A stretch of DNA of 63,730 bases, the filler included, from Sluysia triapertura (lineage: Eukaryota), in the NCBI GenBank assembly GCA_046118255.1. It is 5 parts of 5 records of this genome, joined end to end, with 100 filler letters (N's around TTAATTAATTAA, not from the genome) between each part and the next. Parts side by side here need not be neighbours in the genome. Positions count along the whole stretch, not along the records: positions 12,122 to 25,584 come from JBJNIA010038809.1; 4 more parts are not named here. The stretch is one strand, 5' to 3'. The notes under the pieces are model-generated. The model was not told the DNA's origin. It saw nothing but the letters and a program-made list of their open reading frames with translations, and searched no databases. Made by a program: the position numbers and the translations under genes. Below, in pieces: positions 1 through 63,730 of this stretch (positions are counted from its first letter, which is position 1; each line of letters begins with the position of its first letter).

Positions 1-777
1 TATTGAAATCAAATTATAAACTACTAAAAAATATTATTTTTACTAATTCGGATCCGAGTTACGTCATTAATTATATAGAATGTGATAGTTTGAACGATAA
101 GGCATTTTATAGACGAACTCCATATTATTTTAAAATTGTATTATTACTGCAACCTGAAGATAAAGCTGCGAGGTTCACGCTTAGAAAATCAATTCCGCGA
201 AGTGTTTTTAAATCAAGATTCGATTGTATTTTGTCAGAGTATGCACTTTCGTTAGTCGTTTTAAATTATTTCAAATTTTTTAATGTTATTCAATTTTTAT
301 CAAACATTGAATTGTATGTCAAAATGAACTCTAGAATATATGATCCCTTAGATATAATATTTTATGTTTGCACTAAAAATTTGATTAAATATATCAATCT
401 TCGTTCTTATTTCAAGTTTATTTCTTTTAGTAATAGTAATTTTCGAAATAACAATAATTCTAAAGACCCTAAGTCTTATTTTTCATTCAAGTTAATTGTA
501 AATTTAAGCCCTAAATCAATTATTATCATACTTCGACCATCACAATTTCTACCAGAATCCCTGTTTTCTTAAATTGTCAATTTCTTTTCTTTCTTTAATG
601 TTGAACTGATACCTAACCAATTATAAAATATAAATAATTAATTAACTATTTAACTATTATTTGATAAAATTATTGCAAATTTAATTAATTTCAAATTAGA
701 TATGTTTAATGTTTTAAATCATGAAAAATGATTTAAATTATTGCAAAAATTTGTATAATATTAAGTGTATTATTTAG

Positions 778-1248
778 CTTTACGTCTACGATAGCAGATT
801 AACCAGTGGTGTTTCTCATAATTCACAGGCTGCACAAGAAATTCAAACTGATGATGCTAACAAAAATGTCATAGTTATGACTGAACCCAAACCTATAACA
901 AATAATAATAACAACAATAATAATGGCAATAACTATAAACAATCTTCAAAATTAAATAATACAATAACAAAAATAAAATATTATGTAGATGCACAACCGA
1001 AAGCAATTAATGATGAAATTTTAATATCTAAATATGATTATTCGTTATTTCACTTTTTCTTGGCATTTGGTTCTATATATATGATGATGATTATAACGAA
1101 TTACTTCACATTAGAAACACAATTTAATAGGTTATATGTGTCGGTGTACAATTTTTGGATCAAAATTAGTATTGTTTGGTTATGTGGTTTTCTTTACATA
1201 TGGACGTTAGTGGCACCGTTAATATTTCCAGATCGTGATTTTACTTAA
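778..1248 (+). CDS. SERINC: Serine incorporator (SERINC/TMS1 family), terminal coding exon
   Basis: C-terminus YSLFHFFLAFGSIYMMMIITNY...WIKISIVWLCGFLYIWTLVAPLIFPDRDFT* matches the SERINC signature (YSFFH..LASLY.MMTLTNW...WVK....W....LY.WTLVAP.....RDF). The frame is open from the acceptor tatttag| at 777. Upstream exons were not found in the window. Confidence 0.9.
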   Translation, partial: LYVYDSRLTSGVSHNSQAAQEIQTDDANKNVIVMTEPKPITNNNNNNNNGNNYKQSSKLNNTITKIKYYVDAQPKAINDEILISKYDYSLFHFFLAFGSIYMMMIITNYFTLETQFNRLYVSVYNFWIKISIVWLCGFLYIWTLVAPLIFPDRDFT

Positions 1249-2361
1249 ATGAACCTACTTTAAAATATTTCTTTTCAATTTACACTATTTATTTGGTTTT
1301 ATTGTATTAATTTGACATGAAAAAATGAATCCACTTAAGTATGCAAATAAAAAATAAAATATAATTTTAGAAAATTGATATTATTAAAAATATGTCGCAA
1401 AAAGTTATTTAATGTAAAAAAATAATGAAATAATTAATCGAAATATATTAAATAATCAAGGTACTAAAATGAATATCGTTCAAGTAACGTATATATATGT
1501 TCATTATTTAGAGTTTTAATTCATGTTAAATTTAAAATTGATTTTCAACTATTTAATTACCAAATATTAAAGCATCTTTTTAGTTTAATTCATTTTAATT
1601 TTAATTTTTGCAAAATATTAGAGAACCAAGAAAGAATTTAACAATTAAATATTCTTACAAGAAACCAGAACTACTTGAGTTCAAACAATCCTACATACTT
1701 CTTTTACATATCAAATGTTGAAAATAAAAACCTATATTTTTCTACTTTGATTAAATAAAACAATTTTAAGGCTACAAATATATATTGAAATTATTATGGA
1801 AATTTCACATACAACACAATTTTGTAGTGTTACATCTTTGCAATTAATATTTCGTTATCATAAACATCCCAATTATTTCTCCATATTTATTTTACATGTA
1901 TATCGTAAAATCGGATTTATTTCTCACTAAAAGATATATTAAATGATTAAAACTTTAATTTTTATTGTTAATCTTTTGAATTTAATTCTTTAAATATTTA
2001 TCAACTCATTCCAAATAGGTTATCTAGATCACTTCATGTTATCAATGTATAATGCGTCACTAATGATGATTTAGTTTAAATATTACAATTATTATACATA
2101 CACATTTTTGTTAATAGGAATAATATAATTCGATCTTCGTTTTTTGAACTGTGATAACGATGTAACATTTGGAGCACTGAGTTTTTAACAAAAGAGAACA
2201 ATTAAATTCAGTGTTACAAAAAAAGTTATTTGAATTGATACAAAACACAACAATTACAGAGTAATTGTATATCATTTAATCGATCCTGTATGATAGTATG
2301 CTTTTTAAATTTATTTTGTTTTGCTTATTTGTATTACTGCATCAGTTTTTGAATATTTCAA

Positions 2362-2496
2362 NNNNNNNNNNNNNNNNNNNNNNNNNNNNNNNNNNNNNNN
2401 NNNNNNNNNNNNNNNNNNNNNNNNNNNNNNNNNNNNNNNNNNNNNNNNNNNNNNNNNNNNNNNNNNNNNNNNNNNNNNNNNNNNNNNNNNNNNNNN
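2362..2496. other. Assembly gap (135 N)
   Basis: Run of N within piece A. Confidence 0.99.
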
Positions 2497-3121
2497 CTTA
2501 TATTTAACACAATCGAGTTTCAGTTTATTAAAAGCACAAAGATATTTGGAGTGGAAAAGGATATTGATGCGGTCCTCTTCAAAAGTGTTAATCTACAATC
2601 ATAAATAATTAATAGTTGAAATCAGTGAGTTCTTCTATGATGTGAGCAACCATCCAGAATAAGTAATTATAAAACTAAGAATGACCACTCATATTTGAAT
2701 AAGCTATTGATGGTGTAATTAATCATATATTAATTAAGTTTTAACATCACCTTCGTTTATCATAAACTTGTATAGATAAATATTAATGCTAATGACGCAA
2801 TCAATAATATGTTATTGAGAGAAATACAAGAATTGAGGAAACTTGACAGGTTGTGTTTAAAATATAAGAAAATATATAAATAAATAATAATCATTTAATG
2901 TTATATACATTTAAAATTTATTTTTCCATTCTTATAAATTAAGTTAGAATTATTTATAAGAACCTATTATAACATTTGTTTAAAAATTATATTGAAAAAA
3001 ATAATTTCTATTGTTATTTTAATTATATTTCAACAAATGATACATGCAATTTAATATTTATTGAAATTACTACAAGTTTTTTTGTCATAATTAGAATTAT
3101 TTATAAACGAAAAAATATAAG

Positions 3122-3901
3122 ATGCATTTATTTACTTTATTATGTTGGATATCCATAATTATAGAATTAATATGGACATATCAAGATACCATATTTGAAT
3201 GTTGTTTAAATGCTTTTTTGAATAAAAAAGATACTTTCACTTACATAAATGACCAATGTTTTACTATGTCAGGATCAAATATAAATGTAGAATCAAATCC
3301 TGCAATGTATACTGGTAATAACAGACAATTATTATTTAGAATTGTTGCAGGTAGTGGAATAATTCCATTAAATTTATATCAACAAAATTTACGAATGAAT
3401 TTTAAAGATGATAAAGGCAATTTCAAAAGTATCCTTTTTGATTTGTGGAATAATGTGAAACCGAAAATGATAATATTAGAAGCTAAGAATGATAGTGGAA
3501 TTGTATTGGTAAATATGACTTTTAATATTAATTCAAATGATGCAATATTAACATGGTTTAATTTGAATAATTTGGTATCTGTTTTTCCATATGACATTAC
3601 TAAAATGAAAAGTCAAAATTATAATTACTTTGGTATCATTGGAGCTATTGAAAATATATTAACGATTAGATATTCACGAATATTTTACATTGATAATATT
3701 TTTGGCACCTGTGAAATAAATACTGGATATTTCGCAATATTACAAATGATTGACTATTGCTACTACTTTCCTCGCCATACAATACCAAGTATTGTTTATA
3801 CTCCTGTTGCTGGTAGTAATAAATGGATTGATGGTTATAAAACAGCACAATATTTTGAACTAACTGGAATTTATGAAGATAATATTTTTATATCACCATA
3901 A
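3122..3901 (+). CDS. Intronless putative secreted protein, 259 aa, uncharacterised Cys/aromatic-rich domain
   Basis: ATG-to-TAA ORF of 780 nt in very AT-rich DNA. Hydrophobic N-terminus (MHLFTLLCWISIIIELIWT) looks like a signal peptide, there is no other TM segment, and the composition is globular with 6 Cys in the predicted mature part. Confidence 0.8.
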   Translation: MHLFTLLCWISIIIELIWTYQDTIFECCLNAFLNKKDTFTYINDQCFTMSGSNINVESNPAMYTGNNRQLLFRIVAGSGIIPLNLYQQNLRMNFKDDKGNFKSILFDLWNNVKPKMIILEAKNDSGIVLVNMTFNINSNDAILTWFNLNNLVSVFPYDITKMKSQNYNYFGIIGAIENILTIRYSRIFYIDNIFGTCEINTGYFAILQMIDYCYYFPRHTIPSIVYTPVAGSNKWIDGYKTAQYFELTGIYEDNIFISP

Positions 3902-5598
3902 CATGGTGTATTAATGTTTAATTTAACTATTTAGTTAAAGTTGTGTTTATCTTTGTTCTTATTGTTATATATTTGAAATGACACACTTTGAAGAAATATA
4001 TTAAACATTGTTAAAATCATTCTTTAAAAATTACTCAGTTGAGTAAATAGTAATTAACCTTTGCTCGATGTTTATCACTCTTAAAATTTGTCTTATCATT
4101 GGTTTGTTGTCTCTTTTAAATTAGATTAATAACACTAATAAAGTTAATTTTATCCGAAGTCTTAATAAATGTAATAATTAGTTTTTACTTTAATGATAAT
4201 ACAAATTATATATATAACTACCTTATTAATTCTCTATGAATAACTAATTTACTGCAACCTAATACTAAATTTAAAATTTTGTAAGATTAAAAAGATTCTA
4301 AATCAGTTATATCTTATATTTTAGTTAAAGGAAAACTACACAAATAATGGTTTATAGGTTAGCACAACAAACCAAGGATGACTAACGAAAAAAACAACCA
4401 AGATAAAACCGACAAGGGAATCTCCTCAATTTAATTAAATCTCTTTCCAAAAAATAACAACTGAAGAAATCCATTAAAAATTATCTTAACTAAAATAGTA
4501 GGGTATTCTTCAGAAATAAAAATATTATAAACTTCCAAAAAATAAAAATCAAAACGTTACCATATGCATGGAACTTCTTATGTCTTTTCGGATTATTTTC
4601 TTCTAACTTAAACTTCCTAAGTATTCCTTTTTATACTTTTTCATTGTGATGTTGCAGCCATCATCAACAATAATTTTATTATCACTTATATACATATAAA
4701 TTATTCATAAAACACATTTTGTACGTCACTAGCTAAGTACATTCAGTGGAAATTAAGATCTTTGAGGTAACCAACTTATTTCCTCAATAAACAGTTTATA
4801 AAAATTACACCCAAAATCAACATAAAATAACACTAAACCAGATCAACATATCGTACATAAAACCATACTTATAAACATTTGAATACTTCCATATCCATCT
4901 CTTTTACATTCACTCAAAATATCCTTTTTACATAGGTGTTACTCAACACAACTTTTATCCCCAAAATCTACAACCTTATAACACATAAACTACGGTGACA
5001 TTCAATAACATCAAATTACAGTTAAAAATTCATTCAAAATATTTTATTTTTCAATCTTTAACAATTCAAGCACAATCATTCGAAATTAATCAATATACAT
5101 TTTCAAAACAATCCAAATATTCTAAATTCATGATCAACATCATTTAATCCTCTACAACACATAACGACATTACTACATAAACAATTCAATTTATATTACA
5201 TTTCAACATCAATCAATCACTTCTTGAACATATTAAAAGTTATTTTCTTCACATTTACCAAACTATATCCTTTTACCATATTAATAACTCAAGATCTACT
5301 AACATTTTCAGCTAGGCTGAATAAACTATAATTTACACTAAAACGCGTATGAATCTTTTTAAGGCATTGATATCACAAGTTCACAGTTCTGTAGACTTCA
5401 TCCTTTTAAATCTAATATGTTTAGAAGGTGAAGATTTTAAAGACAGATCATGTTTCAGGAAAAGACAAATAAATTTATGCGTTTAGGTTGATAATAATGA
5501 TAATAATAATACTCTTCTTGTTATTTTTATTATTATCACCACTTTTAATTTAATTTTATTTATTTTATTAACGAAGTACATAATCAACTAAGTAACTT

Positions 5599-5771
5599 CC
5601 ATCATCAGCAGTGAAATTTAGTTTCATGTCATAATTTCATGTCACTGTTGATGATGGTTGTCATTACAGTGTGAATCCACTCTTTATTTTTCTGTTAATT
5701 TGTATTGGTCATCGAACCAAAACAAGAAATGCTAATATTTGCATCAAAACATTTCTGGTTGGATGACCAGT
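5599..5771. repeat. Two adjacent inverted-repeat hairpins (MITE-like or pre-miRNA-like)
   Basis: Arms 5599-5614 and 5642-5657 form 16 bp with one G-U. Arms 5704-5731 and 5750-5771 form about 21 bp with one mismatch and a short bulge. Confidence 0.7.
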
Positions 5772-5933
5772 CAATTATTACCATTTGATCATCAAAATTT
5801 TATCCTATTAATTTCCAAAGTAACCAATCAAGTTACACGTTAAAAATTTTCAGCAACAATTAAAATTTGTATAAAATTTCTAACACAGTTTGGTAGCATT
5901 TACAAATTCAGCAATTACAAAGTTGAGTTTAAC

Positions 5934-6346
5934 ATGATCGACAATAGTAAAGACGTACGTGTTCTAGTTATGATTATTCATGATGATCAACATAAAGCTA
6001 ATGATGATAAATATAAAGATTATACATATGCAACTATGAAGATAAGTCTAATTTGATCTACAATAGTAAAGACAACAATATTTCAGCTATAATTACTAGA
6101 GATAATCAAAATAAAGCCGATGAAGATGATTATTACGATTACAAAATATCTAATAATAAAGTTATTAATGTCGAAGTCGAGCATTATGATTCTTACAATT
6201 GTAATCCTAATGATGATAAAGATAACAATGCTGGTTGCGAATTTATGCAAATAAGGAGAAGAGAATATATTGATGGTAAAGCCAACAAAGAAGAAGAACA
6301 CGATGTCTTCTTTAGCTACCTTAAAGACAAATTTCATAAACTTTAA
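5934..6346 (+). pseudogene. Decayed Asp/Asn-rich coding repeat ending in a BESS-like motif
   Basis: Units at 5934 (MIDNSKD...DDQHKANDD) and 6053 (IYNSKD...DNQNKADED) lie 119 nt apart, so they are out of frame. The ORF ends EEEHDVFFSYLKDKFHKL, resembling a BESS motif. Confidence 0.3.
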
Positions 6347-7979
6347 CGTTACAAAGTTAATATTTTTAGTATTCATAAAAATAATATGTCTTCAAACCTT
6401 ATTTTAATTTAAATTTAATTAATTTTTTTAACGATAAAATTTTTTTAACGATGCTATTAATAAAGTTAACGTAAGAATTACGAAATGTATAATGCGGACG
6501 ATGAGTATTTTAGTAATGACTCTCGACATAGAGGTCATGGCCATGACTATTATAAGTCAAATAGAAGAAATTTTAGTTACATAACTGTTATGTGTCCAGC
6601 TCTTACTGTTTATCTCGTGGTTTACAATGCATATACATTCATTCTATTCATGAGTTTAAGTTCAGTGAACAATATAGATCATCTTACTATTTGCACTTAC
6701 AACGAATTTCATAGTTGTTGAATAAGATTCCAGTAATTTCCAGCATTTCAGACGTCAACCACAATGTAAGTAATATCTATCTATATTCTTTATGTGTTAA
6801 CAATTATTATTACTGTTATTTTTTATTTATAGGTGAAATATCTACAAGAAGTATTGTACGTAGAAGTGAAGTATAAAAATTAAATCTTTTAAAAAATAAA
6901 TTTTTATGTATTTATTTTCAATCCTTTTCAATAAGAAGTGTAGCAATTGCTTTAAAATTAATAACTACGAGTCAAAAGAAAACAATAAAACTTGATTTAA
7001 TATTTCATAAAAGTAATTATAAATTAATTTTAAATTCTAAAAACGTTTATAACGCAAAAACTATAATAATCTTTAAAACAACATAACAATCTTTATAATA
7101 AAATCATTAATATTATAACTATAATAATCAATTTTATTAATGTTAAATATAAATTTTATCATTATCGTAATTCTCGTCTTCATAAATATCATTACCGGGA
7201 GTCTTACCAAGACTTAGAACATTTTTCGCGAATGATATTGTTTTTTAGAATTAAGAAATGGTTATGTAAGGCTTTCTTCTTTCTTTTATAGTCTACTTTT
7301 TCAATCTACTTATTCCGGGTTCGTTAAGAGATTTTCGCGTTTAATGAAAGAGATAAGCTCTGCAGTCCCTCAATAAAGGCAGAGTTTCTTTTATCGCATG
7401 CTTGTAGTATATATTCAAATCCCATGTATACACTCACTATTTCAATTTTTAGTGCTATACATTGATGGTGTCTTTATCATGCTTAATGTAAGAAAATTTG
7501 TAGTTTGCTAATTCAGATTTTCAAAAGAGATTATTAATAATCATTTGAGGTTTTATTTTGATAGTACATTTCTATCCTAATCTTTTTCTCAATATCGAAA
7601 ATGCAGTTTGAGTTACTATAAATAACATTTTTTCTCTGCATTAAGTAAAGAATTAAGATGGACCTATTGAAATACTTTCATATCCGTTTTGAGCCTAATC
7701 ATTTTGGCTCCTATACTTATGAAAAAGTATACAACGTTTTGCAATATGCTTATGTTTCTATCTTCCCAACAAATATGTTTACTAGGCTGTCAGATATGAT
7801 ATATTTGTTATTGTGAATGTTCGAAGATGATTCTGTCAATAAATTTAATATAGTATTACATATTTTAAATTCATGAAGTACACGAATAAGCAAAAATCAA
7901 AACCTGTCTGGATGTTTTAAAGAATAACACCTAGATCAAACTTTTAAGTAAGACCAATACATAATTTAACCCCAAATTT

Positions 7980-10190
7980 CATGCGCAGGCATTAAGTCAT
8001 AATAAAACCATGATACTAAACAAAATATACACCTCTCATTATAATGTGAAACAGATTGAAAACTCAAATAAACTGTCAACAAAAATCAATTATCGTTCCA
8101 GTCACAATGAAAACAACAATAATTCAAATTAAGGAAAAGAAATACAATCATGACGAAGAAAATACAACTTTAAAAAGTATAAAAATCTTAAAATCTGGTA
8201 GAAACTTCAATCTTTCATTCAAAGAATGGATTCGCCATGATTGATTAGCCACAATACCATTTAAGCCAAAAACAGCATTACACTAAATAAACTCGGGAAC
8301 TACGTCCCTATAGATCGCGAGGGTGACAATTGCTATAACGCCATCACAAATCAAATTAAATGCTGATTAAAAATACGTTCTCATGGTTGAACGGAGAAGC
8401 ATAACTTTCTGTTGCACTCCTTACAGGAAATTATTGCTTTCCTAAATCACAAAAAGGCTAGGAAGATTGACCTATATGTTATAATACTTGAATTAAACCA
8501 ATGCTTTGCTTCTAACCCTCACCAACCGATCTGGCATACTCTATCACTTAATCTTTTTAGGGACCTCTATGAGGATAGTAGCACATGTAACAAATCTCTC
8601 ACTACTGATCCTGTTCCAATTGCTCTATTTCAATTTTTTCTGTTTGGCCATTGATTACTTATTTCATAAGTTCATCTCCACGGAAGATTACATCTCAATT
8701 AGTTGAATATCATTTCACCCTATCTTGCCTATGCAGATGATTTTGCACTTATTGCTTTTTCGCATAAACATCTGTGGCTGATATTCAACTACATGATCTT
8801 CCGCCATAGTAAATATTTCAATTTTCACAATATCCCTGAAACGACGGATCTTTCAGTCTTCATCAGTGGTATCCAAATAGTAAATATGAAGGATGGTGAA
8901 AATGCTATCTATCTAGAGGTTCCAAAAACAAAATCTCAATGACCTAATAATGGCCCAAATATCAAAGACTCTAGTTTAAGTTGCAGAACAAATTTCTTAT
9001 GTTTCGCAACTTTATTCAATCGCGCCTTCCATTTCACTTGCGGAATCTAAAGATTAATACTTGAACCCTTTGTAGCCTTCACGCACGACAATCCAAAAAC
9101 CTAACCCAATCTGTTGGATAAGATGAAAAAGTAAACCATCTATTCAAGGGCTTCCTAGGATAGTAAAGCTTACCTTTAAACAATTCTTTCTTTTATGCCC
9201 ACAAAAATCATGTTTGTTTAAGCCTGATTTCTTATTACGATGCCATAATATAATTTGCGCCTTCCGCCTAATTAACAGTCGAACAAATCTTATTCGTATC
9301 CTTGTCTTGCATGAAATTCTTCCCGTCGCCAATGATTGATTAAATATAGTCAAGAACATTTCTGATACTCTATCTTGGCATAATGGTCTTCAAACCCGAT
9401 AAGCGTTCACGACGTCTGACGTGAAGTAACAAAATTCGACAATCTATCTTTAATTTGAGTCGAAAATACCAAATTTATGCTAGTTTCTTTTATTGTGAGA
9501 AACTAGCGACATCTTTGGTGAAAATGAAGTCATATTAAATCGGTTTCGTAAAGAGAAAGTAGGTAAATATCTTCATGAACATTTCCAATACAAACATTTG
9601 GATATCCCATAAAATCCAAAGTTGCTTTGTCGAATGCTTCATGAAATGTCTTCTATTTATCGCGCGTTTTCCTTACAAATAAACAATCAGAGTTGGATTT
9701 TTATGATTAAGGCTAGGAATAGCACTCTTAAGCTTAATTACTCTCCACAAAACATTTGATTGCATCTCCCCATTACGTGTCGCTGGTATGGCTTTGAAGG
9801 GGAAACAATTGCCCATTTATTATGTCTTTGCCCTCCAACTATCATTGGCCGTTCATTCGGACATATTCAGTCAAAATGAATACGCAAACCCCCTTACTGG
9901 TGACTATCGAAGACCTGATATACATGTGCATAGTACTAATTGTTCACAATGACATCAAGTCGCCGATTGATGATTACGAGAAATTTAAGAGAAATATTGA
10001 GAACTTTCAATATTACAAAATATTCCGATATGAGAGATAAGCTCCAAATACAACTTAAGTGCCAGGTTTCCACTGACACGTTTATAGTTGGACACTTGGT
10101 TCGTGGCATTCTGAAAATGATATCTGCAGAGGCGATATTATTGGTTTAACATCTTTAATATCTACCATATCCCACATAAATAAAATTGTT
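7980..10190 (+). mobile_element. Degenerate non-LTR retrotransposon with restriction-like endonuclease (Utopia/NeSL/R2-group-like)
   Basis: Motifs in the expected order, broken by stops and frameshifts: GNYVPI (about 8297), FASNPH, DPVP-LF, LAYADD (YADD 8730-8741), YLEVP, RNFIQSRLPFHLR, WIFMIKAR, zinc knuckle CRWYGFEGETIAHLLCLC (about 9778-9830), RRPDI (about 9910), DIKSPID, KYSD, FIVG/LGSWHSEND. Confidence 0.85.
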
Positions 10191-11014
10191 GTCTTATGTG
10201 ACTTAATTTTGGTACTTTACTCACTTAACGCGTTTGTTTATTGGGGATTTTAATCTTTAATCTTTTGTTTTTTGAAATTAAGTCTTTGAAAATAATCAAT
10301 CTATTATACAATTGATATTCATTTTCATTTCTCTTTTTCTTCTTTTAATTTTGTTTTCTATGTTTTTATTTATTTCCTCTTTGCTTTTATTTTTATTTTT
10401 CCCTTCTTTATTTTCTTATTGTAGTGTCACGCCTGCACACATCATTTTGTTGTTAAATCCAAAAATACAATTCATTTCAAACTTATTCATGAACATTTTA
10501 TCCACCCTGTAACATCATCATAACTTGCACATCTTATAAATTCATACTACTAGATTATTAACACACAAAAGTTTTATCATTTATACATTAATTATAACCG
10601 TCTTGCTCATATCGTTTTCTTTGTCTTCATTTGCAGTACCTCTCAAATTTTAATTTATTATTTGTATGCTCCTATTCTAAAACAAATATAATTGAGAATT
10701 TTAATTTTAATTTTTAAATTACAAAATTCATCTTCTGAAAAAATAAAACTTTCTTATGCCTATTACTTTATCTCGCTTTTCCGAACCAGAACTGAAGCAT
10801 ACAAACGTTGATTTTTGTATTTAATGCAAGATGGTTCTAAATTCTGATATTCTGATTATTTTTATGCATTTTTATGTATTTTTATGTATTGTTTGTTTAC
10901 GCAAATACTTTATTGTTTAAGTAATTAAAAATTTTAAAATGTTTCTTGCTAATACGTTTGATAAATATTTGTGACAACATTTAAAAGATTACAAACGATG
11001 TGGATTTAATCATT

Positions 11015-11300
11015 CAAATGGTTTTAATTCATTTAATAAAGGAGAAACAAGAATTACTGTATGGTATTACTCCAAATTTAATGATAAAAAAGATAATAGC
11101 ATTATTAGTATTATTTCTGATTATCTTAACGACCAAATTAGTCATTTTGAAGATCTAATCGTGCCTTTTTTACTTTATTTTCGAGGAAGAAAGTACTGTT
11201 GAAATATGTTTGTGGAAACAATTTGGAATTAATTTCGTAAATTGGATGAAATATTGGGACGATGTGAAGGATGATTTCCACCTTATGTCTCTATCGAAAG
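11015..11300 (+). pseudogene. Myb/SANT-like (trihelix) DNA-binding domain remnant, possibly PIF/Harbinger-derived
   Basis: From 11221 it reads IWN*FRKLDEILGRCEG*FPPYVSIE, matching the W.YF..LDEILG....PP motif that follows Myb/SANT-like domains. LIHLIKEKQELLYG lies upstream in another frame. In-frame stops are present. Confidence 0.45.
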
Positions 11301-11946
11301 GTAGTCTTTTTAATAAAATTTTATTCAATAAAATTTAATTTAATAAAATTTAAAATTTAAAGAACCAACCGAGTCAAATGAATCTCAAGTCAACGTTTTG
11401 GAAGGCGATATTTTGAATAATTACAATGATCCAGTTGAATATATAGTTGATGGAAAAATCGTTGTTGTTAGTAGCCTACTTAAAAAATGACTTTATTTTT
11501 ATTTTTTTCAAAAATTTATTTCAATTGATATGTTTGAAACATTTTTATTATGTCTACATACTCAAAGGTTCGATATATGTATTTCTTAATTGTTCTTTCT
11601 TTGGTTTTCGTAAATATAATTATAACTTAAAAGTTAACGATGAAATTGGCACAAATTATAGTTTTTTAACGATGATTATTGTTGGTGATGTATCCCAGGA
11701 CCTTAAGTCCCGTTTTCTTGTCAATTCGTTTGTTAACATAATTTTCTATTACCACGATTTAATGAATATTTTCAAACTTTCATATTTTCAAATAAGTTCT
11801 GAATTTGTAACTTATTTATACAACAATACTATAAATATTATGTTAAAAAAATAATTAACTAATAAACACAATAAATTTTTATTGTCTTTTTACTACAATG
11901 ATCATTTTCATCATTTTTCAACGGTTTTATCAATTATATTCTAAAT

Positions 11947-12021
11947 CAGTGATTCTCAGCCTTTTTTTGTTGCGGCACTATTTTAAAGATTTCAAAATTT
12001 GGCGGCACAGTTTAAAAATTA
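11947..12021 (+). mobile_element. hAT (Buster/Charlie-like) transposon terminus, truncated by end of piece A
   Basis: Begins CAGTGATTCTCAGCCTTTTTTT with subterminal GCGGCAC twice. The preceding 8 nt, TTCTAAAT, fit the nnnTAnnn Buster target preference. Confidence 0.6.
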
Positions 12022-12121
12022 NNNNNNNNNNNNNNNNNNNNNNNNNNNNNNNNNNNNNNNNNNNNTTAATTAATTAANNNNNNNNNNNNNNNNNNNNNNN
12101 NNNNNNNNNNNNNNNNNNNNN
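12022..12121. other. Artificial contig-joining spacer
   Basis: Exactly N44-TTAATTAATTAA-N44, with stops in all six frames. Confidence 0.97.
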
Positions 12122-13727
12122 AGATTTTGTGGCCTGAAGTTTTATAATTTATGAATTATGTCGAGTACAATGAATTAATAATGTGTAACATTCATTTGAT
12201 GTTATATAATTGCTGGTAAATTTAACGGTTAATAATTTAAATATATTTAAATGTATTGCGTAAGTTGAAGTATTGATATGTAGAATTATGAGTTATGTGA
12301 ATTTATGTATGAGAACGACAATGAGATTATAGTGCTTTATACATTATTTTTATTCTTTTTCTTTTATTCAATAAAAATCTTGTTTAATCAGTTAATTTGT
12401 TCATTGCTGATTTTTCTAAATTAATTAAAATTTTAAAATACGTAAACATAAGTTCCATTAAGTTAATAGTCCAAATTTCTAAGCAAATATGTTGGATTAA
12501 TGTTAAATTAATTGTTAACGTTATTTTTTCATATCTTTCTTCTTTTATCTTGATTCTAATATTTTATATGCTTATATTGTTATTACAATTCATCAGTGAT
12601 GTTCATTTTATTCTAATATCTTGATTCATAACCCTATCTTTCTCGTTTTCCTTAACCAATCCCAACAATAAAGATTTGAATAACTACATGCATTGAACAT
12701 TGAATTTTATTATTTACATAAAAATATTATTTTAAAAATATTATTAAAAAATCATTACGGTACATGCTATTTTATTACTATTTACATCAAATTTTATTTT
12801 CCACTTTAATTACTATAAATAATTTATTCATATCATACAATTTTTTATTAAATAACATTTGTTTTACTCAAAATTTTCAATTTTTCATTATTACGCCATA
12901 TCTTCATAACCTTACCACAATAAAAATTTATATCCCTGTATCATTACCTTCAAATCGATATGCAATTTTTATAAATTAAAATTTGGCACGCAATAGGTTA
13001 AAAAAAACTTTAAATAATAGTTAAAAGATATAATATTACCAAGTAAATCTGTTTCATTTGAGAAACCACTTAAAATTTGGTGTAAACAATTTCTACTTTT
13101 GACGATACACATTTTTGGAACTGCTTCAAACTTTTAACATCATTATATTGTATACAATAAGTGCAATTAATCATAATTAACTTGATTATAGTCTTTACTA
13201 TTTAAAATTTGATTCTTTCAATTTGATAATATAAAATAGATCTCAATATTTCCAAGTTTCACATTAAATTAATCTTGATAAAATTAAAAGTAGAATAATG
13301 GTATGAATTATATTTTTACAGTTATTTATTTTATTATGTAAAAAATTAAATATAAAGATTATTGTATTTTGTTTTACTAATTTATCAAATATCACAACTT
13401 TTAAAATTGAGGCTCCCAATTTCAAAAATTATACATATCAAAAAAAGGTACAAAAATTAAATTTTTTTGTAAAATTAGAATTACTATAGGTATTTATTGT
13501 ATAACTGGCAAAATATTTCAATTTTTTTAAAGTATATTGGTAAATTTAGGTAAGTATTGATTAAGCTTATTGTGAGCTTTTGTCATTTTTTCAGTAAACC
13601 AATCAAATCACTTTAATCTACTTAGTTGTAGTATTATATATTAGACTGCATTCAATAGAAATTTCAGTTTAAAAAATTAAGCTACGCGAAATAAATTTAA
13701 TAGAAATTCTGTATTTTTTCGAAATTA

Positions 13728-16700
13728 ATGACAATTATTGTATTTTTAATAGACAATAGTTTGTCTATGTGTCAACGAACTTATGTAGGGACGTCTCTAC
13801 TAGATATTGCTAAAGGATGTGTTGAAGATATTTTTAAAGTATTAATATAAAGATAATTATTAATTATAAAATTTTTAGATACGTTTGAAGTTTTCTCGTT
13901 CTGATAGATATTACATTTTTAGTTTAGATAAAGATTCAAGTGGTATGAAGGTAATTGATTTATTTCAAAAATTTTAATTACTACTATTTAGTTAACTGAA
14001 TGTAAACAGAATCTTTACACAATACGAACCGCTTTAAATAACATTAAGCCTAGCAGTTATACATCATTAGGAGTTGGAGTTAGACGTACATTTGATATGT
14101 TAAACTTAATGCGTATGAGTAATGGGTTAGAAAATTACGGATTAGGGCGTTATCCAAGTCAAATAGAACATGCTATTGTTGTTTGTATAACTGATGGTGA
14201 AAATGCAACTTCTGAAATGGGTTCTTTTAAAGGAAATGTTGCATTACCAGTCTTAGATAGTAATGCACCTGGTTGTGATTATACAAACGAACCTTTTCGT
14301 TGGGATTATCGTTTCTATAGTATTGTTTTACGAATACCTGCATTTCCAAATATGAAACTAGAACAATCAAAATTTATTCCAACAGATGAAAATTGCTCTA
14401 TTCGTGAAATGTGTGAAGTAACTGGCGGTAGAGCTTATAAAATAACAAACGAAAGAATGTTGCATCAATGTTTAGAATCATTATCTCAGAAATGTCAACC
14501 AGGAGTTGTGTTACATTTTCGTAAATTAGAAGAAAGTTTGTTTTTAAATATCAGAGTTTATTTTGTTTATTTCAGATGCAGAACCAAATCCGAATCCTCC
14601 ACCATGGCACAATTGTAAAAAAATGATATATGTCAAATCTTCGAGTTTGGGTACAGTTAATTCACACTGGCCTATTCCAGAACCGTATTGGTTGGATGAA
14701 AATACAAACGAGGGCTTGGTTTGTTCGTTATAATCAAATAAATTTTTAATTTCTTTAGCAACCTCGAACTGCTCATCCGCTTGTTTGTTTTTCGACACAA
14801 AGAATGGTAGTTCCAAAAATCATGGAGCATTTTCCGGTTGATCGATACGAATTGGAGCCTTCTCCATTGACGCAGTATATGTTAGAGAAACATGACAATA
14901 GTTTCGTATGGCATTGTTATGTTCCGAAGAGTGGGAAAATCCAGGATTATCCTTTTGGTTATTTACGAGCCAGTCTAGATTTACAGTCAGTTCATTTATA
15001 TGTTTTGTCGTACAATTTTATTAGTCTGCTTGAACTGCTGCAGCAGGCGCTAGAACCAAATAAAATTCGAACTCATAATGATAATTGGGGTAGTAAATTT
15101 GCTCATTTTCTTGCAATTCTTCCCAAATACTATTTTGGACCTCTTGAGCGTGCCATGCAAAGATTGGCCTTAGGAAACATAATCAAAGCCGAATCAGTGG
15201 ATCGAGTATTGTCTTATACAATAAAATCGCATCTACAAAAATTAAGACAAAATGCCAAAATAATTTTGGATAAAGATCAGAAAGAATACAATATTAAACA
15301 AGCAGTTTTAAAACTTACTAAGAAAAGCATTTTGAAGCGGAAATTGGTCGTGGGAATAACAGATGAAGTTGGGATGGTGCCATTGGCCGGAGGTAAAATC
15401 GCACGACTCGAAGCGAGCAGTTACTTGATGTCGACTGTGGATCGCAGATTGATGAGAACGATGGCAACGCGATCAGTTAAGAATTATCGCGGTTGTGTGC
15501 ATGGAGACATTGGTACCAAACGTATCATGGAGCGTGAAAGGTTGCATGAGCAGCCTATGGCCGAGATGGGCGATTATGCAAATTACAAATTCGATAAGAT
15601 GCCAGAACCTCTGCGGGAGTTAATGCCGGCCCCAGAACGAAAAGAAACGTTCGGTAATCCATTCAGAAGAAAAACATCGAGTAGTAATAGTTCGGCTGTA
15701 AACGGTAACAACGGACTGGTACTAAATACACTAAATGGAGGAGGAATGAATGGAACCAATCCTGGAAATGGAAGTTCCTCATCAATCTCTCATGGTCTCA
15801 GTGGGTTTGAAGCTGATGAACGTTTTGTTGAAGACATGTTGACTGGTGGCGGCAGTCCTTTACATTCCAAGCGACCTTCGAGTCCATTATCACCGAGCAT
15901 AGGCAGGTCTAAGGGTTAGTTTAGACGTCTATTTCCACGTGATATCAAGAAACTATAATATGCGTTTTAAAAGAAACCCTTTGCTCTTATTAAAATTTTG
16001 AATAAGACCCAAAAATGGTCTCGTATAAACACCGATTAAAATTTTGAAGGATTTTTGTTTTACGAATGGCGGAAGTTTATATTATTGCTTCTAAAAGATT
16101 GGGTTGGAAAATGAATTTCATTGTGTGAATATGATCGTTATGCGATAACTTTATTTAGGCCGCTTACCGCTGAATATAACGTTTTACAACTGGCGAAAGA
16201 CTCCGACAAATTCTCCGTCAAGTAGTGCCGCTTCTACTCCCAATCCGACAGATTCGTATTTTAGTGAAACTAATTCGATCAGTCAGTTATTTAACAATAC
16301 AGATGACGACAGTTTCATTGCGAAAGACTCTCAAGTTTCACACGATCTTAGTGCAGTAGAAACCAATAGCAAGTCTGTCACATGTGCATCTGACTCCACT
16401 CTCTATATTCAATCGCCGAATTCACCTAGCAGCCCTAAAATTAGTGATTTGTCTGCAAATAAACAGTGGTATCACCACAACAGAATGCTCATGAAGAAAT
16501 TAATTACCATATTTAGACATCCAAAAATCGGTTAGTTATTGCGAAATCATTATTCACTTTAAAATTAAAATTATAATGAAATTGAAAATTAATATTCAAT
16601 GTTAAATTTCGATCAATAATTTAACCATGTGCAAGCTTGCAAGCTTTTATCAATTTCGTAGTATGTAATCTTAAAAATACTTGAAATAAAAAATTTAAAT

Positions 16701-17075
16701 TATTAAATTTAAAATTTCAGATATCGAAAACTGTAAAATAAATATTCCATTTAAATTTATATTTTCAATTCAGATGGTGAACAAGTATTTCAGTTATTAG
16801 TGAATTTCAAGGGTACTCATAAATTTCAAAGGATAATGATAAGTGCTAGCCTTCAGACCTGTATGCAATTTAAACGTTTCGAGATAACAAAATTAGTTCA
16901 ACAGTACTTGGAATATCTAAAACAACAAGAATTAATTCAGTTGAATGGCGGGAAAATAAGTGTGGAGAATGGTGAAAATGCGAACCACAAACTTGACGAT
17001 TTAAGAATTTGTCGCGATAATAATCGCCAAACACAAAATCCCAAATTAATGAATGGTCACGTCAATTATGTATAA
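13728..17075 (+). CDS. INTS6: Integrator complex subunit 6 (VWA domain, C-terminal INTS6/DDX26B domain), about 898 aa
   Basis: Exons 13728-13838, 13879-13950, 13992-14520, 14576-14718, 14759-15914, 16159-16530, (16721-16732), 16774-17075. All GT-AG and phase-consistent, total 2697 nt. Motifs: MTIIVFLIDNSLSM...LDIAKGCVE, ENYGLGRYP, ITDG, EPFRWDYR, MCEVTGGR, HWPIPEPYW, PRTAHP, FPVDRYELEPSPLTQY, PFGYLRAS, MGDY, FGNPF. Confidence 0.95.
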
Positions 17076-17257
17076 GTAAAAAATAAGTTGAGCGGGTTTC
17101 ATGTCTTTCACCCTTATATTAAACTCAGTCTATTGATGTTCGCATTTTATAAGAATAAATATAATAATTGATACTACTTTAGTTTTAAATTTTAAAAATT
17201 AATAAACACCGCACGTTTATATTTATAGTACACAAATACATGAGAATACAAATAATA

Positions 17258-20200
17258 TCAATTTCGTTTTCGTTTGCCCTGTATTTGACTTATTGGTGCC
17301 AATTTAACGAGATCAGCATACAAGGGTTTGTTTCCAATATAACTTTTTCGAACACTTTCCACAAAATTTTGAATTTGAACAGGGGTTATACTGCTTTTTG
17401 CGACAATAAATGCACTCCTGAATAAAACCAAAAAATTAAAGAATACAATAAATTACTTGCTGCCAGTATTTGTCTCCATCAGTTCTGCCTGATGAACGAA
17501 ACTGGGATTTAAATCGTAAATATCATTCAATTGTGCTGATTGATCGATATTGTATACAAACACTGTATTTGTGTCGATTAAAAGCTGAAAATATTCAAAA
17601 CCAAATTCAATAATTTAATCATAAATTGAGAATCAAAAATTAATACATTTTTAAATGAATATTTTAAACCTTTTATTAATTTTATTATATAATGTAGTCC
17701 AGAAAGTGTAGTCGCGAAATATTATTTTTATTAATTATTAATATTAATTAATATTTATAAATAAAATATACTTCTTATTTGAATCAAATTTGTTTTAGTA
17801 ATTGATTTCATGTTGTAGAAGTCAATAGAACAAAAGTGGATATATATACCTCAATAGTTATCAAAACCGTTTTATAACGATTAGTTTATTGTTTACAAAA
17901 ATTACTTAAGACAAATTTTCTGCTCTGCAGGGTTAAATATGTATACAATTGAAAAGATGTCACTTTAGATTTTAAGATAAAATTTAATTATTTTTCTGAT
18001 TAAATAGAAAATTTTATTCAGTCTTTCATTTAAAATAGATAAAAGGATCCTCATTAATTTTAAAATTAAACAAAAAATAATGCTCTGAAAATTTATTGTG
18101 CATTTTATTTGAAAATTAAATTTTTTAACTTTGCCTTTGTTAAGTCTTAAAATGATAACTCAAGAAGTTAATTATATTTACATAAATTTATCTATAATGT
18201 TCAACTGCCATATTTAATTATAAAATAAAATATCTGGTGTAAAAGTAACTCTACAAAGAAATAATCTTCACAAAATCTAATGAATTTCTGATTACTTGAT
18301 TACGTATCAAGTTTAGCTATTACGATTAAAATTAATGATCTATCTTAATGCATATACAAGACATTTTTATGATATGCAACTAAGTGAGGCGATTGAAGTT
18401 GTCCAATTTCAAATTTATTTTATATTATATTATATAACACAACTAGAACTACACTTGATTAAGCGAATTAAAATGGTCGAATACTAGTATGCAGAAAAAG
18501 CATAAGAATGATAAGAATTTTTATTTATGAATTAAAATTTTTGATTTTGCAAATGAAATCAAGTTTTTATAATTGCTAATATCTATTATGCTATAGGTAC
18601 TCAAAATAGTCGAGTATTTTTTGAAATAAAATAGTCGATTATGTTTTTTGAAATATCTAACATATTGTACTATCACTGCGAATTTTGCATGAATTTTTAT
18701 ATTTTAAAGACATTCTTTTCTATTATCTCTATGAAATTCAGAACTTACGTAATGAAAACATTTATAAATTATTGCCATGATTTCGAATTTAATTTAAAGT
18801 CTAAGATTATGGGAAAATAAACACCAAAATTAATATCCAATAATGTTCGAATAACAAAAAAGCAATGGATTTTTCATCACTGTAGTTTCCAAAAAAATAT
18901 TTCATATATTAGATAAAAAGAAATTTCATTGAATAAAATACAAATATACCAATCATCTTTAAGAATACTAAATTTGAATTTATCTACGACAGGTATAAAA
19001 AATCTAAAAATAACCTTAGACGAAGATTCGTTACTTGGGTTGTCTGATTGCAAGTAAACTTCACGGATAAGAACTTGCCTTCCATTGAAACTCTTTTTAG
19101 ATAAATTGCACAATACCTTCAACCACTCATCGGAAGTACAATCCGGAAAGTACATAAACGCTTTACTGAAAATTTAAATTAAACATTCATTTTTATGCAT
19201 AACTATTTTCATTTAATCTATTTACAAAATAAATGCAGCGAAAGGGTTAATTTTTCTGTAACATGCTCTCAGCTTCAAATTTCATATAATCATTTCACTG
19301 CACATGAGGAAATTTTGTATTCGATTATGCAGTTTACTTGTAAATAAATACTCACTTTACGCCTTCATTCGAAGGCAAAATGACACACCCTCCCGAACTG
19401 CGACCTGCACTTACCAACAGTACAGCGCTACCAACATTGCGCTGCAGATTGTCAACACAAATGAACTCTGTCTTCATGAGACTCATTTCATCTTCTGGTA
19501 AAGAAATCAATTTAATATTTTCAGGTCGCCAGTTGTCGACTAAGTTAGGGACACCATAATTAGAATTTCGTTTTCTGTTATTGGAAACTTGTTTAGACGA
19601 ATTATTCGCGTTCGCATATAAGCTTCCTTGATTTGACATAGAATTGTTTGACATGGCATTTAATAAAAATTGGTTTGTTATTACTGGGTTGATACTTTGT
19701 GGTTGTTGATTTATCGAAGGCTGCATTAAGTTGTTATTTGCTAGTCCTTGCAGAAGAGCTGAAAACAAACGAGTAGTTACTTCCGTATTTATGTCTGCAT
19801 TCGTATTAATTCTTCCCTCGTTAGTTGGATTTGGATTAGCATGCAAACCGAAGTTGTTCATTACAGACATAGTTACGTCTTGCATTGCGGTTGCTTCAAC
19901 AGCTCCCATCGTATTGTTCAACAAATTCATCAAATTGTTGACAACCAGTGGAGCTTGAGTGAGGACTTTCGGTCGACTGATGAATTGATATGACCTTTCT
20001 TGCTTTGGAATTCCTTTTAAACCTGGACATCGGATGTAGATCTCGTTAACTTCCAGATTGCAGCCATTAAAATTCAGTCCTCGTAAGTGTCGAATTATAA
20101 GAGAGCACGTTTCTGCGTTCATACCCCGAGGAAATATTAAAAATCCTAATCTAAATGCAATAAATATCAAACCATTTAAAATATCGAAATCTTTATTTTT

Positions 20201-22540
20201 CATATTTAAGACAATCGAAACCGGCTTTAAACAGTTTAATTGTACAAACAATAATTAATAAAATGCAAACATGTTTTTATTTAGGAAAATAAAACTAACT
20301 GAGTATCCATTTCATTAACTGTAAAAAGACTAAGTTTCAAATTATTCGGAATACCGAATAATAGCTGCTGAGAAGAAATTGATGTAGGAACTCCTGCGAT
20401 ATAAAGATAATGTGTCAGAACCATCTCATCGTTTTCACCAGCTCCTTCGATTTCATTTAAATTCGGTGGTTCACATCCATCTGGTTGAAACCAAACTTCA
20501 TTAATTTTTATTTTATTGTCAAATTGCATATGTAATCTTTGATGCACGTTTGATCTCGAACTATGAGACTGGGATCGCAATTCCGTAGAAGAATTTGTCG
20601 TACTCACCGTTTGATTAACAGCTACTCCAGCTATATCTTCGTCCCAGTCTTCTTCATCTTCCGCTAGTAAATCGATGGGTTCTCCGCGAGTTTCAGTTAC
20701 GCCGCTAGTACCAGTTGAATTCTGATTAGTAGCTAAACCCCTCGATTCTGAATCCACGAAAACCATGTCTCTCAACTTTTCAAACAAGGTCATAAATCGA
20801 TTATTAGGTAATGACTTTGGAACATACATAAAGCCGAATTTTTTTCGATTCATAATTTCCAAAAAGAAAACGCGTGATCCTTTAATATTTTCTGATTTGA
20901 TGGCTTCTATTATCATTTTAACTGTAATTTTCGGTGGTATTTCGTGTACAAAAAATAAATTTGATTGATATGACTTCATTCTGAAATATTAAATATTTCT
21001 GTTTATGCCATTTTCGACTTTAGGATATATACATACAAAATTCAGGTTTAAACTTTAACTTGAAAATACTTTCATTCATAAATTATCCATACAACATACA
21101 TAAAAACAGATTTAAACCAGAGTATACATTACTTGTAACACCCCTTTTATGATTGGAAAATAAGAAATTATTGTACAAACACTAAATTAATATTGAAATG
21201 ATTAATTAATATACATAAACTGGAAAAATCAAGCAAAGTTCGTTAATTTAATGAAAATAAACCTAAATCCAAATTTCACATAACATTTTTTATTTCTTTT
21301 TTTCAATTGAAGTTTAGGTAAAATAAGGCAACAACGATCCCAGGATGATGTTAATGAAAATTGTGCCCACCATAATAAAACATATTTGAGTATATACTCA
21401 CGTTTGATTGATTTTCAACATTCTTGGAACCATGACATCTCCAAGAACGGGACTTTCACCGATAATAAGTTCTGAGACCTTGGGACAGAATCCGCGTATA
21501 TACCGACTGCGCAATGTTCCCAAAATAAAGCTTCTCATAGGAAACGTACAGCTTAACGGTAGCTTGATTAATAAGCATCTGAAAATATATTTTGGGTCAA
21601 AATTATGCAATAAAATTTAAATCAAAACAATATATTATATTTATAAATTGAATTTAGCATATTTTTACATCATGCCATGTTTAACTATGGAAATGTATAA
21701 CGATGTGAATACGAAGATTATACATGTATCTATCAAAAAACAGTTAAAAATGACAATTTTTTGAATGAATGAATAAACTCTGTTAAAATTTTAATCGATA
21801 ATCATTGGTCATTTTATTTATCTAATTTTAAATTTCACAAAATCTAATTTTCTTTTTTTTTCAAAAGATAATTCAATGCTTTCGATAAGTTTGTACTGTA
21901 ACTTGTATAATTAAAATTGAAAAATATTCAATTCAACTTGTAATTTCATTTTTAATTTTTCGAATAATTAATTTCAAACTATTAATTAATTTGACAATTT
22001 TGATACGAAATTTTAATTCAACTACCACAGCTGTTCTCGTTCGCAGTAGTAGTAAGTCAGATGGTGCGGAACCACGAAATACTTGAACATTTAAAAATCA
22101 ATCTTTTAGATGTAAGCATTAAATTAAACTTAAAATGCCTTTACTTTTAAATGTTTTTCTTCGACATTTTAAATTAAATCATTACATTAAAATACATCAA
22201 AAAGATGACGTAAGAATTATTTACATGTTTTAAAGATGAATAGTTAAATTTTTCTGAAAGGGAACACTTACAACCTCAGCTAATACTTAAATTAGAATTT
22301 AACACAACCTTAACTTTTAAAAGTACATATTTCATTCGAAAGTAAAAATCTCAGATGATTAGTAATGTTAAAAACTAGAAAAATATATTTAAATATAGAT
22401 AAAGTAATAAAATTGAATAATTTTCAAATCCATATAAAAATAAAATTATAAATACAAATATTTTATAATTATATATTTCAATAAAATTATAACAGACTTT
22501 ATATTTAATCATATATTTTATATAAATATATTGGTAATGC

Positions 22541-22601
<61 letters not shown>

Positions 22602-24210
22602 TAAATAATAAAAATAAAATATAAAATTATAATCAAAAATGCATAAATATATCAAACTCATTTTTATAAAATAAGTCAAAAACGTCGATTACTAAAATTA
22701 AAAAATGGTACAGAACATCGCTGAAAAAACTAATAAGACCAAAATAAATAAAGTTCTGGAAAATATATGAATTTTATAGGACATACTAAATATACATTTT
22801 TGAATATAATTACAATTTGAAATCTGATTAAAGCACGAATTACATTTATTTTGTTTTCTTTCCACAATCTACAGAAAAATATTCGAGCAGTGATTTAAAG
22901 AAATATTCCGATTCAATATGAATAAATGGTCCGAAATTAAAAGTACTTTTTATAAATTTAAGTCATGTTCAAAAATTTCACACCTTTTTAACAATTCCCT
23001 TTAAAAATAATGAACAAATTCAATATGGGGCTTTTGTTAGACTGACACCGAGTAAAACAAATTGACTTTACCGAATTCATTGAACTAAATTGTCGATTAC
23101 ACTTTGAATGTAAAACTATCAGTTTAATATACTTCTTAAATCAAAAATTGTTTATATTTTGGCGACAACGAACCATCAAAATCCTAATGAATTACCATAA
23201 TTAAAACTGATCCAATAATATTGAGAAAACATTAAAACAGTAACCACAATTAATTTTGATATTGCGTAAAATTTTCGTTGTATAAGAATTAATATATTTA
23301 GAAAAGTGAGTTGTACTTGTGCAAGACGCAAATAATGCGATCATAACCAAATTGAATACTAATTTACTGAAAAAATTGAAATTAGAAACTTCTCAGTACA
23401 TAATAGGCTCATAAATACAAAATTTGCATTCTTATAAGATTTCATAAATGTTGAAACATTCTATATCAACTATTAAAGACTCACAATCATAAAAATATCG
23501 ACTGCTTTAAATTCTATGCTCAAGTAAGAATAAAATTATTTTTTAATTCGTGCTTTTCAGACTAATTTAATAATAATGATAATAATAATAAATATACGAT
23601 ATATAAGCAATACTTGTCACTTCGTTCAGCGATATCCCACTGCTTTAGGTCAGTTGCTTGTAACGGTAAGTCAGCAATTATTTCAGGTGGTAAAGCTTCC
23701 TTGTGTAAATTTTCCAATAAAATATAGGGTAACATAGACGCTCCATCTGGAATCTGTCGAAACAAACACGAAGAACTCGGTATAAATATAGTTATAATGA
23801 TAATAGGATTGAGAAATGCATATTTGATAATTAAAGTATATATAAATGAAAAACTATAAATAATAAAAATATTTCATTTTTTTAAATAATCGTATTTTAA
23901 TGTCAAAAGTATTTATATTAAGGTACGACAATCTTACCATAGTTGTTAAAAATACATCTGGAGGAGGAAAAAATACATATTGCACTATAAGATTATTGCT
24001 TCCGTCAGCTTCACGTGCTCGCAATCGTTCCACACCTTTAACTGTCTCATTGTGGTGCTTAACAGGATTGTATACTAATGCATCTCTTAAACCACTAAAG
24101 GAATTTTCCAAATATAACATTCGAGCCCATTTATTATGAAATTCATGCAAAAACAACACTGGTTTAGTGTTACTTGGTATATTCGATAAATAAACGTAAG
24201 GAGTATTCAT
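17258..24210 (-). CDS. Uncharacterised 834-aa protein with six divergent RRM-like repeats and an N/Q/M-rich linker
   Basis: Exons (minus) 24210-23938, 23753-23614, 21578-21402, 20980-20300, 20150-19356, 19165-19015, 17584-17457, 17417-17258. All GT-AG and phase-consistent, total 2505 nt ending in TGA. RNP2-like starts: YVYLSNIP, YILLENLH, LFFVHEIP, YLYIAGVP, FICVDNLQ, VFVYNID. RNP1-like segments: KKFGFMYV, QLGFLIF, NKAFMYF, KSAFIVA. Basic C-terminus GKRKRN. Confidence 0.85.
22541..22600. repeat. (AAT)n microsatellite in intron 2 of the RRM-like gene
   Basis: About 19 tandem AAT units. Confidence 0.95.
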
Positions 24211-25424
24211 CAAAAATTAATTTTATATATAATTTATTTTAAACTTTAATTTAATCACATTAATCAAAAACCAGTCAAAAAATTGAAACATAATTGTTAG
24301 ATTCAATCATCTTCAAAATATCAAAATATTTATAATCTATATGGCAAAATTTATATTGTTTTATTTCTCTTTTTAATATTTATAAACATTTAAAAGAACT
24401 AATTAAAACAAGTTTATTAATAATCAAAATAGAAAATTTTATATATTTATATAGGTAGTACACTTGGTTTATCTAAACATTTATACCTAATCAAATCAAA
24501 CTTATAAAGATTAAGTTTTATTGTAAATATTAAGTTATAAAGATAAAGTTAATAAAAATTGTCATTTTATTGTCATATTACATAACTGATGCATTTGATA
24601 TTTTCCATGCATTAAATATTGAACATTTTACGGAAGATTTTATCTTTTAATTATCAGTAACACAATAGGTATAAAATAATATATTAATTTGGGTTTATTT
24701 TACTTTTATGAATCATAATTGTAATCAAACTATAATTGTTCACTAATATAATGGTGATGTAGTAGTGATAATTATTATAAATATAAATTACATAATATGT
24801 ATCTTAACTGCAATCAGATTTATGTGATATTTTATAGTTTGTAAAAATTTATTAATTTACCAATTTATTAGACTAAAAATGAATAATTTAAGTACCGATC
24901 ATCATTAAAACTTTATAAAACATTAACAACTTACAAATTATTTTTGTAAAATGCTGTCAAAATAAAATGTGCATATAATTATCAAGTATGTTTGAATATT
25001 GTTTTTATTTATCAAATGAAATTATTCACATTTGCGACAATAAAAAGCATTTATTCTTCTCTCACGATCAAAAGTCAAATATAAAATTTCTATAAAAAAA
25101 GGCTGTTACATCGCAAAAAAGTGATGTATAATGAACTATCTATCGTAAATCAACCTCCAAGACAAGCAATTATTTAAGTCAATCCCTCCATGAGTTTATA
25201 ATCATTCACTCAAATTGGTATCGATTCACAACCACAAATACCACTACATGAAATGAGAACTCATCATCATTGCGAACATTTATGATGTGGTTTTACTTCA
25301 AAAGGCTAAATTCTCAAAATTAATGAGTTTAATAAAAGACAAACTTTAACTACAAGAACTTGTGGAGGTCATTAATGCTAATCGATACTAAATATTGATT
25401 TAATTTGAGTTTGTTGGCTCGTTA

Positions 25425-25584
25425 TAATAATAATAATATATTAATTTATATTGCGCGCATATCTACCGCGAAAGTACTCAAAAGCGCTTATGGTATATCA
25501 TTCACCGTAGTATTTCTGAAACAGAAAGAACTTTGCTTTTTTCTTAAATATTTCATAATCTTCTAGCAATTTGACATTATCTGG
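25425..25584 (-). mobile_element. 3' end of an L2/CR1-group LINE, truncated by end of piece B
   Basis: Minus strand reads PDNVKLLEDYEIFKKKAKFFLFQKYYGE* (stop 25500-25498), like the LP..IR....FK..LKT.LF end of ORF2. A short 3' UTR with AGCGC...GCGCAATATAAAT and an (ATT)n tail follows. Confidence 0.65.
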
Positions 25585-25684
25585 NNNNNNNNNNNNNNNN
25601 NNNNNNNNNNNNNNNNNNNNNNNNNNNNTTAATTAATTAANNNNNNNNNNNNNNNNNNNNNNNNNNNNNNNNNNNNNNNNNNNN
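25585..25684. other. Artificial contig-joining spacer (followed by TTG and a 149-N gap, 25688-25836)
   Basis: N44-TTAATTAATTAA-N44. Confidence 0.97.
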
Positions 25685-39070: not shown

Positions 39071-40051
39071 GAATGAAGAAACCACAAATAAAAATATAGT
39101 ATTATTATTTGTGTTTCAATACCATTAAACAAAATAAATAATTCAGTTAGGTAAAGCACTTTGGACATTTAGTTGTCCTTATAAAGGTCATGCTAATAAC
39201 GTAAATTTCTTAATTGAAGCAATGTCTTTATTATTGAAGCGGTCATTTTTTTCGTTAATTCTAAGTATGTAAAATTTAAAATTAGCAATTAAATTTATTT
39301 GCTTATTAATTTATTATTAATTTATTAGTTACAAAGGTTATAGCGATTTAATAAACAATAACGAATTAATTAATTACAAACTTAATAAAATATAAGATGA
39401 GATAAAATAATAAATAATAAAAATGTTGAATTAACATATTAACTTTGTTAGACTTAATAATATAAGAGATTTTGAAGGTAACATAATATAGTATAATGTA
39501 ATCTTAAACAATTTTTAAAATAATTACTAAACGCAAGTTTTAATTATCCAAGAAGTTGTACTATGCAATTTCTAATTCGATGAACTTCAACGATAAATTA
39601 TTTCACGTCTTGGCCCATATATAATTTGTCTTAAAATTCTATTTTTAACACTAAGTATAAAAATTATATTGAGCTTGTTTAATTTAATTTTCTTTGTTGA
39701 TTTTCAGAAGAATTTAAATTCCAACTTGTTTGATAGTAATTGTGTTCAAGTTAGTTTTTATACTTTTACCTTATTATTAAATAAATTAAATTATTATATT
39801 ATTCATTATCATTATTTTTATATTATTAATAAAGTTACTATATTATTATTACGCATAATTATTATTATATTATGATTATTATTCTCAAGAATTTCGTAAG
39901 AACTTTATAAATACCATTTCGAGTACAAAGTTTTATCATTTCATTAATATGGTTTAATATTTCACATAAACAAGCAGAATGAACTCATTTACAAAACTAT
40001 TTTTCAACGTTTGTTTATTTAGCATTGAAGAATTATAAAATAAAATTTTAC

Positions 40052-43000
40052 CTGATAAATTAATCGATGTAGGTGGTTCATTAACATCACCGATTAGTAT
40101 AACGATATTAAATTTCGCAGAAAGTGGTGGTATACCATCATCAGTTACCAGTATGGATAGATTATATGAAGGTATTGTTTCATAATCTAGCTTCGCATTC
40201 GACTTTAACTAGAAGAATAAAATAATGTTACTTTACCTCGGAAAATATATTTTAAATATTTAATTATGCAATTAATTGAACACAATAATGTCAATGATTT
40301 AAAGCCCAAGTTAATCATTATTACATTTTCTTATCCTTATACACTTTCACACAATCAAGAACTTTCTATACACGATCTCATACCTTCTGTAATCTCAATA
40401 TTAAAATTAATTAAAATTAATTAATTAATTTAAATATTTTATTGACATTTTATTATTTTAATAAAATGTTTACATAATTTAGAAACTTTATAAAACTTAA
40501 ACTGTTTGTATATTTTTAAAATTTAACTTGTAAATCTTATACTTTATTAGTCATTAGTAGCTACTCGCTTTGCATTTATTCGAAGATTATCAAATAATAT
40601 TTCTGATTAAAATTATTGATTCTCATTTGCTTTGTGTTTATGTATAAACTTTATTCAAACAAAATTCTATATCAAAATTAGTAATAATAAATTGTTTATC
40701 AACTTTCACTTTACTTTTAAAATTATTCACAAATAACTTTAAGACTTCAATTTATTTTTGAAAATTGTAGTTAAAATTTAAATTTTTTCTACTAGTCTCA
40801 AAATTGAAATAACTTTTTAACTGCTAAAAAGTTATCAATGACAGCAGAATACAGATTGTTAAAATAATTTCAATCGAATGTATTTTATAAAAATTAATAA
40901 TATGTCTAAACCATACATAATTTGATTCATTTTTAATTTAAGAAAGGAACTAATTTAATTTTATTCGATTACTTTTACAGCTAATGAACTTGCCTTTTAT
41001 TAAAACTTTCTTTTATTAAATTTGAGATAAGATATGATTCAATTATCTGACAAATATTTAATCCAGAGAATTATCATAATCAAAATCCTATTTGGATTAA
41101 TTATTGTACTAATAATCAATAGGAATTCAAATTAAATAATCGATATGTCCACTTGAATAGATGATAAATGTTTATTTCATGAGTATAATCACGAAAATGA
41201 TTAACACCGTTTCAAAATTAAGTATTGTCTTAAAAATTCAGTTATTTAACTAATTCTTTGCAAAAATATTAGTTTACCTTTTTATCTCTTTATATAGTAT
41301 TTTTATGCGCATGTTAAAGTAAGCAGAAATTTTGTATATATCTTACAATATCCTCTTAAAAATCACTTTTTCTCTAAAGTCAATTTTATCATTTGACCAA
41401 TTACTATCCTATAAAATATGCACCTTTTAAAACTTATTCTATACATTTTTGCTTTTATTCTATATTTTCTATATTTTTATAATAAATTTACATCTATGTA
41501 TATTCAGTTATATAGTTTTATATCAATCTATTTTATAATGTGCATAAACTTTACATATCTACTAACTATTTTCTAGAACTTTTATAGAGGAAACAACAGT
41601 AGGTATAACGCTATTATTTTATTTTTAGTTACGTTTTAGAAGTTACAATAGTGAGTATTGTTTTTAAAAATAGAAGTATTTTTGTATTATTATAATTTTA
41701 GTTACAATATTATTAATAATTAATATTAACGTTGCTTTTATTATTATTATTTTTACTTTCATTGTTATTAGTAATTTTATGATACTATCTGTTTAAATGA
41801 TATTGTTTAATAAAATTATTTGTTATGTTAAATATTCCTATTTATCAGTTAGAAATTCTATTTTTGTCGATATTTAAAACGTTTAGAAATCGAGAATGTT
41901 AGCGGCAATAAATAGTGAAAGTTAAATTACTTTTCCAATAGGACTTAATATTAAATCAATTTGAAAAATTGTGCATTGAATATCAAAGAATTAGGGAGTT
42001 GACCAGATGTAGAATTGTTTGTAGTGCTGTTAAAATACGGAAATCCATCAAAATTAATTGTGGATACTATTATTATGGATATTATCAAATCATACAAAAT
42101 TTCGACTTGTATGTTTATGAAATTGTGAAATAATAAATCGAAATGTGGATAAAAGGAACTGCGAATCAACTTTGACTTCAAAAACATTTAGCTATTAGTG
42201 CCATTGAACGAGATAAAAGTAAAATATAGTTAGATTCTAATGTTATCTCGACAAAATACATGAAAATTATTAAAAGACACACCGTAAATGTTAAGTTAAC
42301 ATATTTAAAAGCAAAAGAATAACGATATATTACTTTCATTGTTCTATACCTAAAAAATATTATAATCAAACTGAAGTTTTGACCTCGATACTATCATTCA
42401 GAAGCCATTGAAGAATTCAGATAAAGATAAATTTAAGTGTTACTTGAAAAAAACGTTATCATTACTCAGTCCACGTCTCTGTGGATCAATTAATAATGAT
42501 GTGAATAAACTGTTTTATGAAAAATTTAAATGACGTGGGCATATTAGACTAGAAATATAAAGATTAATGTTCACGAATTAGTGATCAGAATGAGAATTAC
42601 TATCTCTTTGAACGAATAATCAAGGTTACTTCAGAGAACCTTATGATAATAGAAATGCAATTTTAGGTCCACTTAATGTTGATATATTAAATGTTAATTT
42701 CAATTGTTAGGAAAGAATGATATACTACAAGTAATACCGGGATTCTCAAAAATAAAAGAAGATTTAATACTCGATAATATTTATTTTAATTAAAACATTA
42801 TTTTAGTCCTTGTGTCTTGGGTACTTCCGACAGGGACAATTCTGCACTCGTATTTAAATTGACATCTAAAGACCTTCAATTTTAAATTTAAAGGTATTAT
42901 ACCTATTTTAAATTTTAAATGTTCAACTAAAAGCTTTAAGCTTATTTTAATCTCAATAAAAGCTCTAAATATCAGATGTTAATCTCTCTAAGCACCTTAA

Positions 43001-44717
43001 TATCAAAATAGTCTTTAAATCATACGCTTCTTTAGATAACTTGCTTGAAGACTTAGTAGGATTTAGATTTTCGGAAAAAAATTGAATTTTGTAAATAAAG
43101 CATTTTGAGCGTTCATTATTTTCAGTTATAATAAATTATTAAGTTTTATAAAACTAACTTTAATTGTTAAATTTTCAATGAAAAATACATCATTAAAATT
43201 AAGTAAAGTTGCATTAAATTTTTGCGTGATTTTATTAAAATTATCTGGATCGGTTACTTTTATATTGGTGAGGTTTGATAACGATGCAGCATTTTCTGGA
43301 ATCTGAAATAAATTAATTAATTAATGTCAATAAATGAATTTATACATATGCACGCATTTTATAAATATTTGTTTAAATTATTTTTTCATAAGAATTAAAT
43401 TATGACATTTTTATTGAAACTTTATTTTGTAAAATCAGAATTCGAATAATATTCGAAATTCATTCAAAAGTTTACAAATTGATTAGATTTAATTCAAGTT
43501 GAAAAATGATGATAAAGTAAAATTAGGAAAACCACAGAAAAAAAGTACAAACCTTTATCTGTTAAAGAAGATAATTAACACCACGACACTTATTTAAAAT
43601 AATTTAATTGAATTACAATAAAAATTTTATTTGTATAATTTAATTCATTTAAAATTGTTAAAATTAAAAATCACTTACAATATTAGTATCCAATGAAATT
43701 CCACTTGGTGACTCATTGACATCAACAATATCGATATTATAAACTTTACATATTAAATTTACACCACCTTTTAAGGCACATATATCCAAAGTTTCTTTGT
43801 TATATAATTCATAATTTAAATTTATTATTGATTTTGTCTAAAATTAAATCAATTTATAAAAATTAAATATCAAAATCTGTAAAAATATTCAATAACGCAT
43901 TTTTTGTAACAAATATACTATATACTATATACTATAAATATACTACAGTTTCAAATTAGTGCGGCAACACGTCTAGACATTGTTATGCCACTTTGAGGCA
44001 AAGGAAAAACATGAAATTATTAGTTACAATACATTTTTAAAAATGTTTTAATAATTTTTTAAAAGTCTAATTATAAACTTCCAAAGTGTGGCATTATTTT
44101 AAAAAATCATTCTTTTGTAAATTGGAAGATTATTTTATTATGTAGAGGTACAGTAATGCACCTTAAGAAGTTTGTAGGTGATTTATGAATTAGATACTAA
44201 GTCTTATTATTGTGATAATTTGATTAAAACACTGTAAAAAATATTTTGAGATAGCTTTATATTTTGAAAATAAAAATATATTGTAATTAAAACACTAATT
44301 TAATAAAAATTTAACCTTTTGATTTTTACGTATACATAACTGCATACAAATTTAAAATCTCTAAATTGTTACTAATTAAATAAAAATTTAAAATTACTAA
44401 TAATTTACACTTTTGGAAACTAAAACCTATTACATAATCTATAATAAACAATAAACAATAAAAAAATTATCCATGAAAAATGTATATATATTTTTAATAT
44501 GACATTTATTGAAATTAAATTGAAAATATTACTAAAATAACCTTTAATGTATTATTTTGATTAATAAGAAAAGATTTCAAATTGTCAAGGGTTATCACCA
44601 AATTATACGTATCATTCAAATCTGGATCTGCTACTTTCAATGTTCCTATTGTAGCATTTGCAAAGTTCTCTTTTATTCTAATTAATGACTGTGATTCGCC
44701 ATTTAGCAAAATATCCT

Positions 44718-44767
<50 letters not shown>

Positions 44768-46884
44768 TGATGGTAATATACGATAATTATAAGTTTATTC
44801 GACGTTAGGTTCATTTTCTTTATTCCAATTATTAACACGGCTCTAAATCGGTATATTAAACTTAATGATTATACTGTGGGATTTTTAATTCATAACCTAT
44901 GGCAAAATAAAATTGAGCATGTTACAGTAAACGACTTCTTTTCTATTTTTAGCAAGGAATTTCCTTTTTTAGAAAATAGTTTTTTAAGTTACTTTTCGTG
45001 GTTTTAATAATGAACAATTATAATGATGAACTATGACGAATCCTTTCTCGGAGATGGAATTGCTGTTTAATATAATATACTCATTTACCAAAAATAATCG
45101 CGGAGATTGTTATCGTATCACGAATATGATTGCATTATTTGAATTAAATCTGGTGTTTCTTTTATATCATTTTTTCTTGTTCACAAATTATGGCCTAGAA
45201 ATATTCAATTTTCATTACACAAAATATTAACTATAATCAATATTTCTTTAATCTATATTTTCTATTCTAACCAATTCAATTCCATAGAAACGTGTATGTA
45301 TTAGGTCTTTTTTCTACATACTACCTTATCTTAAGCATTACCGCTCTGTTAATATATTTTTCTTTGTATTACAATTCTAAATATGTACTTTATTCATTTA
45401 TGTCGGCCTTGCCAGTTAATATTGGTTTGTTTTTGTTAGTATTCATTTTTTAGCGAATTTGATTCGCAAATTTTTCTGGAAGTTAACACATTATGAGCGG
45501 GTATTCTTAAGTGACAGTACATAAAACGGGTACTAATACCCGCCCCGCTCATAATGTGTTAATTAAGTATGAATGATTCTCCATTCTTTTTTAGAGTTAA
45601 TTTTCATTTTGTTGTTTTAAGGTATTACTAAGCAATTTTGCAAGCGAATATGTAGATATATTTTATATTGTACAATAAATGAGATATACAGTTTTATTTA
45701 AATGTTTGTATTTTCAAATAATTTTCAACAATATTATTGAGTTCTGACACTAATAATGAGAAACAAAGTGTCAATTATATAAGTGACTATAATGAATTGA
45801 TCAGATCATCGGACTGAATAGTGAGACAACCCGGATTCGAATTCCGGTCATTCAATTTTATGAGGTCTAATATCAAATAACGCTTTCGATATAAAATTCA
45901 TAAATTAAATGATGGTGGCAGTTGGTGAAAATGTGTCAAATAAAACACTGTAATGAAAATAAATTGCCATATTGGAGTGATGGTTCAGGTACAAGATAAT
46001 GATGAGTTCTCACATTATTTGCTACTGTGATTGTTCAATTTGCCAAATCTTCGAAACTGACTTTTCGATCGAATAAATCATATAATTTTATTAATACACA
46101 ATAATATACTTTGTATTTAGGACTAATATTTAGTCAAGATTTAAGTAAGATTCCACATAAATTTATTTATGATTTAGAAAAAATGCAAAATATAACTTAG
46201 ATGTTTTAGGAATTTGAATATTAATATTCAGTTCACATGTAAGATAATCAAGTATTACAATAATATCAAATTGGTTTTAATGAAAAAATGCAGCAATTAT
46301 TAAAAGAAATATCCTCTAAATAATCATACGTACGTAGAAAACATTGTATATTAATTGACAACATGTCTGGATTTAGCATGTTAATTTGCAGCGAATCAAG
46401 TATTAGAAATACGATTACAATGTACTAATTAATGCGAATGAAATTTGTGGTTGAATTAAGGTGATCTTGTGGATAATCCGTTTACTATCGAAACTTGGTG
46501 AATCTAATATTAAGAATAGGTTTAATTTAGAAGATCCAAAACTAGTAGAATCGGAACATGCATGTCTTAAATACATCTTCAAGTATAAAAAATAAAAGTA
46601 AAGTTGGTGACTATTTACTGCACAATTTTAGTTGCCAACTTAAATGCAAACTAAATAAAATAAATGCCCCTATATTTGTGTACTTAAAGTTACAGATCAT
46701 TCATGAAAATATTTACTAAATGCAAGAAATAATATTTTACAATTAAATAAAGTATCATATTGAAAAGAAGTAGAAACTTTTACAAATATGGATGTAATAC
46801 ACGCTTTTATTTCAAATTCAGATTGAAATAATTCTCAGAAAGATGAATAAATAAATAATGAAATTTTTAATTAGAATGTGTCGC

Positions 46885-46959
<75 letters not shown>

Positions 46960-49900
46960 CCGTTGGACTTTCATCAACATTTTCGATAATAATAGTAAAA
47001 TTTTGAGTTATAGTTTGAAAGTTCTTATCTTCAATGTTGACTGTAAAATTAAATCTTTGATTTATTTCATAATCAAAATACGTTGCATTATCAATTTTCA
47101 TTATTGTGATACATTCTGTATATTTTGTACTTTTTTCAGTGAAGGTCTAAAAAATATATATTTCATATGAATAATAATAATAATAATATAATAATAATAA
47201 TAATAATAATAATAACATTAGATAGGTTTATTTGTCTTAAAATTTTAAGTAATAATCATACTAATAAAAATAATAATAAATACAATATAATAAATAAAAC
47301 CAAATATGATGAATTCAACTACAAAACATAATCATCATAAGTACATTTCAACTCAACCTGACATAATAATTCAAAACTCAACAAATTTTCACAATCATTA
47401 TGACGGCAATATTTAAATTGACATTTACACACAACTACAATCAAAAATTTAATAAATTCTAAAGCCAAATTTAAGAGATTACTAGGAAATCATTGTCAAA
47501 GAGAGATTCAAGTATACCTTTTATTTTAGTTAATTTAATATTAAAATACAAACTAACTTTACATTTGGTGTTAACACAAACTATAAGATCAGTTAAGCAC
47601 GCTACACGTAATTCGTCATTTTTATCTGGATCTTTGGTATATATTTCACCAATTATTTGTCCTTTAAGAAGATTTTCTTTTACCAATAGACTTCTGACAT
47701 CAATTTCAGATTTAAAAGATGCAAAGTTTGGTGGTTCAGCTACATCTTTTATGTAAAATGTTTGAGTCTGTCATCAAATATAAATAATATTAACTTCAAA
47801 ATAAATATCTTTAAAACAGAGTAATTAAAATATATTTATTACTATTTAAATATTTTCTTTATTTCTACACAATTTTGTTTTATTCGCGAATTTCAATAAT
47901 ATGCCATTTTCAATACTTATTTCAAGCATAAGCAATTTCTATATATTCAATACTATGCGTTTTTTGCCGAATCGTATGTTCTTTTTAAGAAAATAACAAT
48001 TACTTTCATTTGTTTTCTACGGATTTCGATTTGCACAGTCAACTAATGTTCATTGGTATTCATATACGTATCACTTCTTTATTGTAATTACAGTATTGTC
48101 CAACAGAATAGCGAGTAAATATAAATTCCAAAAAGTCTATTCATGTGCATTCAGGTAACGACAAAAAGTTATTTAATATCACAGAAATCGCTAACTTGCG
48201 TATCTCATAATTTGTGTAAAGTTTATCCTGAAGTTCAAAAGATGCAGTAAACTTATTTAACAAAATATGATTTTATTATTGTTTATATTTTATATGTGGT
48301 ACTAGATGATAAATGTAAATTCTAAGTTTATTAATTTTATTATTAACAATATATCAATAAAATATAACTTTTAACGATCAATAAGTGAAGTTAAATCAAA
48401 TTAACAATTATAATGTTAATTATTTTCTTTAATCAATTAAATATATAATTATTTAAAATATCAAACCTGTTGAACACTCAAACCAGCTACATCAGTACAG
48501 TTTAAAGTAATATTTATTTCTGATTTTGTTTCATAATCCAAATTTCCTATAACAATTAAACTTTGCTGACCAGTGACCAATGAAAACAACGTATTTTGAT
48601 TGACCAAATAACAAATGTGTTTACCAAAATCATTAATATCTTCATCGATAACTGTGAAATTAGTTAGAAGAGTTTGTAACTTTACATTTTCATTTATTGA
48701 ATTTTGATCGAAAATAATTTTAGTTGGTGAATCGTTAGAATCCAATATGGAAACATTTACTTTAAAATCTTGGGATAAACTAGGAAATCCATTATCCGCA
48801 ACCCGTATTTTTAATGATATCAAATGATTATTAATAGTTTTAGTCATACTTTCGTAATTAAATCCACACGATAAGTTTGATTCTAAACACATTTTCGTGT
48901 TTATGTTGGTCTAAAACAATTTATATTATTGTATTCTTTATTTATTATTATTATATATTTATTTTATTGCATTAACTTTATTTAATTTGATTAAATTTAT
49001 TTGTTTTAATTCATTAGATGCTTATTTACTGTTTACTAAAATGTTTAACTTTAAAAATTTAATACAACTTCTGTTTTATATCTGTTCTTTAAAAATCAAA
49101 TTAAGTTATAACTAGTATTATGCAGTTCTTTCTAAATGTCTTTGGATAGATTATATAAAATTAATAATTTATTAAAAACTAATTAAGCGTTATTTTCGAT
49201 TAAAATTAACTTAAAATAAAGATTGGCCAGAATATAAATTAAATGTTATTACGACAATAATACAATATTCTACTTATTATTATTAGTACTATTCAAGATT
49301 TACAAATAATTAATATCTTTGGCACTAGTTCGGATCATCGATCGATAGAGAATCTTCTCCAAAGACATTTAATTATCACTATGAATAAATTTTAAATTTA
49401 ACAGAGGTGTTTCTGGTGTCAAAATTACTTTTTTTATATTTTATTGTGTTACAATATTTTAGATATTAATTTTAATTTTGTATAAATATTATCTTTATTA
49501 TAATTAAATAAATAAATAAAATTTATAAAATTATAAGAAAAAATTAATAAATTAAAAAAAGTATGAAATTTAAAAATAAAATTTAAATAAAAAATTTGTA
49601 AGTAAGAATTTGAAAAAATAAAATTTAAATTAATTAATAATAATTAATAAAAGTTAATTTGTTTTGAACAATTATTTTGTTAAATGGCTGAAAAATAAGA
49701 TGGATGACTACAAATTTTTAAAATGGTAGAACAAAATTTTTACAGTTTAGGTAACTTTTACAGAAAATTTTGGAACTAATTGACTTTCAGAAGAATTGTT
49801 TTTTTTATCCATGAACAAGTAATTTTATTTTATTAAGATCGATTCACCAATTTGGGGAATCATAAAATCATTCGTAAAATAATTTTTATTTCATGCGACA

Positions 49901-50857
49901 TCTTAAAAAAGAGTTGCGAAATTTTATTATAAATTTTGTATAATATAATATATAAAAATAATATATAATATATAAAAATTGTATAATATAAAATTATTAT
50001 TATTATTGTTTATTTGTTTGGTGTAATTTTTAGTGAAAGTAAATTTTTTTATTATATATAACCTTAGTGAATTAGGTTTCATTAATTTTATAGACTGAAT
50101 TAATTTTTAAAAAACTGAATTTTTAAAGCAACATCATAATAAGGGTTGCGCAATTTACTAAAATATTGTTAATTTTTAAGCAACACCTTAATATGGGTTG
50201 CACAATTATAAAATATCTAATTAATAAATTAATTAAATTGTTTAGAAGTTGATTAATATCTTAAAATTTTATTAAGAGTATTAAAAATCCTAGTAATACG
50301 TCTCCAATAGTGGTATAAATCGTACATATTAGGCGAATTGACTCCTTAGGTATTTTGTAAGTAAGATTAAGTTTTTTTAAAAAAGAAACACTTGCAGTGA
50401 CTATTCGTGGATATTTAGCGATTATAACAATATTTATTGAAAAGATTTTTATTTTTAAAATGTTTTGGCAAAATTTACAATTGAATTCTTTCAGTACCAT
50501 AAAATAAAACAAAAACGTTTACTAAAATTGTTAAAATATACTAACATTATAAAAATATTACATAAATTATTTCTAATTAGTTATTGTAACCACTCAATTA
50601 ATAAAAACAAAATTAATGTAAGTAAATAGAAAGTATTAAATAAAATTTCAACTTTGACTTATACAAATTGTCAATTTTTATTCGAAATATCTCGTTTAAA
50701 ATAACAATTAAATAAAACTAACTATTAATTTATTTCCTTCCACTTTAAAATTATTTGCATAATTTTCTATTATTGTAAAAGAATAAAGCTGATCGACATC
50801 TTCATCTTTAACAATAAAGCGTGCTAACGTTTCGTTATGTGCAATATTTTCAAATAT
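40052..50857 (-). CDS. Large cadherin-repeat (Fat/protocadherin-like) protein, eight internal exons; incomplete at both ends
   Basis: Exons (minus) 50857-50723, 48910-48467, 47767-47558, 47146-46961, 44715-44542, 43837-43679, 43302-43159, 40208-40052. All GT-AG, joined in phase 0, with the last donor in phase 1. Ca-binding motifs xEN, DxD (DEDVD, DPD), LDYE/FNYE, VADNG/VTDDG and DxNDxP/DVNEPP recur over about 5 repeats. Confidence 0.92.
41960..42340 (-). pseudogene. Possible decayed 7TM/GPCR remnant in a cadherin intron
   Basis: Hydrophobic segments with ESNYILLLSRSMALI (TM3-like) and LQTILHLVNSLIL (TM7-like), separated by stops. Confidence 0.25.
44718..44765. repeat. (AAT)n microsatellite forming the acceptor tract of a cadherin exon
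   Basis: Sense strand reads (TAT)n-ATAAG|exon at 44715. Confidence 0.9.
45483..45562. mobile_element. Miniature piggyBac-type MITE (72 bp) with TTAA target-site duplication
   Basis: TTAA-CACATTATGAGCGGG...CCCGCTCATAATGTG-TTAA: perfect 15-bp TIRs (45487-45501 and 45544-45558), TTAA on both sides, plus an inner inverted pair GCGGGTATT/AATACCCGC. Confidence 0.75.
45803..45855 (+). repeat. tRNA-derived fragment (SINE head or pseudo-tRNA)
   Basis: Canonical T-arm CCGGA-TTCGAAT-TCCGG at 45831-45847 (B box). Shares CATCG(G/A)ACTG..AGTGA..CCCGG..TCA with the 60975-61035 copy. Confidence 0.5.
46886..46955. repeat. (AAT)n microsatellite just inside a cadherin donor site (a second, imperfect tract at about 47170-47213)
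   Basis: Sense strand reads exon|GTATTT(ATT)n. Confidence 0.95.
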
Positions 50858-51813
50858 CTAAAATAAAATAAAATAAATTTTTTTCGTGCTCTAAAACTAA
50901 AAATTTTAAAACCACAATTAAAATTTATTTTACTAATGAAAAAATAATATATGATATGAAACATTTCTTATTAAACTGAATAACTAAAAAGATTTATTTT
51001 ATTTGATATTATTCCCATTGTCATACATTTTGTTTAATGTTTGGCTTCTTTATAATATTTGATTTTGCATTTTACTTAATATTTTACTTAATAAAATAGT
51101 AATTGAAGTATATTATCAAAATGAGTACAGATACATCAAAGTTTATGGCGAGTATATAGTTTGTAAAAATATATTTTGTTATAAAAAACATAATAAGTTA
51201 AACACGTCAAAAATGACCATCTAATAATATGTTAAATGACAAAAAATTATTGCAAGAAAGAAATACATAGATTTTCAAATATTTGTGAGCTATAATATCT
51301 TTAATCTCATTAATGCTTACTTTAGTTTACCGGCGTACAATCAAATCTGTTTCAGACATTCACATTTAAATTTGGTGAGAAGATACCTGTTTCAAATATT
51401 TACTTTAGACATTTACATTTTCTAGTTGAATTTAAAAGTAAGCGAAATAAAATAATTTATAGAATTTAAATTTAAATCTTATTTAAAATTGACTAGAATC
51501 TGTGCCTTTGTTTATGTTAAACTATAAACTATAATCAATAAATAGTTTGATTTAATTATTTATTAAAGGGTTTTTGAATTTGACTCATGCAGCAGTTCTA
51601 TCTCACAGCAGAAACGAGTTAGAACTGCGATTTTTCAAATAGAGATTGAAATAATTAAATATTAGACAAAGTATTGAGACAGTTTGGGAAATTTGAAAGT
51701 TATTAAATCAAAATAATTTTAAGAGTATTGAAAGCAAACAATTTATTTAACAGGGTAATATTCATCAGAAAATTTTTGAGTTGTTTTGAAGTCACCATGA
51801 AGTTACAGAGACG

Positions 51814-51913
51814 NNNNNNNNNNNNNNNNNNNNNNNNNNNNNNNNNNNNNNNNNNNNTTAATTAATTAANNNNNNNNNNNNNNNNNNNNNNNNNNNNNNN
51901 NNNNNNNNNNNNN
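51814..51913. other. Artificial contig-joining spacer
   Basis: N44-TTAATTAATTAA-N44. Confidence 0.97.
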
Positions 51914-52269
51914 TTGGGTGTGAAAAATAGAAAATTAATTAAATAATAGAAAGTGAAATTAAATTCATTATTTTAATGTATGTTAACAGTTTTGCTGATT
52001 GTTATTTTAATGTGAGAAGAAATTAAGTAAAATAGACTGAGTAGAGTAAAAGGAAATGATAATAAATCAAATTTCTGTTTTGTACCTAATAAAGTTTGAC
52101 AGACTGTACCATGTAGTTGTCAAAGTTGTTATTGTCGGTCTGACTCTCAAAAAGGTTTGGATGATTCGTGTGAGTGAATGTTTGGTTGTGAGATTGTGAC
52201 TTGATTGGATGATCAGAGAGTATAAAATAAAGATTTCTAAATTTTTACAACACAATAACAACGGTGACA
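51914..52269 (-). repeat. Interspersed LTR-like repeat, copy 1 (starts TGTCAC on the minus strand)
   Basis: Its reverse complement aligns by eye along about 330 nt with 63355-63730. Similarity ends sharply at TGTCAC. Confidence 0.75.
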
Positions 52270-52424
52270 CCACGGTACAATGACACAATGGTATGAAGAT
52301 CCATGTATAGGGTAAAATTTTCATTTATTCTTTTTATTTTATTATATTAAAATAAGATAAGTAATAGATTATATTTTAATTTAATACCAGCTTTTAATTT
52401 GATTTTTTTTCATTATTAAAACAG

Positions 52425-52800
52425 TTTTGTGGGAAACACCTCAGGTAATTTTTGTAAATTTTTAAAATTTGATTTTTTGTTACTACTAAAAGAGTTTGTG
52501 GGAAACGCCCCAAGTAATTTTTGAGAATTATAATACTTAATTTTTAGACATTTAAAGATACTTTTGGTAGAAACTCCCCACGCAATTTTCGTTAACAATA
52601 ATATTTGATTTTTAGATATTTTAAAGATACTTTTAGAAGAAAATCCCTAAGCAATTTTTGTTAAGATTATATTTGATGTTTAATTATTTTTAAGGTAGTT
52701 AATTGAGAAAAAGTTTACATAATTTTTGTTGAAGATTATATTATATTTGAATTTTCAGCTATTTTAAGGTGAAGTGAATAGGAACTCCCTATGCAATTTA
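52425..52800 (+). repeat. Degenerate minisatellite, about 68-nt unit, about 6 copies
   Basis: Cores tttgtgggaaacacctcaggtaatttt (52427), tttgtgggaaacgccccaagtaatttt (52496), ggtagaaactccccacgcaatttt, gaagaaaatccctaagcaatttt and taggaactccctatgcaattt. Confidence 0.7.
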
Positions 52801-53549
52801 ATTTATCAAAATACTAAGTGTTTAATCTTTAGAAATGTTAAGTTTTTCTTTAAAGTTATTGTTACCAAAGGATTTTATTGTAATTACTCTTTGTTACGTT
52901 GACCTAAAATATTTAAATAACATGATTACTATTAATTTTCTAGATATTGTTAGTGTCTATTGCGTCACTCCTTGTTGTTTTGTTTTATTTAGATTGAAAT
53001 ATCTCTGGTTTTATCATATTATAAATTTTTTTGAATGTTACATCATTTTGTTACTATAATTGTTTTAAAATGTTCATTAAAAGTACTTAAAATCATTTAA
53101 CGGTTCCTAAACTTCTCCACTAAATTGAAACAGCAAAATTAAAAGATTGATTAATGAAATTTGACTTTCTGCATAAAAACATTAATAAAGTTTAGCATTA
53201 TTTATTGAATCCAAAAAGCTTAAATGTAATTTTTTTTAAAAAAAATAAAAATATTAATAAAATTTAGATTACTTATTAAAATACACTTTTAATTTTGTAA
53301 CGTGAAGTTAAGAAATCGATATTTTAACTTCTATTTTAGTTATTTTACTTTGTTAATATCGATATTTTTGGAAATTATTTTACCCACAACTCATGCCTTG
53401 CTATCTTTGTACGACACTTCCCAATTGCACATGGAGTCATTTTTACTTATCGTTATTAACGATGTTGAATTAACGAATTTTACAAATATATCTTAATGCA
53501 TATCTGTAATATCTTTACCAACAACATCATTTCACTGTATGAAATTTCT

Positions 53550-53780
53550 AATACTATACGTTTGAGTCATAATACTTTCGAATTTTTTTCTGTGATATAC
53601 CAGTATTTCGAATGAATCTATTTGAAGTAGCTCTTCTCATTATTGTCCTTTCATCATCTGTTTTAACCAACCAACATTTGTTGATACAATCTCGTAAAAC
53701 ATTACACGGTACTTTAAGATTCCAACCATTATTTGTAAAATATAACATCTTCGGATTCTTTTATTTTTAATATAAATTGG
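53550..53780 (-). mobile_element. Possible Ty3/Gypsy integrase C-terminal remnant
   Basis: CWLVKTDDERTIMRR resembles the RSY.V.T..G..YRR tail. A gag-like CISENA*ETYRTIK lies at about 57065-57020 on the same strand. Heavily decayed. Confidence 0.25.
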
Positions 53781-53940
53781 GCTTGCGTCACATTCCCATA
53801 TGTCATTAGTTTTGATAACAAAATCAATTTTATTTAATGTTATACCATTTTTCCGTATTATTTCTTTATTTCGATTAATTTCGGAATCGTTATAATGAAT
53901 GCTGTGCTAAATATTTGTTTTAAATATTCATTTCAATACA

Positions 53941-54007
53941 AGTATGACTTGGCTGAGTTCATGCAAGGAAAACCTTAATATTGGACAAAATCAAATTTTA
54001 ATTAATT
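53941..54007. repeat. About 67-bp repeat, inverted partner at 56321-56388
   Basis: gagttcatgcaaggaaaaccttaatattg versus the reverse complement of caatattaaggctttccttgcatgaactc. Confidence 0.7.
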
Positions 54008-54316
54008 CTCGAAACTAAAACATTAAATTCTTCATATTTAGAATGATGAAATGGAATGAACTAAATATGAGAATAATTTATAAATATTTATAATATCGTA
54101 GGAAATATTTATTCTTTATCTGAGATAAAAAGTTTAATTATTATCCAGGTACTAAACTAAAATTATAATAATGATAATCAAAAATATAATAATAATAAAT
54201 TGTAAATAATAATAATACGTAAACAAACTATAACAAAAAAATATTTAATGTAATAAAAATAATATTTATACAATAATTATTACCATACTAGATTTATCCT
54301 TCAGACAAATAACAAC

Positions 54317-54490
54317 GATTTTAAACACTTTATAAGATTACTTGAAGGTCTCAGATGCTTATCAAGGTTTCAAGAATACTTAAAGGTTAATAAAGTCTGA
54401 GATGATCTCAAGGTTCACATATTTAAAGATACTTTAATACTTCTGAAGCTTTTCCAAACCCATCTCAAACTTTGACAAGATCTCAACACA
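54317..54490 (+). repeat. About 175-bp dispersed direct repeat, second copy at 56719-56892
   Basis: Shared aaacactt..ataagattact.gaag.tct.agatgcttatcaaggtttca...gatgatctcaa.gttcaca...tctcaacac. Confidence 0.8.
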
Positions 54491-55954
54491 ATTATAAATG
54501 TTTCCATCTTCATCATTCATCATTTTGTATTAATTCTTCATACACCTGTAATTTCATGCTTTTCCTAGAGATAGTTGGCCAATCTCATAATTTTATTAAA
54601 CATAAATTAAATCAAAATTTCAACTGTGTTTCAAGTCAAAGTCATTTGTTAATATTATATTACCAAAACAATTATTAATAATAACGTTTAATAATAACGT
54701 TATCCTGATATTATTTTTGAACTAGATAAATCCTGTCTCGGCACACAGATGAATTCACTAATTTCATTTATTTATTTTTATGATTGTACATTAAATCCTT
54801 CAAAAGAAACCACATCAATATCGTGCCTCCTGTTAGATCATAACAATAAAAATGTGAAATGAGATATTAAAAATCAACAAAAACTAAGAGTGAAGAATTC
54901 GTCGCATTTAATTAGCGCAAAAATATCCACGAAGTAAACGTAAAAACGTGAAAAATCCACTAAAAACAGAATATTAACAAACACAAACAAATAAATAAAC
55001 AAAACATACATGGTCACAATTAAAACCTGATGTATATACGACTAAAATAAAGCGAAAATATGTAGCCAAAACTACTATAAATCGTAATTAACTAATATGT
55101 AGAGAAAATAGGCTATTCAACTATAGTATAAGATCATTTTCGTATTGCTGTGATTTTTCTTAAATCAAAATAAAAAAATTGAGTAAACGATTTATATTGT
55201 ATAGAAGGCGTTTCTATAACTATCTGTGCGTGAATCTTAATCAAACGAATTTTATGTATGAGGACCTAATCAATCCGATTACAAATAATAATTAAAAGCC
55301 AAAAGTTTATTAAAAATTATTAAATTAAGGCAACAAGAAATAAGTTAAACAAATTATATTTCAAAATTAAAATACTGGCGGATCTTTAATTTTAATAGTT
55401 TAGATTTTCATTTACAAAAATTTCCCTCATTATGTCGGAGCAAATAAAATATAATTATAAAAATTAATTTAAGTAAATTTTTATGTTTTTACGCCTTTTA
55501 CGAAGATAAAAATGCCCAACACAAAAACAACTTACTAATGACAGGAAGATATCCAGAAAAGTCGCCTACGTAGAAGTGTTGCTCTCTCTGTATTTAATAA
55601 TAATAGCACATTAATATCGATTAATCTATTTAACAAAATCTCAATAATTAATCACTAAATCCAATATAAAATTATCACAAATTTCCTTATTTCGGTGATG
55701 TTATTTATTCAACCGAAATATTAAGTTTTAAATATAAAATAAACAACAATTCAATAATTTAATGATTACAAAAAATATCAAATACAAATTACTGTTATAA
55801 GTCTTTACTAAACAACAATAAAATGAGAAAAGCTACAGGATTAACAATAACGTTTAGAATAGTATCAAGGATATGACAATCTATGTGAAGAAACCAGGAG
55901 TGATGCAACAAACACTAAAAATATCAATATCCAGAAAGTTTAAAATAGTAATGA

Positions 55955-56185
55955 TGCTTAAATATTTTAAAAATAAATTTGGCAGAGTGCCTCCCAAGAA
56001 ATTATCTTACAATTAGCTAAAAAATAAATTATTAACTTAAAATATTTTAAATATAAATTGATCAGAGTGTCTGCCGTGAAGTTAACTTAAAATTGCTAAA
56101 AATAAAATGATTAATAAAAATATTTTAAAAATAAATTTGACATGGTGTCTCCCACAAAGTTAACTTTGAAATCCCTAAAAAATCA
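55955..56185 (-). repeat. Three degenerate units of about 79 nt, related in inverted orientation to the 52.4-52.8 kb array
   Basis: Cores gagtgcctcccaagaaa, gagtgtctgccgtgaag and ggtgtctcccacaaag (reverse complement tttgtgggagacacc). A further single unit lies at about 59551. Confidence 0.6.
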
Positions 56186-57938
56186 AATTTAATACTTTTT
56201 GTTTGTTCTTATTCTCAAACAAACCATTTTACAAACATTTCAAACTCGCTTCTAGATTCTACTCTTCCATAGCAATCATCTCATATTCCATTCATCACAT
56301 TTGCATCACTCTTAGTATAAAAATTAATTAAAATATGACTTTGCTCAATATTAAGGCTTTCCTTGCATGAACTCGGTCAAACCATATCTTCATCAAAAGG
56401 TCTTTTCAAAGTAAATATATACAATTTCAAATTCATCATAGATTCCGCATTCAAAAGTTATTCACAAACACGTTCTTTTTCTTAATTAAGTTAATTAAGA
56501 TTTTAATTAATAAACATTTTTAGACTTAATCTTATTTTATGTTTAAAGGTTTTATTAAGGTACTAAAGCTATTTAGTAATTTAGAAGGCATTCAGGAGGC
56601 TCTAGATATATTCACCTTCATCTCTCCGATTCTTTTTTCTACTTCTTGATGTTAATTATTACACATTAAACTTATCTTTATTATTTTGAACAACGATTTT
56701 ATTTCTCAAATTTTTAAAGATTTCAAACACTTTATAAGATTACTCGAAGATCTTAGATGCTTATCAAGGTTTCAGGTATGCTTAAAGGTTTATAAGGTCT
56801 CAGATGATCTCAATGTTCACAAGCTCAAAGGTACTCTAATACCTTCAAAGGTCTTTCAAGTCCATTTCAAGCTTCTACAAGGTCTCAACACCCCATATAG
56901 GTCTTTGAAACTCTAAGGTATTCTTCAGCTGTTAACATTAATATAAATATTTTAATTCTTATGATTCATATTTGAACGCTGCTTATAATGTTCAATCCAT
57001 CACTTGGTATCAGTCCTCTCTTCATTTTATAGTTCTATATGTTTCTCAGGCATTTTCTGATATACAGATGGGCAACCCCAACAAAAGAAATGATCCAAAT
57101 TTTGATAATTGAAGTCCAACTGAGTAGATTTTAAAATGGAATCTTTATTTTAAAAATTGAATTATAATAATGATTATGACTAATTCCAGCTATTCATATA
57201 TGCCAACAGCCTATCATAAGTGAATAGAATTCTAGAATATTCTAGAACACCTGTCTTTTTCTATATGTAGTAAGGAATGTTTTAGAAAATAAGGCTTAAA
57301 TTTTGTAGGTTTTCACTTTTTAAAATGATTGGTTAGGTAGGAAAATACTGAATTAATAAAAATGTTATGCATTATGGAAATTAAATAATTATTGGATATA
57401 AGTTGTTATCAACAAAAATACTATATTAATAGCAGAATTATCTGAATAAATAACACAATGTTCTAACTACATTTTGTAAGTCGTAGACAATGAGATTCTT
57501 ATTATGGGAAGTAAGTGCAATACATTCTGTAATATTCTCACTATTGATGCAAAACTTTTTAAATATAAAATCTTTCTTGGAGAAATAATTAATAATTTAT
57601 AATAGATATATCTGATTATTATTATTTATACAGCAATTGTTAATTTACTCAAATATTTAATTTATTATAATTTATTTATTATTATTATAGATTTGAAATT
57701 AAATAACAAATTTGAAGTCATTTAAAAATGACACTTCTATCTCTATCAAACAAAAGAGACGAGTCAAAATTACCCACGATAATAAATTAATAATGATAGA
57801 CTATTTTAATACTTGTTATGAGGTTAAAATTTAAAAATTATTAATCAAAATTTAATAAATTCAAAGTTTTAATAGAAGTTTGTAATTTCAGAGTTGTTTT
57901 AGAAAGAATATAAACAACAAATAGATTTCATGTAATAT

Positions 57939-58778
57939 TTATTTACATCTACATAAACATTTTTGAAATTTTCTAAATAAAATCAAATAAACAACTGGAT
58001 TAACAACAGTTAATAAAATAATTAAGAGATCCATAATAAACATTTCAATATATCCTTCAAATGCTTTTTGTGCGATCACGAATTGAAAAATAAAAACTAC
58101 TATAATACCTACAGTTAAATAAATCGATGATGATATTAAATTTGTTACAGTAAATCGAATATATAAACGTTTACGATTTTTTATTTCAGTTTCAGATAAT
58201 AATGATTTATTGATTGTTGTTTTCAAAGCAAAACATGTGAATATATTAATTAAAAATAATAAAATAAGTGGTGATAAAGTAAATATCAAATAAAGAATAA
58301 ATCCGTATTTCTCATTCCCATTAAAATCATACTTATATATAATGAGAATTACATCTGGTATATAAAGGCATAAACCCAATAAAATACCAATTATTATTCC
58401 GATTATATAATGATGCATTTTAATACGTTGATATAATAAACAAAATTTAATACAAATTAGTCGATCAATACTCAATAATGCCATCATGTATGAACTGCAA
58501 TTCGATAACATCCAAAATATATTAAACTTTAAATCTATTATATAGTCACTTAATTTTAAATCATCCAAATTCCAATAAAATAATAATGCACTTAAAATTG
58601 TCAATATATCCAAAATAGTTTGAACTTTCATAATCAAAATGGATTTTTTCGGTGCCACTTTAATACGATGAATGAAAATAAAAAATATAATATTTATTAC
58701 GATACAAATAATCATAATGATAATTTTTATAATAAAAATTGTCCATGTCTCTACTTCATAAAAAAAGTCAAATTTCAT
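57939..58778 (-). CDS. Orphan class A (rhodopsin-like) GPCR, intronless, about 279 aa
   Basis: Seven hydrophobic helices: TM1 N (VINII), TM2 D (TILDIL), TM3 SSYMMALLSIDRLICI, TM5 SPLILL and TM7 NPVVY, with a C-terminal CLCRCK. First ATG at 58778; the frame is open to 58883. Confidence 0.88.
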   Translation of the reverse strand: MKFDFFYEVETWTIFIIKIIIMIICIVINIIFFIFIHRIKVAPKKSILIMKVQTILDILTILSALLFYWNLDDLKLSDYIIDLKFNIFWMLSNCSSYMMALLSIDRLICIKFCLLYQRIKMHHYIIGIIIGILLGLCLYIPDVILIIYKYDFNGNEKYGFILYLIFTLSPLILLFLINIFTCFALKTTINKSLLSETEIKNRKRLYIRFTVTNLISSSIYLTVGIIVVFIFQFVIAQKAFEGYIEMFIMDLLIILLTVVNPVVYLILFRKFQKCLCRCK

Positions 58779-60974
58779 TTTAAAAATAATAATGGATGCG
58801 TTATTGGCACATTTATTTATGTAATCTGTACTCTTGATGATTGGTTGCTTGATTTTTAGACCAATAACTAATGACAAAATCAAAAACTAAATATTTCAGA
58901 GAAACAAAAAATTAAAATGGATGTTACACAATGTTTAAATTCAATAAAAATGTAAAATTGGTTCATTTCATAATGCAATTTAATAATTTCATCTATTGAC
59001 TAATTAAATTTGATTATATTGCAATGATTATTTCGTAAGTGCAATAAATGAACATTCTCAAAAGTATTCTTAAAGATTCCATTTAAATAAAACTGTAAAA
59101 TTCATTATAATAAAAAGTAGATGAGTTTATGGCTCAATTGATATCACAAATTACAAATTACAATTTAAATAATTCTTGCTTTAATCTGTTACCATCTTCA
59201 ATATGTTTAACTACTTTATAACCGTTTTTAAAAGAGATTTTGATTATTTGTGTAAAAGTAATTCCTGATTGTGAGTTTGAGAGTGATTGGACAGCAAAAA
59301 GATATAAAAACGATTAGATATAGAAATTTTTTCACAATACAACACATGGGACATCGTTTACGAGAAAAATAACATTTTTGTTTATTTTATAATTTTAATT
59401 AATTAAAATACATTTTTTATTTTGGGAAATTTTTTGACGATTGATAAATTTGAATATTTTTGGAGCTCACTGTCCAAATTGTTATTATTTTACTATTATT
59501 TTAGGATTCAATTTTGATTTTTAACTTTTAGCTTTTGATTTTAATTGAATAGTGGGAGACTCCCTGCCTAAATTATTTTTACAGTTTTTTTGGTTATTAA
59601 GTTAAAATAAATACATTTGACATGACATAAATATAATTGCTATTGGCTCTAATTTCTGTGGGTATTGATATTGTAACTAATATTCTTGAAGATCTAATCA
59701 TTTTAGTTGATTTACTCATAATATTATATTTGATTTTCTTTTGTAGCTAATGTAGTATTAAGTTGTTATTTAATTTGAAAATAATAATAAATAACTTTTG
59801 GGTTGAATAAATTTCGTTATTAAGATAAGAAAATTGATGATAAATTGTAATTGTTAATTGAATTTACAAGGATATTAATAAATAAATTACAATTTGCATT
59901 TATTATGCGAATACTAAAATTAAGAGGATAATCAATATTTAGTAACCATTTCACGATCACTAAAGATACACTAAAATTATGGAATTTTACGGTCTACGAC
60001 GAACAGACTTAACTTCGTAGCTTCTGCCAAACCCTGTATTATCCAACTAGTTTCGGTACCACTTAATAGGCAATATCACTCTGAGGTAAACATTTGCCCG
60101 CATCATTGTGTACAGAATTTTCCAAAAGATTTAAATGACCTTAATAAATCCGATATAAATCCGAATTACAAGATTTACAAGTTTCTACAAGCAGACATAC
60201 GTAAGTCTTAGTGATTTTATCATAATTATTTTCACTAACGGATTAAGCAACTTTGAAATTAAACTTAATACATTAAATAAAGCTACCAGTATTAACAATA
60301 TAAATTATATCTGATAAAACCATTCACTTTAAAACATTTTATTTCATCTTACTTATCATCTGAATCACAACTAATCATACTTTACTCATTATCACTTAAG
60401 AGTTATTATAACATATCTTCAGCCACGTAAATATCGCTAATACTAAACGTCAATACAATATAAGCGGTGTCAATCCTCTCAATCACAACGATAGTCAAAT
60501 TACGATATTTATAATTGATTTTTATTATTATAAGTTTGCTATACAAACCTCAAACATATAACGTTTATTTTTTCCGCCGATTTAACGACAGATAAATTAT
60601 TTTAAAATAAAACATATTAAAAGTCCTTAATATTTTATTGCTTTATTGAATCGTTTTTCGTGTCCTCATTTGAGATATTTTATATATTGTTATTAATAAA
60701 AATGTATTTTAAAAATATTAACTAACTTGTGTTAGTTTTGTTTAATGTTAATCCTCTAAAATTATCGATATTCGTGTTTAAGATAAAATTAAATGATTAA
60801 TTACTAAATTAAAAGAAAAACAAATTTTAATAAAAATTTTAAGACTATAGAATAAATAGAATAAATATGAAATTTATAAAATTTTAAATTTAATTTTTTG
60901 ATTATTACGAGCATTTTATTAAATTGCTTACAAAGAACAATATATTTTGTTCATTGTGTTAGACTTCGTAAATT

Positions 60975-61035
60975 TGGACTGACCGGGGACCTTTCACTGC
61001 GCAGTTCGATGCTCTACTATTAAGTTATCAGCCCC
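60975..61035 (-). repeat. tRNA-derived element (pseudo-tRNA or SINE head) with the T-arm deleted
   Basis: GGGCTGA...TCAGTCC-A forms a 7-bp acceptor stem, with an A-box-like TAACTTAATAGTAGAGC and AGGTCCCCGG. The T loop is missing and the anticodon stem is poor, so this is not a functional tRNA. Confidence 0.55.
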
Positions 61036-63354
61036 GTCTAACAAACGGCACCTTAGGCTTATATTCCAACAATTGTTTTGAAAATATTCAATGTAGTGAT
61101 TAAATTTGTGTTAGTCGAGTAACTATTTTGTACCATTAAATTATATCTGACTCGAATTTTTAAGTTATTGAATTGCAGAATCTTAATTAATGTTGTTTAA
61201 CTTTTATCAATAATTTTAACTTTTCTCTAATTAATTAGCTGAACAATATTCTCCTAGAAGTAGATTGAATAAATTGATAGAGTACTTCGAAGTAAACTTC
61301 ACGTCAAGGAAATGAATATAAAAACACAAATAAATAAAATAATAGAATGACTCGGAGATATCATAAGCAGCACTATCAACAAACGAGAAATTAGGATGAG
61401 AAACACTCTATGAAATTAGGAATTATCAAATTATTTATGATAAGAAGCATGCTAATAAAGATTTTTATGATGCCATGGTAAATAAATACATTCAGAATAA
61501 TAAAAGTCAATGAAGTATTAACTCATAAAATATTATTTTATAAATTATTGGAAAAACAACTGAAAATTACGAATAATGTTGTTTATTATATGTATTCATT
61601 ATAATGAAATAATAATAATTTACAGGATAAAAAATGCATTATTTAAATATATTGTATTTATCAAACTGCATTTACGATAAATTTGGAAATGACATTAATG
61701 ATTATTTATAATGATTATTTTATTAGATATATTATTTAAATATATATTTATATATTATTTTTTTTTATTATAGTAATTGTTATTATTTTAATTTTTTAAT
61801 GGAAAATTTCAACGATTTTTAAGGTCATTTATTATAATGTTCAGAAATGTGCAACAGCACATCACGAATACTTTATTATAGAATTAGATTTGATGAATTG
61901 TATGTTTTAATTTAAAGAATATACTATATATTATGAATTATTAAGAGTTAGAGTATAAAAAATATTTGGCTAAAATCGATTCGAGTTATGTTATTGAATC
62001 AAAAGGACTTAATTAATGTATAATATAAAGCTGATTAGTCAAATCAATCATTTATAGACTTGTACCCAATCATATTTGGTTTCACTAATGAGTGTCAGTT
62101 TAAAGAATATATGTACATTAGGCGACATTTGTTAATTATATATTACAAGGATAAATGTGATTAAAAATGTATTATTAAGCAAGTTGATTTCACTTCTATT
62201 TTCACAGCAAAATTATTGGAATCATGAAGCAACATCTGCGTGTATAGCGCAAGGGTCAATGAACGGTGTTATTTTTAAGATAAAAGTCGCGATACATTCA
62301 AGTCTTAAAGTGTGTCATACTTTGAAACGTTTAATCATAAATATTCAGAAGTGTGCCATATTGATAATACTGTTTTCAAACATCCAATAACATGTCATGT
62401 TTACTTTTTAAGACTGCAAATATCTCATCATCCTTAGTTGACACACTTTTGTATACTAGATCATAATTATTTTTAAAACATAAGCCCTTACTAATCATAT
62501 TTACAACTTCAACTTTTAGATAAAATCGCAATTATCATTAATTATTATGAATAACTTCTTTCAAAACGAAGCAGAATTCAAAAATGCTTTTGTCACTAAA
62601 TTAAATCACATGTTTTAATAACTTGTTCATAAAATGTTCCCACTTCAAATATTTGTCCCTCCTCTTTCGTAGTCATTCATTTCATCAACTCCATCAATTC
62701 AATCGTCTAGCTACACTGATTGAATAAAAGAGCAAAAAATCATGACCACAAACATTTGTAACAGACATTGGGAAATGGAATTATCTCTATGGAAATAATA
62801 TATTATTGAAATATATAATTACGAAACATTTATTTAGCGATATGTTATGGTTTAATATTACTGTGATATTGTTTACAGACTTATCGTTTATTGATTATTT
62901 ATTAAATGACAATTATAAAATTTAATTATTATAAAATTTATAAAATTTACAACGGAGTTACCCAATAAATTAGAGAGGATGAAAAACAAATGAAGATAAC
63001 ATTTAATAAGAGATTGAATCACAAAAAGAAATTGAACTTTGATCTTTTTTGCAATCTGATCAAGCTGTAGGCTTGAACTGAGAGTTTCGGTTTGGTATCT
63101 TTTAGTAGTATGTTTGATTCGATATCCAGTTTTATTTCACTTATTTTACATATTATATTAATTAGCGTTGGTAAAGTTGCATCGACTCTAGCTGGGGCTA
63201 GAATCTTTTGATTACGCTTAACTTCATGTATATCACACAAATCTCCATTCGTAAATATAGTCTCTACATTTCCACAAATAGTACAATCAGCATTCTTTAG
63301 ATCATTTACTATTAATTTTATTTCCATACTAGCTCTAAAAGTCTTAGAATATTT

Positions 63355-63360
63355 TGTCAC

Positions 63361-63403
<43 letters not shown>

Positions 63404-63730
63404 GTGTTGGAAAAATTTTAGAAATCTTTATTTTATATTCTCTCATCATCCAATCAATTCACAATCTCACAACCAAACACAATCTCACACAAATCATCCG
63501 AACCTCTTTGAGAATCCGACCGACAATAACAATTTTGACAATTACGTGTTACGGTATGTCAAACTTTATTAGGTACAATACATAGAAATCTGATTTATTA
63601 TCAACCATCATTTCCTTTTACTCTACTTAATCTATTTTTTCTTTAATTACTTTTCACATTAAAATAACAATCATCAATACTGTTAACATACATAAAAATA
63701 ATGAATTTAATTTCACTTTCTATTATTTAA
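63355..63730 (+). repeat. Interspersed LTR-like repeat, copy 2 (starts TGTCAC; contains an expanded (TTA)n)
   Basis: Inverted homolog of 51939-52269. (TTA)n at about 63362-63403 replaces the short GTTGTTATT of copy 1. Confidence 0.75.

Follow-up and report, generated by a model that had tools for sequence, protein, structure and literature searches.

A spliced gene of Sluysia triapertura appears to encode six divergent RRM-like repeats, an arrangement consistent with duplication of an intron-containing module

The window analyzed here is a 63,730-nucleotide stretch of Sluysia triapertura DNA in which the ORF track displays six fragments between positions 24210 and 17258. We asked whether these fragments belong to one gene and, if so, what kind of protein it encodes and how that protein was built. 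The initial annotation had proposed that they hide a single frame, and this is borne out: a splice and frame check yields eight GT-AG exons on the minus strand (24210..17258) that join in phase to a sum of 2505 nt, the joined reading frame consists of 834 codons followed by TGA with zero internal stops, and the exon borders are backed by the relatives described below. An in-frame TAA precedes the ATG at 24210 by 9 nt, all seven introns run GT..AG with T-rich acceptors (..ttcag/..tttag), and GC content rises in every exon (34-41%, compared to 18-26% in introns). Introns 2, 4, 5, and 7 are in phase 2, and the codons reported to be split by them (K-CLL, Q-LGF, N-KAF, and K-SAF) were exact on re-check. 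These features support, on sequence grounds, the identification of the locus as one spliced protein-coding gene of an AT-rich eukaryote genome, with the following layout.

17258..24210, minus strand: whole coding region, from the splice and frame check and the exon-intron GC contrast
23938..24210, minus strand: exon 1, ending in phase 0; repeat 1 (residues 3-92), with RNP2-like VYLSNI at the extreme N-terminus
23614..23753, minus strand: exon 2; N-terminal half of repeat 2 with RNP2-like ILLENL, followed by phase-2 intron 2 (23613-21579)
21402..21578, minus strand: exon 3, both ends in phase 2; C-terminal half of repeat 2 (beta3-alpha2-beta4)
20300..20980, minus strand: exon 4; repeat 3 (core 20964-20752, beta4 20517-20479) and the N-terminal half of repeat 4 from 20415
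20518..20751, minus strand: acidic, Ser-rich insertion in repeat 3, about 75 residues long and located in its alpha2-beta4 loop (alignment A1 columns 141-213)
19356..20150, minus strand: exon 5; C-terminal half of repeat 4 to 20027, a linker, and the N-terminal half of repeat 5 from 19486
19969-19538, minus strand: N/Q-rich linker of exon 5, with NRKRN inside (19582-19568)
19015..19165, minus strand: exon 6; C-terminal half of repeat 5 (beta3-alpha2-beta4), aligned to repeat 3 by hhalign
17457..17584, minus strand: exon 7; N-terminal half of repeat 6 with canonical RNP2 VFVYNI, followed by phase-2 intron 7 (17456-17418), 39 nt
17258..17417, minus strand: exon 8; C-terminal half of repeat 6, C-terminal GKRKRN (17278-17261), and stop

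The insertion in repeat 3 was considered as an unspliced intron and rejected, as no in-phase GT..AG pair removes all of it and the GC content of exon 4 (0.35) is exon-like. A 39-nt in-frame GT..AG segment inside exon 4 (20607-20569) has a GC content of ~46%, as against 18-26% for the true introns. A ciliate-type genetic code was unneeded, because relatives confirm the exon borders. Scans of the piece for Rfam families and tRNAs found none.

The six repeats share a pattern, as the initial annotation had held, and this pattern stands above chance. In an alignment of the six, the sum-of-pairs score lay 7.1 sd above shuffles (n = 200), each repeat taken singly scored 3.1-5.8 sd above its own shuffles, and 0 of 14 natural control segments (from INTS6 and the protein’s own linkers) reached the score of any repeat. 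Pairwise BLASTP among the repeats returned significance only for R4-R5 and R3-R4, and even the best pair, R4-R5, is just 21% identical; the description of the repeats as highly divergent is therefore accurate. Leave-one-out HMMs were unstable, recovering R3 and R5 at p~0.001 and R1, R2, and R6 at p = 0.04-0.09, and failing for R4. Using hhalign, the whole of repeat 4 aligned with the repeat-3 family over 81 columns (z 7.6, ‘global’ mode; the sole repeat found in that mode), the start of exon 5 coincided with the beta3 start of this family (E 5.7e-4, 42 columns), and exon 6, from repeat 5, aligned in register with beta3-beta4 of repeat 3 (E 3.5e-3, 42 columns). Homology of repeats 4 and 5 to repeat 3, in register, is thus supported by sequence comparison. 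The beta1 stretch of repeat 1 also matched the beta1 of the family’s repeat 4 (E 8e-4, 16 columns). For exon 8, from repeat 6, hhalign against the repeat-3 family was not significant (E 0.17), and it is the six-way alignment tests that support a putative C-terminal half of repeat 6.

Relatives of the protein are few. Among ~15 billion proteins there are four, all fragmentary (P0001, P0002, P0003, and P0005), covering exons 3-4 only, and the earlier label ‘lineage-specific’ stands only in this sense, for the databases searched. With exon 4, comprising R3 and half of R4, phmmer against 1.84 billion representatives recovered only P0001 (3.8e-31), P0002 (2.1e-13), and P0003 (6.6e-7), with no named RRM protein among these three fragments. 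P0005 aligns with exon 3 over 58/58 columns at 55% identity (E 2e-22), and its sequence on either side of this stretch is unrelated; P0001 runs from exon 3-like into exon 4-like sequence, unbroken across the exon 3/4 junction, and one relative ends precisely at the site of intron 4. At the level of aligned sequence, these fragments show that R2-R4 are conserved in relatives, and the acidic insertion of repeat 3 is missing from all three relatives in alignment A1. Neither exon 4 nor exon 1 retrieved anything from word-index protein searches, and A1 matched no JGI metagenome loci. When the PDB was searched by sequence and by profile, the queries being exon 4, A1, and those halves of R4, R5, and R6 that span beta3-beta4, the only matches were spurious (E ~0.4-3).

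That the outside relatives stop at exons 3-4 would also be expected if the gene model were partly wrong, with the terminal exons (1, 2, 7, and 8) foreign or noncoding, or the locus a decaying pseudogene, so that six repeats would be an overstatement. In keeping with this, the word-index and Atlas searches with exon 1 were empty, intron 7 measures just 39 nt while intron 2, at 2035 nt, and intron 6, at 1430 nt, are long, and the junctions have no RNA support, the locus occurring in no RNA run; the only run that contains it, X1, is DNA, because introns are present in its 8.5-kb contig. We nevertheless regard a partial model as unlikely: the eight exons are in phase, stop-free, and bounded by consensus splice sites, the exon-type rise in GC is seen in 8/8 of them, and the alignment of R1, R2, or R6 to the remaining repeats scores in each case above all shuffles and all natural controls. 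Moreover, the intron of R6 matches those of R2, R4, and R5 in alignment column and phase, a coincidence that picking exons by chance would not yield.

Structural evidence for the nature of the repeats comes from the P0001 counterpart of repeat 3, which is predicted to adopt an RRM-type fold, with two helices against which an antiparallel sheet of four strands is packed, in the order beta1-alpha1-beta2-beta3-alpha2-beta4. The great majority of the top structural matches are RRMs, in the Foldseek-seeded and the unbiased search alike. These data support, by modeling, an RRM-type fold for repeat 3. The proposal of RRM folds throughout the array is upheld to that extent, by way of P0001; the model of repeat 1 (exon 1, single-sequence AF2) reached a pLDDT of only 42, exon 1 gave no usable match in the Atlas search, and for R1, R2, and R6 we infer the fold.

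RRMs carry RNP1, [RK]-G-[FY]-[GA]-[FY]-[ILV]-x-[FY], on beta3 and RNP2, [ILV]-[FY]-[ILV]-x-N-L, on beta1. In the present repeats, an RNP2-like x-[FYL]-[ILV]-x-N-[LI] on beta1 and an RNP1-like K-x-F-G-F-x-Y-V on beta3 occupy the RRM positions. R3 (RNP2 FFVHEI, RNP1 KKFGFMYV) retains all three key aromatics, and its G-F is invariant among relatives. Most other repeats are without one or more of them, in agreement with the earlier statement that the canonical RNP aromatics are partly lost: R6 has a canonical RNP2 (VFVYNI) and a weak RNP1 (KSAFIVA), R1, R2, and R5 retain the N-[LI] of RNP2 and have lost aromatics in RNP1, and several repeats carry aliphatic residues in place of aromatic ones (e.g., RDALVYN and KCLLIKL). 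The modules resemble the RRM superfamily (e.g., PF00076) in the predicted beta-alpha-beta-beta-alpha-beta fold of repeat 3, in their RNP-like strands, and in their tandem arrangement as units of ~80 residues with low-complexity linkers between them. They differ from it in having family-specific prolines, after beta3 in five of the six modules and after beta4 in all six, in the ~75-residue alpha2-beta4 loop insertion of one repeat, and in lacking a Pfam match: no RRM family was found at E<=10 with P0001-P0003 or with the eight exon peptides singly, scans in which R1 and R3 were complete and the intron-split repeats were entered as halves. Generic ferredoxin-like alpha/beta modules (e.g., ACT-like or acylphosphatase-like), with no RRM kinship and no role with RNA, could share the fold. 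This we consider very unlikely, given the preponderance of RRMs in both structural searches, the position of the RNP-like motifs on beta1 and beta3, and the linker-joined tandem arrays, which are typical of RRM proteins.

If the modules are of RRM type, the protein might represent a known multi-RRM factor (RBM19/MRD1, PTB/hnRNP-L, RBM12, or hnRNP-H type) whose orthologue here has evolved very fast, the pre-beta3 introns then being ancestral to that family and not created through duplication in this gene. RBM19, known as Mrd1 or, in C. elegans, RBD-1, is a nucleolar pre-rRNA processing factor with six canonical RRMs. The present protein is like it in having six RRM-type modules, the first at the extreme N-terminus, and in overall size, and unlike it in the degeneracy of its RRMs and apparently also in its 3+1+2 grouping and its linkers. 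PTB and hnRNP L have four RRMs, not six, with RRM3 and RRM4 packed as a pair; the shared use of aliphatics in place of RNP aromatics is a likeness of motifs and a lead only, and hnRNP L and nPTB rank level with all other RRMs in the structural matches. For the RBM12 and hnRNP H-F quasi-RRM group, the Atlas feature leads (0.83) fall below the usable level. Sequence searches agree with the initial annotation in revealing no kinship to RBM19, PTB, hnRNP-L, or RBM12: no RBM19-like protein was recovered by phmmer with exon 4 among the 1.84 billion representatives, Pfam returned neither RRM_1 nor PTB-type nor RBM12-group families at E<=10, and phmmer and PDB searches gave no PTB/hnRNP-L sequence match. 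The 3+1+2 spacing, in which the first RRM begins at residue 3, also appears unlike that of RBM19 or PTB, and the repeat-specific prolines that follow beta3 and beta4 speak for a duplication inside the protein’s own family. We therefore think orthology to a known factor improbable.

How the array arose is suggested by its introns. In a MAFFT alignment of the repeats made without intron information, the four split codons of repeats 2, 4, 5, and 6 fall into one column, 1-2 residues before the beta3-like strand, in accordance with the earlier claim that these phase-2 introns lie at the same point. Introns of the same column and phase fit growth of the array by duplication of an intron-bearing module, as had been proposed. 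Relatives of 55% and 43% identity already have introns 2 and 4, respectively, and the array would therefore be an old feature of this family as opposed to one that expanded recently. In hnRNP A1, each tandem RRM reportedly has an intron at an equivalent site, and the likeness is the footprint expected from duplication of an intron-containing unit; the present case differs in that four of six units carry the intron, in phase 2 and directly before beta3, and in belonging to an otherwise orphan family.

The explanation that we favor, and hold to be probable by a modest measure, is a modular gene product of six RRM folds derived from one intron-bearing unit, nuclear and with one or more RNA-binding modules. 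Its ferredoxin-like beta-alpha-beta-beta-alpha-beta domains would be ordered R1-R2-R3, acidic insertion, R4, N/Q-rich linker, R5-R6. Descent of the modules from one ancestral intron-containing RRM-like unit would account for the pre-beta3 phase-2 intron of four modules as well as for the prolines after beta3 and beta4; R1 and R3 may have lost the intron or never possessed it. R3, with its aromatics kept, would be the likeliest RNA-contacting module, and the others, whose aromatics are lost as in PTB-type and pseudo-RRMs, would probably be weaker RNA binders or protein-docking surfaces; by analogy with PTB/hnRNP L and pseudo-RRMs, protein binding or atypical RNA binding by some modules is plausible. 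The basic KRKR patches hint at a nuclear location. We infer RNA binding, nuclear localization, and the duplication history alike, and nuclear localization or any binding function is conjecture. A bolder version, possible yet doubtful, is that the family comprises fast-evolving, lineage-restricted scaffolds of six pseudo-RRM modules, built through repeated duplication of a two-exon RRM unit whose phase-2 intron persists in four modules, in which R3 alone still reads RNA and the five others have come to dock proteins.

Proteins with several RRMs are familiar, as are degenerate RRMs and the duplication of RRM exons, and the present protein is a variant of a familiar kind, with no novel mechanism or system; its value therefore lies mainly in the annotation of a poorly sampled lineage. 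The locus illustrates how a modular protein of considerable size can go unseen in a plain ORF track, and Pfam, applied to exon peptides, is silent on it as well. It would add to the RRM-fold proteins an orphan branch with four fragmentary relatives among ~15 billion proteins and, because four introns have the same position and phase, may provide a clean, testable case of domain-array growth via duplication of an intron-containing module.

The mechanical ORF list for the minus strand at positions 17258-24210, where the DNA is AT-rich and of eukaryotic type, holds only disconnected fragments, as the initial annotation had described. Scripted splicing of the eight exons proposed there yielded a single frame of 2505 nt that stays open through 834 codons up to a terminal TGA, with an in-frame TAA 9 nt 5' of the start ATG (24210).

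Predicted exons of the RRM-like gene, from strand reading and scripted splicing
24210-23938, minus strand, exon 1
23753-23614, minus strand, exon 2
21578-21402, minus strand, exon 3
20980-20300, minus strand, exon 4
20150-19356, minus strand, exon 5
19165-19015, minus strand, exon 6
17584-17457, minus strand, exon 7
17417-17258, minus strand, exon 8

All seven introns are GT..AG; five of them (2, 3, 4, 5 and 7) are in phase 2 and the other two (1 and 6) in phase 0, and the junction codons claimed earlier (K-CLL, Q-LGF, N-KAF, K-SAF) were reproduced exactly by the splicing script. Evidence that does not depend on the reading frame comes from GC content, which is 34-41% in exons versus 18-26% in introns and 22-24% in the flanks. 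Intron sizes are bimodal, from 39 nt for intron 7 (17418-17456, minus strand) to 2035 and 1430 nt for introns 2 and 6, and the acceptors are mostly T-rich (..ttcag). The only public sequencing run containing the locus, X1, is genomic DNA, since its 8.5-kb contig retains the introns. Three single-base mismatches separate it from the window, each in an intron (21123, 22207 and 22210); strain or allelic variation or assembly error may account for them. Its contigs break within the 2-kb intron 2, at an (AAT)n microsatellite with roughly 32 copies (22541-22633).

Relatives were sought with single-exon peptides as queries; the joined 834-residue model served for the frame check and the repeat statistics. 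No exon peptide matched Pfam (E≤10), and word searches with exon 4 and with exon 1, which contains the whole of repeat 1 (R1), found no relative. Searching exon 4 with phmmer against 1.84 billion representatives returned three real matches (P0001-P0003), and a profile word search added P0005, making four relatives, all fragments, in about 15 billion proteins searched. A fourth phmmer match, to a 2434-aa sea-urchin protein (E 3.6e-4), was taken as spurious.

Database relatives matching exons 3-4
P0001, 180 aa, UniParc entry, 55% identity
P0002, 128 aa, 1.5-kb ENA contig, 43% identity
P0003, 108 aa, 1.2-kb ENA contig, 32% identity
P0005, 119 aa, ENA, added by profile word search

These fragments also bear on the exon borders. 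The exon 3/4 junction is supported because exon-3-like sequence in P0001 passes unbroken into exon-4-like sequence (KVNQTQDAYISNFFYLHDIP, compared with KINQTMKSYQSNLFFVHEIP in the window). P0005 spans exon 3 from the first to the last of its 58 full codons (E 2e-22, 55% identity); 5' of the match lies pyrimidine-rich junk ending ..FR, where read-through of the window's acceptor gives ..IFR-C, and 3' of it the residues are unrelated, so exon 3 has identical or almost identical borders in the P0005 genome. The C-terminus of P0002 (...LSTQ) falls exactly at the end of exon 4 in the window (...EMDTQ), as would result from an ORF caller reading CA/GTAA through a phase-2 donor. Introns 2 and 4 therefore predate the split from these relatives (55% and 43% identity).

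To model the fold, P0001 and a four-row alignment of exon 4 with its relatives (A1) were given to AlphaFold2, which returned a confident core at the repeat-3 region only (residues 54-134, pLDDT about 70-81), with a strand-helix-strand-strand-helix-strand order. The top Foldseek matches of this model in the PDB were mostly RRMs, including those of TIAR, UPF3B, CFIm68, RBM23, TIA-1, nucleolin and PTBP1 (E about 2e-3 to 1e-2). By predicted fold alone, R3 would be described as ferredoxin-like, most like an RRM; the assignment leans to RRM because of an RNP2-like FFVHEI on beta1 and an RNP1-like KKFGFMYV on beta3; the G-F of the latter is kept by all the relatives. An ESM Atlas feature search with exon 4 returned only RRM clusters (score 0.86, just a lead), and one with exon 1 gave no match. 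The RRM topology claimed for the repeats is thus upheld by the model for R3, through its P0001 counterpart. A single-sequence model of R1 gave no confident fold (pLDDT 42).

R3 also retains all three RNP aromatics; each of the other repeats has at least one of them replaced by an aliphatic or polar residue, in agreement with the partial loss noted earlier. R3 would accordingly rank as the best candidate for RNA contact; the replacements elsewhere, which resemble those of PTB-type RRMs and pseudo-RRMs, suggest that these repeats bind RNA more weakly or in an atypical manner, or serve to dock proteins. Putative NLS-like signals occur at the C-terminus (GKRKRN) and internally (NRKRN). The alpha2-beta4 loop of R3 contains an acidic, Ser-rich insertion of about 75 residues (20751-20518) that is absent from all three relatives in A1. 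Within exon 4, an in-frame 39-nt GTGAGT...CAG stretch (20569-20607, minus strand), equal in length to intron 7, would upon splicing drop 13 residues (VSTTNSSTELRSQ) of this lineage-specific insertion; it could be an alternative intron, and is probably exonic because its GC content of about 46% is unlike that of the real introns.

In an all-against-all comparison of the six repeats, pairwise BLASTP was nearly blind, detecting R4-R5 (21% identity over 86 residues, E 0.001) and R3-R4 (E 0.05) in a six-sequence database. Against a profile of the R3 family, R4 aligned over 81 columns (z 7.6 against shuffles), and the start of exon 5 (R4 beta3-beta4; E 5.7e-4) and exon 6 (R5 beta3-beta4; E 3.5e-3) aligned in register with R3 beta3-beta4, both from the exons' first residues. 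R1 beta1 (TPYVYLSNIPSN) matched the family's R4 beta1 (E 8e-4), and exon 8 (R6) did not match the R3 family. A joint MAFFT alignment of the six segments scored 7.1 sd above 200 shuffled sets. Taken singly, the repeats scored 3.1-5.8 sd above shuffled versions of themselves, 100 per repeat, all of which scored lower; 14 natural segments used as controls, taken from INTS6 and from linkers within the same protein, all scored below every repeat. In leave-one-out HMMs, R3 and R5 were recovered at p about 0.001, R1 at 0.04, and R2 and R6 at 0.08-0.09, while R4 failed because the alignment of the other repeats shifts. Five of the six repeats have a proline after beta3 (NPVK, LPLS, VPKS, FPRG, FPDC) and all six have one a few residues past beta4, features that a generic RRM lacks. 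Of the six repeats originally proposed, R3, R4 and R5 appear clearly homologous, and R1, R2 and R6 are probably homologous to them.

The phase-2 introns reported just before beta3 in R2, R4, R5 and R6 do lie at one point: in the MAFFT alignment, made blind to intron positions, the split codons (K, Q, N, K) share one column, 1-2 residues before beta3, which corresponds to the end of the beta2-beta3 loop in the R3 model. Independent origin of four introns of the same phase at one structural point seems very unlikely, and this coincidence argues for common descent from one intron-bearing unit. Duplication of such a module, as originally suggested, with loss of the intron from R1 and R3, would be the simplest account. 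The shared intron may instead be an ancestral RRM intron taken over from an older family, although no older family carrying one was found. By comparison with the relatives, the part of the array from R2 to R4, at a minimum, was in place together with introns 2 and 4 before the lineages diverged, so the architecture is old rather than a recent burst.

The neighbouring gene (14097-15919, plus strand) is a homologue of Integrator subunit 6 (INTS6) and is convergent with the RRM-like gene, tail to tail. Its 371-aa ORF matches the INTS6 beta-barrel domain (PF25462, E 1.7e-27), and a 173-aa ORF upstream of it resembles the final part of the VWA domain, which would place at least one intron near 14600-14800.

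Sequence searches with the exon peptides and the relatives' alignment found no relative among RBM19, PTB, hnRNP-L or RBM12, and the earlier failure to match these families was borne out by Pfam and phmmer. Taken together, the 834-residue protein would belong to the RRM world by predicted fold and motifs and, judged by sequence, to no curated family. For a specialist in RNA-binding proteins the gene would hold no great surprise; it is sound as an annotation and neatly illustrates probable module duplication.
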